From Rhodospirillaceae bacterium (GTDB lineage: Bacteria > Pseudomonadota > Alphaproteobacteria > CACIAM-22H2): a DNA stretch of 64,000 nucleotides. Positions 1 through 64,000 of this stretch are shown piece after piece. The number at the start of each line of letters is the position of its first letter. The stretch's first letter is position 1. Location: contig JALHMR010000005.1 of the NCBI GenBank assembly GCA_022843945.1, forward strand, positions 137,716 through 201,715. Reading direction: 5' to 3'. The notes under the pieces were generated by a model. It worked only from the letters and a program-made list of their open reading frames with translations. It was not told the origin of the DNA and made no database searches. The position numbers and the translations under genes are program-made.

Positions 1-698
1 CGGATCAGCTTGTTGACGATGGCGAAGGCGAAGGAATTGAAGTCCTCGGCCACCAGCACGAACGAGCCCGGGCCGCCGGCGACGTTCTCGCGAAACCAGT
101 TCTCCAGCCCGCCCGGCGGGTGGGTGTGCCAGGCATTCCACGGCATCGGCTCGGGGCTGAGGATGACCAGGCCGTTGATCGTGATGCCGGCGGCCACCGC
201 GGCGTCGCGCGCCAGCGTCGGATGCTTGCCGTTGGTGTTGGTGCCGTCACCCGAGACGTCGATGGTCCGGCGCTCGCTCTGATGACCGCTGCGCTTGAAC
301 TGCTCCACCGCGAAATCGATGGCCACGCCGATGGCCGTCCGTTCGGCGAAAGGCCGCGGCGCCTTGAGCAGGGCATCGCCGAAGGCACCGGCGGATTCCT
401 CATCCGCGATGATCGTCCAGTCGATGACCACTTTCTGCGCCCACTCGCCGGACCATTCGACGTAACAGACCGCTATGCGGCCGACCTGCCCGGAGCGGAT
501 CGCCTTGAGGACCCGCGGATCGGAGAAGGCCGCGGCATAGCCGTCACGCTGCAGGCGGAACTCGCCGTCGTCGACGCTGCGCGAGACATCGGCGGCCAGG
601 ACGAGCTGCAGGTCCACGGTTTCGGCCCGAATGGGCGAGGCAAGGCTAACCAGAAGAAGAACGAGAAAACCGAACGCCACGAACCATCTGCGTGCCAT
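1..698 (-). CDS. DUF1194 (vWA-like) secreted protein, 3' end runs off window start
   Basis: Minus-strand ORF starting ATG at about 696-698 and open to position 1. Translation MARRWFVAFGFLVLLLVSLASPIRA... has a signal peptide and ...IDVSGDGTNTNG... typical of DUF1194. It is absent from the ORF track because no stop lies inside the window. Confidence 0.55.
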   Translation of the reverse strand, partial: MARRWFVAFGFLVLLLVSLASPIRAETVDLQLVLAADVSRSVDDGEFRLQRDGYAAAFSDPRVLKAIRSGQVGRIAVCYVEWSGEWAQKVVIDWTIIADEESAGAFGDALLKAPRPFAERTAIGVAIDFAVEQFKRSGHQSERRTIDVSGDGTNTNGKHPTLARDAAVAAGITINGLVILSPEPMPWNAWHTHPPGGLENWFRENVAGGPGSFVLVAEDFNSFAFAIVNKLI

Positions 699-816
699 CG
701 GCAGTCCTTTCTCGCCGGGGACGGCGCCCGCGTCGGGTGCGACTCCGGCTCTCGGTTAGCCACGATACCCTGTTTCGTGATGCAACGGCCACGCCAGCCT
801 TACGGTCCCGCTCTTC

Positions 817-1512
817 TCACCGCTCGATAAAGCCCTTGGCCGCGAACAGCGCCCGGGCCTCCGGCGTTCGCAGGAATACAAGGAAGGCGCGGACGGCATC
901 GGCCTGCATCGTCGTGGCCGACGGCGCCCCGACATAGAGCGTCTCCTTCTGCAGTTCGTCGGGCAGCGGGCCGACATAGCGCACGCCGGGCAGGTTCAGG
1001 ATCTCGGTGATCTGGTGGATGCCGAACTCGATCTCGCCGCGGCCCACCGGCTCGACGACCGAACCACCGCGACCCAGCACCGTCTTCGCCCGGACCTGAT
1101 CGGCGATCCCCAGCCGGTCAAGCACCGCCGCCACCTGCTTGCCGCTCGTGCCGCGCTCGGGGTCGATGTAGACGATCGACTTCGCCGCCAGCAACGCGCG
1201 GCGAAGCGCCTCGGGCGTCGAGACGTCGGGCACGGGCGCCGACTCCTGAACCGCGACGCCGATGGCAACCCGCCCGATCTCCGTCGGCATATCCGGCGCC
1301 ACGAGCCCTTTGGCCTGCGCCTGGCTCATCAGCTCCTGCGTCAGAATCAGGGCGTCCGGCAGCGGCGCGGATTCAAGACGCCGCGCCAGAGGCCCCATCG
1401 GCTGGAACTCGAGAGCGATCGTCAGGCCGGCCCGGCGCTGGTAGAGCTCGACCGCCGGGATGAGTCCCGCCTTGACCGCGCCCCCGCTCCAGATTGCGAG
1501 GCGGGCGGTCAT
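817..1512 (-). CDS. Periplasmic-binding-protein-fold (molybdate/tungstate-binding-like) protein, no obvious signal peptide
   Basis: ORF 817..1716 trimmed to internal Met (MTARLAIWSGGAVKAGLIPAV...). SBP-like motifs; its start overlaps the stop of the downstream TRAP gene by 4 bp. Confidence 0.5.
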   Translation of the reverse strand: MTARLAIWSGGAVKAGLIPAVELYQRRAGLTIALEFQPMGPLARRLESAPLPDALILTQELMSQAQAKGLVAPDMPTEIGRVAIGVAVQESAPVPDVSTPEALRRALLAAKSIVYIDPERGTSGKQVAAVLDRLGIADQVRAKTVLGRGGSVVEPVGRGEIEFGIHQITEILNLPGVRYVGPLPDELQKETLYVGAPSATTMQADAVRAFLVFLRTPEARALFAAKGFIER

Positions 1513-3530
1513 GCCGGGACGCGGCGTCGCCGCCCGACGATCCCGTAAGCCAGGACAGCCGCGGCTAGTGCCGCTCCCGCCACGTTGACCAGCAGCGCCC
1601 ACAGCCCGATCTCCGGCGGAATCAGCAGCAGCAGGCCAGCGACGACGAGCACCGCACGCTGGAGGATGCCGACCGGGTGGACCACGTAGCCGACGAAGCC
1701 GGCCGAGACCAGCCAAACCCCGGCCACCGCGGTGCCGATGGCCAGCACGGTATCAACTATCGAGTCGCTCTGCAGCAACAGCGCCGGCGAGAAGATGAAC
1801 AGGAACGGCACGATATAGGCGGTCCAGCCGAAACGCATGGCGACGAATCCGGTGCGCATCGGTTCCGCCCCCGCGAGGCTGGCGGCAAAGAAGGCGCCGA
1901 TCGCCACCGGCGGCGTCACCATCGACATCATGCCCAGATACAGGATGAACATGTGTGCCGCCATCGGCGAGATGCCAAGCTCGACCAGTGAGGGCGCGAT
2001 GAGCACGGCGAGCAGCACATAGACGCCCAAGGTCGGCATGCCCATGCCAAGTACGATACACAGGATAGCGGCGATGACGAGCAGTGCGATGAGGCTGCCA
2101 GCGCCGAGCTTGACGAGGAACAGGGTCACCGCGAAGCCGAGACCAGTGACCTGCAGGATGCCGGTAATGAACCCGGCGACCGCAGAGATCATCAGAATGT
2201 CGAGCGTCGACTTGCCGGTCGTTTTCAGGGCCTCGACGATAGCGCCGAGCTTCATGCGCCGGCCGCGATAGCCCGCGACCACACCAAGCACGATCACGGT
2301 GACCGACGCATAGAGCGCCGCCACCTCGGCTTCCTGATTGGCCCAGAAAAGGGTGTAGACCAGAACGGCGAACGGCAGGGTGAAAATCCAGCCGGATGCA
2401 AGCACGGTTCCGAGCTTCGGAATCTCGGCCTCGTCGACGCGCTTGATGCCCATCTTGGCGGCTTCGAGATCCGCCTGGATGAACAGCGCTATATAGTAGA
2501 GCAGCGACGGCACGAGGGCGGCGATCACCACCTCGCGATACGGGACCTGGAGGAAATCGGCCATAAGGAAGGCGACAGCCCCCATGACCGGAGGCATGAG
2601 TTGGCCACCGGTCGACGCCGTAGCCTCGATCGCCGCGGCTTGGCGCGCGCTGAAGCCCGATTTTTTCATCAACGGGATGGTAACGACCCCGGTCGCCAGG
2701 ATGTTCGACACGACCACGCCGGAGATCGAGCCGAACAGGCTCGAGGCGACGACCGAAATCTTGGCCGCCCCACCGCGATAGCGGCCCATCAGCGCTAGTG
2801 ACAGGTCGTTGAAGAAGGCAGCGCCGCCCGAGCTTTGCAGCAGGTTGCCAAAAAAGATGTAAGGAATCACCACGGTGACCCCGACGAGCATAATCAGGCC
2901 GAAGAGGCCGCTGGTGTCGACGCCGAGATAGTAAATGAGATGCACGATGTCGACTTTGCGCGTCTGCAGTGGACCCGGCACGAGGTGGCCGGCCAACGAG
3001 TATGAGACGAAGACCGCCAGAATGATGACGAGCGACATCCCGACGGTGCGCCGCAACCCCTCGACACAGAGCAGAAACAGCAGGGTCGAGACGATTACGC
3101 CGTCGGGCGGCAGGTCGAACAGGCGCTGGACCAGACGCGGATATTCGAACGCCACGTACCAGCCGGTGGCGAAGGAGACGACGGCCGTCGCGGCGTCGTA
3201 CCAAGGCAGGCGATCGCGCCGGCCGCCGCGGATCAGCGGAAATTCGAGAAAGATGAGCGCAAGGCCCGTACCCAGCGCCGCGGCAAGGAACTGCTCGGCC
3301 AGGAAAAGGACGCCGGCAGCGCGGTAAAGGTCTGCGGCCCAGAGCAGCGAGCCAAGCGCCAGGGTCAGCGCCAGCACGATTCGGCAAATGCGCACCACCG
3401 GGGATCCCGGCAGTGCACTTTCGAGCGTCGTTGGATCGAGCGGTGGAGCGGGGACTGTGTCGCTCACGGGACCTGTTCCGCCGCTCCGCCTCGGCTCGCA
3501 GTCAATTGGCCGGCCAGATCCCTGCCTCAC
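1509..3530 (-). CDS. TRAP transporter fused 4TM/12TM permease (TAXI-type)
   Basis: About 670-aa polytopic membrane protein with many hydrophobic segments, immediately downstream of a TAXI solute receptor gene. The true start is probably downstream of the annotated Met. Confidence 0.75.
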   Translation of the reverse strand: MRQGSGRPIDCEPRRSGGTGPVSDTVPAPPLDPTTLESALPGSPVVRICRIVLALTLALGSLLWAADLYRAAGVLFLAEQFLAAALGTGLALIFLEFPLIRGGRRDRLPWYDAATAVVSFATGWYVAFEYPRLVQRLFDLPPDGVIVSTLLFLLCVEGLRRTVGMSLVIILAVFVSYSLAGHLVPGPLQTRKVDIVHLIYYLGVDTSGLFGLIMLVGVTVVIPYIFFGNLLQSSGGAAFFNDLSLALMGRYRGGAAKISVVASSLFGSISGVVVSNILATGVVTIPLMKKSGFSARQAAAIEATASTGGQLMPPVMGAVAFLMADFLQVPYREVVIAALVPSLLYYIALFIQADLEAAKMGIKRVDEAEIPKLGTVLASGWIFTLPFAVLVYTLFWANQEAEVAALYASVTVIVLGVVAGYRGRRMKLGAIVEALKTTGKSTLDILMISAVAGFITGILQVTGLGFAVTLFLVKLGAGSLIALLVIAAILCIVLGMGMPTLGVYVLLAVLIAPSLVELGISPMAAHMFILYLGMMSMVTPPVAIGAFFAASLAGAEPMRTGFVAMRFGWTAYIVPFLFIFSPALLLQSDSIVDTVLAIGTAVAGVWLVSAGFVGYVVHPVGILQRAVLVVAGLLLLIPPEIGLWALLVNVAGAALAAAVLAYGIVGRRRRVPA

Positions 3531-4470
3531 GATAATATTTGATCGCTCCGGGATGGTAGTCGATGCCGGGATGCTTCACCGCCATGCCCTTGGCATTGAA
3601 CGCGTTGAAGGACGGATGGCCCTTGACCAGCTCATCCCGGTTGGCGGCAAGCGTCTTGACAACCTTGTAGACGGTCTCCTCCTTCACGTCGGCGCTGGTG
3701 AGGACGACGATGTAGTACTCCATGAGAGTCGTCGGGCCGACGATCCCGGGCAGGTTCGGTGCCGGCTGGGTGACCGCCGTGTGATACTCGGGCCGCACGG
3801 CCTGCATCCTGGCAAGCGCAGCCGGCGAGCTGTCGAGCGACAGGAAACGGATGCCGATCGCCGAATCGATCTCCGCCACCTTCGGCGCGCCGACGGCGAA
3901 GATATCGGCGTCGGTCTTGCCGGCCTTGAAGTCATCCGCCGCCCGCAGCAGGTTGGTCGTCGGCACGCCGTCGACATCAGCCAGGCTGATCCCGCCGGTC
4001 GCCAGCATGGCGTTGGACAGCGGGATGCCCTGCAGGAAGCCCTGCCAGCCCGTCGCCATCCGCTTGCCCTTGAGATCGGCGACGGTACGGATATTGGAAT
4101 CCTTGCGCACCATGATGCCGACGGAGAACGGGAACACGGTCAGGGCCACGCGCAGCTTGGCCATCGGCTTGCCCTGGTGCTCGTCCTTGCCGCGGAAGGC
4201 AACGCCGGCCTCGTCGTTGCTGGTGTACGAGAACTCGGCCTGGCCATTCTGCGAGGCACCCATGATCGCAGCCGGTCCATTGAAGGTGAGGACCCGCATC
4301 TGCATATCGCCCTTTTCCTGGACGACCTTGGCGATGGCCTGGGCCTGGACGTTGTTGATCGCGCCCGGCGGCAGGGTGGCGATGGCGATCGGCTGCGCCG
4401 TCGCCGTCCCGCTGCCGGCGGCAAGCAGGACGAGACAGGCGGCGGCTCTCAGGTTCAGCAGGTGTTTCAT
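3502..4470 (-). CDS. TAXI-family TRAP transporter solute-binding subunit
   Basis: ORF 3502..4500 trimmed to MKHLLNLRAAACLVLLAAG (signal peptide). Imp/TAXI-like periplasmic receptor motifs. Confidence 0.8.
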   Translation of the reverse strand: MKHLLNLRAAACLVLLAAGSGTATAQPIAIATLPPGAINNVQAQAIAKVVQEKGDMQMRVLTFNGPAAIMGASQNGQAEFSYTSNDEAGVAFRGKDEHQGKPMAKLRVALTVFPFSVGIMVRKDSNIRTVADLKGKRMATGWQGFLQGIPLSNAMLATGGISLADVDGVPTTNLLRAADDFKAGKTDADIFAVGAPKVAEIDSAIGIRFLSLDSSPAALARMQAVRPEYHTAVTQPAPNLPGIVGPTTLMEYYIVVLTSADVKEETVYKVVKTLAANRDELVKGHPSFNAFNAKGMAVKHPGIDYHPGAIKYYREAGIWPAN

Positions 4471-4533
4471 CGTTCTCTCCCTCTTCCTTTTTTGCCGCAT
4501 GGCGGCTTTCGGTCATTACGGCGAAATTCACCC

Positions 4534-5670
4534 CTACCCGCGAAAATAGGGCATCACTTCCCGTGCGAAGATCTCGATGTTCTTGCGCGTCAGCTCCGCC
4601 GGCAGGGTGCCGAACTGCAGCATGGTCAGCAGATGGCCGAAGCCGATCTCCTTCTGGTACTGCTCGAGCCGGGCCCGGATGGTGGCCACGCCGCCGCACA
4701 GGAACATGCCCTTGGCGATCACGTCGTCGATGCTCTGGCGCGTGCCGATCGAGGTCTTGGCCTTCATCACACCGGCCATCGACTGCAGCGACAGGTAGCC
4801 CGGCGGCAGCAGCATCTCCATTGGCATGCGCAGGAACTTGTTGAGGAAGGCCTCGATATGCGGCTTGGCCTCGCGGTGGGCGATCTCGTCGCTTTCGGCG
4901 ACATAGAGCGGCACCGACCAGCCGAGTTGCTCCTCGCTCGCAGTGTAGCCGTAGCCCTGGGCGACCTCCTTGTACATGGCCATGTAGCGCGCCAGCATCG
5001 CCGCCGGCGTGAAGGTCTGCAGATAGGTGTATTTGCGCTCCGGTGCTGCCGCCCATTCGATGGTTTCGCGGCTGCCCTGCGAGGGAATCCAGATCGGCGG
5101 ACAGGGCTGCTGGTAGGGCCGCGGCCAGGTGTTGACGTAGTCGAAGTGGTAGTACTTGCCCTCGAAGACGAAGGGCCCCGGCTCGGTCCAGGCGCGCAGG
5201 ATCAGATCGTGGGCCTCGTGGAAGCGGTCGTGCGACTCCGCCGGGTTGACGCCGGAGGCATGATACTCGGCGCCGATACCGCGCACGAAGCCGGCGATCA
5301 GCCGCCCGCCCGTGATGTTGTCGAGCATTGCGTACTCTTCCGCCACGGTCAGGGGGTTGTTGAGCAGCGGCAGCGCCCGCCCCAGCACGGCGATCTTCGC
5401 CTGCTTGGTGCGCCGGGACAGCGCCCCGGCCGTCACCGCCGGGATCGGCATCAGGCCGTAGGCATTCTGGTGGTGCTCGTTGACGCAGATACCGTCGAAA
5501 CCGAGCGCGTCGGCCAGCTCGAGCTCGTCGAGATAGCGGTTGTAGAGGACGTGGCCCTTCTTCGGGTCGTAGTAGGTGTTGGGCAGCGTCACCCAGGCCG
5601 AGTTGTATTTCTCGTCATAGCTCTGATCGAGATCGGCGTAGGGCATGAGATGCATGAAGTAGAACTTCAT
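4534..5670 (-). CDS. LLM-class (luciferase-like) flavin-dependent oxidoreductase
   Basis: Start trimmed to MKFYFMHLMPY. The segment GFDGICVNEHHQNAYGLMP is typical of the bacterial luciferase-like family. Confidence 0.8.
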   Translation of the reverse strand: MKFYFMHLMPYADLDQSYDEKYNSAWVTLPNTYYDPKKGHVLYNRYLDELELADALGFDGICVNEHHQNAYGLMPIPAVTAGALSRRTKQAKIAVLGRALPLLNNPLTVAEEYAMLDNITGGRLIAGFVRGIGAEYHASGVNPAESHDRFHEAHDLILRAWTEPGPFVFEGKYYHFDYVNTWPRPYQQPCPPIWIPSQGSRETIEWAAAPERKYTYLQTFTPAAMLARYMAMYKEVAQGYGYTASEEQLGWSVPLYVAESDEIAHREAKPHIEAFLNKFLRMPMEMLLPPGYLSLQSMAGVMKAKTSIGTRQSIDDVIAKGMFLCGGVATIRARLEQYQKEIGFGHLLTMLQFGTLPAELTRKNIEIFAREVMPYFRG

Positions 5671-6449
5671 GTCCCGCCTCCGCCGATGAAGCGGTTGACC
5701 AGGGAGACGAACGCCACCGGCTGCTCGACATGCGGCAGGTGGCCGCAATCGCCCACGATCTCCAGGCGGGCACCGGGGATCAGCCGGGCGAAGGCCGGGC
5801 CGTAGGCCGGCGGAATGACCTGATCATGCTCGCCCCAGATCAGGAGAGTCGGCACGCTCACCCGGTGCAGCCACTTCTCCAGATCCGGGTTGTAGAAGCG
5901 CGGATGCCAGGCGAGCTTGGCCAAAGCGAGGCTGTTCTTCATGCGCGCCATCTGCGCGGCCTCGTTCTGGGGTGCGGCGATCATCGCCTCCGCCAGCTCC
6001 TGGTTGTGGAACAGCCGGCGCGCCGTCTCGTCGGCCGACCACATGAAGACGTCGCCCTTGCGCACACCCTTGACGTGGATGCCGGCCGGCGCCACCAGGG
6101 TCAGGCTCTTGAGCCGCGCGCAGCTGCGCACGGCCAGTTCCGCCGCGATCCAGCCGCCGAGCGAGGCGCCGACCAGGTGCAGGCCCTCGAGGCCGAGCCG
6201 GTCAATAACGTCGAGATAGAAATAGGCGAGGTCACCCACGTTATCGAGCCAGTCGGGCGTGTCCGAGGCGCCGAATCCCGGGTGCTCGGGGACCAGCAGC
6301 TCGTGGCGCTCGGCCAGCGCCTCCATGAACGGCAGCCAGACGGCCGCCCCGCCGGCACCATGCAGGAAGAGGATCGGCGACCCGCTGCCGGCCCGGCTCA
6401 GGCGGAACGTGCAACCGGCAACCGTCTCGGTCGTGACCGTGGGCCCCAT
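5667..6449 (-). CDS. alpha/beta-fold hydrolase
   Basis: HGAGGAAVWLPF... and the nucleophile elbow GASLGGWIA; 4-bp overlap with the downstream LLM gene. Confidence 0.8.
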   Translation of the reverse strand: MGPTVTTETVAGCTFRLSRAGSGSPILFLHGAGGAAVWLPFMEALAERHELLVPEHPGFGASDTPDWLDNVGDLAYFYLDVIDRLGLEGLHLVGASLGGWIAAELAVRSCARLKSLTLVAPAGIHVKGVRKGDVFMWSADETARRLFHNQELAEAMIAAPQNEAAQMARMKNSLALAKLAWHPRFYNPDLEKWLHRVSVPTLLIWGEHDQVIPPAYGPAFARLIPGARLEIVGDCGHLPHVEQPVAFVSLVNRFIGGGGT

Positions 6450-6574
6450 GGGTGCCGCGTCCTCCGTCTTTGTCCTTGAGTATCCGCGCCGGCGCGGCAG
6501 AGTCCAGCGAGGCGGGCCGCCGCGGCCCGTGGGCGCCCGCCCATGACCCAGAATTCGACTTGGGGAGTAATCCT

Positions 6575-7363
6575 TTGGTGCAGAGCAAGCTCTTCGATCT
6601 CAGCGGCCAGACGGCGCTGGTCACCGGCGCCGCCTGCGGCCTCGGCCTTGCTTTCACCGAGATCCTCAGCGAACACGGCGCTCGCGTTGCCATGCTGGAT
6701 ATCGACGCGGCGGCGCTCCAGCGTTCGGCGAAGCGCCTGCGCGACCAGGGCCGCGCCGTCGACGAGCATGTCGTCGACGTCGGCGACCGGACGCGGCTGC
6801 GCGGCGTCACCGACGCCGTGGCGAAACAGGGCCGGCTCGATATCGTCTTCGCCAATGCCGGCATCTCGGCCGGGCCCGGCTACAAGACCGCGGTCGGCCA
6901 GATCGAAGCGGTGCAGGACGAGGCCTGGCAGCGCGTGCTCGACATCAACCTGACCAGCGTCTTCGTCACCCTGCAGGCCGCCGCGGCCCCGATGAAGCGC
7001 CAGCGCTCGGGCCGCATCATCGTCGTTTCCTCGATCGCCGGAATCAAGTCGGAGGCGCCGGTGGGCTACGCCTATGCCGCGACCAAGGCGGCGATCAACA
7101 ACCTCGTCCGCCAGGCGGCGATGGAGCTGGCGCCGTTCAACATCATGGTCAACGCCATCGCCCCGGGGCCCTTCCGCACCAATATCGCCGGCGGCCGGAT
7201 CAACCAGCCGGAGGTCGAGGCGATGTTCGCCGCCATGGTGCCGCTGGGCCGCATCGGCGAGCCGGACGAGATCAAAGGCCTCGCCCTGCTCCTCGCCTCG
7301 CCCGCCGCCAGCTTCCTCACCGGGACCGTGATCCCGATCGACGGCGGCTCGACCGCCGCCTAG
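6575..7363 (+). CDS. SDR-family short-chain dehydrogenase/reductase
   Basis: TALVTGAACGLGLA Rossmann motif, NAG and YxxxK catalytic motifs. TTG start chosen after a GGGGA Shine-Dalgarno; the ORF-track start 6452 is probably too far upstream. Confidence 0.8.
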   Translation: MVQSKLFDLSGQTALVTGAACGLGLAFTEILSEHGARVAMLDIDAAALQRSAKRLRDQGRAVDEHVVDVGDRTRLRGVTDAVAKQGRLDIVFANAGISAGPGYKTAVGQIEAVQDEAWQRVLDINLTSVFVTLQAAAAPMKRQRSGRIIVVSSIAGIKSEAPVGYAYAATKAAINNLVRQAAMELAPFNIMVNAIAPGPFRTNIAGGRINQPEVEAMFAAMVPLGRIGEPDEIKGLALLLASPAASFLTGTVIPIDGGSTAA

Positions 7364-8514
7364 GCCGCCGACTTCCAGAACTGGCGCGAGGCCAGGCGCG
7401 CCCCTTCGGCCATCGCCGCCAGCTTCGCCCAGACGATGTCCGGGTCGACCGCCGCCTGGCCGACCCAGGTGCCGTAGCCGCAATCGGAGCCGGCGACGAC
7501 GTTCTCGCGCCCCACCAGATTGGCGTAGCGGGCCAGGCGCTGGGCGATGAGCTCCGGATGCTCGATGAAGTTCGACTTGGATTCGAGCACGCCGGGGATC
7601 AGCACCTTGCCCTCGGGGAGCTTCACCTTTTCGAACAGCGTGTACTCATGCGCATGACGCGGGTTGGCCGCCTCGAAGGAGATGGCGCTGGCCCGCGCCT
7701 TGAACACGATGTCGACGATATCGGCCAGCGGCACGTCGCAGTGATGCGGACCCTCGTAGTTGCCCCAGCAGACATGCATGCGCAGCTGCTCCGGCTTGAC
7801 GCCGGCGGTGGCGTGGTTGAAGGCCTCGATATGCAGCTCGATGCGCTTGCGGAACTCCTTCACGTCGAGATCGGCGTACTGGATATGCCGGCCCATGGCC
7901 AGGTCCGGGCAATCGAGCTGTAGGATCAGGCCGGCCTTGGCCACCGCCTCGTACTCATGGCGCATCGCCTCGGCGATGGCGAAGATGTACTTCTCGAAGC
8001 TGGGATAGTGGTCGTTGCGGAAGAACAGCGACACCACGCCCGGCGAGGCGGCGCTGAGGAAGCCAAGCTTGCCCTTGGCGCCGGCCAGCGCCGACTTGAG
8101 ATTGTCGGTATCGACCACCGGCGCCTGCTTGTCGCGCACTGAGATCGCCGCATTGCAGGCGGGCGTCTTGCGCCGCGAGCGGCCGGGGTCGCCGAACACC
8201 CGCTTGGCCATCGCGGGAAACTCGGCGAGGTCCTGGTAGACGAAGGTATTGCCCGTGCCGCCGAAGCCGGCGAGCCGGTCCTTGACGTAGGTGGCGTAGC
8301 TCGGCTTCGACATCTCGCCGTCGTTGATGATGTCCACGCCGGCCTTGATCTGCTTCTCCACCACCTCGGCCACGGCCGACTTGATGCGCGCCGCCAGCGC
8401 CGGCTTGTCGATCGGCACATCCTCTTCCTTCGCATACATCATGCGGATGAGGTCGGCCGGCCGCGGCAGGCTGCCGGTATGGGTGGTGAGAAAACGCTCG
8501 GTACTGTGCTGCAT
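7360..8514 (-). CDS. Cobalamin-independent methionine synthase II (MetE C-terminal-like) family protein
   Basis: Start trimmed to MQHSTERFLTTHTGSLPRP. UROD/MetE-like fold motifs including ...CWGNYEGPHH.... Confidence 0.7.
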   Translation of the reverse strand: MQHSTERFLTTHTGSLPRPADLIRMMYAKEEDVPIDKPALAARIKSAVAEVVEKQIKAGVDIINDGEMSKPSYATYVKDRLAGFGGTGNTFVYQDLAEFPAMAKRVFGDPGRSRRKTPACNAAISVRDKQAPVVDTDNLKSALAGAKGKLGFLSAASPGVVSLFFRNDHYPSFEKYIFAIAEAMRHEYEAVAKAGLILQLDCPDLAMGRHIQYADLDVKEFRKRIELHIEAFNHATAGVKPEQLRMHVCWGNYEGPHHCDVPLADIVDIVFKARASAISFEAANPRHAHEYTLFEKVKLPEGKVLIPGVLESKSNFIEHPELIAQRLARYANLVGRENVVAGSDCGYGTWVGQAAVDPDIVWAKLAAMAEGARLASRQFWKSAA

Positions 8515-8539
8515 GTCTGTCCTCCCTCGCGACCTTTGC

Positions 8540-9391
8540 TCAGGTCTTGATTCCATTCTGGCGATTATACGCCGCGGCGCGGTCGAAACCGTCCATCAGG
8601 CGGCGGTGGCGTTCCTCGAGCCAGGCGCGCGGCCCCTCATGGGTGAAGATGAAGAACTCGTTGGTGCGGATGGCATGGAGCACACGCTCGCCCACGGTGT
8701 CCGGCGGCAAGGCGCCGGGCAGCAGCTCGGCCCGTGACGGCACGCCGCCGGGGGGAACAAAAGGTCCGCCAAAACGCGCCGGCCGGCGCGTCGTCGACTC
8801 ATAGATCGCGGTGTCGACAGCGGCCGGGCAGAGCAGGGACACGCCGATGCCGCTGCCCTCGAGCTCCTGCTGCAGCGATTCCGAAATGGCGACGACCGCG
8901 AACTTGGTGGCGGCATAGCCGCCCGTACCCCGGCCGGGGCGGACCTGCAGCCCGCCGATCGAGGACGTGTTGACCACATGGCCGCCCTCGCCGTGGCGGC
9001 GGATCAGGGGCAGAAAGCTGCGGATCCCGTGCACCACGCCGTAGACATTCACCCCGATCAGCCAGTCCCAGTCCTGCGGCGTCAGCTGGGTGATCGGCTT
9101 GGGTGGTGCCGTGACGCCGGCATTGTTGACCAGGATATGGAGCTTGCCGAACGCCGCCTCGACCGTGCCGGCGGCCCGGGCCACGGCCTCGCCGTCCGAG
9201 ACGTCCAGCGGGACGGCCAGGGCACGCACGCCCAGCGCCTCGATTTCGGCCACGGCCCTGGTCAGCGCGCCTTCGTCGATGTCCGCCAAGGCAACATTCA
9301 CGTCCGCTTTGGCCAGGGCGCGGGCGATGCCGAGGCCGATCCCCTGCCCGGCCCCGGTGACGAACGCCGCGCGGCCGGCGAGGTCGTTCAC
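8540..9391 (-). CDS. SDR-family oxidoreductase
   Basis: The 504-aa track ORF has a spurious N-terminal extension. The real gene starts at GTG (VNDLAGRAAFVTGAGQGIGLG), overlapping the upstream stop in a GTGA arrangement. Confidence 0.75.
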   Translation of the reverse strand: MNDLAGRAAFVTGAGQGIGLGIARALAKADVNVALADIDEGALTRAVAEIEALGVRALAVPLDVSDGEAVARAAGTVEAAFGKLHILVNNAGVTAPPKPITQLTPQDWDWLIGVNVYGVVHGIRSFLPLIRRHGEGGHVVNTSSIGGLQVRPGRGTGGYAATKFAVVAISESLQQELEGSGIGVSLLCPAAVDTAIYESTTRRPARFGGPFVPPGGVPSRAELLPGALPPDTVGERVLHAIRTNEFFIFTHEGPRAWLEERHRRLMDGFDRAAAYNRQNGIKT

Positions 9392-10587
9392 GCCGTGGCT
9401 TCCTCGATGGCCCGCACGCGCGTCACCGTGTGGGCCTGGAGGCGCGGCAGGACATCGCGGGCAAAGCGGCGGATCTGCTCGAGGAACATCTCCTGCGGCA
9501 TGGCGCCGCGGTTGAGGCTGACCTGCACGGTGCTGGCGCCAGCGTGCTCGGCGGCGGCGATGATGCGCTCGGCCACCTCGTCCGGCGTGCCCCAGGGCAG
9601 CTTCTCGGCCGCCTTCGCGACATCGTCCAGCGTCATGTTGCGATAATCTTCGCGCGCGTTCTCCGCCGCCTTCTGGTTTTCCTGGCGCACGTAGTCGGTC
9701 GACGAGGCCGAGGAGTAGCCCGTCGCCCGCTGCATACTGGTCTCGGTGAAGTTGCCGTGGCTGAACAGCGTGCGGTTGAAGTAGAGGAAATACGGACCGT
9801 TCTCCTTGACCGCCTGCGCCTTGCTGTCCGCAACGTAGGCGTTGATGGCGATCGACAGGTGATCGGGCGTGATCTTGTGGCCGTTCTGCGCCAGGCATTT
9901 GGCGTAGTAGCGGATGATGTCGTCCTGCAGGCCGCCGGAGCGCAGGCCCGGGGTGATGACGATGTTGTGCTTGCCGGCGAACTCGATCGACTCCTTGCTG
10001 CCGACGATCGGCACCCAGATCGGGGGGTGCGGGCGCTGCACCGGCCGCGGCCACATGGCGACGTTCTTGTAGGACCAGAACTTTCCTTCGTAGGAGAAGA
10101 CTTCCTCGGTCCAGGCGCGGGTGACGATCTCGTAGGCTTCTTCGAAGCGGGCGCGCGAATCCGCCAGCGGCACGTTGTGCACCTGGTATTCACGCGGGAT
10201 GCCGCGGGCGAAGCCGGAGATCAGGCGGCCATTCGACAGGCAGTCGAGCATGGCCAGCTCCTCGGCCAGGCGCAGCGGTTCGTGCAGCGGCAGGAGATTG
10301 CCGTAGATGAGAAGCTTCAGGTTCTTCGTGCGCTGCGCGGCGGCGGCGGCCAGCAGGTTCGGCGAGTTCATCAGCCCATAGGGCGAGGAGTGGTGCTCGT
10401 TGAAGCCGACCCCGTCGTAGCCGAGGCGGTCCATCTCTTCCCAGGCATCGAGATGCTCGGCATAGGTCTGGACCGCGACCTCCGGCTTGAAATGGCGGCG
10501 CGGCAGCGGATAGGGCAGCCCGTCCTTCTCGCGCAGATGCTCGAGCTGTTCGCCGTAAGGCAGCAAGTCGAAGACAAAGACCTTCAT
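9388..10587 (-). CDS. LLM-class flavin-dependent oxidoreductase (second copy)
   Basis: Start trimmed to MKVFVFDLLPY. The segment YDGVGFNEHHSSPYGLM places it as a paralog of the 4534-5670 protein. Confidence 0.8.
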   Translation of the reverse strand: MKVFVFDLLPYGEQLEHLREKDGLPYPLPRRHFKPEVAVQTYAEHLDAWEEMDRLGYDGVGFNEHHSSPYGLMNSPNLLAAAAAQRTKNLKLLIYGNLLPLHEPLRLAEELAMLDCLSNGRLISGFARGIPREYQVHNVPLADSRARFEEAYEIVTRAWTEEVFSYEGKFWSYKNVAMWPRPVQRPHPPIWVPIVGSKESIEFAGKHNIVITPGLRSGGLQDDIIRYYAKCLAQNGHKITPDHLSIAINAYVADSKAQAVKENGPYFLYFNRTLFSHGNFTETSMQRATGYSSASSTDYVRQENQKAAENAREDYRNMTLDDVAKAAEKLPWGTPDEVAERIIAAAEHAGASTVQVSLNRGAMPQEMFLEQIRRFARDVLPRLQAHTVTRVRAIEEATA

Positions 10588-10815
10588 TACCCTCTCCGTC
10601 GCGTGGGCGGGGACCATAGCGCGCCGGCCGGCCGCTGGTCACCCCTGGCAGGGCGCGCCCGTGGGATGGTCCGTGGGAAGCGCGCCCGGCCGGCACCGGC
10701 CCCCCGCACTGGCCGATCTCACGCCCGAACGGCGCCGGCTCGGCTTGCGCCGTAGTCCGAACGTCCCGGCTGTGGCATCCTCGGGCCTAACACTTTGACC
10801 GATCGGGACTAAACT

Positions 10816-11004
10816 ATGAGTGGCTTCGACAGCGACGACGCCGTGGCGCAGCTCGGGATGGCGGTGGGGCTTCCCATACCCCCCGAATACCGGGAGGGGG
10901 TGCGGCAGAACCTGCAGCTGATCGCCCGCATGGCCGAGCTGGTCGGAGAGGCGCCGCTCGACGACGCCGAGGACGAGCCGGCCACCGCTTTCGTCCCGCG
11001 ATGA
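10816..11004 (+). CDS. Small DUF4089/AtzG-like protein (GatC-like accessory of amidase complexes)
   Basis: 62-aa acidic protein whose stop overlaps the start of an amidase-signature gene. This is the arrangement of AtzG-AtzE. Confidence 0.45.
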   Translation: MSGFDSDDAVAQLGMAVGLPIPPEYREGVRQNLQLIARMAELVGEAPLDDAEDEPATAFVPR

Positions 11005-12422
11005 CCACCGAGGTCCCCGGAGCGCCGGCGACGGCGGCGGATATCGCGGCGGCGGTCGCCTCGCACAAGGTGAGCGCCGCGGCCGTGGTCAAGGCGGCCC
11101 TGGGCCGGATCGGCATGCGCAATCCGGCGTTCAACGCCTTCGTCACCATGACCGCGGAACGCGCCCTCGCCCGGGCCTGGGAGATCGACAACGAAATCGC
11201 CCGCGGCGTGACGCCGGGCCCGCTCGCCGGCGTGCCCTTCGCCGTCAAGAATCTCTACGACGTCGCCGGCCTGCCGACCCTGGCCGGGTCGCGCATCAAC
11301 GCCAGCGCCCGACCGGCGAGCGCCGACGCGGTGGTGGTGCGCCGCCTGGAGGAGGCCGGCGCCATCCTGGTCGGCACCACCGGCATGGGCGAGTACGCCT
11401 ACGATTTCACCGGCAAGAACAGCCACTACGGCCCGACACGTAACCCGCACGACACCGAGCGCCTCACCGGTGGCTCTTCCGGCGGCTCGGCGGCCGCGGT
11501 GGCTGGCGGGCTCGTGCCGCTCGCCCTGGGCTCGGACACCAACGGCTCGATCCGCGTGCCCGCCTCGCTGTGCGGCGTGTTCGGCCTCAAGCCGACCTTC
11601 GGCCGCCTGCCGCGGCGCGGCACCTTCCCCTTCGTCGCCAGCCTCGACCATGTCGGCCCCTTTGCCCGGACGGCTCGCGACCTGGCGCTGACCTACGACG
11701 CCATGCAGGGCTTCGATGCCGACGATCCGGCCTGCGTCGACCGGGCCGTCGAGCCGGCAACGCCGTCGCTCAACCGCGGCCTGGGCGGGCTCCGCCTGGC
11801 CGTTGCCAGCGGCGACTTCGTCGCGGGCGGCACCGCCGAATCAGGCGAGGCCCTGGCACGGGCCGCGGCGGTGCTTGGCATCACGTTGCGCGTCGAGATC
11901 CCGGAAGCGGCCCGGGCCCGCGCCGCCGCCTCCGTGATCACCGCCGCCGAGGGCGGAGCGCTGCATTTCGAGCGCCTGCGCGCCCGGGCCGCCGAGTTCG
12001 ATCCCAACACCAGGGACCGGTTCTTTGCCGGGGCTCTCACCCCCGCCGCCTGGGTCAACCGCGCGCAGCGCTTCCGCCAGCGCTACCGCCGCCAGATCGC
12101 CAAGCTGTTTGAGAGCGTCGACATCATCCTCGCTCCGACCACGCCGGTCAGCGCGCCACGGCTCGACCAGGCGAGCGTGCTCTCCGCCGGCATCGACGTG
12201 CCGGTCGGCCGCGTGCTCGGCCTCTACGCTCAGCCGCTGTCGTTCATCGGCCTGCCGGTCGCTTCCGTGCCGATCGCCGGCTTCGACATGCCGATCGGCA
12301 TCCAGGTGATCGGCCGGCCCTGGGAAGAGGCCAGCGTCATCGCCGTGGCCGCGGAGCTCGAGCGCCGCGGCGTGGCGGCGGCACCGGTCGCCGGCTCGGG
12401 AACAACCTTCTGGAGTCAGTGA
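11001..12422 (+). CDS. Amidase-signature family enzyme (AtzE/GatA-like)
   Basis: [14 protein letters not shown] amidase signature and a Ser-cisSer-Lys triad context; 473 aa. Confidence 0.85.
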
Positions 12423-12799
12423 GCATGCTCGCCGTGAACCTGCCCGAGGTCGTCGCCGAGGTTTCAGCGGCGTTCCAGCGCTACGAACAGGCGCTGGTGA
12501 CCAACGACGTCGAGGCCCTCGACGAGCTGTTCTGGCGCAGCCCGCACACGCTACGTTACGGCGTCGCGGAGAACCTGTACGGCTGGGAGCAGATCGCCTC
12601 GTTCCGCGCCGCCCGTTCCCCGGCGGGCCTGGCGCGCACGCTGCAGAACACCGTCATCACCACCTACGGCCGCGACATGGCCACCGCCAACACCGAGTTC
12701 CGGCGTGAGACCACGACCAAGACCGGCCGGCAGAGCCAGACCTGGGTGCGCATGCAAGAAGGCTGGCGCATCGTCTCGGCCCACGTCAGCCTCATCTGA
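12419..12799 (+). CDS. NTF2-like/SnoaL-like small protein (AtzH/DUF3225-like)
   Basis: 126 aa, 4-bp overlap with the amidase gene. A small NTF2-fold protein follows the amidase, as in the atzEGH arrangement. Confidence 0.45.
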
Positions 12800-12801
12800 T
12801 C

Positions 12802-13275
12802 ATGAAACCCGCCAGCGCGCCGGCCGCCCTTCGTGTCCAGGAATTGCTCGGCCCCGACTATGCCGTGGTCGAGTTCGACGCCAGCACGCGCACCTCGGCC
12901 GAGGCGGCCGCGGCCATCGGCTGCGAGGTGGCGCAGATCGCCAAGTCCCTGGTCTTCCGCACCATCAGCGGCCGGCCCGTCCTGGTCGTATGCTCGGGCA
13001 GTAACCGGGTAGACGAGAAGAAGGTCGGTGCGCTGCTGAGCGAGAAGATCAGCCGCCCCGATGCCGATTTCGTGCGAGAGAAGACCGGCTACGCCATCGG
13101 CGGCGTGGCCCCCATTGGCCACAGCACGCGGATGCAGATCCTGCTCGACGAGGATCTCAAACGGCTCGACCCGATCTGGGCCGCCGCCGGCACCTCCAAC
13201 GCCGTCTTCCGCCTGAGCGCCGCGGCGCTGGAGAAGATCACCGGCGGGCGCTTCGTCGACGTCGCCAAGCGCTGA
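12802..13275 (+). CDS. YbaK/ProX-type aminoacyl-tRNA deacylase domain protein
   Basis: About 157-aa protein with YbaK-like motifs (...GYAIGGVAPIGH...). Confidence 0.65.
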   Translation: MKPASAPAALRVQELLGPDYAVVEFDASTRTSAEAAAAIGCEVAQIAKSLVFRTISGRPVLVVCSGSNRVDEKKVGALLSEKISRPDADFVREKTGYAIGGVAPIGHSTRMQILLDEDLKRLDPIWAAAGTSNAVFRLSAAALEKITGGRFVDVAKR

Positions 13276-13287
13276 TCGTTCCCGCTC

Positions 13288-15096
<1,809 letters not shown>

Positions 15097-15108
15097 ATCC
15101 GCCGCCAA

Positions 15109-15198
15109 TGGCGGACAGGGTGGGATTCGAACCCACGATACCATTGCTGGTATACCGGTTTTCGAGACCGGCGCCTTCAGCCACTCGGCCACCTGTCC
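15109..15198 (-). tRNA. tRNA-Ser (anticodon CGA), long variable arm
   Basis: The reverse complement reads GGACAGGTGGCCGAGTGGCTGAAGGCGCCGGTCTCGAAAACCGG...GGTTCGAATCCCACCCTGTCCGCCA. The acceptor stem is GGACAGG/CCTGTCC, the loop CUCGAAA gives anticodon CGA, and a T-loop and encoded CCA are present. Confidence 0.9.
15160..15198. repeat. 39-bp direct repeat (left copy, inside tRNA-Ser 5' half); putative att core
   Basis: tttcgagaccggcgccttcagccactcggccacctgtcc is identical to 42056-42094. Confidence 0.85.
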
Positions 15199-15316
15199 GC
15201 GCGTTGTTTTTCTTACACTTTCGCCGTTGTGGGGCAAGAACGAATTGGCATCAAAAATCCGTAAAATTTCCTTGCAACCCGTTTGCAACCCAAATTCTCC
15301 CGTCGCCTCAGAATAC

Positions 15317-15900
15317 CTACCCGGTTTGTTCTCCCGGTGGCTCTTTCTTCTTTTTGGCCCCGCGTAACGCCTGATCGATCTTTTCGGCCGCCTCGCTGTC
15401 CATGCCCGGCATGACCGAGCTGTACAGATCCATGGTAATTCCGATGGACGCGTGCCCGGCGCGCGCGCTCGCCACCTTCGGATGGACACCCGACGCACAA
15501 AGCCAGGTAATGTGGGTATGCCTTAAGTCGTGGAACCTGATCTTGAGGCCCATCTCCAGCATGATCCTGTGAAACCCGCTGCTCAGGCATGTAGGGTTCT
15601 GCAGGCGGCCGTTTCGTTGGCACACGACCAAGTCGTTGTCTTCGTAACCAGAGCCCAATCCCCGTCATCCGCTTCGACCGGAAGATGAGGGTGTCGACGC
15701 TGGCGCTGGTCGAGATGCTCAAGAATCCGCAGGGATATTGCCCGACCTGAGGGATCGCTCCTGCTGGGAACATAGAAGGGCAGTTGCTCATTGCCGAGCC
15801 CACCACACTCCGTCGGCACTGGCTGCCGCCGTGCATCGACGGCAGCGTCCGAACGGCCTGCGCCATCGTAGAGAGAGGCCGCAACGCAGCGGGGCGGCAA
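15317..15900 (-). pseudogene. Tyrosine recombinase (integrase) remnant, frameshifted/truncated
   Basis: Only the 113-aa C-terminal catalytic fragment remains (15317-15658: ...RFHDLRHTHITW...HASIGITMDLYSSV, the R-H-R-Y region). Upstream reading frames are broken and overlap other ORFs. Confidence 0.7.
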
Positions 15901-15960
15901 GTTTATGTGAACAATTAGTCCAAATTCGACTATTCGATTGAGGACTTTAGAAGATGGCGG

Positions 15961-16191
15961 ATGAAGCGTGTCTTCACCCGCCGCTATAAGGCCATTATTC
16001 AGGAGCTGCGGATCGCCCGCGAGGAGGCAGGGCTCACCCAGGAAGAGATGGCCAAGCGCTTCGACACCAAGCAGACGACGATCTCCAAGATCGAGCGTGG
16101 CGAGCGCAAGCTCGACATCCTCGGCTTCATGGACTGGTGTCACATCACCAAAGCGGATCCCTGCGCGATCCTCAAACGCATCCCCCGTTAG
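15961..16191 (+). CDS. XRE/Cro-CI family HTH transcriptional regulator
   Basis: 76 aa; LTQEEMAKRFDTKQTTISKIERGERK is a classic HTH_XRE motif. It lies divergent from the integrase remnant. Confidence 0.7.
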   Translation: MKRVFTRRYKAIIQELRIAREEAGLTQEEMAKRFDTKQTTISKIERGERKLDILGFMDWCHITKADPCAILKRIPR

Positions 16192-16290
16192 CCCACTGGC
16201 AAGGCGTAAGTTGCCGCCTCGTGGTGGAAAATTAGTCCAAAATAGACTATTCTGATTTGTACTTTGCCTACGCCAGTACGGGGGGGATGG

Positions 16291-16683
16291 ATGCAGAGGA
16301 TCGTTTCGATCATCGGGGTGCTAGGGTTTCTCACGTCATGCGTCACGTCACAGCCGGCGAGCCCGCCAGGCGCCACGATCGAGGCAGCGAAGCCCGGCGA
16401 CCACAATCTCGACTGCACCGAGCTGCGCAGCGAGATGGCGCAGATGGACGTCTTTATCCGCGACGGCGAGCGGGTTGAAGCCGAGCGGCAGCGGGACGCG
16501 ACGGCCAATACGGCGGGGGGAGTGGCAGCGGGCTACGCCGTGCCAATGGGCGGGCTTCTCTACCAAATGGGCCTTTCTCACCCAAAGGCGAACGAGTGGA
16601 CTACGGCGCGGGAACGCGCGGGCCAGGCGATACGCCGCAAGGAGCAGTTGGTCATGCTCTTCAACCAGAAGCGCTGCTCATGA
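16291..16683 (+). CDS. Hypothetical lipoprotein
   Basis: MQRIVSIIGVLGFLTSC is a signal peptide with an L-T-S-C lipobox; no recognisable domain. Confidence 0.45.
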   Translation: MQRIVSIIGVLGFLTSCVTSQPASPPGATIEAAKPGDHNLDCTELRSEMAQMDVFIRDGERVEAERQRDATANTAGGVAAGYAVPMGGLLYQMGLSHPKANEWTTARERAGQAIRRKEQLVMLFNQKRCS

Positions 16684-16922
16684 GACTTCTCCTCGCCTTT
16701 GTGCTGCCCTGGCTGACGTTCTTCACAGTCGGCAGACCTATCGCCGGCATCGTCTGCCTGGCCCTGCAGCTCACTCTGATCGGTTGGATCCCGGCCACGG
16801 TCTGGGCGGTCCACGCGCTGGGCCAGCACCTGACAGACGTCAAGATCGCAGCCCTTCGCCGGGAGTTGCTCGGAAAAGCTGCGCCCCCTGCCGGTGAGCC
16901 GGCCGCATCTCACCCGGGCTGA
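16680..16922 (+). CDS. YqaE/Pmp3-family small membrane proteolipid with C-terminal extension
   Basis: MRLLLAFVLPWLTFFTVGRPIAGIVCLALQLTLIGWIPATVWAVHAL matches the UPF0057 pattern (...LT..GWIP...HA). The start is an internal ATG of ORF 16596. Confidence 0.55.
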   Translation: MRLLLAFVLPWLTFFTVGRPIAGIVCLALQLTLIGWIPATVWAVHALGQHLTDVKIAALRRELLGKAAPPAGEPAASHPG

Positions 16923-17560
16923 GTTCGGCAAGACCCATGGCTCACGTCAGGAAGGGGCACAATGCGCCGGCGCCGCAGTGGTGGAAGCATCTGCGGGATT
17001 GGAAGCGCGTCTTCTGGAAGAAGGAGCGGAAGGCAACGAAACGGCTGGTTCGCGATCAGGTGCGAGAGCGCTTCCCCCCGAGTATCGCATAAGAATCCGA
17101 GTCTTCAGCGACACGGACGTCAAGATTGCGTCGCTTCCCGCGAGCTGATCGGCAAGGAAGCTTTGCCGCCTTTAATACTGCGGAAAAGCGGCTCGGGGTA
17201 CGCCATGCTATCCCAGACCTGATAAACGCAGGGCTGCTAGAGTCCAGCGGCCGCGGATATCACGGGCGACATATTGTCGCCGCCTCTGTAGCAGGCCTGG
17301 GGCGGCAGATCCGGCCTCTACCGAGTGCGCGCCGCGAACGAAAGCTCTCATTCAGACGGTTGTGTTGCGTCGGAAAACCAACACTCCAACGGCGGTTACA
17401 GATCCTGGCGGGTCAGATCGTGCCGAGGGCGGCGCTGATACGCGACCAGCCGGTGCTCAAGGGCCTTCAGTTCCTACCGAGGGATTTGCCGCTAACGCGC
17501 CCTCGGCGGGAGATGCGGATGCAATAGGATCATCTGTGCTGGCAAAGCTGCAGTGAAGAG

Positions 17561-18070
17561 CTACTTCTCTCGCAATTTCTCAAAAAACACACTGAGCGGG
17601 TCCGGCTCGTATCTTCCAAAAGGGCCTCGTTCTCTATAGCCGCATTTGCGGTAGAGCCCGATAGCATCCGGTTGCTTAACCCCAGTTTCGAGCCGAATGG
17701 TGGAGGTTTTCTCTGACCAGGCAACCTCCTCCAGCGCAACCAGCAAGCGCTTGCCAAGGCCGAGGCCCCTCATCTCGGGATCAACAAACATGCTCTTGAG
17801 CTCGGCTGTACCGTCATCAGCCAGGATGAGTGCGCCGCATCCCACTGGCCGGCCATCGAGACGAGCGACTAAAAGTCGGGCCGTCGGTGGCCGTAGCGCG
17901 TCGAGTCCTATACTGTGGACACTCGCTGTCGGATAGAGCGAATTGGCCTGAGCTTCCGCACGGCGCAGAATGCTTATTATGTCCGGCTCTGTCGCAACAC
18001 CCGGTTCTATGGAAAACGCTGCGCTTCGGCTCGGCCGGGCTCCTGTGCCTTCGTGATCAATGCTGCCCAT
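17561..18070 (-). CDS. GNAT-family N-acetyltransferase
   Basis: The VGCGALIL...RGLGLGKRLL acetyl-CoA-binding motif; 169 aa. Confidence 0.75.
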   Translation of the reverse strand: MGSIDHEGTGARPSRSAAFSIEPGVATEPDIISILRRAEAQANSLYPTASVHSIGLDALRPPTARLLVARLDGRPVGCGALILADDGTAELKSMFVDPEMRGLGLGKRLLVALEEVAWSEKTSTIRLETGVKQPDAIGLYRKCGYRERGPFGRYEPDPLSVFFEKLREK

Positions 18071-18076
18071 CCGGGC

Positions 18077-18799
18077 TCAATCTCCGGCACTTGGAGCTGA
18101 TTTCTGCGCTACAAAAATGGCGCGATCACCCGGTTGTTTCGCCGAGCCTTCGAAGGACCCGAATAGCTGAACTCGACGAAAGCCGGCATTTTCCAGCATC
18201 ACGCGAAGTTGGTCAGAAGTATACACGCGAAGCCAGCAGTCAAAAACCTGTTTGCCGTCTCGCAAGAACGTCGTTGATAGCAGGCCGCGATCCCAATCCA
18301 TCGTGGCAACCTCGCTGTATCTTTGACCGTTTCGAAGTTCGCGTGTTGTCTTTCCGTCAAAACTCTTGCGGACTCGATCGGCGTCAGCGACTTCGATGAT
18401 CAATCGTCCGCTCGGCCGCAGGCATTGGTGCCAACTGTTGAGCAGCTTTGCGTCTTCCGACTGACTCTCGAAATAGCCGAAGCTAGAAAACAAGTTGAGG
18501 ATCAGGTCGTAGGGTTCCCCCGGCGGATGCCTCATATCGGCCCGCCGATATTTCGGGCCGGGATTCTGTCGCTGAGCGAACTCTAACTGCTCCTTTGACA
18601 AGTCAATCGCAGTTACGTCGAACCCAAGTCGGTGCAATGCCGCTGCGTATCGGCCAATTCCACACGGCGCATCGAGCACGCGCTCTCCAGCAGACAATCC
18701 TGCAAGATCCACTATCGCACGTGCGTTACGTTCAGTTTGCGCGTAGAGCCCGACAGCTTCGCATGCTTCGACAAACTCGAGCGGGTAGGCGACATCCAC
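18077..18799 (-). CDS. Class I SAM-dependent methyltransferase
   Basis: Motif I VLDAPCGIGRYA and a post-I acidic residue (DVTAIDLS); 240 aa. Confidence 0.75.
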   Translation of the reverse strand: MDVAYPLEFVEACEAVGLYAQTERNARAIVDLAGLSAGERVLDAPCGIGRYAAALHRLGFDVTAIDLSKEQLEFAQRQNPGPKYRRADMRHPPGEPYDLILNLFSSFGYFESQSEDAKLLNSWHQCLRPSGRLIIEVADADRVRKSFDGKTTRELRNGQRYSEVATMDWDRGLLSTTFLRDGKQVFDCWLRVYTSDQLRVMLENAGFRRVQLFGSFEGSAKQPGDRAIFVAQKSAPSAGD

Positions 18800-19024
18800 G
18801 TTCTCTCTCCCTCGCTGCGGCTACATTCGTATCGAACCCATGCGATACGCCGATCAAGAATTGATTATGCCCGCATAGATTGTCAACGGATTGCTACGCA
18901 CGTATTCCGCGCACAACTGTAGGTACAGTCAGATTTTTTTATACAACCTCGGAGATTGATTTACACAAAGACCTCTCTATGATCGCGCCGCTTTGCTGCA
19001 CCCACTACATCACAAGAGGCGCAC

Positions 19025-20401
19025 ATGAGTCGGGGAGGTCGGTTCAAGTACGAGACAAACATCCTGATGGCCTCTCGTTACGGACACCATCGAAGCGCGT
19101 TGTGGCCGCCAGGCCCGTTACACAATCTGTTTTGCCTAGATCTTGCTGCTTATGCGCCGCCACTTTCTCCGCGCTTCTACGTCGAGCTCGATAACATTCG
19201 CTTTCTCGTCGCGGCCGAATGGGAGCGGTGCAAGGCTGCGGGGACGGCGCTCGATCGTCGGTTCGCTGAAGCATCAGCTCTGGCAGCGGCGTTTCGGAGC
19301 CTGAGCACCCACGTGGTGGACGAGCAAGATCGAGCTGCACTTGCGCACAGGGAGAGAGCGATGCTGACCGGCTATACGCCGGAGATACTTCGCGGGCTCG
19401 CGGAAACGGATGAGAAACTCACTGTCGTTGCTGGACACCTCTCAACCTGGTTTGGAAAAGAGGCTGCCGGCCGGCCCACGGTTTTTGCTGCCATTCGCGA
19501 CGAAGCAACCGAGCGCCTCGTTGCTAGCACGACCGCGACGGTACCGGAACTTGCCGACTACGTGTCCAGAATAGATCCCGACCTGATGTTCGCCTCGCCT
19601 CCCGCGTTCAGTTCGACAAACGTGTTTTTTATGGCCGGCGAGGGCAACCTTCATCCGAAGCATGTCGCATACTTCCTGCCGGAGGACGAGGGCGTTCGGG
19701 GGTCTCCATACAAAAAGACCTACTACTTCAACAACACGCACCGCGCCTACGTGTCGTCGATTTCATTGCCTCTCTATGAGCAGTACGCAGCACACGATCA
19801 GATTTGCAGCGCAGACAGCCTTGACCTGTTGCCTGCTCTTGGGGTGCGCGCACACGATCTCGGCCATAGTGTTAATCGTGCAAAGACCACCTTTCGCGAG
19901 CTGAACCGGCGTCATCGCTGGGAATCAGTGCTGCTCCAAGAGACAGCAGCGGACGTCTTTGGAGCGCTGTTCATTACCGATGTGTGGCCAAAGCACTTTC
20001 AGTACTCGGCCGAAGAAGGCGTCGCCTATTTTCTTGCTGAGTGCCTGCGCTACGTCGATCGAGGCCTCGGGCTCTTTCCAGATTCGGACGGAATGTTCCT
20101 GCAGCTGAACTATCTTCAGCAACATTCATATCTCCACATCGACCGTTCGCCATCGCCTCGGCTTCGGTGGGATCCGCAAGAAGTCGTCCGCGGTCTCCAA
20201 GCGCTGGCCCGTGTCCTGGCTGACGTAGTCCTTTCGGGCGATGCCGGGGCTGCCGTTGCATTCCACCACGAGTATGGGCCTTCGAATCGAAGCGCTCTAT
20301 CAGGCCTGCTCACATCGCTGGAAAGCCGCCCAATGGCATCGATCGAGTACCTGCAGGAGCATGTTGTTTCGGAGCACAGCAAATCCACCGAAGCCGCCTA
20401 A
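19025..20401 (+). CDS. Hypothetical protein (458 aa), first gene of the plus-strand operon
   Basis: Long ORF with island-like codon usage and no recognisable motif. It contains HDLGH and several conserved-looking His/Asp residues. Confidence 0.5.
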   Translation: MSRGGRFKYETNILMASRYGHHRSALWPPGPLHNLFCLDLAAYAPPLSPRFYVELDNIRFLVAAEWERCKAAGTALDRRFAEASALAAAFRSLSTHVVDEQDRAALAHRERAMLTGYTPEILRGLAETDEKLTVVAGHLSTWFGKEAAGRPTVFAAIRDEATERLVASTTATVPELADYVSRIDPDLMFASPPAFSSTNVFFMAGEGNLHPKHVAYFLPEDEGVRGSPYKKTYYFNNTHRAYVSSISLPLYEQYAAHDQICSADSLDLLPALGVRAHDLGHSVNRAKTTFRELNRRHRWESVLLQETAADVFGALFITDVWPKHFQYSAEEGVAYFLAECLRYVDRGLGLFPDSDGMFLQLNYLQQHSYLHIDRSPSPRLRWDPQEVVRGLQALARVLADVVLSGDAGAAVAFHHEYGPSNRSALSGLLTSLESRPMASIEYLQEHVVSEHSKSTEAA

Positions 20402-20415
20402 GGACGAGGAACCCG

Positions 20416-29479: not shown

Positions 29480-29815
29480 ATGCCTACCCCCCATCGGCCC
29501 TCCCTCGCGGTACGCCGCACGCTGCGGAAGCTTGGCCGGGATCTACGCGACGCCCGCCGCCGTCGCCGACTCCCCGCCGAAGTCGTAGCGCAGCGAGCCT
29601 TCACCACCCGTCCGACGCTTCGGCGTATCGAGGCGGGCGACCACGGCGTCAGCATCGGCATCTACGCCGCCGCCCTGCATGCGCTGGGCCTGCTGGAAGG
29701 GCTGGGCCAGCTCGCGGATCCGTCCCGGGACAGCACGGGCCTGGCGCTGGCCTCTGAAAACTTGCCCCAACGCGCCCGTCTCCCGCGCGCAGGCACGGAT
29801 AACGATGCCCAATGA
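29480..29815 (+). CDS. HipB-like XRE-family HTH antitoxin (second module)
   Basis: LRKLGRDLRDARRRRRLPAEVVAQRAFTTRPTLRRIEAGD is an HTH_XRE motif. It overlaps the downstream hipA-like gene by 11 bp. Confidence 0.65.
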   Translation: MPTPHRPSLAVRRTLRKLGRDLRDARRRRRLPAEVVAQRAFTTRPTLRRIEAGDHGVSIGIYAAALHALGLLEGLGQLADPSRDSTGLALASENLPQRARLPRAGTDNDAQ

Positions 29816-31055
29816 CATCGAGGTCTTCATCGAGTTCTCCCCCGGCCTGAAACGTGTCGGCACCCTCCACCGATACCAACGCCAGGAGCGGGAGGCCGTC
29901 GGTTTCGAGTATCACCCGGCCTGGCTCGAGGAGCCGGAACAATTCTCCCTCGAGCCGGCGCTGACCCTGCATCGGGGCGCCTTTGTGCCGGCCGAGGGCC
30001 TGACCATCTTCGGCTCGATCGGCGATTCGGCACCCGACACATGGGGGCGAAGGCTCATGCAGCGGGCCGAGCGCCGGCGTGCCGAACGCGAAGGACGGAG
30101 GGTCAGGGCCCTGATGGAGGCGGACTACCTGCTGGGGGTATCCGATGTAGCCCGGCTGGGCGCGCTTCGCTTCCGGCGGGCCGGGGAGGAGCATTTCCAG
30201 GCGCAGGCAGACCAGGGTGTCCCGGGACTGATCGAGCTCCAGCGTCTGTTGGGAATCACCGAGCGGATCCTCAGGAACGAGGAGACGGACGAGGATATCC
30301 AGATGATCTTCGCGCCGGGCTCATCCCTCGGCGGATCCCGGCCCAAAGCCTCGGTGATCGATCGGGACGGGCATCTTGCTTTGGCGAAGTTCCCCAAAGA
30401 GAACGACGACTACAGCCTGGAGCTTTGGGAGGCCGTCGCGCTGCAACTGGCAGCTCGCGCCGGCATCAACACATCAGAGCATCGACTGATCGAAGCCGCC
30501 GGCAAGCCCGTCCTTCTCTCCCGACGCTTCGATCGGGCTCAAGGTACCCGAGTTCCCTTCCTCTCCGCCCTGTCCATGCTCGGCATGAAGGATGGGGACC
30601 GTGGCAGCTATCCCGACCTGGTCGATGTCTTGAGCCAGCACGGTGCGCAAGCGGCAGATGACGCCAGGGAGCTGTACCGTCGCATGGTCTTGAACGTTCT
30701 TATCTCGAACGTCGACGACCATTTGCGAAATCACGGCTTCCTATGGACGGGGCGCAAAGGATGGGCCCTCTCTCCGGTTTACGACCTGAACCCTGTTCCC
30801 ACTGACATCAAGTCCCGGATACTGACGACCAATATCAGCCCGGACGAAGGCACTTGCGATATGCGCCTCGTCTTGGACGCCGCAGAATATTTTTCCTTGG
30901 ACGGGGCTGCGGCAAAGGAAATCGTCAAAGAAGTCGCAGCCGCCACGGCAGAATGGCGAAACGTTGCAAGAAGTTTTAATGCGCCGCCTGCTGAAATCCG
31001 TCGCATGGAGAGCGCGTTCGAGCACGAGGATCTACAAAGAGCCTTGGCATTGTGA
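29805..31055 (+). CDS. HipA-like Ser/Thr kinase (second, divergent copy)
   Basis: FAPGSSLGGSRPKAS (P-loop-like/couple motif) and NVLISNVDDHLRNHGFL...SPVYDLNP (HipA_C catalytic motifs). Start trimmed to MPNDIEV; 416 aa. Confidence 0.8.
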   Translation: MPNDIEVFIEFSPGLKRVGTLHRYQRQEREAVGFEYHPAWLEEPEQFSLEPALTLHRGAFVPAEGLTIFGSIGDSAPDTWGRRLMQRAERRRAEREGRRVRALMEADYLLGVSDVARLGALRFRRAGEEHFQAQADQGVPGLIELQRLLGITERILRNEETDEDIQMIFAPGSSLGGSRPKASVIDRDGHLALAKFPKENDDYSLELWEAVALQLAARAGINTSEHRLIEAAGKPVLLSRRFDRAQGTRVPFLSALSMLGMKDGDRGSYPDLVDVLSQHGAQAADDARELYRRMVLNVLISNVDDHLRNHGFLWTGRKGWALSPVYDLNPVPTDIKSRILTTNISPDEGTCDMRLVLDAAEYFSLDGAAAKEIVKEVAAATAEWRNVARSFNAPPAEIRRMESAFEHEDLQRALAL

Positions 31056-31115
31056 GACCTAATATGCCTTGTGCTGCGCGTCGTTTGATTGATAGCGATG
31101 CTGTGACTGATAGCG

Positions 31116-31376
31116 GTGTATACTTCTCTCGCCATGGATAAGGCCACCCGCGAACAGATATTCGAGATCATCCGCGAGGAAGTCGCGAAGGATCGCGGCG
31201 TCATAGCAGCGGAGATCGGCCAGACGATACAGAAGCGTCTCAACATCCGGCTTTCAAACAATCAGTTGAATGCCTATCGAAAGCAGATTGGCCTAAACTC
31301 CCTCGCCCTATTTGAAGAGGATTTCCATAGGCAAGTTTCGGAAGCCGCAATGAGACTGTTTCCAAAGCGCCGCTGA
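31116..31376 (+). CDS. Small hypothetical protein (86 aa)
   Basis: Unique ORF with island codon usage and no motif; first of a 3-gene plus-strand group. Confidence 0.35.
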   Translation: MYTSLAMDKATREQIFEIIREEVAKDRGVIAAEIGQTIQKRLNIRLSNNQLNAYRKQIGLNSLALFEEDFHRQVSEAAMRLFPKRR

Positions 31377-31513
31377 CTTTCGCGGGATAGATATGCCATC
31401 TCAACGTTATCGGAACCCGGCATAAAGTCCTCCGATTACACTAAACCTGCCATTCTGGGACTTGGTGCGACTCGTGCGCTAGTACTAGCCTTAAGGCTCC
31501 ATAGGAGTCGAAA

Positions 31514-32113
31514 ATGAGCCGGGCCAGCGCCGAAACCTTGAACCAGTTCATGCAGCGCCGTGGCATAGCGCCGGTGGCGGGCGGAGCCGAAAACTTCCTG
31601 GCGAATTTCCGGCAGCACTTCACTGCGATCGAGCTCTGTCTCACGAACGGCTTGCGTACCCCGGCCCTGGTACTGATCTACTCAACGATCGACGCACTGG
31701 CCGGCGCTGCCAGACCGGCGCATGTGCCCTCTCAGACCCGACGCGATTTTATCGCCTGGGCCGAAGGCGACATGCGCTGCCGGGCGCGGCTCGATATCCG
31801 CGGCCTCGACCTCTATGCCGCGCGTTGCAGCGTCTTGCATGCTCACAGCCAGTCCTCGAATCTGTCGAATTCCGGCAAGGCCAAAGGTCTCATATATGCT
31901 TGGGGCGATCGTGACCCCGCACCCGCCAACGATCTCCTGCGGCAACTTCGTCTCGACAGCGAGGCGCACATGATTCGGATAGAAACGCTCTTCGACGCGC
32001 TGTGCAACGGGTTCGAGACGTTGTGCCAGCGTGCCGCTGAGGATGACGCTTTGTCGAGTCTCCTCGTCCACCGTGCGGGCAAGATCTTTGCCAACCGAGC
32101 CACTTTTCCCTGA
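31514..32113 (+). CDS. Hypothetical protein (199 aa)
   Basis: ORF 9 bp upstream of the T5orf172 gene; no recognisable motif. Confidence 0.4.
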   Translation: MSRASAETLNQFMQRRGIAPVAGGAENFLANFRQHFTAIELCLTNGLRTPALVLIYSTIDALAGAARPAHVPSQTRRDFIAWAEGDMRCRARLDIRGLDLYAARCSVLHAHSQSSNLSNSGKAKGLIYAWGDRDPAPANDLLRQLRLDSEAHMIRIETLFDALCNGFETLCQRAAEDDALSSLLVHRAGKIFANRATFP

Positions 32114-32122
32114 GGCCGGGTC

Positions 32123-33289
32123 ATGTTCGTTTATGTGGCCGCGGCGTCAGCCGAGGGCCCCTGCAAAATCGGATCGGCGATCGACCCTCACAGGCGTTTG
32201 CGTGCGCTGCAGACGGGAAGCGCCCGGTCGCTCTCCCTTTATATGGTCGAGCCAATCGGCATCACCGCCAAGCAGATCGAGCGAGCCGTGCACGAGATAT
32301 TGGCTAGCCGGCGCGCCGGCGGCGGCAAGGAGTGGTTCGATGTCGCTCCTGCCGAAGCCGCAGCGGCTGTCCGGGCGGCAGCCATAACCGCCAACTCATC
32401 GCTCGACGACAATCTCAGCCTTGATGAGTTGCAGACCAGGACCATCCTTGCCTGGGTGAAAGCCTATGAAGAGCTTCGGCAGCAGGCCGAAGAGGCCGAC
32501 GAGTACTATGAGGCTGAGGATCGAGAGCCGCCCTCTTTTCTGTCGTTGTTCGCCGCGACCCTCCGTCCGCAACACACCGGCCGCTTCGATTTCAACGACT
32601 ACCTCCTGTCGCTTTCGGATGGAATGTGGCTGCGCTGGGCGTTTGAACGGCTAGACAAACGTCTTCCCACCGGGCGAAAAATCGAGCCTTACATTGAAGC
32701 AGCCCAGTATCTCGAGGAGGATGCTGGGTGTCGCGAGAGAGTTGAGCCCCTGATCTGCTGGATCGAGTGGAGCGCTGCGCGCGAGCTGACCCATCGTGAA
32801 GCTCATCATTTCGCGTCTATCTGGGATGAGTTCGCGCCCCGTCACAACCGCATCGAGCGCTACGGTCCGCAATGGGCAACCTACGGCATCGATGACCATG
32901 TCGACGATGTGCATGTTCTCGCCCTTCGTGGGGATGAGCGCCGGGGTGACCGCGACCGCATACTGTTCGTCCATCAGGACTTCAGAGTGGTGCTGGTGCC
33001 TGAGAAGCGCATCGATCTCTGGGGTGATCGCGAGTGGCGCCTCAACCTCAACCCCCTGAAAGGTATCGCGGTCTCGGGCTTCGTCACGCCGATCCTGCGC
33101 AGCGGGGACTGGCGCATACCCTTCCGGCCCTGGCTGCGCGGTTCCCGCCAGCGCGTCGATCAGAGTCTGCACCGGTTCCTGGACAATCCGGCCAAGCGCT
33201 ATCCCGTACAACGCGCTTACGACGGAATTCAACCGCAGACCTGCGTGTGGTGCCAGCTGCCGTCAATCGACCAGAATGGCCATTACTGA
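32123..33289 (+). CDS. T5orf172/MUG113 (GIY-YIG-like) domain protein with about 290-aa C-terminal unknown domain
   Basis: N-terminal VYVAAASAEGPCKIGSAIDPHRRLRALQTGSA...KEWFD matches the T5orf172 pattern (YV....-KIG.T....R...LQT). The C-terminal region is Trp/Arg-rich and unassignable. Confidence 0.55.
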   Translation: MFVYVAAASAEGPCKIGSAIDPHRRLRALQTGSARSLSLYMVEPIGITAKQIERAVHEILASRRAGGGKEWFDVAPAEAAAAVRAAAITANSSLDDNLSLDELQTRTILAWVKAYEELRQQAEEADEYYEAEDREPPSFLSLFAATLRPQHTGRFDFNDYLLSLSDGMWLRWAFERLDKRLPTGRKIEPYIEAAQYLEEDAGCRERVEPLICWIEWSAARELTHREAHHFASIWDEFAPRHNRIERYGPQWATYGIDDHVDDVHVLALRGDERRGDRDRILFVHQDFRVVLVPEKRIDLWGDREWRLNLNPLKGIAVSGFVTPILRSGDWRIPFRPWLRGSRQRVDQSLHRFLDNPAKRYPVQRAYDGIQPQTCVWCQLPSIDQNGHY

Positions 33290-33570
33290 GGATCTGCACC
33301 TCGGGGGTTTCTGTCTCAGGCAGTAAGAGCGCCACAGCCCCTTCGAGCGCGCTCCAGATCACACGCAGCTCAGCCGATCTTCAGGGCTGAGCGGCCGCAC
33401 ATGGTGTGAGTCAGTCGCCGCTGCGCTCCTTCGTCGAATTCGCGGAGAGTCATGGGACAGACCGCGGAGATTGGCCGTCGCCCTTCGAGGATCTCGATGC
33501 GCTGAAGGGCCGGCATCTATCCCTCATAGGTGGCTGCAGGCTATGAAAGGCCGCTAGCTGTCTGCTGTGA

Positions 33571-34245
33571 TCAGCTACTCTGTCGACCGGCTGGGCCGAT
33601 ATGGCCGATGTATGGCATCCATTGAGCCAAGTCCACCAGACGCTGAATCTCCTTGGACCGTAGTATCGACAGAATGATCGATGCAATTTCATGATGGATG
33701 AGGTTCCGATCGTTCACCGCTAACGACAGACCAGCCATCCCTTCGTGCTCTAGACGCCAAAGCAGTTCGAACTTTTCCTTTTGCGACTTCTGCGCACGGC
33801 CCGCGGGGTCGTAGTGATTTCCACCCTTCGTATTAGCAATGAACTGGATCAGCGCGTGGCGCGATATCTTCATTCCCTTGAAGTAGATGCAGGGCGCTCG
33901 AAGGAAGTCGGGAAGATTGAAGCGCTTCGGCTCGAGATGCACATCGTCTCCCCATCCGGTCGAGATCGGAACGCCTGGCATGATTTCGGCCCCGCCGCAG
34001 AAGCCGACCGACTGAGACCCGGGAGGGGATGAAAAGGCCATTGCATCGACGACGATCGGCCCGCCAATTCCGGACGTTTTCCAGGCGCGTGCGAGATTCT
34101 CTTCCACCAGCAGGAACCGCAAAGAAGCAGCGGCTACGCGAAGTCTGTGCTCTCCCGCAGCCGGCGCGGCCGCATTCCGAAGCACAAGCAAATGCTCCAC
34201 ACTCATCTTGAGCAGATCTACTTCCTCTCTCGAAAAGATCTTCAT
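33571..34245 (-). CDS. Hypothetical protein (224 aa), downstream partner of the CoiA-DUF2384 gene
   Basis: Same strand, 83-bp gap after the 582-aa gene. No RES/Fic/HEPN motif detected. Confidence 0.4.
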   Translation of the reverse strand: MKIFSREEVDLLKMSVEHLLVLRNAAAPAAGEHRLRVAAASLRFLLVEENLARAWKTSGIGGPIVVDAMAFSSPPGSQSVGFCGGAEIMPGVPISTGWGDDVHLEPKRFNLPDFLRAPCIYFKGMKISRHALIQFIANTKGGNHYDPAGRAQKSQKEKFELLWRLEHEGMAGLSLAVNDRNLIHHEIASIILSILRSKEIQRLVDLAQWMPYIGHIGPAGRQSS

Positions 34246-34328
34246 GGAGCCGACCGCCAGCTTGTTACTAGGCTAAAACGTGTTCCTGGTGAAATTGTTG
34301 GGCGCGCAGGCATCGAACGCCACGCTCG

Positions 34329-36077
34329 TCAGTCACGAAACGGGCGGCCGACGGCGCTGTAAGCCTCGCAAAAGGCAGCATGATAGTTCCCGGTGCGCGC
34401 GCTTTCGACTGGTGACGACCCCCCAAGGGCCTCACAGGGTGTTTCGAGCCAACGATCAGAAAGCCCCAGCTGCGCTGCCACAGCCCGTATAGTCCTCTCG
34501 TGTAGCTGCGCTGCAAGGAGGGCAAGCTCCTCGTCCCGCTCCCTCTTTGCACGAGCCCGTTCCTCTGCCTCCCGCCTTCTGATCGTCAGTATCCGATCAA
34601 GTGGGAGGCCCATGAGATCGTCGACCGGCTCACCGCCCGGTACCAACATCGCTTGAAGCGCCGCCAGCTTGCGCAGCAGCTCGCCGTGAGCGATGCCGCG
34701 TTCGCAAAGCTGCCGTGGGGAGGGCCCAAGATTTTCACCGGCGGTATCGAACCATCTCCTTGGGTCAAAGCCGTTTCGATCAGCAGGATCAAGCTCATTG
34801 ATGATCGCGTCGCAACGGTCCAGCACTGCTGCGGCCCGCTCCTTGAATAACTGTTCGCTCAGCTGCCTCTGTTCTTCGTCAGACCAGACATCGTGGCTGA
34901 TACGCCGATGACCGCGGCCTGCTTTCTCCAGGATGCGTTTGCCTTCGAGGAAATCGACATAGGCCATCAGCACGTTGAACGGGGACACGAAATCCGGGAT
35001 CTCGCGCCGCACGGCGGCCTCGTCCGCATCGCTGATGAACCCGCTAAGTCCGCCCGCGATCAGATGATACAAGCGGGGATAATCGAAGGCATCCTTCAGC
35101 GTGAACGTGGACGAACGGCGTTCGCGCAGCGGGCCCATAACAAACCGATCTATGAGGAGCGCCTGCCAAACCGCTGGAGCGACGGTGAACGCGAAGTCTC
35201 CTTCGACCGCCGGGCCAACCAGGTTGCCAAAACGGCTGTTCCGGACATTCTCGAGGATACCGGCCAGTACAGGAGGAGGGGGCTGCCGGCGGTCGGCCGC
35301 GACTTTCGCCTCGGTCGTAGCCGCGACGAGCTTGGCGACCCGTCCCGCTTGCGCGCGCCGGCGTTCCTGGTCCGCGCGCTCCTGTATTTGACGCCGCCGC
35401 TCCGCCTGTTGCTTGAGCCTGCTCTCTGCAGCGGCAATCCTCGAATTGTATATCCATTCTCTCGGCGCCAGGCTATGCAGCGCCGCAGCGACGTCCGGGA
35501 TCGCGGCATTGCGTACCAGTCGCGAAAGATCGATCTCGACAGTGTCGAGATCCATTTCCGCAAGCCGCTTCTTCTTCTCACGCCCGCATTTGTGGGTGTA
35601 ATAGATCTCTATCAACAGATCCCGCCCGCCGACCGTCGCCATTACATCGGGGATGACTCCGTCGAGCCGCTCCTCGATCCGGACATTGATGAGAGTGACT
35701 TCGGCTTCTTCGGCGATGACTACCGATTGCTCGTCGCCAGATGCGACGAGAGCCGGAAGGAGCAAGACCGGGTGCTGTTCCAGAATCTGCTTGCCGAGAA
35801 GATGGACGATCGTCTGGGGACCGGTGCGGCAGTTCGTTCCCGGCGGATGCGCGAAATGATCCTGCTTCTCTTCGCCATGACGCGCGATGAGCGGCGATTT
35901 GCACGCAGGACAGATGCAGCCGCAGGCCGCGCCGTTCGGGACGGTCGACACATGCACGACCTCGCCGTTGCGCAGCGCGTAAGCCAGCTTGACGCCGTCG
36001 CCTGACCAACGGTTGCCCTCGAAAGCGCACTCCGAAACAGGTGGCGCGGTTAAGTGACTTTCGGTCGTCATTGGCAA
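34329..36077 (-). CDS. Fusion protein: N-terminal CoiA-like putative PD-(D/E)xK nuclease, C-terminal DUF2384 (Xre/MbcA/ParS antitoxin-type) domain
   Basis: N-terminus CGCICPACKSPLIARHGEEKQDHFAH (CoiA Zn-ribbon plus the HFAH hallmark) and ...DVMATVGGRDLLIEIYYTHK (nuclease-core-like). C-terminus RWLETPCEALGGSSPVESARTGNYHAAFCEAYSAV matches the W-L-x-T-P-x-x-A-L-G-G-x-x-P DUF2384 signature. Confidence 0.55.
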   Translation of the reverse strand: MPMTTESHLTAPPVSECAFEGNRWSGDGVKLAYALRNGEVVHVSTVPNGAACGCICPACKSPLIARHGEEKQDHFAHPPGTNCRTGPQTIVHLLGKQILEQHPVLLLPALVASGDEQSVVIAEEAEVTLINVRIEERLDGVIPDVMATVGGRDLLIEIYYTHKCGREKKKRLAEMDLDTVEIDLSRLVRNAAIPDVAAALHSLAPREWIYNSRIAAAESRLKQQAERRRQIQERADQERRRAQAGRVAKLVAATTEAKVAADRRQPPPPVLAGILENVRNSRFGNLVGPAVEGDFAFTVAPAVWQALLIDRFVMGPLRERRSSTFTLKDAFDYPRLYHLIAGGLSGFISDADEAAVRREIPDFVSPFNVLMAYVDFLEGKRILEKAGRGHRRISHDVWSDEEQRQLSEQLFKERAAAVLDRCDAIINELDPADRNGFDPRRWFDTAGENLGPSPRQLCERGIAHGELLRKLAALQAMLVPGGEPVDDLMGLPLDRILTIRRREAEERARAKRERDEELALLAAQLHERTIRAVAAQLGLSDRWLETPCEALGGSSPVESARTGNYHAAFCEAYSAVGRPFRD

Positions 36078-36410
36078 TCCGAGTCGGGAGGGCGGCTATT
36101 TTACCGTACCGACATGAATTCAGGCCTGGCCGCGGCGCTTGGGCGGCTATCCCCTACTGCTGGCTGGGGAATCCGGCACCGGCGTGCCACAGGAATGACA
36201 GTACCGCCTCGCGCGTTCTGTCTGAAGCGAGGGAAGTCTTCGCGACGGGGCCGGAATGTTGAATCGAGAAACGCCCGAAGTGCGTCGACGGTAGGGCCGA
36301 GGTTCGGCCATCGAGCCGATGGAAGAAATGTGGCCCGGAGGGCGTTGTAGTGCGGCCGCAACAACAAGGCCGAAACCTGCCCGTGAGCCTGGCCCGGGGG
36401 AGATGAAGTC

Positions 36411-37283
36411 ATGATGACCGTCACAATTAGCAGCATGGTCGTGGCGGAAATTGCGCCTGCGCATTCAGTTATCCTTCGCTCGCTTCTAGGTGCTTGCGAG
36501 CTGCAGTTTCCGTTGAAGATCCGGAACACGCAGAAGGAGGGCGACAAACGTTCAGCAATACTCACCGGCTTTCAGGTGACGGTTCAAGGTAATGCCGGCG
36601 GCGAGCAGCCGGTAGGCATTGCTCGGCCGGAAGTCCCTTTTCGAGTTATCCCTTCCCGTGCGGGAAGCACTCGGGACGTAAACTTTTCGGCGGTGATTCA
36701 GCCCAGCCAAGTGCTCGCCATCGAAAATCTACGCGATGGAGGCGACCTTACTTTCAAGCTCACGCTTTGCGGCGAAGGATGGGAGGAGGATTCTGAGCGT
36801 CACGATTATTGCAGCGGCAGCATGCGTGTCGGCCGATCGCATTGGATCGATCAGTTGAAGAATTCGCGGATGCTTGAGGTGCTGCTGATAGAAGTACCTA
36901 TGCCTGTCGTCGACTTGCCAAAGACAATGCAGAAGGTCCGCGACGACCTCCTCAAGGCTCAGAGATTCTTTCTGCTCGCGGATTACGTCGAGTGCGTTGC
37001 GACGTGCCGACATGTGCTCGATGAGATCGGGAACAAGGCTCACGGAAAGAACTGGTCTGGACCGCTGCTTAGCCGGCTCGCGAAGGATCGCGACGATCCC
37101 GAGAACGATCGAGAGAAAATGAAGAAAAGCGAACGGGAGGCGGCGGTTATGGCCTCCGTCCGCCACTACGCCCACCCGGCGCATCACGCCGAGAGCGATG
37201 GAGGAGAACACTATAGCCGGCCCGAGGCAAAACTCATCCTCTCGTTGACTGCGGCGATCTCAGCGCGAGCGCTGGAGCAATGA
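36411..37283 (+). CDS. Hypothetical protein (290 aa)
   Basis: Unique ORF divergent from the CoiA-like gene; no motif. Confidence 0.4.
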   Translation: MMTVTISSMVVAEIAPAHSVILRSLLGACELQFPLKIRNTQKEGDKRSAILTGFQVTVQGNAGGEQPVGIARPEVPFRVIPSRAGSTRDVNFSAVIQPSQVLAIENLRDGGDLTFKLTLCGEGWEEDSERHDYCSGSMRVGRSHWIDQLKNSRMLEVLLIEVPMPVVDLPKTMQKVRDDLLKAQRFFLLADYVECVATCRHVLDEIGNKAHGKNWSGPLLSRLAKDRDDPENDREKMKKSEREAAVMASVRHYAHPAHHAESDGGEHYSRPEAKLILSLTAAISARALEQ

Positions 37284-37302
37284 GTGCCGGAGTAGCGCCA
37301 TT

Positions 37303-37890
37303 TCACTCCGCAGTGGCCGGGAGCGAATCAACTCCAAGTTCGCGATGAAGTATTTCAATCACAGCAATCGCTTGCATGGTTACTTCATCGTGCTGCTGTC
37401 CTGCCAACAGCACTCCCTGTGCGGCGCTGCTGAACGCTACTGCATTTGCGCCGCGCTTGCCGTCCTCACCCGTAAGAGCACGATCAAAAGCAGTCAACGA
37501 ACTCATTGCAATGGCCGCCGACCCATCAGGATCAGTATTGAGCATGCGTTCAATGACCTCGAAGGCCGCCTCGGCGTCTTTCTTTAATCCTTGAAGCCGC
37601 TCCAGCTCGATCGGTAGCAACTCCCTGCCACTTAGTAGTGATTGCGCCGCATATAGGGTGACCATTGCGTTCTGCACGTCGCGTAGCTGCGCAAGTACTG
37701 CGGAGACATGCCAGTTTAGTTCCGGGAGGTCAGCGCGCCACCGGCTCTCAAACTCTAAATCCGGGAGAGCTGCGTACTTTGTGATTTGAATTGCCATCTG
37801 TGCCACGATGGATGAGCGCAGCAGCGGCACCACGACCAAAGCCGATGACGATTCGCAAACTCTCCTCAGTTCCTGAAGATGATGGTTCAC
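37303..37890 (-). CDS. Hypothetical protein (195 aa), translationally coupled to upstream NTPase
   Basis: Its start overlaps the NTPase stop by 4 bp; alpha-helical, no motif. Confidence 0.4.
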   Translation of the reverse strand: MNHHLQELRRVCESSSALVVVPLLRSSIVAQMAIQITKYAALPDLEFESRWRADLPELNWHVSAVLAQLRDVQNAMVTLYAAQSLLSGRELLPIELERLQGLKKDAEAAFEVIERMLNTDPDGSAAIAMSSLTAFDRALTGEDGKRGANAVAFSSAAQGVLLAGQQHDEVTMQAIAVIEILHRELGVDSLPATAE

Positions 37891-39542
37891 CCACTGGCTA
37901 AACTCAAAAAGGGTTCCGCACGGAACGAGTAAACATATTTCCCAATCCGGCCATGCAATATCTCGCGTGACCGCAGGTCATGAAGCCCACGGATTGCTCC
38001 GCCCTCATCGGCGCCAACAAGATGCTCATTCCGAAGACGAAGGAAGGCGATGGCAAACTCCGTCTCCGACAGCCCTGAAGTTTCGAGTAACGAGGGCCTT
38101 TCGATGCGTGCTCCATACATGCCTGCTACCGCAGCGATGGGAAGCACGGCCAGTTCATGTCTGCGGCCCTCTCGAACACGCCGTTGAACCTGTTCGAAAA
38201 TGACGTCACGCAGCCGTGCGCCCTGAGTCAGGATGTGCGTGAATTCGAGCAGGAGCCCTCCGGATTGCTCGTAGGCTTCCTTCCAGTGCCCACGGCTCGT
38301 CGCCTTAGCTTCACGCAGTCGTGTCCAGATTCTTTCGGCGAGCTCTTCGAGAAGTTTGGGCCGCTCAATGGTGACGTGGTCAAGCGCAGCCAATACCCCG
38401 ACATCTTCTTCGCGGATTGAGCCTACGACTCGCAGACCTGGCAGGTACCGAGCCTGATCAACCAGCCAGGCCCAGGTCGTATCGGCGCCGCGTCCAACGT
38501 CATCTACATAGACAACAAGAGGGCGATCGGCAGTCGGCGCCTGGGACCGGATGCTTCTCAGCAAGGTCGCTCTGTCAGATTCAGCCATCCTTGCCGCTTC
38601 GATCCAACGAAGGGCATGGCGTGTTTCAAACGCTGCCAGATAACAAAGCGCGCTTTTGCCAGACCCGGAAGGCCCAGCCACCAATACGTGGCGGCCTAAC
38701 AGGAGAGGCCTTACAACGGCATCGACGTCCTCCGGGCGGGGCTGCACCAGACCCGCTGCGACATGGCCTGAACGAGTAGAAACACCTTCGTAGTAGTGCT
38801 GGTCGTGAACTGGCGTATGGAAGTCTATGAACTGGGCTAAGCCCTGTCGAAACGCGCCGTCAACGGCTTCAGAATCTATGAGATTGAGAGCTCGAGAGAA
38901 GACTGCGTGGACGTCCCCAACCGTGATAGAAGCCCGTGCATTGTATGCGCGTCGTGCATTCTCGGAGGCCGTCACGCCCACCTGATGCAACAAGCTACGG
39001 GCACACAGCGCGGCTCCGGCGATTCCTATTCCACACTTGTTTGCGATCAGTGCCTCCGCGTCACGAAGTGGCGCCAATACGGTGATTAACGTCGTTCGCT
39101 CGAGGCGCGCCCGCATCAGAGACTGTCTCGCTGGCTCGTCAGCAACGGCATCTAGAAGTGCGTTGGCAAGCTGAGGCAGATCAGCAATGCGCCGCTGCCA
39201 ATCGCGATTTTCAATGTCCAGAAAGGGGCGATCCAAAAAGATCGTACGCCGATCCTCATCGGCGCCCTTGCCGCTCAGAATGATGTCGGCGATTTCCTTC
39301 GCCCTGAATTGTGCTTTTGGATCAATCTTGGATTTCGCTTGAATCCAGTTCGCTCCCGCCGCCCCTTCCACGCCTATGTCATCAAGTGACTCAGGAGTGA
39401 CGGAGTTGGCGGCTATCTCGCCGTGCCAGATTGCCGTTAGTACGAAAACGGTCGCGGCGTCCTGAAAGCGAAATCCTGCTCCGGCACGGGCACCCGCCCG
39501 ACTTGCCTGCCAAGCAAGTGTCATTGGATCTGCGTCGGCCAT
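37887..39542 (-). CDS. P-loop NTPase with N-terminal restriction-endonuclease-like region (defence-associated?)
   Basis: Walker A VLVAGPSGSGKSALCYL and Walker B LVVYVDDVG. The N-terminal region GFRFQDAATVFVL...DDIGVEG...IQAKSK has a D...E/QxK-like nuclease motif; 551 aa. Confidence 0.6.
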   Translation of the reverse strand: MADADPMTLAWQASRAGARAGAGFRFQDAATVFVLTAIWHGEIAANSVTPESLDDIGVEGAAGANWIQAKSKIDPKAQFRAKEIADIILSGKGADEDRRTIFLDRPFLDIENRDWQRRIADLPQLANALLDAVADEPARQSLMRARLERTTLITVLAPLRDAEALIANKCGIGIAGAALCARSLLHQVGVTASENARRAYNARASITVGDVHAVFSRALNLIDSEAVDGAFRQGLAQFIDFHTPVHDQHYYEGVSTRSGHVAAGLVQPRPEDVDAVVRPLLLGRHVLVAGPSGSGKSALCYLAAFETRHALRWIEAARMAESDRATLLRSIRSQAPTADRPLVVYVDDVGRGADTTWAWLVDQARYLPGLRVVGSIREEDVGVLAALDHVTIERPKLLEELAERIWTRLREAKATSRGHWKEAYEQSGGLLLEFTHILTQGARLRDVIFEQVQRRVREGRRHELAVLPIAAVAGMYGARIERPSLLETSGLSETEFAIAFLRLRNEHLVGADEGGAIRGLHDLRSREILHGRIGKYVYSFRAEPFLSLASG

Positions 39543-39773
39543 AGCTCAAGTCTATCGCGATTCGGGGTCTGGACGACCTTACCTGCGATCGACTGGACGG
39601 GCCATGTCGGGTCCCCTTCAATATCAACTTCATCTGCGCAGACGGGAAATGGCAGAGCGTCACGAGCCAGTCCCACCACGCGCAGGGCTGGTGGACGGCT
39701 TGGACGCCGACGCAGTTTTATCGGGCAGAAGTTGGCTGTAGGATAACTTGTCCCTGGCCACTGGACGCCGCCT

Positions 39774-40172
39774 GTGACGTTGGAATCGAACCAAAAGCTC
39801 GAGAGCCTTAGGGCCCAAGGGTATCAGCTTTACCTCGACGCCCTTGATGTCAGCGCCTTGCCCGGTGAATTGCGCCAGGTTCTTGCGCGATTTACTGCTC
39901 CCCAAATGATCGCAGCACTCTACCATGAAGGTTTCGAGCTCCTGGTGAAGCGCGAGCCCGTCGAATTCCTTCTGCTAGCCGCAGATGGCAATACCATCCC
40001 ACTGTCGGCTACAGACGAATCCGTCGGCGACGAAGCCATCCACGAGCGAGCAACCATAGCCACTGCCAGGCAGCTGATTCACCTCCTCGCCCTGGCCGAC
40101 TGGGGGCACGTGCGAATGGAATCACTTTTGGCTGAGATGCAGCTGAAAAACATGGGCCCGAAGTCGGGGTAG
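39774..40172 (+). CDS. Hypothetical protein (132 aa)
   Basis: ORF with island-like composition; weak call. Confidence 0.3.
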   Translation: MTLESNQKLESLRAQGYQLYLDALDVSALPGELRQVLARFTAPQMIAALYHEGFELLVKREPVEFLLLAADGNTIPLSATDESVGDEAIHERATIATARQLIHLLALADWGHVRMESLLAEMQLKNMGPKSG

Positions 40173-40258
40173 GGTGGCCTCGGCCTTCGGCCGGCGGTTC
40201 GCCCACAGCAGTCGTTGGTCTGCTTTCTACCAACCGCGGATGGCTAGGAACGTTCACG

Positions 40259-40711
40259 ATGTCCGATACGGCGACCCAGCACGATATTTCAGGCGGCTGC
40301 CTTTGCGGATCGATCCGATACGTAGCTTCCGCCGAGCCCGAAAATGTTCTCTACTGCCACTGCACGATGTGTCGCAGGGTGACCGGCCAGCCAATTGTCG
40401 CGGGGGCCTACTTTCGTCGGAACGAGGTCACGTTCACCAAGGGCGAAGCGCGTCTTTACCGGTCTTCGCCCTATGCCGAACGCGGCTTCTGCGACACTTG
40501 CGGCACGCCGCTGTTTTATCATTCGGTGATGCCGGAGTTGCGGGATCGTATTTGCCTGATGATAGGCACTTTCGACCGCCCTGAGCGCTATCGCCCGACC
40601 AGCCACTGTAATGTCGAGACCGCGTTGCCTTTCGCTCTGCCCGATGATGGTTTGCCTCGTCACCGACAAGCCGATTGTAGATTCCCTTGGGTTCGCGAGA
40701 GCGCGCGCTAG
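40259..40711 (+). CDS. GFA-family (glutathione-dependent formaldehyde-activating enzyme/CENP-V-like) Zn protein
   Basis: GGCLCGSIRY...CHCTMCRR...FCDTCGTPLF are the conserved Cys clusters of the GFA family. Confidence 0.75.
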   Translation: MSDTATQHDISGGCLCGSIRYVASAEPENVLYCHCTMCRRVTGQPIVAGAYFRRNEVTFTKGEARLYRSSPYAERGFCDTCGTPLFYHSVMPELRDRICLMIGTFDRPERYRPTSHCNVETALPFALPDDGLPRHRQADCRFPWVRESAR

Positions 40712-41051
40712 CGTCGATGGGCGATGGCATCTTTACCGGCTCGCGGGTACTGCGGTCGTGCGCTACATCGGCCCCGAAATGACCGGCCGCTACATGGACG
40801 AGGCGCATCCCGATATCGCGCAGTTGCCGCAATATCTCGACCGCTATCGCGGGGTTGTTGAGACGAAGGTTCCGAGCTGGCGGCGCGGAGCTCCCAAGCT
40901 CTCGATCCGCGGGGACTATCACACCATCGAAAACATCGTCGTGCCGCTCACTGAAGACGGCGCACGGGTCGATATGCTTGCAGCGTATAGCGTCATGTTT
41001 GAGGACAAGGAGCCGCTCGTATGGAAACCCTCGAGGGCCTTCAGGGTGTGA
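40611..41051 (+). CDS. Hypothetical protein (start uncertain; overlaps the GFA gene in another frame)
   Basis: The ORF track gives 146 aa; the true start is likely an internal codon near 40700. No motif. Confidence 0.3.
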   Translation: MSRPRCLSLCPMMVCLVTDKPIVDSLGFARARASVDGRWHLYRLAGTAVVRYIGPEMTGRYMDEAHPDIAQLPQYLDRYRGVVETKVPSWRRGAPKLSIRGDYHTIENIVVPLTEDGARVDMLAAYSVMFEDKEPLVWKPSRAFRV

Positions 41052-41124
41052 GGCGCGGCATTTCCGCGGAGGCTGGCGACGGAGCTTACGAACTGATTTC
41101 AGAAGCGGCCGGACACAATTGAGA

Positions 41125-41877
41125 TTAGTGGGCCATCTGCCCAAGCAGGCTAAGGATCGTGACGCGCCAGATCGCTTGCTTCTTTGCTCCAACCTCAAGG
41201 GCGACTTTGTCAAAGCGCTGGTCAAGCTCCTGCTCCAGATAAGTGGAGCAGGAAACTCCGGCCTTCCGTGAAACCCCGGGCAGACCCAGCAGCGAAATCT
41301 CCTTTGGGCTTCGGTTCTCGAGTTCGGTTAGAACCCGGATAAGCGCGTCGCGCAGGAGCTGTTCCAGCGACATCCCCAGACGGCTGGCGATGAGCTTGAG
41401 TATATCGCGCTCCTCGCGCGTGAGGACGAGGTTGCAGTGCCGCATCATTGCTCTCACAGCACGATGCGTTAGACCAACTATCCTGCGACCCCGAGCCGAG
41501 ACTGCGATGTTCGATCCCGACGGGCCGACCCACTTGAGGATTTCCTCCAGCAGTGCCTTCCCGCCAGATGACTTCGCCAGGTAGCCGTCGGCACCGATCT
41601 GCTGGCCGTCGTCGGGGAACGTGTGCCCGGACCATAGAACAATCGGAATACCCGCAAGTGCGGGCTGCGAGTTCCTGATCATGACGAGTTGATCGCCACG
41701 AATGCTGGGGATCTGGACGTCGGCCACGACGAGGTCCGGATGCTTCTTGCTCATCACTTTCAGGGCATCTTGGCCGTCGTGTTCGACCCGTACGTCAATC
41801 CCGTGTGCCTGCAGGTATTCGCGCGTCAGCTCTGCGAGCAGTTCGTCATCTTCGACGAGCAGTATCCACGGATTCAT
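41125..41877 (-). CDS. Orphan response regulator: CheY-like receiver plus C-terminal ribbon-helix-helix-like domain
   Basis: ILLVEDDELLAELTREYLQAHGIDV...DLVVADVQIP gives the acid pocket and phospho-Asp context. The C-terminus LTREERDILKLIASRLGMSLEQLLRDALIRVL is RHH/CopG-like. No histidine kinase is nearby. Confidence 0.65.
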   Translation of the reverse strand: MNPWILLVEDDELLAELTREYLQAHGIDVRVEHDGQDALKVMSKKHPDLVVADVQIPSIRGDQLVMIRNSQPALAGIPIVLWSGHTFPDDGQQIGADGYLAKSSGGKALLEEILKWVGPSGSNIAVSARGRRIVGLTHRAVRAMMRHCNLVLTREERDILKLIASRLGMSLEQLLRDALIRVLTELENRSPKEISLLGLPGVSRKAGVSCSTYLEQELDQRFDKVALEVGAKKQAIWRVTILSLLGQMAH

Positions 41878-42055
41878 CGTTAGGCGCTCCAGACCTACGT
41901 CGGCGGCTGCAACCCAGCTTGCAACCGAACAGGAAAGGAGCAGGCGGCACTACGGAGTATCGGTAGGACGCGCGGTCATTGATTTTCCTGAGAAAATCAA
42001 TCCATCAGGTACACCCAGGTACAGCGTCACCCAACGGGCACCATGGTGCACCAGA

Positions 42056-42094
42056 TTTCGAGACCGGCGCCTTCAGCCACTCGGCCACCTGTCC
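42056..42094. repeat. 39-bp direct repeat (right copy): partial tRNA-Ser 5' half marking the distal island boundary
   Basis: Identical to 15160-15198. The upstream sequence lacks T-arm and acceptor 3' elements, so it is not a functional tRNA. Confidence 0.85.
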
Positions 42095-42191
42095 AGGCGC
42101 AATTGGGCCCGGTCCTGGCAAGCAGGGCGGCGGGTCCGCGAACGGCGCGGAACCTATCCCAAGGGGTTCGGAACCGCAACCGCTAGGTAGG

Positions 42192-42611
42192 TTACGGCCG
42201 CGCTACGGCCCAGGCGCCATTGAGGCGGCCCTCGCCCAGCGTGTCGCCGGCCTTCTTGTCCTCGTGCCAGCCGTAGAGCGGCTTGCCGCTATAGGCCCAT
42301 TGCTTGAGGCCGTCCGAGCGCTGCACCACCGTCCATTTCCCCGACGGCATCGCGTCGTCGAGGGCGAGCAGGGGCGGCCAGTTGCGGGCGCAGGCATCGT
42401 TGCACATCGAGATGCCGGGCATGCTGTCGTTGGCGAAGATGTAGAGCGTCATGCCGCGGTTGCTGGCGATCACCGGACCGAGCGACGTCTGCACGATCTT
42501 GTGCGCCGGCATGCTGGCCATCGGCCGCTCCGGCTCCTTCTTGTCCCACATCCCGCAGGCGGCCAGCAGCGGCAGCACGGCGACGATGGCAAGAAGCGGG
42601 CGACGGATCAT
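42192..42611 (-). CDS. COG4315-type secreted lipoprotein
   Basis: Signal peptide with LAAC lipobox; ...GMTLYIFANDS....CNDACARNWPP...KPLYGW repeat motifs. Confidence 0.7.
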   Translation of the reverse strand: MIRRPLLAIVAVLPLLAACGMWDKKEPERPMASMPAHKIVQTSLGPVIASNRGMTLYIFANDSMPGISMCNDACARNWPPLLALDDAMPSGKWTVVQRSDGLKQWAYSGKPLYGWHEDKKAGDTLGEGRLNGAWAVARP

Positions 42612-42737
42612 GGGTGGCCTCCTCGACGACAGTCACGCCACGATAGCAGATTCGCAAAAAAAGGGCCGGTGGCGGGCTCTCCGATCGTCGGAGCAGCCTG
42701 CCACCGGCCAACAGCGCGCCCGGTTCGGGTCAGGGGG

Positions 42738-43130
42738 TCAGGGGCGCGCAACCTTCCAAACGTTGTTGAAGCCTTCGCCGGTGGTATCGCCGGCCTTCTG
42801 ATCGCGGATCCAGGCGTAGAGCGGCTTGCCGCCATAAGCCCACTGCTTGGCGCCGTCGTTGCGCGTGATCACGGTCCACTTGCCCGTGGCCTCGGCGTCT
42901 GCCTTGGCCATCAGAGGCGGCCAGTTGGTGGCGCAGGGGCCGTTGCAGGCCGACTTGCCCGCTTCCTTGTCGTTGTCGAAGGTGTAGAGCGTCATGCCGT
43001 CCTTGGTGGCCAGCACCTTGCCGAGACTGGTATCGGCGACCTTGTGCTCCGGCTGGCCCACGCCGGCGCAGCCGGCCAGAAGGGCGGCAGCCGCCGCGGC
43101 AGCGATCAGAATCTTAACTGAGGTGAACAT
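42738..43130 (-). CDS. COG4315-type secreted lipoprotein (tandem paralog)
   Basis: The 412-aa track ORF was trimmed to MFTSVKILIAAAAAAALLAGC... (lipobox). ...GMTLYTFDNDK...CNGPCATNWPP...KPLYAW shows the same architecture as the neighbour. Confidence 0.7.
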   Translation of the reverse strand: MFTSVKILIAAAAAAALLAGCAGVGQPEHKVADTSLGKVLATKDGMTLYTFDNDKEAGKSACNGPCATNWPPLMAKADAEATGKWTVITRNDGAKQWAYGGKPLYAWIRDQKAGDTTGEGFNNVWKVARP

Positions 43131-43220
43131 CGAACTTCTCCCCGGCATAGCCGGTTTCGTGACTGGTGTTCGCTCCATTAACACTCTCGCCACCGCCCCT
43201 ATTCCGCGCGAGACTGGGCC

Positions 43221-44234
43221 ATGAGCGCGGCGGACCTGATCACAATTCCGTTGATCGATACCGGCGATCGCGGACCGCTCGTCCTGCTCGACGCGGCGGC
43301 GGAGCGGGCCGAAGCCCTGCGCGGGATTGGCGAGCGCCACTACACGCGGCTGGGTTTGCGCCTGGGCGACGCGGTCGGCCGGGCCTGGCTGGAACGCACC
43401 GCCAATCCTTACCGGCAGGAGATCGCCGCCATCGCCGCCCGGCTCGAGCGGCCCGGCGGTATCGCTCTCAATCTCAGCTACGAATATGCCTGCACGGCGC
43501 TGACGGCTCCGGACCCCGGCGGCGGGGGAGCGCGGCTGCTGCGCGTCCTCGACTGGAAGCTTCCCGGCCTGGGGGCGAATGTGGTCGTCGCCAAAAGCAG
43601 CAGCGCCGCGGGTCCCTATTACAACGTGACCTGGCCCGGGGCGGTCGGCTGCCTGACCGCCATGGCGCCGGGTCGCTTCAGCGCCGCCATCCACCAGGCC
43701 CCTATGCGCCGGAATGGGCTCACGCGTCTCGGCGATGAACTGGCGAATCGGATCTCCGTCTGGCGCTCGGCGGGCCTGCCGCCCTCGCATCTGCTGCGCC
43801 AGGTGTTCGAGGAATGCTTGGACTACGCCGCCGCGCGGCGACGGCTGATCGAAACGCCGATCGCCCTGCCGGCCATCTTCGTCCTGGCCGGCACCGCGCC
43901 CGCCGAGACCTGCATCATCGAGCGCCTGGAGGACCGGGCCGCCGTGCATGACGGCCCGGGATGCTCCGCCAACCATTGGCGAACCGAGAGTTTCGGAGCG
44001 GGCTGGAAGTCGCGGGGCCAGGACAATCTCAGCCGCTGCGCCGGCCTCTACGAGCTGCTCGACCGGCCGGCCGAGGGTTTTGCCTGGATCGCCCCACCGG
44101 TCCTTAACCGCGACACCCGCCTGGCCGTGCGCATGAATGCCGCCACGGCCGAGCTGGTGGTGATCGGGATCGAGGAGGAGCGTCCGGCCACCCGGGAATT
44201 CTCCCTTAATGACAAAGGCTTAGAGGCGGCCTGA
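43221..44234 (+). CDS. Hypothetical protein, possibly Ntn-hydrolase/C45-peptidase-like
   Basis: 337 aa with core-genome composition. SYEYACT could be an N-terminal-nucleophile Cys context; weak call. Confidence 0.4.
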   Translation: MSAADLITIPLIDTGDRGPLVLLDAAAERAEALRGIGERHYTRLGLRLGDAVGRAWLERTANPYRQEIAAIAARLERPGGIALNLSYEYACTALTAPDPGGGGARLLRVLDWKLPGLGANVVVAKSSSAAGPYYNVTWPGAVGCLTAMAPGRFSAAIHQAPMRRNGLTRLGDELANRISVWRSAGLPPSHLLRQVFEECLDYAAARRRLIETPIALPAIFVLAGTAPAETCIIERLEDRAAVHDGPGCSANHWRTESFGAGWKSRGQDNLSRCAGLYELLDRPAEGFAWIAPPVLNRDTRLAVRMNAATAELVVIGIEEERPATREFSLNDKGLEAA

Positions 44235-44259
44235 CGGCCGCTTTACGGGCGAAAAGCGG

Positions 44260-44287
44260 TTGACAGGCAAAAGTCCGCTTGTATAGT
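44260..44287 (+). promoter_or_regulatory. Sigma70-type promoter of rplU-rpmA (TTGACA-16 bp-TATAGT)
   Basis: ttgacaggcaaaagtccgcttgtatagt about 115 bp upstream of rplU. It is followed by the GC hairpin cgccgcggggcctctccgcggcg in the leader. Confidence 0.5.
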
Positions 44288-44400
44288 GCCGCGTCTTCGC
44301 CGCGGGGCCTCTCCGCGGCGCATTTCATTATGCCGGCCGGCCAGGTTTTTCGGGCATTTGTCCCCGGGTTTCTGGTCCGCCCGAGTTTGGGTTTGGTGTC

Positions 44401-44805
44401 ATGTACGCAGTCATTCGCACCGGCGGAAAGCAATACAAGGTCGCCGCCAACGACGTCATCACCGTCGAGAAACTGCCCGGCGATGCCGGCGCAGTCATCC
44501 AGTTCGACGAAGTCCTGATGGTCGGCGGCGACAAGAACGCCGTCGGCGCGCCGCTGGTGGCCGGGGCTTGCGTCACCGCCACCGTCCTCGACCAGGTCAA
44601 GGGCGACAAGGTCATCATCTTCAAGAAGAAGCGCCGCCACAATTACCGGCGCAAGCGCGGCCATCGCCAGCTCGGCACCGTGCTGCGCATCGCCGGCATC
44701 TGGACCGACGGCCAGAAGCCCGAGGCCCCGAAGGCCGAGGCGAAGCCGGCTGCCAAGAAGGCCGCCGCCCCCAAGAAGAAAGCCGCGGCCAAGGCCGCGA
44801 AGTAA
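44401..44805 (+). CDS. rplU: 50S ribosomal protein L21 (with Lys/Ala-rich C-terminal tail)
   Basis: [14 protein letters not shown]...[17 protein letters not shown] is the canonical L21 sequence. Confidence 0.95.
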
Positions 44806-44818
44806 GGAGTAACTCGCC

Positions 44819-45094
44819 ATGGCACACAAGAAAGCCGGCGGCTCGTCGCGCAATGGTCGCGACAGCGAAGGCCGCCGCCTCGGGGTCAAGCGCTACGGCG
44901 GCGAGATCGTCCTCGCCGGCAACATCCTGGTCCGTCAGCGCGGCACCACCTATCACGCCGGTCCGAATGTCGGCATGGGCCGCGACCACACGCTGTTCGC
45001 GCTCGAGACCGGCAAGGTGAAGTTCGTCATCCGCTCGGGCGGAAAGACCTTCGTGACCATCGAGCCGGCGCCGGTGAGCCAAGCCGCCGAATAG
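44819..45094 (+). CDS. rpmA: 50S ribosomal protein L27
   Basis: [28 protein letters not shown]...[19 protein letters not shown] is the canonical L27 sequence. Confidence 0.95.
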
Positions 45095-45121
45095 CCGTTC
45101 CCGCATACGAGATACCGACAA

Positions 45122-45155
45122 GGGGGAACGGCCCGTCCGTTCCCCCTTTTTGTTT
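45122..45155 (+). terminator. Rho-independent terminator after rpmA
   Basis: The stem gggggaacgg...ccgttccccc is followed by tttttgtttg. Confidence 0.6.
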
Positions 45156-45161
45156 GTGTAG

Positions 45162-47362
<2,201 letters not shown>

Positions 47363-47363
47363 G

Positions 47364-48623
47364 ATGAGCGACCTCGCCGCCACCATCCGCGCCATGGGGC
47401 AAGCCGCCCGCCAGGCGGCGCGCGCCCTGGCCACGGCGACGACCAGCGCCAAGAACCGCGCCCTGACCACGGCCGCCGCCGAGATCCGCCGCCGTACGCC
47501 TGAGATCCTCAAGGCCAATGACCAGGACATGACGCTCGCCCGCGAGGGCGGCTCGACCACCGCCTTCCTCGACCGGGTGAAGCTCGACGAGGGCCGCGTC
47601 GCCGGCATCGCCAAGGGCCTGGAAGACGTCGCCGCCCAGCCCGATCCGGTGGGTGCGATCACCGAAACCTGGACCCGGCCCAACGGCCTGGCCATCAGCC
47701 GCGTGCGCGTGCCGCTCGGCGTGGTCGGCATCATCTACGAGGCGCGGCCCAACGTGACCGCCGATGCCGGCGGCCTGGCGCTCAAGTCCGGCAACGCCGC
47801 CATCCTGCGCGCCGGCTCCGAGAGCCTGCTCTCCTCCATCGCGCTGGTCGACGCGCTACGCGTCGGCCTGCGCGAGGCCAACCTGCCGGAAGCCTCGATC
47901 CAGATCGTGCCGGTGCGTGACCGCGAGGCGGTCGGCCACATGCTGGGCCTCGCCGAGTTCATCGACGTGATCGTGCCGCGCGGCGGCAAGTCGCTGATCG
48001 AACGGGTGATGAAAGAGGCGCGTATGCCGGTGATCGCGCACCTGGAAGGCCTGTGCGCCACCTACGTGCATGCGGGCGCCGATCCCGAGATGGCGCGCGC
48101 CGTCGTGCTCAACGCCAAGATGCGCCGGCCCGGTGTGTGCGGCGCCACCGAGACCCTGCTGGTCGACCGCGCCGCCACGGTCACCCATCTGCCGGCGATC
48201 CTGCACGACCTGTTCAAGGCCGGCTGCGAGATCCGCGGCGACGTCACGGTGCAGAAGCTCGACCCGCGGGTGAAGCAGGCGATGGAGGCCGACTGGTCGA
48301 CCGAGTATCTCGATGCCATCCTGGCGGTGAAGGTGGTCGACGGGCTCGACCAGGCGGTCGAGCACATCAACCGCTACGGCTCGCACCATACCGACGCCAT
48401 CGTCACCGCCGACCAGGCGGCCGCCGAGACCTTCCTGGCCAGGGTCGACAGCGCCATCGTGCTGCACAACGCCTCGACCCAGTTTGCCGACGGTGGGGAG
48501 TTCGGCTTCGGCGCCGAGATCGGTATTTCCACCGGCCGGCTGCCGCCGCGCGGACCGGTCGGCGCGGAGCAGCTGACCAGCTATAATTACCGAGTCCGCG
48601 GTACCGGCCAGGTTCGGCCCTAG
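47364..48623 (+). CDS. proA: Gamma-glutamyl phosphate reductase (glutamate-5-semialdehyde dehydrogenase)
   Basis: ALDH-superfamily ProA motifs (...[10 protein letters not shown]...[14 protein letters not shown]...); 419 aa. Confidence 0.95.
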
Positions 48624-48716
48624 AGATCGCGGATCGGTTTGGGGGAAACGACCACCGCATGACGATGCGCACCGCCGGGGGCGGCACACTCTGACTCTTA
48701 CTTACCGGGCGGCCTC

Positions 48717-49397
48717 GTGAAGCCCAAACGCGGCCCCACGCGGCCCCTGCCGGCGCGCGCTTTCGGCCGGCCGCCGCGCAAGCGGGTTGGCCTCCTGGGC
48801 GGCTCGTTCAACCCGGCCCATGCCGGCCACCGCCATATCTCGGAGATGGCGCTCAAGTACCTTCATCTCGACGAGGTCTGGTGGCTGGTCTCGCCGCAGA
48901 ACCCGCTGAAATCGACCAAGGAGATGGCCCCGCTGGCCGAGCGCCTGGCCAGCGCCAATGCCTGCTGCCGCCATCCGCGGCTGCGCGCTACCGCGGTCGA
49001 GACGGCGCTGGGGACGCGCTATACCGCCGATACCCTGAAAGCGTTAAGGCACCGGTTCCCGCGCACCAAGTTCCTCTGGATCATGGGTGCCGACAACCTG
49101 CGCCAGCTCCCGCGCTGGGAAGCCTGGACATCAATATTTCACCGTCTGCCCATTGCCGTCTTTGCGCGGCCTGCCTATGATTCAAAAGCCTTAGCCGGCA
49201 AAGCGGCGTCGCGGTTCAAAAAAGCCCGCCGAAGCCTGCGATACGCAGGCCGTCTGGCTTCCCGAACCCCTCCCGCCTGGGTGTTCTTTCACTCCCGGCT
49301 GCACCCTGCCTCGGCGACCTCGATTCGCCGCGGCGAGGGACAGCCCGGATGGACGCCACCCAACGGCAACGGTCCGCGCCAGAAGCGGCGTGGTTAG
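48717..49397 (+). CDS. nadD: Nicotinate-nucleotide adenylyltransferase
   Basis: VGLLGGSFNPAHAGH is the (H/T)xGH nucleotidyltransferase motif. Confidence 0.9.
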   Translation: MKPKRGPTRPLPARAFGRPPRKRVGLLGGSFNPAHAGHRHISEMALKYLHLDEVWWLVSPQNPLKSTKEMAPLAERLASANACCRHPRLRATAVETALGTRYTADTLKALRHRFPRTKFLWIMGADNLRQLPRWEAWTSIFHRLPIAVFARPAYDSKALAGKAASRFKKARRSLRYAGRLASRTPPAWVFFHSRLHPASATSIRRGEGQPGWTPPNGNGPRQKRRG

Positions 49398-49896
49398 AGC
49401 ACCCCGACCACCACAAACCCAGGAGATTCAGATACCCAAGTCAAAAGTGCCGAGCCTAACCGCCCTTTCGGGCAGAGGGGCCAAGCGCCCCGCCGCCCGC
49501 AGGGCCACCGGACGACCCACCAAGGCGAAGCCCGCCGCGGTGAAGTTGCCCAACCCGGTCGTAACGCTGGTCGAGAGCTCCCTCGACGCGGACAAGGCCG
49601 AAGAGATCGTCACCATCGATCTCTCCTCCAAGACATCCATCGCCGACTACATGGTCATCGCCACCGGGCGCTCGCAGCGCCAGCTGGCCTCGATGGCCGA
49701 CCATCTCGTGGTGAAGCTCAAGGATCGCGGCCTGGTGCCCGTGCCTGTCGAGGGCAAGGACCAGGGCGACTGGGTGCTCATCGACGCGGGCGATGTGATC
49801 GTCCATCTGTTCCGGCCCGAAGCCCGTGCCCACTACAATCTTGAGAAGATGTGGGCGATGGACTGGCCGGCGGAGCGCGCTGCCGCCGGCGCCTAA
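49390..49896 (+). CDS. rsfS: Ribosomal silencing factor RsfS (Iojap family), with N-terminal basic extension
   Basis: ...DYMVIATGRSQRQLASMADHLVVKLK...DWVLIDAGDVIVHLF... are RsfS motifs. The start is uncertain; it overlaps the nadD stop. Confidence 0.8.
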   Translation: MVRAPRPPQTQEIQIPKSKVPSLTALSGRGAKRPAARRATGRPTKAKPAAVKLPNPVVTLVESSLDADKAEEIVTIDLSSKTSIADYMVIATGRSQRQLASMADHLVVKLKDRGLVPVPVEGKDQGDWVLIDAGDVIVHLFRPEARAHYNLEKMWAMDWPAERAAAGA

Positions 49897-49942
49897 GCAC
49901 TCCGCCAGGAGTGCGAGGCAGACCGGACGGTCGCCAGCGGCC

Positions 49943-50431
49943 ATGCGTATCACCGTGGCCGCCGTGGGACGCAGTCGCGCCGCGAAAGGCGGCGCACCGG
50001 AGCAGGCCCTGTTCGACGATTACGCCAGGCGGCTGGTCGCCCGCGGACCCGCCGGCCTGACGCTCGACCTGCGCGAGGTCGAGGAGCGGCGCAAGCTGCC
50101 CACCGAGACCCGCCGTGCCGCCGAGGCCGATCTTCTGCTCGCCCAGATTCCGAATGGCGCGACGCGCGTGGCGCTCGACGGGCGCGGCAAGACCCTGTCC
50201 AGCGAGGATTTCGCCAAGCGCCTGTCCCGCTGGCGCGACGACGGGATCGGCGACATCGCCTTCGTCATCGGCGGCGCCGACGGCCTCGACCGCCGGATCA
50301 TCGACGGCGCGGCGCTGGTCCTGTCGCTGGGGGCGATGACCTGGCCGCATCTCATGGTGCGCGCCATGCTGGCGGAGCAGATCTACCGGGCACAGTCGAT
50401 CCTGCTCGGGCACCCGTATCATCGGGGGTAG
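49943..50431 (+). CDS. rlmH: 23S rRNA (pseudouridine1915-N3)-methyltransferase RlmH
   Basis: Start trimmed to MRITVAAVGR. SPOUT-fold RlmH motifs (...VALDGRGK...IAFVIGGADGL...). Confidence 0.9.
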   Translation: MRITVAAVGRSRAAKGGAPEQALFDDYARRLVARGPAGLTLDLREVEERRKLPTETRRAAEADLLLAQIPNGATRVALDGRGKTLSSEDFAKRLSRWRDDGIGDIAFVIGGADGLDRRIIDGAALVLSLGAMTWPHLMVRAMLAEQIYRAQSILLGHPYHRG

Positions 50432-50532
50432 CCAGAACGGTCGTCACCCCGGCGAAAGCCGGGGCCCATGGTGCCACACATCACGCACTCGCCCTGGATG
50501 CCGGCTTTCGCCGGCATGACGATTGGTTTTGG

Positions 50533-50985
50533 TTACGCCGCGTGCGCCAGATCGCCGACATGGCGCCCGATCCACTGGCGCAGGGCGCTGTTCTGCATGG
50601 CGCCGCTGTGGCGCGCCACTTCACGGCCGTCGCGGAACAGGATCAGGGTCGGAATGGAACGGATGCGATGGCGCGACGCCAGCTCGCGCTCGGCGTCGGT
50701 ATCGACCTTGGCCAGCCGGAGGCGCGGCTCGAATTCCTGCGCCGCCGCCTCGAACGCCGGCGCCATCGCCCGGCAGGGGCCGCACCATTGCGCCCAGAAA
50801 TCGACGAGCAGCGGCAGGTCGGCGGCACTGGCGTGGCGCTCGAACCGCGCTGCCGTCAGCGCCAGCGGCGCGCCCGAGAACAGGGGCTTGTGGCAGGTGC
50901 CGCACTTGCCCTGCCCGCGCCGTGCAGCCGGCAGGCGGTTCTGGGTGTCGCAATGCGGACAGGGAATAAGGATCGTGTCAGCCAT
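50533..50985 (-). CDS. trxC: Thioredoxin 2 (TrxC) with N-terminal Zn-finger
   Basis: Start trimmed to MADTILIPCPHCDTQNR...CGTCHKPL (two CxxC pairs), then the WCGPC active site. Confidence 0.85.
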   Translation of the reverse strand: MADTILIPCPHCDTQNRLPAARRGQGKCGTCHKPLFSGAPLALTAARFERHASAADLPLLVDFWAQWCGPCRAMAPAFEAAAQEFEPRLRLAKVDTDAERELASRHRIRSIPTLILFRDGREVARHSGAMQNSALRQWIGRHVGDLAHAA

Positions 50986-51032
50986 CGCCTTTATATGGGC
51001 ATGGCTTGGCCGGTGTTCCAGACCGGCACCCC

Positions 51033-52091
51033 CTAGGCCAGATCGGCGATTAGCGCGTCCATCAGCGCCCCAGCCGTGCGGTGCTTGAGATTGGGTGCCA
51101 CCTGTCCCGCCCACAGCGACACCAGGTCCGTCCGCCCCGCCTTGACCGCCGCCGGCCGCAGCCGGGACATGAACCAGTTCTGCACCGGGAAGGGCGCAAT
51201 GGTGCGGAGTGTGGGCGCCACCTCGTCGGTCCAGCGGTTGCGTACGCCACGCGCCAGGCGGCCGGAGAAGGCCCGCGTCAGCATCGTGTGCTGCGCCTGG
51301 TCGCTGAACAGGATGGCGCGATGCTCCGGCGTGGTGCCGGATTCCTCGCAAGCCAGGAACGCCGTGCCTAGTTGAGCGGCCTGCGCCCCCAGGGCGAGTG
51401 CTGCCCGCACGCCGCGCCCGTCGACGATGCCGCCGGCGGCGATCACCGGCGCCTTCACCCGCGCCGCCACGATCTGGGTCAGGGCGAAGGTGCCCATCAG
51501 CTGATCCTCGGCCCGGCCCAGGAAGGAGACGCGGTGGCCGCCGGCCTCCATGCCGGTGGCCACGATCAGATCGACGCCGGCCTCGTCAAGCGCCCGTCCC
51601 TCGGCGATCGAGGTCGCCGTGCCGATGGTGACGATGCCGCGCCGCTTGCACTCGGCCATGATCTTCGGCGACGGCACGCCGAAGACGAAGCTGAAGACCG
51701 GCGGCCGCGCCTCTAAAAGCGCCTCGATCTGCGCCTCGTAGCTCTGGTGGTAGCGCTGTGGGCGTTCCGGCTTGTCCACGCCCAGCTCGCGGAAATAGGG
51801 CTCGAAGCGCCGGTAGACCGCGTCGAACTCTGCTTGCGTGAGCTGCAGCCCGCCGGGGTCGTGGTCGGAGATCCACAGGTTTAAAGCGAAGGGCTGGTTG
51901 GTCTGGGCCCGCGCCTCGCGCGTCAGCGTCGCGATCTGGTCGGGCGGCGTCACATGCGCGCCGAAGGAGCCCAGGCCGCCGGCATTGGAGACCGTGGCCA
52001 CCAGCTTGAAGGTCGACAGGCCGCCGCCGAACGGGCCCTGGATGATCGGGGTGCGGATGCCCAGGCGGCGCGTGGCTTCGGTGACGCTCAT
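51033..52091 (-). CDS. Nitronate monooxygenase (NMO/2-nitropropane dioxygenase-like, FMN-dependent)
   Basis: Start trimmed to MSVTEATRRLGIRTPIIQGPFGGGLSTFKLVATVSNAGGLGSFGA, the NMO N-terminal signature. Confidence 0.85.
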   Translation of the reverse strand: MSVTEATRRLGIRTPIIQGPFGGGLSTFKLVATVSNAGGLGSFGAHVTPPDQIATLTREARAQTNQPFALNLWISDHDPGGLQLTQAEFDAVYRRFEPYFRELGVDKPERPQRYHQSYEAQIEALLEARPPVFSFVFGVPSPKIMAECKRRGIVTIGTATSIAEGRALDEAGVDLIVATGMEAGGHRVSFLGRAEDQLMGTFALTQIVAARVKAPVIAAGGIVDGRGVRAALALGAQAAQLGTAFLACEESGTTPEHRAILFSDQAQHTMLTRAFSGRLARGVRNRWTDEVAPTLRTIAPFPVQNWFMSRLRPAAVKAGRTDLVSLWAGQVAPNLKHRTAGALMDALIADLA

Positions 52092-52207
52092 TGACGACCT
52101 CGAAATGATGGACGGCGTCACGCTAGCCGGTTTGATAACCATTGGCTATGTGGTAACTGTTGGTTACTGGGAGTTTGCGATTACCGTTCGGTAACCGGAG
52201 AGACGAG

Positions 52208-52573
52208 ATGCTGAAACGCCGCAAGAGCAAGGTGCCGCCCCCGCCGGCCGCCTGCCCGCTCACCGAATGCATGAAGCTGCTGGGCGGGGCCTGGACGCCC
52301 AACGTCATCTGGTACCTGAGCGAGAGCCCGCGCCGCTTCAGCGAGCTGCGCTCCGACATCCCGCGCATCTCCGCCAAGGTGCTGAGTGCGCGGCTGCGCG
52401 AGATGGAGGAGAAGGGCGTGGTGACACGCGAGGTCATGCCGACCTCGCCGCCCTCTACCGAGTACACGCTGACCGCGCTGGGCCGCGAGCTGCTGCCGGC
52501 CATCGAGGCTATCGCCCGTATCGGCGCCAAGCTCAAGCAGCCGCGCTGGCAGGCGCAGATGGCGGCGGAGTGA
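52208..52573 (+). CDS. HxlR-family winged-helix transcriptional regulator
   Basis: CPLTECMKLLGGAWTPNVIWYL...RRFSELRSDIPRISAKVLSARLREME is the HxlR signature. It is divergent from the NMO gene. Confidence 0.8.
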   Translation: MLKRRKSKVPPPPAACPLTECMKLLGGAWTPNVIWYLSESPRRFSELRSDIPRISAKVLSARLREMEEKGVVTREVMPTSPPSTEYTLTALGRELLPAIEAIARIGAKLKQPRWQAQMAAE

Positions 52574-52576
52574 AGT

Positions 52577-53188
52577 CTAGGGAGGAAGCTGGTTATCGTT
52601 ATCGCAGTTGGCGACGCATTTCTCGCCCAGAGACTCGTATTCCGTGCCGTTCCAGCGCCAAACCTCTTCGGTCGTGAGCGATCTCTCCGAAATTGGGGTC
52701 TGGTAGTCGGTCATGGTCACGAGCGGCGAGCCATCCGGCGCAACGTCGAAGCGCGGCCCGCCGCGCGCCGCTTGTTCTAGAACAAGGCGGACCCCTTCAT
52801 TGGTGACGTGATAGACGCGCGTTCCGATAGCCACCGCACCGGCACCCCAGATTGTAACAAAGTGCTGCGCGTCGTCATGAAGCACGAAGGCTGCAATTGC
52901 AGGATTATCGACGACCTCACGAAAGACCTTGTGGTGCTTGCACCAACGAATGCAGCTTATCTCCACGAACCGGTCGATCGATCCATCCTCCGGGGAATCG
53001 TAGATATCCAGACGATAAATGCTGCTTCCGGTGTTGAGCCTCGCCCGCAGGACGAGCAACTCAAGCCGCCGCGTGTCGATCTCGTCGAAGAGAGGAGCGT
53101 CGTCATCAGCCCTCAGCGACGGGCTTGCAAGCACGGCCAGAACCGCCAGGAGGAGTCCGGCGATAACTCGCATCAGGGCATCTCTCAC
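52577..53188 (-). CDS. Secreted hypothetical protein
   Basis: Signal peptide MRVIAGLLLAVLAVLASPSLRA; no motif. Confidence 0.5.
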   Translation of the reverse strand: MRDALMRVIAGLLLAVLAVLASPSLRADDDAPLFDEIDTRRLELLVLRARLNTGSSIYRLDIYDSPEDGSIDRFVEISCIRWCKHHKVFREVVDNPAIAAFVLHDDAQHFVTIWGAGAVAIGTRVYHVTNEGVRLVLEQAARGGPRFDVAPDGSPLVTMTDYQTPISERSLTTEEVWRWNGTEYESLGEKCVANCDNDNQLPP

Positions 53189-54054
53189 GGGTAGGGGCGC
53201 CGATAGGCTTTGCTAAGAGCCGCTATCGGATCGCTCGGATTCTGCTGCAACGCCCGGGTCGCGGCAAGCACATCGGCGGCGTAGCCGGGTTCTACTCCGC
53301 CCCGGTAGCCATTGAGGCCGCCGCTAACGTCACCCCGCAACCGGTCAATGCGCAGTTGCAGGTAGGCCGACCCCCGTTGGATGTTAGTCACCGGATCGAA
53401 TATGTGCTGATTGAAATCAGGCACCTCTCGCTGCTTGAGGACGTTCTGGTGTACGTCCTCCCAGGCCCGCTTGCTTACTTGCATTAGACCGGCCTCGCTG
53501 GATTTTGGATCCCGGTTCCGCTCCCACGGTTTGAACGAGCTTTCCTTGAAAATGACTGCGATGATCAGTTCGTCCGGCAGCTTTGAGCGGTTGTTCTCGC
53601 GAACAAGCTCCTTCACCTGCTCGTAGGTCAGCGGCTTGCCGGGTTTGGGCGGAGCGGCGGATTCCTTGTCCGGAGCTGGCGCGGCGTCGGCGCCTTTGCC
53701 TTCGGCGGGCGTAGCCGGTGGACGTTCGGCCTGGGCCACTTGCGGGTCAGCGCCACCTGGCTCCGGCGCGGCATCCTTGATCACTATGTCCTTGGGGTCG
53801 AGATGGAAGCGCGGATCGGGGTCCGGATTTTCCGGGTCGGGCGGCTCGTTGCGATATCTATCCGGCGGGATCGGCCTGCCGCCGCCGATCAGCAACTCGG
53901 CGAAGCTCGGGGGTGGAGGCGGGAATCCGGCTTCCGGGTAGAGCGGCTCCAGCCCGCGCTTGCGGCGGCTTTCGTTGAGCTGGCGCTTGGCCCGTTCCTC
54001 CTCGTCGGGGTCGTCGAGCAGCGAGATCTTCGGCCAGCGCGGGATATCGGTCAT
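53185..54054 (-). CDS. Lytic transglycosylase (SLT) domain protein with Pro-rich N-terminal region
   Basis: C-terminal ...FKESSFKPW...SSEAGLMQV...GSAYL is the SLT catalytic Glu plus AGLMQ motif. Confidence 0.7.
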   Translation of the reverse strand: MTDIPRWPKISLLDDPDEEERAKRQLNESRRKRGLEPLYPEAGFPPPPPSFAELLIGGGRPIPPDRYRNEPPDPENPDPDPRFHLDPKDIVIKDAAPEPGGADPQVAQAERPPATPAEGKGADAAPAPDKESAAPPKPGKPLTYEQVKELVRENNRSKLPDELIIAVIFKESSFKPWERNRDPKSSEAGLMQVSKRAWEDVHQNVLKQREVPDFNQHIFDPVTNIQRGSAYLQLRIDRLRGDVSGGLNGYRGGVEPGYAADVLAATRALQQNPSDPIAALSKAYRRPYP

Positions 54055-54158
54055 GGCACCCCCGTTAATACATTTTGTCTAAATGGGCGCGGTGGCCGGT
54101 TTGTCCAGAGGGTACCCCGCCCGGCGGCCAAGAATTTCTTGTAGGCATCGGAAATCGC

Positions 54159-57100
54159 TCAATGAAAATTCCGTCCTTCGGGGAAATCGTCGCGCGGGTC
54201 ACGGCCGGGGTTGCGGACCACGTCGGCGTAGGCCATGGCTTTCTCGAACTCACCGTCGGTATCGGACAGGCGGCGTAACTCCGCCGAACGGTCGACGAGC
54301 CGGTCGGCCACGATATGCGTGACCAGGCCTTCACGCTGCAGTTTGCCGCTGACCGAGAGCAGCCGGCTGTCCAGCAGCACCCGCCGGTATTTCTGGAAGA
54401 CGTGCCGCCAGACGGTGGCGTTGGCCACCCCGGTCTCGTCCTCCAGGGTGAGGAAGATGACGCCCTTGGCCGTGCCCGGCTGCTGGCGCACCAGCACCAG
54501 GCCGGTGACGGTGACCGGGCTGCCGTCCTTGATCTCGGCGAGCCTGGCGTGCGGCACCGACTGGGGAAAGCGATCGCGCAGGAACGACACTGGATGCGGA
54601 CGCAGGGTGAGATGCAGGTGGCGGTAATCCTCGATCACCTGCTGGCCGGATGACAGGGCCGGCAGGATCACCACCGGCTCCTCGGTGATCTCGCCCGGCG
54701 GGAGGTTGTGGCCGCGCGCCGACGTGGTTTCCGCCGCCTCGAACAGCGGCAGCGCGGTGTCGCTCAGCCCCTTGATCTGCCACAGCGCCTCGCGCCGGCC
54801 CAGGCCGAGCGAAGCCCAGGCATCGGCGTTAACCAGCGTTTCCAGCGCCCGCCGGGAAAGCCCGCTGCGCCGCCACGCGTCGCGCAGGGTTGAGTAGCCC
54901 TCGCCGCGATGATCGACCAGCTTCTGCGCCTCGGTTTCGCTGAAGCCCCTGATCTGGCGGAAGCCCAGCCGCAGGGCCGTGGCGCCGCTGAAGGTCTTCT
55001 CCAGGGTGCAGTCCCAGTGGCTTGAATTGGCGTCCACGGGCCGCACCTCGACCTTATGCTCGCGCGCGTCGCGGATGATCTGGGCCGGCGCATAGAAGCC
55101 CATCGGCTGGCTATTGAGCAGCGCAGCGGCGAACACCGCCGGGTAATGGCATTTCATCCAGGCCGAGACGTAGACCAGGATGGCGAAGCTCGCCGCGTGG
55201 CTTTCGGGAAAGCCGTATTCGGCGAAGCCCTCGATCTGCTTGAAGCAGCGTTCGGCGAAATCGCGCGGATAGCCGTTACGCACCATGCCGGCGATGAACT
55301 TGTCGCGATGCGTCTGGATCGTGCCGTCGCGCCGGAAGGTGGCCATCGAGCGGCGCAGCCGGTCCGCTTCTTCCGGGGAGAAGCCGGCGGCATCGATGGC
55401 GATCTGCATCGCCTGCTCCTGGAACAGCGGAATGCCCAGCGTGCGCTTGAGGATGGCCTCCAGCACCGGCGACGGGTATGAGACCGCCTCCTTGCCTTCG
55501 CGCCGCTTGAGATAGGGATGCACCATGTCGCCCTGGATCGGGCCGGGGCGCACGATGGCCACCTCGATGACCAGGTCGTAGAACTCCCGGGGCTTGAGGC
55601 GGGGCAGCATGGACATCTGCGCCCGGCTTTCGATCTGGAAGACGCCGATCGTGTCGGCGCGCTGCATCATGGCGTAGGCCTCGGGACTGTCCTGCGGCAC
55701 GCTGGCCAGCGTCAGGTCCCGGCCGTGGTGATCCTTGAGAAGTTTGAATCCGCGGCGCAGGCAGCTCAGCATGCCCAGCGCCAGGACATCGACCTTGAGC
55801 AGGCCGGCCTCCTCGAGATCGTCCTTGTCCCATTCGATGACCGTGCGCTCCTCCATCGCCGCGTTCTCGATCGGCACCAGCTCGTGGAGCGGCCTTTGGG
55901 TAATGACGAAGCCGCCGACATGCTGCGACAGGTGGCGTGGGAAGCCGATCAGCTCGGCGGCCAGGCGAAGCGCCCAGGCCAAGGTCGGATCCCGGGGATC
56001 GAGCCCCGCCTCGCGCACGAACTCGGTCTTGATCCCTTCGCGCTCCCAGCTCCAGGCCGCCTTGGCCAGGAGCTTCAGCGCATCGGGGGAGAAGCCCAGC
56101 GCCTTGCCGACATCACGCAAGGCGCTGCGCGGGCGGTAGGAGATGACCGTGGCGGCCAAGGCCGCGTGGTCGCGACCGTATTTCTTGTAGATGTACTGGA
56201 TGACCTCCTCGCGCCGCTCATGCTCGAAATCGACGTCGATATCCGGCGGCTCCTGGCGCTGGCCGGAGACGAAGCGGGCGAAGAGCAGCTCCTGCTCGGC
56301 CGGATCGACCTCGGTGATGCGCAGCACGAAGCAGACGGTCGAATTCGCCGCCGAGCCGCGGCCCTGGCAGAGGATCTCCTGGGAGCGGGCGAAGCGCACG
56401 ATGTCGTGGACGGTCAGGAAGTAAGGCGCGTAGTCGAGCGTGGCGATCAGCGCCAGTTCCTCCCTGATCTGCCGGCCCACCTTGTCGGGGATGCCCCGGG
56501 GATAGCGCCAGGCCGCGCCCTCCCAGGCCAGCCGCTCCAGTTCCTGCTGCGGTGTGCGGCCGTCGGGGACCGGGTCGACCGGGTAGCTGTAGTCGAGCTG
56601 GTCGAGCGCGAAGTTGCACTGCTCGGCGATTTCCAGCGTGCGTGACATGGCCTCGGGATAATCGCGGAACAGCGCTGCCATCTCCGCCGGTTCTTTCAGA
56701 TGCCGTTCGGCGTTGGGATAAAGCCGATAGCCGGCCTCGTGGATGGTGCAGCTCTCGCGGATGCAGGTCAGTACGTCCTGCAAGGGCCGCCGTTCGGCCG
56801 CGTGGTAATGCACGTCGTTGGTGGCGACCAGGCCGATGCCTAGCGCGTCTGCGATTTCGCCCAGCCGCCTCAGGCGAGCCGCGTCGCCGCCGCGATAAAG
56901 GTAATTCGCGGCGAGATAGAGCGTGCCCGGCATCCCCTGCAGCACCCGCAGATGCGTCACGAAGGCCTCGTCCAACGTTTCGTCCGGCATGGCGATGAGA
57001 ATCTGGCCTTCGCCGTATTGCGCGAGATCGGCGCGGTGCAGCCGGCACTGGCCTTTCTCGGCCCGGCGCTTGCCGTCGGTCAGCAGCTTCGACAGCCGGG

Positions 57101-57374
57101 CATAGGCGGCGCGGTCGCGCGGGAAGCAAAGAACGTCCGGGGCATCATCGAAGATCAGCCGGGCGCCGATGACCAGGCGGATCCCCTGCTGCCTGGCCAT
57201 GGAATGGGCGCGCACGATGCCGGCTAGCGTGTTGCGGTCGGCGATGGCCACCGCCTTGTGGCCGAGCAGCGCCGCGGTCAGCACCAGCTCCTGCGGCGTC
57301 GACGCCCCGCGCAGAAAGCTGAAATTGCTGGTGACGGCCAGTTCGGCGTAACTCACGACCTCGCTCACGCGAAC
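54159..57374 (-). CDS. dnaE2: Error-prone DNA polymerase III alpha-like subunit DnaE2 (ImuC)
   Basis: The 1370-aa track ORF was trimmed to a GTG start upstream of SEVVSYAELAVTSNFSFLRGAS (PHP domain start). Pol III alpha motifs run throughout; about 1071 aa. Confidence 0.85.
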   Translation of the reverse strand, partial: VRVSEVVSYAELAVTSNFSFLRGASTPQELVLTAALLGHKAVAIADRNTLAGIVRAHSMARQQGIRLVIGARLIFDDAPDVLCFPRDRAAYARLSKLLTDGKRRAEKGQCRLHRADLAQYGEGQILIAMPDETLDEAFVTHLRVLQGMPGTLYLAANYLYRGGDAARLRRLGEIADALGIGLVATNDVHYHAAERRPLQDVLTCIRESCTIHEAGYRLYPNAERHLKEPAEMAALFRDYPEAMSRTLEIAEQCNFALDQLDYSYPVDPVPDGRTPQQELERLAWEGAAWRYPRGIPDKVGRQIREELALIATLDYAPYFLTVHDIVRFARSQEILCQGRGSAANSTVCFVLRITEVDPAEQELLFARFVSGQRQEPPDIDVDFEHERREEVIQYIYKKYGRDHAALAATVISYRPRSALRDVGKALGFSPDALKLLAKAAWSWEREGIKTEFVREAGLDPRDPTLAWALRLAAELIGFPRHLSQHVGGFVITQRPLHELVPIENAAMEERTVIEWDKDDLEEAGLLKVDVLALGMLSCLRRGFKLLKDHHGRDLTLASVPQDSPEAYAMMQRADTIGVFQIESRAQMSMLPRLKPREFYDLVIEVAIVRPGPIQGDMVHPYLKRREGKEAVSYPSPVLEAILKRTLGIPLFQEQAMQIAIDAAGFSPEEADRLRRSMATFRRDGTIQTHRDKFIAGMVRNGYPRDFAERCFKQIEGFAEYGFPESHAASFAILVYVSAWMKCHYPAVFAAALLNSQPMGFYAPAQIIRDAREHKVEVRPVDANSSHWDCTLEKTFSGATALRLGFRQIRGFSETEAQKLVDHRGEGYSTLRDAWRRSGLSRRALETLVNADAWASLGLGRREALWQIKGLSDTALPLFEAAETTSARGHNLPPGEITEEPVVILPALSSGQQVIEDYRHLHLTLRPHPVSFLRDRFPQSVPHARLAEIKDGSPVTVTGLVLVRQQPGTAKGVIFLTLEDETGVANATVWRHVFQKYRRVLLDSRLLSVSGKLQREGLVTHIVADRLVDRSAELRRLSDTDGEFEKAMAYADVVRNPGRDPRDDFPEGRNFH

Positions 57375-58825
57375 AGCCCGTGCAGGAACCACGCGCTCTT
57401 CGCGCGATAGATCCAGAAGCGCCGTCCCTCGCCGTCCTGCAGCCAGAAATAATCGCGGACCGCGTCGGTCGCGACACCGCGCCACCATTCCGGTTCCAGC
57501 CGCTCGGGTCCGCGCGATTCGGTGACGCGATGCTCGACCCGCCGCCAGCGGAAACTGTCCGGCGCCGGGCCGCCCAGTACCTGCACGTCGATGCGCTCGG
57601 GACGCGCGAACAAGCGAACCGGCCGTGGCGGCGTCACCGGCGCGACAGGCCGCGGACGTGCCGCCCGCACCGGTGTCACAGCGCGTTCGGGGCTGTGGCT
57701 CTCCTGCAGCGCCGCGCGATAGACGGCGTGCGCGCCCAGGCGGTTCTGCAGCCGGTCGATCAGCGCCGCACGATTGCTGTCGACATCCGGCGCCGTGCTC
57801 AGGCCGGTCTGGCGCGGCACCAGGCTTTCGGTGACATAGGCTTCGAGCATCATGGTCTCGATGCCGAAGCCGGGATCGACGGTGTCGAGCTTCTCGGCGA
57901 ACAGCCGGCGCAGATGCCGAACCTCGCGCGTCGGCTGGCTGGTGCCGACGGCCAGAAACTGCGCGCTGCCATCGAGCCGGTAGAAGCCCAGCTCCAGCTG
58001 TCGCACGCCCAGCGCCTCCTTCTCCAGGGTGGCGCCGAGCGTGGTCAGAAGCTGCTCGAGTGCCGCATCGATATCGCTGCGCAGGCCGATGCCGTCGGGG
58101 AAAGACAGGCGCACGCGCCATTGCGGCGCCGGGCGGCGCGGGTTGATCGGCTCGCTCTCGATACCCAGCGTGCGGTCGAGGCGCTGCAGGGTCTCGGGGC
58201 CGAAGCGCTTGGCCAGCGGCCCGCGCGGCAACTCGAGCAGATGACCGATGCTGCGCAGGCCGAGACGCCACAGCCCGTCGGCGGTTTCGCTGGGCAGACG
58301 CAGCGCCTGGATGGGCAGCGGACGAAGTTTCCGCTCGGTCTCGCCGTTGGCCAGGATCGCCGTGTCGCCGAAACGCGCCCAGGCCCAGGCGGCACCCGGC
58401 GTGTCGGCCACGGCGACGCGCAAGGTCACGTCCCCTTGCGTCAACCGACGCTCAAGGTCGGCGGTCAACGCCGTCTCGCCATCGAAGAGATGCGCGCAGC
58501 CGGTGATCTCGAGGATCAGGCCATCGTCGCCGTCGGTGGCCGACCAGGGCGTATAGCGGCGGCACCAGTCGGCGAGCCGGCCGAGTGCGGCCGCATCGCC
58601 GGCCGTGTCGGCGGATTCGGCCTGCAGCGCCGGCACCCGGGCGCGGGCATCGGCGAGAGTCTGGTCCGTGTAGAGGCCGAGCGAAGCGGCGCGCGCGTCG
58701 AGCGCGGCGAGGCGCGGACCGCCGTTGCCCGGCGCGGTCAGCACCAGCGGGCGATCCGTCGGCTTTTGCCGTCGCCAACGATCAGTCGGCCAGTGTCGCA
58801 GCCAGACGGAGAGAAAGCGTCTCAT
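57365..58825 (-). CDS. imuB: ImuB (inactive Y-family polymerase-like protein of the mutagenesis cassette)
   Basis: Start trimmed to MRRFLSVWLRHWPTDRW. Sits between imuA and dnaE2, the canonical order. Confidence 0.8.
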   Translation of the reverse strand: MRRFLSVWLRHWPTDRWRRQKPTDRPLVLTAPGNGGPRLAALDARAASLGLYTDQTLADARARVPALQAESADTAGDAAALGRLADWCRRYTPWSATDGDDGLILEITGCAHLFDGETALTADLERRLTQGDVTLRVAVADTPGAAWAWARFGDTAILANGETERKLRPLPIQALRLPSETADGLWRLGLRSIGHLLELPRGPLAKRFGPETLQRLDRTLGIESEPINPRRPAPQWRVRLSFPDGIGLRSDIDAALEQLLTTLGATLEKEALGVRQLELGFYRLDGSAQFLAVGTSQPTREVRHLRRLFAEKLDTVDPGFGIETMMLEAYVTESLVPRQTGLSTAPDVDSNRAALIDRLQNRLGAHAVYRAALQESHSPERAVTPVRAARPRPVAPVTPPRPVRLFARPERIDVQVLGGPAPDSFRWRRVEHRVTESRGPERLEPEWWRGVATDAVRDYFWLQDGEGRRFWIYRAKSAWFLHGLFA

Positions 58826-59477
58826 CTTGAGTGACATGCCCAACACTCACATGCCACGTGTCACCGGCGCCGTTGCGGCAACGCGCCAGGGCGAGCTGCC
58901 AGCGCGCGGTCTCGTTCGTTTCCGCCGGCACGGACGTCACCTGCCAGCGGGTGAGGGCGGCGGAAACGCGGCCGAGCAGCGGCTGCGAGAGAAGGAGCAG
59001 CGCGGTGGTGCGGCCGGTTTCGGCCGCGAGCTGCAGGCGGCGCGTGGCGGTGAGATCGGCCGGCGTGTCTTCCGCGAGTACGGCGCTGAAGGCGCCGGCA
59101 CGCAGTGCCTCTTCCATCGCCCAGAGCCGCGCGGCCGGCTTGCCGGTCTCGACCACGATCAGGCGCTCGGGTGACAGGCCGGCTTGCGCGAGAGCCGGCG
59201 CGTAAGGGATTCCGGTTTCGCTTCCGTCGCCGCGGCACCACAGCACTTGTCCTTTCAGGCGCGCGAGCAGCCAGGTGGCGAACCCTGTCGCCGCGGCATC
59301 GCCCGGCCGGCCGACGATCTCGTGCAACGAGCCGCCGGGCAGCCCACCCCACGGCAGGGCCTCGTCGATCGCCGTGATGCCCAGCGGCAAAGCCGGCAGT
59401 TCCTCGGCGCGCGGCTGGTCGAGACGCCGGATCCGGTCGCGCAGGACGACGAGCTGGCGGGCACGCAGGGTGGACAT
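58782..59477 (-). CDS. imuA: ImuA (RecA-fold/SulA-like protein of the mutagenesis cassette)
   Basis: 231 aa ...ALPLGITAIDEALPWGGLPGGSLHEI... shows a degenerate RecA-like P-loop; first gene of the cassette. Confidence 0.75.
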   Translation of the reverse strand: MSTLRARQLVVLRDRIRRLDQPRAEELPALPLGITAIDEALPWGGLPGGSLHEIVGRPGDAAATGFATWLLARLKGQVLWCRGDGSETGIPYAPALAQAGLSPERLIVVETGKPAARLWAMEEALRAGAFSAVLAEDTPADLTATRRLQLAAETGRTTALLLLSQPLLGRVSAALTRWQVTSVPAETNETARWQLALARCRNGAGDTWHVSVGHVTQDETLSLRLAATLAD

Positions 59478-59508
59478 GCGGGTTAACGGCCATGATCAAA
59501 GCCAGAGT

Positions 59509-59523
59509 GTTCACTATTTGTTC
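59509..59523. promoter_or_regulatory. Alphaproteobacterial-type LexA box (GTTC-N7-GTTC) upstream of imuA
   Basis: gttcactatttgttc lies 32 bp upstream of the imuA start codon. Confidence 0.6.
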
Positions 59524-59670
59524 TATCTCCTACATGCGTAGAGGTCAACCCGGGGCCCCCGGCAAAGGCTCGGCGGCTCTCCCGGGGCGGAACCGGGCGT
59601 CTTTCTCTTCGGCCCGAGATTGTTCGGCCCGCACCTACCGGGGATTCGCCGGCTCTCCTATATTCCGCGG

Positions 59671-61257
59671 ATGACTCGATTCGTGCCCAAGCGCCGGCCC
59701 GTCGTGCTTTGCGTGCTCGACGGCTGGGGCCACCGTCCCGAACCCGCCGACGACAACGCGATTCTCAAGGCGCGCACGCCGCATCTCGATCGTCTCGCCA
59801 AGCGTTGTCCGATCGCCTTTCTCGATGCGTCCGAAAGTCACGTCGGCCTGCCCTCGGGGCAGATGGGCAATTCCGAGGTCGGACACATGAATCTCGGCGC
59901 CGGCCGCGTGGTCATGCAGGACCTGCCGCGCATCGACGATGAGGTGGCGAGTGGCAGGATCGCCCAGAACCCGGCGTTGCTTGCCTTCGTGGCCAAGCTC
60001 AAGAAGAGCGGCGGTGCGGTGCATCTCATGGGCCTGCTCTCGCCCGGCGGCGTGCATTCGCACCAGGATCACATGGCCGCCCTCGCCAGGGCGCTTGCGG
60101 CACACGGGCTCACGGTGTGGATCCACGCCTTCCTCGACGGCCGCGACACGCCGCCGCAAAGTGCCGAGGCCTATCTCAGGAAATTCATCGCCGATGTCGG
60201 CCGCGCCGCGCGGATCGGCACGGTGAGCGGGCGCTTCTACGCCATGGATCGCGACAAGCGCTGGGAGCGCGTCGAAACAGCTTATCGCGCGCTGGTCGAC
60301 GCCGAAGGGGTCAAGGCGCCCGATGCGCTGGCCGCGTTGAAACAGTCCTACGATTCAGGCACGAACGACGAGTTCGTGCTGCCTACGGCGATCGCCGGCT
60401 ATCCGGGCATGCGCGACGGCGACGGCGTGGCGATGGCCAATTTCCGCGCCGACCGCGCCCGCGAGACCCTGCTCGCCCTGGTCGACCCCGGCTTCCAAGG
60501 CTTCACGCGCCAGCGCGTGGTCAAGTTCGCCGCCGCGCTGGGCATGACCGAGTACTCGGCCGAGCTCAACAGGTTCCTGACGACCATGTACCCGCCGCAG
60601 TCGCTGACCAACATGCTGGGCGAGGTGGTGGCCGGCGCGGGCCTGACGCAGCTGCGCATCGCCGAGACCGAGAAATACGCGCACGTCACCTTCTTCTTCA
60701 ACGGCGGCGCCGAAGCGCCGCTGCCCGGCGAGCAGCGGATTCTCGTCCCGTCGCCGAAAGTCGCGACCTACGACCTCAAGCCCGAGATGTCGGCTTACGA
60801 AGTGACCGACAAGCTCGTCGAGGCCATCCTTTCCGGCCAGTTCGACTTCGTCGTGGTCAACTATGCCAACACCGACATGGTCGGCCATACCGGCGATTTC
60901 GCCGCCGCCAAGAAGGCGGTCGAGGTGGTCGACGACTGCATGGGCCGCCTCGCCGCGGCGGTGGAGAAGGCCGGCGGCGCCTTGCTGATCACCGCCGATC
61001 ACGGCAATGCCGAGATGATGATGGATCATTCGACCGGCCAGCCGCACACCGCGCACACGGTCAACCGCGTGCCGGTGATGGTCGTCGGCGGCGCCGAGCC
61101 GGGGCGCAACGCGCCGTTCGCCCTGCGCGACGGCCGGCTATCCGACGTGGCGCCGACCCTGCTCGAGCTGCTCGGCCTGCCGCAGCCGGTGGAGATGACC
61201 GGCAAGACGCTGATCGCCCATCCCGACCCGTCCGGGAGCGCGCGTGCGGCGGACTGA
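59671..61257 (+). CDS. gpmI: 2,3-bisphosphoglycerate-independent phosphoglycerate mutase
   Basis: Start trimmed to MTRFVPKRRPVVLCVLDGWG (Ser phosphorylation-site region). iPGM motifs run throughout; about 528 aa. Confidence 0.95.
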   Translation: MTRFVPKRRPVVLCVLDGWGHRPEPADDNAILKARTPHLDRLAKRCPIAFLDASESHVGLPSGQMGNSEVGHMNLGAGRVVMQDLPRIDDEVASGRIAQNPALLAFVAKLKKSGGAVHLMGLLSPGGVHSHQDHMAALARALAAHGLTVWIHAFLDGRDTPPQSAEAYLRKFIADVGRAARIGTVSGRFYAMDRDKRWERVETAYRALVDAEGVKAPDALAALKQSYDSGTNDEFVLPTAIAGYPGMRDGDGVAMANFRADRARETLLALVDPGFQGFTRQRVVKFAAALGMTEYSAELNRFLTTMYPPQSLTNMLGEVVAGAGLTQLRIAETEKYAHVTFFFNGGAEAPLPGEQRILVPSPKVATYDLKPEMSAYEVTDKLVEAILSGQFDFVVVNYANTDMVGHTGDFAAAKKAVEVVDDCMGRLAAAVEKAGGALLITADHGNAEMMMDHSTGQPHTAHTVNRVPVMVVGGAEPGRNAPFALRDGRLSDVAPTLLELLGLPQPVEMTGKTLIAHPDPSGSARAAD

Positions 61258-62479
61258 CCGCCTCCCGACCCTCGCTCTCGCCGCGCTGGCGGCCTTTCTG
61301 TTTGCCGTGCCGGTCGGCGCGCAGGAGACCCCTGCCCGCTCGATCACCGATGTCGAGCGCGAGCTCGAGGCGACGCGCGAGCGCGAGCGGCGCCTGGCCG
61401 CCGAGGCCGAGACACAAATTCGTGAGATCGAGCGGCTGCGCACCCAGATCGCCGCCGCCGCCCTGGCCACCCAGGAGAGCGAGGCCAACCTGACGGCGAT
61501 CGAGCAACGCCTCGCCGGGCTGCTGGCCGAGGAAGCGACCAAGGCGGACGAGCTCGAACGCCGGCGCGGCGAGCTGTCGAGCCTGCTGGTGGCGCTGCAG
61601 CGGCTGGCCCGCCATCCGCCCGAGGCGTTGGCCCTGCTGCCCGAAAGGCCGATCGACACGGTGCGCACGGCGCGCCTGCTGGCCGCCGTGGTGCCGCCCC
61701 TCGAAGCCGAGGCGATTTCCGTGGCCCGCGACGTCGAAACCCTGCGCGAGCTGCGCGACACGGTGACCGCGGAGCGCGCGGCGCTGGCCGGCGCCGCCCA
61801 GAAATTGGCTAGCGATCAGCAGACCTTACGGGCGCTGGCCAGCCGGCGCGGGCAGCTCTACCAGCAGACCGAGGCCGCCCGCCGCGAGACGGCGGAACGC
61901 GGCCAGGCGCTGGCCCGGCAGGCCGAGGATCTACGCGAGCTGCTGCGCCGGCTGGCCGAAAACCGGGTGGCCGAGGAACGCGCCAGCCAGCGCCGGACGC
62001 TCGAGGCGCGGGTGACCGAGGGCCTGGCGGGCAAGCTGCGGCGGCTGGGCGAGGCTCGCGGCCAGATGGCCTATCCGGCCCGCGGCCGGGTGCTGCTGGC
62101 CTTCGGCCAGGCCGGGGAAGGCGGACAGCCGCACCGCGGCCTGTCGATCGAGGTCCGCCCCGACGCCCAAATTATTGCCCCATTTGACGGGCAAATCGTG
62201 TTCGCCGGGCCCTTTAGAGGGTACGGGCGCATCTTGATCATCGAACACGGCGAGGGATATCATACGTTATTGGCGGGACTGGGCCGTATCGACGTGGCAC
62301 CGGGACAAGTCGTTGTGCTGGGCGAACCGATCGCCACGGCCGGCGGCAGCGAAGCGAGCGGCCCTCCAGAGACCCCTGGCGGCACGGGGGCGACGCTCTA
62401 TGTAGAGTTGCGGCGGCATGGCCAGCCGATTAACCCGCTGCCCTGGTTGGCGGCGTCGGATAGGAAGGTAAGCGGATGA
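61244..62479 (+). CDS. Murein hydrolase activator/M23 (LytM-domain) peptidase, EnvC-like with coiled coil
   Basis: Signal peptide, long coiled-coil region, and a C-terminal LytM domain (...GYGRILIIEHGEGYHTLLAGL...). Confidence 0.8.
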   Translation: MRRTDRLPTLALAALAAFLFAVPVGAQETPARSITDVERELEATRERERRLAAEAETQIREIERLRTQIAAAALATQESEANLTAIEQRLAGLLAEEATKADELERRRGELSSLLVALQRLARHPPEALALLPERPIDTVRTARLLAAVVPPLEAEAISVARDVETLRELRDTVTAERAALAGAAQKLASDQQTLRALASRRGQLYQQTEAARRETAERGQALARQAEDLRELLRRLAENRVAEERASQRRTLEARVTEGLAGKLRRLGEARGQMAYPARGRVLLAFGQAGEGGQPHRGLSIEVRPDAQIIAPFDGQIVFAGPFRGYGRILIIEHGEGYHTLLAGLGRIDVAPGQVVVLGEPIATAGGSEASGPPETPGGTGATLYVELRRHGQPINPLPWLAASDRKVSG

Positions 62480-63780
62480 AAGTGTTGAAGGTTGCGGCGG
62501 CCCTCGTGGTCGCTTACGGGCTGGCTCTGTCGGCGCCGTCGGTCCTGGCGCAAGGTAATACCTCGGAAACCTACCGGCAGCTCAACCTCTTCGGGGAGGT
62601 ATTCGAGCGCGTCCGTGCCGACTACGTCGAGGACGTGCAGGACCGCAAGCTGATCGAGGACGCCATCAACGGCATGCTCACCGCCCTCGATCCGCATTCC
62701 AGCTTCATGAACGCCCGCGCCTTCCGCGACACCCAGATCCAGACCCGCGGCGAGTTCGGTGGCCTGGGCATCGAGGTGACGATGGAGAACGGCCTGGTCA
62801 AGGTCGTCTCGCCCATCGACGACACCCCGGCCTTCCGCGCCGGCATCAAGCCCAACGACTTCATCTCCCATCTCGACGGCGAGCAGGTCCAGGGCCTGAC
62901 CCTGCAGGAAGCGGTCGAGCGCATGCGCGGACCGGTCAACTCCCAGATCAAGCTGACCATCCGCCGCGGCCAGCAGGAGCCTTTCGAGGTCTCCATCGCC
63001 CGGGCCATCATCCGCATCCAGTCGGTGCGCTCGCGCACCGAAGGCGACCTCGGCTACATCCGCATTACCTCGTTCACCGAGCAGACCGACCAGGGCCTGC
63101 GCAACGCCGTGACACGCATCAAGGAGCAGCTCGGTCCGAAGCTCCGGGGCGTGGTGCTCGACATGCGCAACAATCCCGGCGGCCTGCTCGACCAGGCGAT
63201 CGCCGTGTCCGACGCCTTCCTCGAGAAGGGGGAGATCGTCTCGACCCGCGGCCGGCGCTCGGAAGACGCGCAGCGCTACAACGCCAAGGCGGGCGATATC
63301 CTGAGCGGCCTGCCGATGGTTGTCCTGGTCAACGGCGGCTCGGCCTCGGCCTCGGAGATCGTGGCCGGCGCACTGCAGGATCACCGCCGCGCCATCCTGC
63401 TCGGCACGCGCTCCTTCGGCAAAGGCTCGGTGCAGACCATCATCCCGCTCGGCGGGCAGGGTGCGCTGCGCCTGACGACGGCGCGCTACTACACGCCGTC
63501 GGGCCGCTCGATCCAAGCCTCGGGTATCGATCCGGATATCGTCGTCGACCAGGCGCGCCTTGAGAAGATCGATGCGCCGCCGACCCGCCGTGAGTCCGAT
63601 CTGCGCGGCGCCCTGCGCAACCCGAACGCGCCCACCAACCCGGGCCCGCAGCCCGGCCAACAGCCGGCGCCGCAGTCGGCGGACGACACGGCGCCCGACC
63701 AGCCGGCGGATTACCAGCTGACGCGGGCGTTCGACCTGCTGCGCGGCCTGGCGCTGTTCAACCAGCGGGTGTCCAACTAG
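62476..63780 (+). CDS. ctpA: Carboxy-terminal processing protease (S41 family, PDZ domain)
   Basis: PDZ region then the S41 catalytic GSASASEIVAGALQD...SFGKGSVQT (Ser/Lys dyad context). Confidence 0.9.
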   Translation: MKVLKVAAALVVAYGLALSAPSVLAQGNTSETYRQLNLFGEVFERVRADYVEDVQDRKLIEDAINGMLTALDPHSSFMNARAFRDTQIQTRGEFGGLGIEVTMENGLVKVVSPIDDTPAFRAGIKPNDFISHLDGEQVQGLTLQEAVERMRGPVNSQIKLTIRRGQQEPFEVSIARAIIRIQSVRSRTEGDLGYIRITSFTEQTDQGLRNAVTRIKEQLGPKLRGVVLDMRNNPGGLLDQAIAVSDAFLEKGEIVSTRGRRSEDAQRYNAKAGDILSGLPMVVLVNGGSASASEIVAGALQDHRRAILLGTRSFGKGSVQTIIPLGGQGALRLTTARYYTPSGRSIQASGIDPDIVVDQARLEKIDAPPTRRESDLRGALRNPNAPTNPGPQPGQQPAPQSADDTAPDQPADYQLTRAFDLLRGLALFNQRVSN

Positions 63781-63801
63781 CGGCCGATTGCCGCTCCGAA
63801 C

Positions 63802-64000
63802 GTGGCCAAGGCGGGGAAGGCGAAAGACAAGTCAGAGCGCGGGTCGAAAGGCCCGTTGCTGCTGACGCTCGCTTGGCTGCTGCTCGCCGCCGGCGTGGGC
63901 GGCGTCTACGCCTGGAACCATTACGGCCCGCGCGACGACGAGGGTCCGCCGCCGGCCGAGCCGTTCTACCTGGCCCTGCCCGAGCCCGAGCCGCCGCCAG
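63802..64000 (+). CDS. Partial ORF (5' end only), membrane-anchored Pro-rich protein, possibly YibQ-like
   Basis: A GTG-initiated frame VAKAGKAKDKSERGSKGPLLLTLAWLLLAAGVGGVYAW...PPPAEP runs off the window end. Very tentative. Confidence 0.25.
   Translation, partial: MAKAGKAKDKSERGSKGPLLLTLAWLLLAAGVGGVYAWNHYGPRDDEGPPPAEPFYLALPEPEPPP

Follow-up and report, generated by a model that had tools for sequence, protein, structure and literature searches.

We consider, with moderate confidence, that the gene p388, located in the window (the whole 64,000-nt stretch of Rhodospirillaceae bacterium contig JALHMR010000005.1 analysed here), encodes an autonomous, horizontally mobile single-gene nuclease resembling a homing endonuclease, and that the two genes preceding it (p199 and p80) are unrelated to it and do not constitute a three-gene system with it. 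What has been observed directly is the domain identity and two-part architecture of p388, its foreign base composition, its close placement behind a same-strand gene and the fact that no linkage is conserved; the nuclease activity, the part played by the C-terminal domain and the homing-like mobility are inferred. While the preliminary description of this locus had offered two readings, a selfish nuclease or a defence system of several genes not characterised before, it is the selfish nuclease that receives support from genomic context (i.e. a solo, compositionally foreign single-gene insertion with a correctly assigned T5orf172/GIY-YIG domain).

All three genes are encoded on the plus strand. 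The first, p80 (31134-31376; 80 aa from the ATG at 31134 according to the NCBI source record), is a small basic orphan ORF; the 86-aa version reported earlier does exist as an ORF (p86; 31116-31376, from a GTG), but it is not the one annotated in the source record. It is followed by p199 (31514-32113; 199 aa), coding for a HEPN-like protein with an invariant R104-x4-H109 and preceded by an AGGAG sequence, and by p388 (32123-33289; 388 aa), a predicted two-domain solo nuclease gene. The spacing between the last two genes is exactly 9 nt, as had been described, and the GAGG Shine-Dalgarno sequence of p388 (7 nt before its ATG) overlaps the p199 stop codon. Tight linkage, previously ascribed to all three genes, holds for this pair but not for p80 (for which no clear ribosome-binding site is apparent), since 137 nt separate it from p199. 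Both p199 and p388 can be regarded as real genes because both have homologues; they are alike in GC3 (0.73 and 0.72, respectively), share the same orientation and are probably co-transcribed here. A terminator-like hairpin with a T-rich tail (33286-33314, plus strand, recognised by consensus scan only) lies directly 3' of the p388 stop codon and was the single noteworthy result of a promoter/terminator scan in which sites were at background level and the terminator-like count did not exceed shuffle expectation. No Rfam match (E<=0.1) was found between 26 and 37.5 kb.

All fetched loci were searched by tblastn with p86, p199 and p388, covering the loci with p388 relatives (L001, L002, L008=L011, L009, L010, L012, L013, L014, L015, L016, L017/18 and L019), while those with p199 relatives (L003, L004/5 and L006/7) were inspected for T5orf172 neighbours. 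Neither p199 nor p86 homologues were detected beside the p388 relatives in any of the 11 distinct contexts, no T5orf172 gene was present beside the p199 relatives of L003, L004/5 and L006/7, and no homologue of p80/p86 was found among 5.8 billion proteins. Across the 11 contexts with p388 relatives and the 4 with p199 relatives, the number of co-occurrences was 0, and the combination of p80, p199 and p388 did not recur across unrelated genomes. As the families are unlinked in all homologous contexts, the proposal of a multi-gene defence system is not supported, and on this sampling of gene contexts we reject a conserved module of two or three genes. A known defence system was also discarded: PADLOC, Pfam, NCBIfam and PHROGs returned nothing for p199 and nuclease-domain matches only for p388, the sole PADLOC match being to the candidate system PDC-S57 and restricted to the nuclease domain. 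Furthermore, the 9-nt gap is to be seen as characteristic of the p388 family rather than of the p199-p388 pair, because its relatives sit equally tight behind different genes.

The upstream side was readable in 8 contexts, and in 7 of these the gene stands downstream of an unrelated same-strand gene, 5 of the 7 placements being within 6–50 bp of it. Besides the 9 nt that follow p199 in the window, the distances amount to 9 nt after an unknown gene (L019), 6 nt after the upstream gene (L016), 27 nt after hemB (L014), 34 and 50 nt after the class II ribonucleotide reductase gene nrdJ (L010 and L002, respectively) and 38 nt after a DUF433-DUF5615 pair (L017/18), the upstream genes including nrdJ twice, hemB and one toxin–antitoxin pair. 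Departures from the pattern are seen at L011, whose copy points away from the adjacent gene in divergent orientation, and at L001, where the gap measures 187 nt. A stand-alone, intergenic gene near conserved or essential genes, as is characteristic of homing genes, was thus the pattern found, if not universally. The L014 copy, present on 14 contigs, has purely housekeeping surroundings (ribD, nrdR, glyA, rpiB, hemB, the gene itself, SDR and TRAP transporter), the L009 and L012 copies adjoin MFS or PQ-loop transporter genes, and the L011 copy adjoins AbiJ_NTD3 and an XRE gene. An inverted repeat can be seen by eye at the L014 copy and is absent at the other loci. The T5orf172 proteins of the two nrdJ-linked loci are 75% identical and their DNA can be aligned from the 3' end of nrdJ onwards across the gene, so that both loci may reflect shared ancestry.

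In base composition the T5orf172 gene is usually a strong outlier (GC3 0.40–0.59, as compared to 0.79–0.94 in the flanks), as exemplified by L014 (0.43 vs 0.91-0.94), L019 (0.43 vs 0.94 and 0.87), L010 (0.47 vs 0.79), L002 (0.58 vs 0.89), L009 (0.59 vs 0.90) and L012 (0.49 vs 0.85); the L011 copy has a host-like value (0.83). No integrase or transposase accompanies the p388 relatives. A transposon or integrative element was rejected, since neither inverted or direct terminal repeats, nor a target duplication, nor a common junction motif is shared across 8-10 loci.

The N-terminal domain (32123-32395, plus strand; aa 1-~91) had been recognised as T5orf172/MUG113-type and GIY-YIG-like from a motif that is correctly quoted, and this assignment is borne out by Pfam matches over aa 2-84 to T5orf172 (PF10544: E 6.4e-11, 43.1 bits, cut-off 20) and MUG113 (PF13455: E 1.9e-10, 41.6 bits, cut-off 22.3), the same domains being found in every full-length homologue. 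The domain displays the GIY-YIG alpha/beta fold, and in the family alignment conservation reaches 90% or more at the near-invariant residues Y4, K15, G17, R25 and E70-W71-F72. The T5orf172 nuclease Odn retains the catalytic Arg and Glu, the conserved Glu being the one replaced in the E180A mutant (PMC8263062); from this report and our own motif mapping, the conserved residues of p388 may comprise the equivalent catalytic Arg/Glu. Judging by motif pattern, Y4, R25 and E70 would likewise match Y6, R27 and E75 of I-TevI (PDB 1ln0), from which p388 differs by K15 in place of the second Tyr of the GIY-YIG motif (typical of T5orf172), as well as by having neither an intron context nor a zinc-finger, minor-groove or HTH DNA-binding tail. 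No PDB relatives were found by sequence for the p388 or p199 families. We regard the domain as a member of the T5orf172/GIY-YIG superfamily with predicted endonuclease activity.

The remainder of the protein (32396-33286, plus strand; aa ~92-388) was described before as a 290-aa Trp/Arg-rich region of no assignable fold; it is indeed rich in Trp and matches no fold, but it is acidic (pI 5.6) and forms a conserved, family-specific domain with 41 invariant columns. It is helical over aa 100-247, followed by a beta-sheet (aa 263-323) and a further helix (aa 334-353), and contains the motif GIDDHVDDVH. The acidic character is shared by 9 of 10 family members (pI 4.9-6.3), and neither the fold search (for DNA-binding folds) nor Pfam yielded a match, which is unusual for the targeting domain of a homing endonuclease. 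A profile search of 1.84 billion proteins recovered 36 representatives of this C-domain, which starts at approximately residue 92 (after the T5orf172 domain) in the full-length matches; one matching protein (P0048, 1547 aa, 25 matched stretches) was set aside as a low-complexity tandem-repeat artefact. The family is very rare and constant in its two-domain architecture. Signs of decay are present in the form of an IS-adjacent C-terminal fragment (L013) and of N-terminally truncated members (e.g. P0009). A phage or plasmid origin was rejected, as 50,697 phage records and 72,556 plasmids contained no full-length relative, nor was one found in IMG/VR by a pattern-based scan. Documented T5orf172 homing genes are phage-borne.

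With regard to p199, its R104-C-S-V-L-H109 stretch (R104, C105, L108 and H109 being invariant in all 11 members) constitutes a HEPN-like R-x4-H motif, by which it is a probable RNase. The motif is shared with HEPN toxins and Abi proteins (HEPN-MNT 7ae2/5yep, AbiV 9bj5, RnlA/LsoA and Csm6), which p199 also resembles in its small size, in having toxin-antitoxin gene neighbours and in one relative (P0014) fused to an XRE HTH. It differs from them in lacking a curated-model match (none of the 11 members matched a HEPN-type Pfam or PADLOC model at E<=5, and Foldseek gave no significant match), a recognisable adjacent antitoxin and an MNT partner, and by an additional beta-hairpin and helical C-terminal extension. 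A HEPN-MNT toxin-antitoxin pair was rejected, as no nucleotidyltransferase antitoxin is adjacent (the domain is absent in p80, p388 and all L003-L007 neighbours). Going by its motif, p199 is probably a toxin- or Abi-type RNase, HEPN-like and with a distribution of its own. For p80, the searches of Pfam, PADLOC and NCBIfam (the last matched by none of the three window proteins) gave nothing, and PHROGs a weak match only (to 'transcriptional regulator', E 0.008); its GC frame pattern is coding-like, and both the reality and the function of this orphan ORF are uncertain.

T5orf172 is a subfamily of GIY-YIG. Those of its members that occur in phages are regarded as free-standing homing endonuclease genes, 33% of which have ribonucleotide reductase gene neighbourhoods (PMC10448857). 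The p388 family resembles these phage genes (ICP1 Gp53/Gp121/Gp130 and those of T5-like phages; PMC10448857) in combining a terminal nuclease domain with a large separate one, in its stand-alone, intergenic location near essential genes (ribonucleotide reductase included), in its patchy distribution and in its truncated copies. In contrast to them, it resides, as a putative homing gene, on bacterial (probably alphaproteobacterial) chromosomes, and its partner domain is not a zinc finger of the CapR, DUF723 or DUF4397 type. An immobile role is nevertheless conceivable: CapR, which is encoded by PLE and related to the T5orf172 homing genes of ICP1, takes part in the antagonism of ICP1 by PLE (PMC10448857), and p388 could by this precedent be a domesticated regulator (binding nucleic acids, as CapR) or fulfil a host role, its low GC3 reflecting ancient transfer or selection on expression. 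The identical P0046 protein on 14 contigs (suggesting stable residence in one lineage), the host-like GC3 of the L011 copy and the strong conservation of the whole protein, which indicates purifying selection, are in line with such a role; however, the catalytic-type Arg/Glu are still nearly invariant, the neighbours change in almost every context of this extremely rare and patchy gene, and truncated, IS-adjacent fragments exist, so we hold domestication to be improbable.

The main rival of the solo mobile nuclease is a single-gene anti-phage nuclease, in which the C-domain would recognise a DNA modification, or else the DNA or a protein of the phage, and release the nuclease, the patchy occurrence and foreign composition reflecting the horizontal turnover that defence genes commonly undergo. 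The defence nuclease PD-T4-3 (PDB 9u75) and PDC-S57 are likewise single-gene units with a GIY-YIG-type domain, PDC-S57 matches the N-domain of 9 of 10 family members (best E 2.1e-10), and some copies have defence or toxin-antitoxin surroundings (HipA, AbiEi, HEPN-like and STAND-like genes in the window; AbiJ_NTD3 with the XRE gene at L011; the DUF433-DUF5615 pair ahead of L017), in which a defence role is equally fitting. An acidic C-domain, unlike a DNA-binding one, would also suit a sensor. However, the similarity to PDC-S57 is confined to the shared nuclease domain (p388 aa 3-91 against profile positions 8-98 of 212, E 2.2e-6), neither p388 nor 9 of 10 relatives match the profile at full length, the C-terminal domain is unrelated, and many copies have housekeeping surroundings (hemB at L014, nrdJ at L002 and L010, MFS or PQ-loop transporters at L009 and L012), by which we judge the defence role rather unlikely. 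Far less probable is a newly assembled, lineage-specific toxin-antitoxin or abortive-infection operon, in which a p199 RNase and a p388 DNase would act together with p80 as a possible regulator or antitoxin. The 9-nt gap with the ribosome-binding site on the p199 stop codon and the equal GC3 would also suit a real operon, the terminator-like hairpin stands behind p388 only, and the XRE HTH fusion of P0014 makes a small DNA-binding partner such as p80, with its weak PHROG match, conceivable. Yet the p199-p388 pairing is unique to this contig (absent in 15 other contexts), the p388 relatives follow quite different genes with the same tightness, p80 is both distant and devoid of homologues, and no known design pairs two nuclease effectors in the absence of any recognisable sensor or antitoxin.

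Under the solo-nuclease reading, the three genes would be unrelated arrivals that accumulated in a genomic island linked to a tRNA-Ser and well stocked with toxin-antitoxin and defence genes. The p388 gene would move horizontally as a bare ORF and land from a few to tens of nt behind an unrelated same-strand gene (in the window, p199), thereby borrowing its transcription. Its product is predicted to be a sequence- or structure-specific DNA endonuclease, for which the C-domain may supply target recognition, and cleavage followed by repair could promote the spread or retention of the gene in the manner of a free-standing homing endonuclease. More tentatively, and as a possibility that we consider doubtful, the family may represent a chromosomal homing-like element of Alphaproteobacteria that enters the 3' flanks of conserved genes (e.g. 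nrdJ and hemB) and carries a previously undescribed C-terminal targeting domain.

The locus serves as a warning that tight gene spacing within a defence island is not evidence of a system, and it adds a small HEPN-like family (R-x4-H) that is missed by current Pfam and PADLOC models. If the solo-gene reading is true, a T5orf172/GIY-YIG nuclease with a new C-domain enters core chromosomes as a bare ORF, which would offer a tractable case for how homing-type elements spread outside phages and might furnish new sequence-specific nucleases; if the homing reading is true as well, T5orf172 homing would reach beyond phage genomes into the core chromosomes of bacteria.

The three plus-strand ORFs are present as originally described (31116-31376, 86 aa from GTG; p199, 31514-32113, 199 aa; p388, 32123-33289, 388 aa), while the tight linkage claimed for them holds for p199 and p388, which are separated by 9 nt, and not for the first ORF, whose 80-aa form (p80) lies 137 nt upstream of p199. 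An AGGAG precedes the p199 start, and the p388 ATG is preceded, at a distance of 7 nt, by a GAGG that overlaps the stop codon of p199. The case for the first ORF as a real gene is weaker: p80, the form taken by the NCBI-source protein (80 aa, ATG at 31134), has no clear ribosome-binding site and no homologues among the 5.8 billion proteins searched.

Profile, motif and fold tests all bear out the assignment of p388 to the T5orf172/GIY-YIG superfamily, of which it is a member. Residues 2-84 match the Pfam T5orf172 model (6.4e-11, 43.1 bits, cut-off 20) as well as MUG113, and Y4, K15, G17, R25 and E70-W71-F72 are nearly invariant in the alignment with the full-length homologues (n=10, 41-53% identity, 5.8 billion proteins searched). 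T5orf172 is treated in the literature as a GIY-YIG subfamily, and the T5orf172 nuclease Odn keeps the catalytic Arg and Glu, its mutant E180A hitting the conserved Glu (PMC8263062). The rest of the protein, ~290 residues, is a conserved, tryptophan-rich C-terminal domain (C-domain; 41 invariant columns in the homologue alignment), for which no match was retrieved in Pfam, NCBIfam, PDB sequences or the fold search. Its description as Trp/Arg-rich is correct in composition (Trp 4.1%, Arg 11.6%), yet the domain is net acidic (pI 5.6; 4.9-6.3 in 9/10 family members). A C-domain-only profile matched just 36 proteins among 1.84 billion representatives; as the full-length ones are nearly all 380-430 aa long, with the C-domain starting at about residue 92, this domain is seen only fused to a T5orf172-type nuclease domain (a 1547-aa match was rejected as a low-complexity artefact). 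The closest relatives of p388 come from alphaproteobacterial MAGs. Full-length relatives were found neither in phage or plasmid collections nor in a pattern-based IMG/VR scan; in these collections p388 aa 1-74 alone were matched, by genes annotated as 'GIY-YIG nuclease family protein' in phages and plasmids of Alphaproteobacteria. Membership of p388 in PDC-S57, a PADLOC candidate defence profile, was rejected, since the match is confined to the shared nuclease domain.

As the decisive criterion for a multi-gene system is conserved linkage, we gathered 11 distinct genomic contexts of p388 relatives and 4 of p199 relatives (L003, L004/5, L006/7), and compared the three window proteins with every locus by tblastn. 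No two of the three families co-occurred at any locus; the families are therefore unlinked in both sets of contexts, an outcome that the preliminary description had itself named as incompatible with a defence or addiction module, and the proposed three-gene defence system appears not to be there. Nor is p199 the complete orphan it was taken for, as it has 10 homologues (31-47% identity). Its best Foldseek match is a HEPN protein (E = 1.1) and it carries the motif of such proteins, but the curated Pfam and PADLOC HEPN models match no member of the p199 family; given this E-value and the lack of a model match, our confidence in classing p199 as HEPN-like, and as a probable RNase, is moderate. 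One 285-aa homologue (P0014) combines in a single chain an N-terminal XRE/HigA-like HTH with the HEPN-like domain, and its gene comes immediately after a MazE-like/PIN toxin-antitoxin pair (L006 2155-3670, L007 232-1747).

The p388-family gene is solo, and in almost every context its neighbours are unrelated. It lies 3' of an unrelated same-strand gene in 7 of 8 readable contexts (the window, with its 9 nt, included), at 6-50 nt in five of these seven placements. The upstream genes encode a P-loop protein (L001, 187 nt), the class II ribonucleotide reductase NrdJ (L002, 50 nt; L010, 34 nt), HemB (L014, 27 nt), a DUF433-DUF5615 pair (L017/18, 38 nt) and products without assignment (L016, 6 nt; L019, 9 nt); divergent XRE and AbiJ_NTD3 genes occupy this position in L008 (= L011), L015 has no called neighbour, and the gene is 5'-truncated at a contig end in L009 and L012. 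Furthermore, the composition of the family gene usually departs sharply from that of its surroundings (GC3 of family gene versus flanks: L014 0.43, 0.91-0.94; L019 0.43, 0.94 and 0.87; L010 0.47, 0.79; L002 0.58, 0.89; L009 0.59, 0.90; L012 0.49, 0.85). The surroundings in L014 are all housekeeping (ribD, nrdR, glyA, rpiB, hemB, the family gene, SDR, TRAP transporter), and an identical copy of its protein occurs on 14 contigs. The gene is not accompanied by an integrase or transposase, and the loci compared have neither terminal repeats nor target duplications around it, nor a junction motif in common. By eye, an imperfect inverted repeat (L014 2255-2275 and 3533-3553; GGGTTAGGGTTGGTTCGGTC ... 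GACCGAACGTTAAGCCTACCC) flanks the post-hemB gene; this repeat has no counterpart at other loci and may represent either a terminator hairpin that was split or an insertion trace. In L013 (177-1636) an IS3-family transposase gene (rve, HTH_21) directly precedes a C-terminal fragment (query residues 286-388), which suggests that this homologue was broken up by the IS element. In L011 the adjoining opposite-strand genes (4518-5851, minus strand) encode an XRE-HTH and an AbiJ_NTD3-domain protein (4.5e-48), with a DUF7689-like gene and a 355-aa gene without assignment farther out; these form a small defence islet bordering housekeeping genes.

In the window the three ORFs sit within a low-GC island (~15.2-42 kb; GC 0.56-0.60 versus 0.67-0.72 outside; GC3 0.62-0.74 versus 0.89-0.92 in core genes). 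At its left end stand tRNA-Ser(cga) (15109-15198, minus strand) and a decayed integrase, a 113-aa ORF (15317-15658, minus strand, motif ..HDLRHT..GH..Y) that retains the C-terminal catalytic part of a tyrosine recombinase. Seven same-direction genes (19025-26201, plus strand; a 458-aa protein without assignment, SAM methyltransferase, PLP Orn/DAP-type decarboxylase, DapD-like hexapeptide succinyltransferase, class I/II aminotransferase, GNAT and EamA exporter) look like a cassette for biosynthesis and export of an amino-acid-derived small molecule. The neighbours of the ORFs include two HipA-family kinases (within 26798-31055: 26798-28096, and 29679-31055 with a HipB-like XRE ORF at 29480-29815) and, between them, an AbiEi gene (28400-29287, minus strand) with no space downstream for its usual partner AbiEii. 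Convergent with p388 lies a gene pair (33571-36077, minus strand), made up of a 582-aa CoiA_N-domain protein gene (3.1e-8, weak DruB-like N-terminal match) and, 83 nt downstream of it, an unannotated 224-aa gene. At 37303-39542 (minus strand), a 551-aa STAND-like P-loop protein (weak nSTAND_NTPase5/AAA_16 matches) and the 195-aa product, without family match, of a downstream gene overlapping by 4 nt may be a STAND-type defence pair.

By analogy with phage T5orf172 homing endonuclease genes, the reading that we prefer, at about an even chance, is that the p388 family is an autonomous nuclease element of a homing-endonuclease-like kind, which would move as a stand-alone gene into intergenic DNA. 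This reading is favoured by the shared pattern: those genes likewise join a terminal GIY-YIG-type nuclease to a second large domain, stand alone between genes near conserved ones including ribonucleotide reductase (genes for this enzyme occur in the neighbourhoods of 33% of them; PMC10448857), and are patchy, with P0009 and L013 as truncated copies in the p388 family. It is weakened by the acidic C-domain, unlike typical DNA-targeting domains, and by the two nrdJ-linked copies, which may share common ancestry (proteins 75% identical, with a DNA alignment that starts at the 3' end of nrdJ and spans the family gene). Defence or toxin-antitoxin surroundings in the window, L011 and L017, together with the similarity of the p388 nuclease domain to PDC-S57 and to PD-T4-3 (a single-gene GIY-YIG defence nuclease), speak for p388 being itself a single-gene defence nuclease, which we hold to be rather unlikely. 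A lineage-specific p199-p388 operon is improbable: given the solo, close same-strand placement after varied genes, the 9-nt gap most likely reflects how the incoming gene tends to settle and should not be taken as evidence for a pair. We think it equally doubtful that p388 is a domesticated regulator. The p388 family is a rare nuclease architecture, combining a C-domain without family match with an unusual distribution as a bare ORF.

Follow-up and report, generated by a model that had tools for sequence, protein, structure and literature searches.

Two genes lie side by side on the minus strand of the window, the 64,000-nucleotide stretch of DNA that was analysed: gene A, which encodes 582 amino acids, and, after a gap of 83 bp, gene B, which encodes 224 amino acids, as the preliminary description of this DNA had reported. 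They are located in a genomic island of about 27 kb that is low in GC, rich in toxin-antitoxin and defence-type genes, and contains two HipBA modules, a T5orf172 protein, a STAND-like NTPase and unknowns. The features of the two genes are as follows.

33571-34245, minus strand: gene B, 224 aa, from the ORF list.
33691-33708, minus strand: R-N-L-I-H-H motif of B, residues 180-185, which fits the HEPN R-x4-6-H / R-N-x-x-x-H motif.
34165-34258, minus strand: segment common to loci L003 and L006, with the ribosome-binding region of B and its codons 1-27.
34246-34328, minus strand: A-B spacer, 83 bp, without a terminator-like hairpin.
34329-36077, minus strand: gene A, 582 aa from a TTG start, based on the ORF list, the NCBI copy, colinear homologs and an AlphaFold model.
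34353-34598, minus strand: repeat "copy 1" of A, long helix and DUF2384-like bundle (RWLETPCEALGGSSPVESA...), residues 494-575, based on PF09722, profiles and hhalign.
34647-34895, minus strand: repeat "copy 0" of A, long helix and DUF2384-like bundle (RWFDTAGENLGPSPRQL...), residues 395-477, based on hhalign.
34899-35273, minus strand: helical domain of A with a winged-helix-like end, residues 269-393, based on the model and Foldseek.
35295-35444, minus strand: single long helix of A, residues 212-261, based on the AlphaFold secondary structure.
35448-35822, minus strand: alpha/beta PD-(D/E)xK-like nuclease core of A, residues 86-210, based on invariant columns, the model and Foldseek.
35826-35981, minus strand: CoiA-type zinc ribbon of A, residues 33-84, based on PF25164, 49 of 61 relatives and conserved Cys/His residues.
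36072-36106, minus strand: conserved 5′ leader of the A cassette, based on DNA alignment and blastn boundaries.

Gene A encodes one genuine polypeptide, since its relatives, at 25-83% identity, are colinear with it from end to end. The preliminary description had allowed for two genes joined by a frameshift; such an artefact is excluded by this colinearity and by a confident full-length AlphaFold model (pLDDT 91.9, pTM 0.65). The copy of the gene at NCBI starts at the ATG at 36071 and encodes 580 amino acids, which is probably the true start. The three peptides quoted in the preliminary description map to residues 52-77, 144-163 and 542-569. The 5′ leader contains a −10-like TAAAAT at 36098-36103 and may act as a promoter.

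The zinc ribbon claimed for A was confirmed by the CoiA_N profile (PF25164), which matches residues 55-84 with 33.5 bits against a cutoff of 26.3, and which also matches 49 of the 61 full-length sequences that were used for conservation columns and per-relative Pfam tests. Its residues are C52, C54, C56, C59, H74/F75/H77 and C83, the cysteines and histidines being invariant or near-invariant in the 61 sequences. The core that follows is probably PD-(D/E)xK-like: E135, D144 (in P-D-V), E157 and K168 are invariant across the same sequences, T161, H162, E181 and D183 are near-invariant, and the order of elements in the model fits alpha-beta-beta-beta-alpha-beta. The Foldseek list consists mostly of PD-(D/E)xK nucleases with a best E of only 0.038, and its top matches (Bax1, RecU, Hjc, PrfA, Can2, SPARDA, DpnI and MGME1) are not significant individually. 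BsuBI_PstI_RE matches residues 111-179 weakly. The CoiA nuclease model PF06054, a search proposed in the preliminary description, found no match in A even at E ≤ 1 and is absent from the families that the 61 relatives match at E ≤ 0.01. The core is joined by a single long helix, modelled with a block pLDDT above 94, which is a possible coiled-coil or dimerisation element, and by a helical domain that ends in a winged-helix-like unit (helices 350-359 and 366-379 and strands 383-385 and 390-393 in the model); GntR, IclR and IdeR-type regulators are also in the Foldseek list.

The C-terminal part of A is formed by two tandem repeats, each consisting of a long helix and a DUF2384-like bundle. Copy 1 contains the motif that the preliminary description had spotted, and W442 of copy 0 is nearly invariant in the 61 sequences. 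In hhalign comparisons, copy 1 of A aligned with the last repeat of the family (copy 2) at a probability of 96.8% (E = 2e-10), copy 0 with copy 1 at 96.4% (E = 1e-9), and copy 0 with copy 2 at 86.6% (E = 4e-6). PF09722 (Xre_MbcA_ParS_C/DUF2384) matches 33 of the 61 full-length relatives individually, with a best E of 4.2e-13, but on A alone it covers 21 residues with 15.6 bits against a cutoff of 24.5 (E = 0.016). Against the PDB, a profile of copy 1, the repeat kept by A, matches the Xre antitoxin 6GW6_B (E = 1.4e-3), ParS 6D0H_B (0.12) and MbcA 6FKG_C (0.34); the last-repeat profile of the family matches MbcA at E = 6.8e-5, and 8GUG_B is also among the PDB matches of A-family repeats. Thus, the DUF2384 identity that had been proposed for the C-terminus, as judged from these profiles, is solid for the family but sub-threshold for A by itself. 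Ankyrin matches of the copy 1 profile were dismissed as the resemblance of a short G-x-T-P-L-x-L-A motif summed over repeats.

The fusion had been called unusual, yet the architecture of A recurs in 317 or more clusters (50% identity; the 317 representatives match at E ≤ 1e-30), mainly from Alphaproteobacteria, most of which are 600-700 aa long and colinear with A. Of the 121 family representatives that reach 560 aa or more, 87 carry three repeats and 32 carry two. The canonical form therefore carries three tandem repeats, and A is a two-repeat variant in which, as in P0002 and P0003, copy 2 is missing. Relatives of about 390 aa lack repeats entirely, which makes the repeats dispensable for the core module and says little about what they contribute where they are present; no separately encoded DUF2384 protein was found beside these repeat-less relatives. 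Apparent DUF2384 matches outside the gene in loci L014 and L020 proved to be frameshifted parts of one gene. L014 also has a genuine Xre/MbcA/ParS-type gene upstream, a single case. The N-terminal module of the family is present on 2,237 plasmid records, mostly conjugative, and 50,697 phage records contained no match to A, so that a phage origin of the gene was rejected. A limited literature search found no published description of this architecture. A is a real member of a large, uncharacterised family of predicted mobile-island nucleases that end in antitoxin-type repeats.

Gene B gave no match at E ≤ 1 to Pfam, NCBIfam or PADLOC, RES included, which speaks against its membership of RES, DUF4238 or any other family in these collections and agrees with the earlier statement that it is not a RES toxin; a weak match was obtained to a PHROG family without assigned function. 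The B family is unannotated (90 homologs of about 205-215 aa, none with a Pfam domain), occurs alone in mobile and defence contexts, and has many invariant polar residues. In the model of B (pLDDT 83.7), the penultimate helix (residues 182-195) begins at the R-N-L-I-H-H motif, of which R180 is invariant and H184/H185 nearly so. HEPN proteins are marked by R-x4-6-H where a core helix begins, and B is possibly an HEPN-type RNase, albeit a weak candidate.

The closest relatives of A have the known anti-phage gene PD-T7-1 directly upstream (E = 8e-157), and other tightly linked neighbours in the family encode PD-Lambda-2_C, JAB, and an LmuB-like SMC ATPase with a phosphoesterase. Three loci, L001, L003 and L006, share an HTH_31 gene (95-97% identical) that is followed by variable cargo: PD-T7-1 and A in L001, PD-T7-1, A and a remnant of B in L003, and B with an OLD-family nuclease in L006. 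The homology of the window to L001 and L003 starts about 45 nt before the ATG of A and ends within about 15 nt of its stop codon. BLAST clustering of four genes on either side of A across 26 full-length loci revealed no conserved neighbour, only DUF4238 at 3 of the 26; a convergent gene directly follows A at 12 of them. A neighbour family too divergent for BLAST clustering could escape this census. Apart from HipA in three loci, no other gene of the window's island recurs at A-family loci.

The preliminary description had proposed that A and B form a toxin-antitoxin or defence pair. The two genes do share a strand, are separated by a short gap without a terminator-like site, and B is enzyme-like in its many invariant polar residues; moreover, the A-to-B junction recurs in L003 behind an A of only 67% identity, with the same spacing, the same ribosome-binding region and the initial 27 codons of B. 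In L003, this B segment is fused to a Dam-type methyltransferase fragment. It is the only other trace of A-B adjacency, with an intact A beside a B that was destroyed by recombination, and in L001 and L002 A is intact without B. Homologs of B are absent from all 80 A-family loci, located by a genome scan with a 12-sequence alignment, and homologs of A are absent from all 28 B-family loci, which have no conserved neighbour either. A B homolog with 86% identity comes after an unrelated 354-aa gene, and in the genes that lie upstream of homologs of B, inspection of the translations revealed no DUF2384-like C-terminus. Nothing identified as a RES or ART toxin gene adjoins either family, the window and the 26 full-length relatives of A included, and no RES domain was present among the scanned ORFs of the window's island. 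Considering (i) the lack of mutual homologs, (ii) the lack of conserved neighbours, and (iii) the hotspot of the closest relatives of A, directly after PD-T7-1, which in another related element holds B with an OLD-family nuclease, A and B are independent single-gene cassettes that are shuffled within defence islands, and not toxin-antitoxin partners. As the genes are co-oriented, 83 bp apart with no terminator between them, and have left the scar in L003, they may still be co-transcribed and show some functional interplay in this particular strain.

Combining these findings, we favour, with a probability of roughly 0.6, a reading in which A and B are independent solo cassettes and A is a conflict DNA endonuclease with accessory C-terminal repeats. 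A would cleave DNA in conflicts between the host and mobile elements, with D144, E157 and K168 as its putative active site and with the zinc ribbon and the winged helix binding DNA. The C-terminal repeats would serve as accessory modules for recognition or regulation, with a protein or a nucleic acid as their ligand, rather than as an antitoxin for a neighbouring toxin; a regulatory or sensing role of the DUF2384 part for the nuclease, as had been suggested, is possible. The A cassette moves together with roughly 45 nt of the 5′ leader that belongs to it, and B is a separate solo gene, possibly of the HEPN RNase type.

Alternatively, A could be a toxin and an antitoxin fused into a single chain, in which the repeats fold back and silence the nuclease until a trigger from an invader releases it and causes abortive infection. 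The fused toxin-antitoxin system CapRel(SJ46) would be an analogue. A, a solo gene, has a leader of its own and is located in defence hotspots, its repeats are C-terminal, and the long helix in front of each might work as a lever arm. DUF2384 is also the domain by which MbcA, ParS and Xre bind the toxin and obstruct its active site (PMC7758455; bioRxiv 2024.05.20.595033), but these known partners are NAD-using enzymes of the RES/ART fold and not PD-(D/E)xK nucleases. Nor is silencing by the repeats easily reconciled with the nuclease-winged-helix relatives of about 390 aa, which have neither repeats nor a nearby DUF2384 gene, with the tolerated loss of copy 2 in A, P0002 and P0003, or with a pTM of only 0.65 for the model of A, and we regard this arrangement as unlikely. 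It is rather doubtful that the A family constitutes a new defence nuclease class that guards itself within a single chain, with tandem, antitoxin-derived DUF2384 repeats holding a CoiA-like PD-(D/E)xK nuclease inactive until an invader protein binds. The trigger might then come from a phage or a plasmid, as an NAD-targeting enzyme of the RES/ART type, to which class the natural ligands of DUF2384 belong, and an antitoxin domain would have been repurposed as a sensor.

We consider it improbable that A is a DNA-processing enzyme and not a defence effector, a structure-specific resolvase or recombination nuclease serving mobile elements or repair in the manner of CoiA, RecU and Hjc, in which the DNA would be bound by the winged helix and by HTH-like DUF2384 repeats. 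CoiA, which has this N-terminal zinc finger too, is a D-loop resolvase with structure specificity (bioRxiv 10.1101/2024.02.06.579203), three Holliday-junction resolvases, RecU, Hjc and PrfA, appear among the top Foldseek matches, and DUF2384 has been named "another HTH domain" in NYN nuclease fusions (PMC2848206); furthermore, a Lys/Arg-rich C-terminal tail ends 73 of 113 long relatives, and conjugative plasmids often carry the N-terminal module. However, the family is patchy and island-borne, it has no conserved recombination or conjugation neighbours, its tightly linked neighbours are defence genes, and PF06054 matches neither A nor any of the 61 relatives. A dedicated two-gene system, with B in place of a RES toxin and either neutralised or sensed by the DUF2384 part of A, or itself in control of A, is largely refuted by the context data above and is very improbable.

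A represents an uncharacterised family of predicted nucleases and not a new type of toxin-antitoxin system. Its characterisation would add a widespread, unannotated solo nuclease to the conflict genes of alphaproteobacterial islands and plasmids, including those of rhizobia and methylotrophs, and would inform on the role of the "toxin-binding" DUF2384 domain away from RES toxins, as a nuclease-fused tandem repeat. For annotation, adjacent genes in defence hotspots should not be read as toxin-antitoxin pairs, and A-type proteins should not be named "competence protein CoiA".

CoiA is restricted to Bacillota, where it has a role in natural transformation (bioRxiv 10.1101/2024.02.06.579203). It resembles A in the N-terminal zinc ribbon with its H-F-x-H signature, for which A passes the Pfam CoiA_N threshold, and probably in the PD-(D/E)xK-type core that comes next, where one strand bears an Asp and the following strand a Glu. 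The A family, in contrast, is alphaproteobacterial and island- or plasmid-borne, its full-length relatives having been found in Alphaproteobacteria only, A is not matched by PF06054, and only A has the winged helix and the DUF2384-type repeats. The Xre/MbcA/ParS antitoxins are proteins of 70-150 aa with one DUF2384 copy that are encoded just upstream of a RES/ART toxin and plug its active site (PMC7758455; bioRxiv 2024.05.20.595033). They share with A, on family-level evidence, a small helical DUF2384 domain with a W-L-x(5)-L-G-G-x-x-P motif; unlike these COG5654-COG5642 systems, A is a 582-aa protein with two tandem copies fused to a nuclease and has no adjoining RES/ART gene.

Contrary to the earlier statement that DUF2384 is confined to small stand-alone antitoxins, NYN/LabA-type ("LK") nuclease-DUF2384 fusions were reported in 2010 and 2017 (PMC2848206, PMC5499597), and the theme of a nuclease joined to DUF2384 in one chain is therefore already in the literature. 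The nuclease of those fusions has the PIN-like NYN fold, whereas that of A is PD-(D/E)xK-like, and the two papers do not describe the tandem repeats, zinc ribbon or winged helix of A. PADLOC, whose models include none for A, gave only a weak DruB match for it (E = 1.3e-3), limited to zinc ribbon residues 54-91 and 38 of 552 profile positions. A differs from Druantia DruB in lacking full-length homology and in its neighbours, which are the HipBA, T5orf172, STAND-like NTPase and unknown genes of the island, and none of the other Druantia genes (DruA/C/D/E) was seen among the scanned island ORFs around A. PADLOC also showed no homology between A and PD-T7-1, a single-gene anti-phage nuclease. In its way of life, PD-T7-1 is nevertheless like A: both are solo genes of variable hotspots, and the closest relatives of A lie immediately downstream of PD-T7-1.

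Both open reading frames lie where the preliminary description had placed them, 83 bp apart:

34329..36077 (−), gene A, 582 aa when read from a TTG codon
33571..34245 (−), gene B, 224 aa

NCBI lists A with 580 aa, and the ATG at 36071 is therefore probably its real start. Of the two domain assignments proposed for A, the CoiA-type N-terminus stands for this protein by itself, as the Pfam CoiA_N model (PF25164) scores 33.5 bits against a curated threshold of 26.3, whereas the C-terminal DUF2384 assignment does not: PF09722 (DUF2384, Xre_MbcA_ParS_C) matches 21 residues with 15.6 bits, below its cutoff of 24.5. The score of the NCBIfam Xre/ParS antitoxin model is far under its cutoff, and the Pfam profile search gave no match of A to the CoiA nuclease model PF06054.

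At the level of the family, both assignments hold. Only five full-length relatives came up in a word-indexed search; an exhaustive HMMER search yielded 317 representatives at E ≤ 1e-30 and, at the looser limit of E ≤ 1e-3, 5,769. Most of the best 150 HMMER matches are 600–700 aa long, with alignments that cover A between residues ~25 and ~565; an origin of A by frameshift fusion is therefore excluded. Of 152 family sequences examined, 121 reach 560 aa or more (median 632). In a 61-sequence alignment, the zinc-ribbon Cys/His residues, E135, D144, E157, K168, T161/H162 and E181/D183 are invariant or nearly so; when each relative was scanned separately, 49 of the 61 matched CoiA_N and 33 matched PF09722 (best E 4.2e-13). 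The fusion is thus genuine, being borne by colinear long relatives, but, with 317 representatives at E ≤ 1e-30, it is a widespread family and not the unusual case it had been taken for. Full-length members are confined to Alphaproteobacteria in our scan of GTDB species genomes.

The AlphaFold model of A is confident (pLDDT 91.9, pTM 0.65) and displays the following segments:

residues 1-27, disordered
residues 33-84, zinc ribbon
residues 86-210, alpha/beta core
residues 212-261, long helix
residues 269-393, helical and winged-helix region
residues 395-477 and 494-575, two units of a long helix plus a small bundle

A Foldseek comparison of this model with the PDB returned no significant match (best E 0.038); the list consists mostly of PD-(D/E)xK nucleases (Bax1, RecU, Hjc, PrfA, Can2, SPARDA, DpnI, MGME1, HincII), with winged-helix regulators as the other main group.

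Beyond the C-terminal motif recognized initially, typical family members carry one more copy of it, and we built a separate profile for each repeat copy. The profile of copy 2, which is absent from A, matches MbcA (6FKG_C, E 6.8e-5) and the DUF2384 protein 8GUG_B; that of copy 1, which corresponds to the C-terminus of A, matches the Xre antitoxin 6GW6_B (E 1.4e-3) and, weakly, ParS and MbcA. Ankyrin matches of the copy 1 profile were rejected, as they are based solely on a G-x-T-P-L-x-L-A resemblance. Copies 1 and 2 are related to each other (hhalign probability 96.8%, E 2e-10), and a third, upstream unit (residues ~408-480 of A) shows homology to each of them (96.4%, E 1e-9, and 86.6%, respectively). 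Three repeats are present in 87 of 121 long representatives and two in 32. A, P0002 and P0003 belong to the two-repeat forms. In 73 of 113 long members, the third repeat is followed by a terminal Lys/Arg-rich tail; this tail, like the third repeat, is missing from A and its two closest relatives. Microvirga relatives of ~390 aa have zero repeats, and no DUF2384 gene was found near them.

Gene B has no match in Pfam, NCBIfam or PADLOC profile searches and therefore no RES domain, in agreement with the preliminary description. We detected 90 members of its family, about 205–215 aa long and none annotated. The model of B is good (pLDDT 83.7, pTM 0.83); residues 65-128 form a beta-rich insert in its helical core. 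Across the family, R180 is invariant and H184, H185 and E186 are nearly so, in a block N-x-R-N-L-x-H-H-E that opens helix 182-195. HEPN domains carry the motif R-x4-6-H, which the block around R180/H184/H185 fits.

The proposed A–B pair, in contrast to the fusion, is not supported. A B homolog is present at none of the 80 A-family loci from the GTDB species genomes, and an A homolog at none of 28 B loci, 27 of which came from a further metagenome scan; a conserved neighbour of B is likewise absent from the latter. Clustering of the ±4 genes around 26 full-length A-family members revealed no recurrent neighbour; DUF4238 occurs at three of these loci, and the A-family locus L004 reads A, then DUF4238. 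A convergent gene directly follows the A-family gene in 12 of the 26. Loci L001 and L002 read HTH_31, a 455-aa gene, A and a convergent gene, without B; L003 has the same order plus a gene downstream of A. B homologs follow an integrase and a 293-aa gene in L008 and a WYL protein in L013, both without A.

Several of these loci share a platform consisting of an HTH_31 gene (95–97% identical) and a divergent 132-aa LRAT/NlpC-like gene (72–80% identity), after which the cargo varies:

L001:5706-7913, platform, then PD-T7-1 and A
L003:174-2381, platform, then PD-T7-1, A and a B remnant
L006:3-778, platform with HTH_31, then a 232-aa gene, a 354-aa gene, B and an OLD-family nuclease, no A

In L001 and L003, the 455-aa gene that immediately precedes A matches PD-T7-1 over the full length (E 8e-157). 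Other genes tightly linked to A-family members encode PD-Lambda-2_C (Beta_protein), a JAB protein, and an LmuB-like SMC ATPase with a metallophosphoesterase. The platform, which is absent from the window, looks like a defence-gene hotspot of one element family. In L003, the gene after A (L003:4307-4960) keeps the ribosome-binding region and first ~27 codons of B, beyond which it encodes the C-terminal portion of a D12 (Dam-type) methyltransferase (profile positions 166-230 of 253); this chimera is the scar of a recombination event where A meets B. The window is homologous to L001/L003 from ~45 nt upstream of the ATG of A, in a conserved block containing a −10-like TAAAAT, to within ~15 nt of the A stop codon. 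The best explanation is that shuffling of cassettes in defence hotspots has brought A next to a solo gene unrelated to it.

In the window, A lies in a 57–60% GC stretch (~15-42 kb) of a 67–70% GC genome. This stretch (15109-42000) begins beside tRNA-Ser(CGA) (15109-15198, −), being placed 5′ of it and not on the usual 3′ side, and no integrase was found for it. It contains two HipBA modules, a T5orf172 protein and a STAND-like NTPase:

26463-26801, HTH_31, then 26798-28096, HipA (HipA_C E 3e-52), first HipBA-type module
29480-29815, HTH_31, then 29679-31055, HipA (E 1e-45), second HipBA-type module
32123-33289 (+), 388-aa protein, N-terminal T5orf172/MUG113 (GIY-YIG-like) domain
36411-37283 (+), 290-aa ORF divergent from A, no profile matches
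37303-39542 (−), 551-aa P-loop protein with weak STAND NTPase-5 and AAA_16 matches, and 195-aa ORF

The 388-aa gene is convergent to B and has a long unannotated C-terminal part. A 4-bp overlap of the 551-aa and 195-aa frames points to a two-gene operon; these and the 290-aa ORF are uncharacterised. A biosynthetic-looking cluster at 18077-26201, also within the low-GC stretch, encodes two SAM methyltransferases, an Orn/DAP/Arg decarboxylase, a THDPS-like hexapeptide acyltransferase, a class I/II aminotransferase, a GNAT protein and an EamA exporter.

Two further A-family loci carry broken copies. In L014, a genuine Xre/MbcA/ParS-type antitoxin gene (L014:5017-5706, middle domain E 5e-21) is followed after 198 bp by an A-family gene (L014:5905-7849), at the position in which one would look for a RES toxin. 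A frameshift in this A-family gene puts its repeats 1 and 2 into a different reading frame. This single case could hint at a DUF2384–nuclease interaction, or the antitoxin could be an orphan. In Sinorhizobium kostiense (L020:6016-7910), the gene is split into a 499-aa ORF and, 5 bp on, a 129-aa ORF with repeats 1 and 2, probably a frameshift or a pseudogene.

The N-terminal module (zinc ribbon and nuclease) by itself also matches 2,237 plasmid records, the majority being large conjugative plasmids of Klebsiella, Escherichia, Salmonella and Enterobacter, and had no match among phage records. The annotation of the plasmid copies reads ‘hypothetical’ or ‘competence protein CoiA family protein’, and the role of the module on these clinically important plasmids appears unstudied.

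Combining these findings, we regard A as probably a nuclease that is borne on islands and acts autonomously, its DUF2384-type repeats being accessory modules that might serve in protein sensing, autoinhibition or nucleic-acid binding. CoiA proper, which is confined to Bacillota, is a D-loop resolvase of the PD-(D/E)XK type whose N-terminus bears a zinc finger (bioRxiv 10.1101/2024.02.06.579203); A has the same zinc finger and probably the PD-(D/E)XK fold, but differs in family model, taxon and context. DUF2384 antitoxins are small proteins encoded upstream of RES/ART toxins, whose active site they plug (PMC7758455; bioRxiv 2024.05.20.595033), and have the domain alone in common with A. In the literature searched, we found no description of the architecture of A; fusions of NYN/LabA nucleases to DUF2384, there termed HTH-like, have been noted previously (PMC2848206, PMC5499597).
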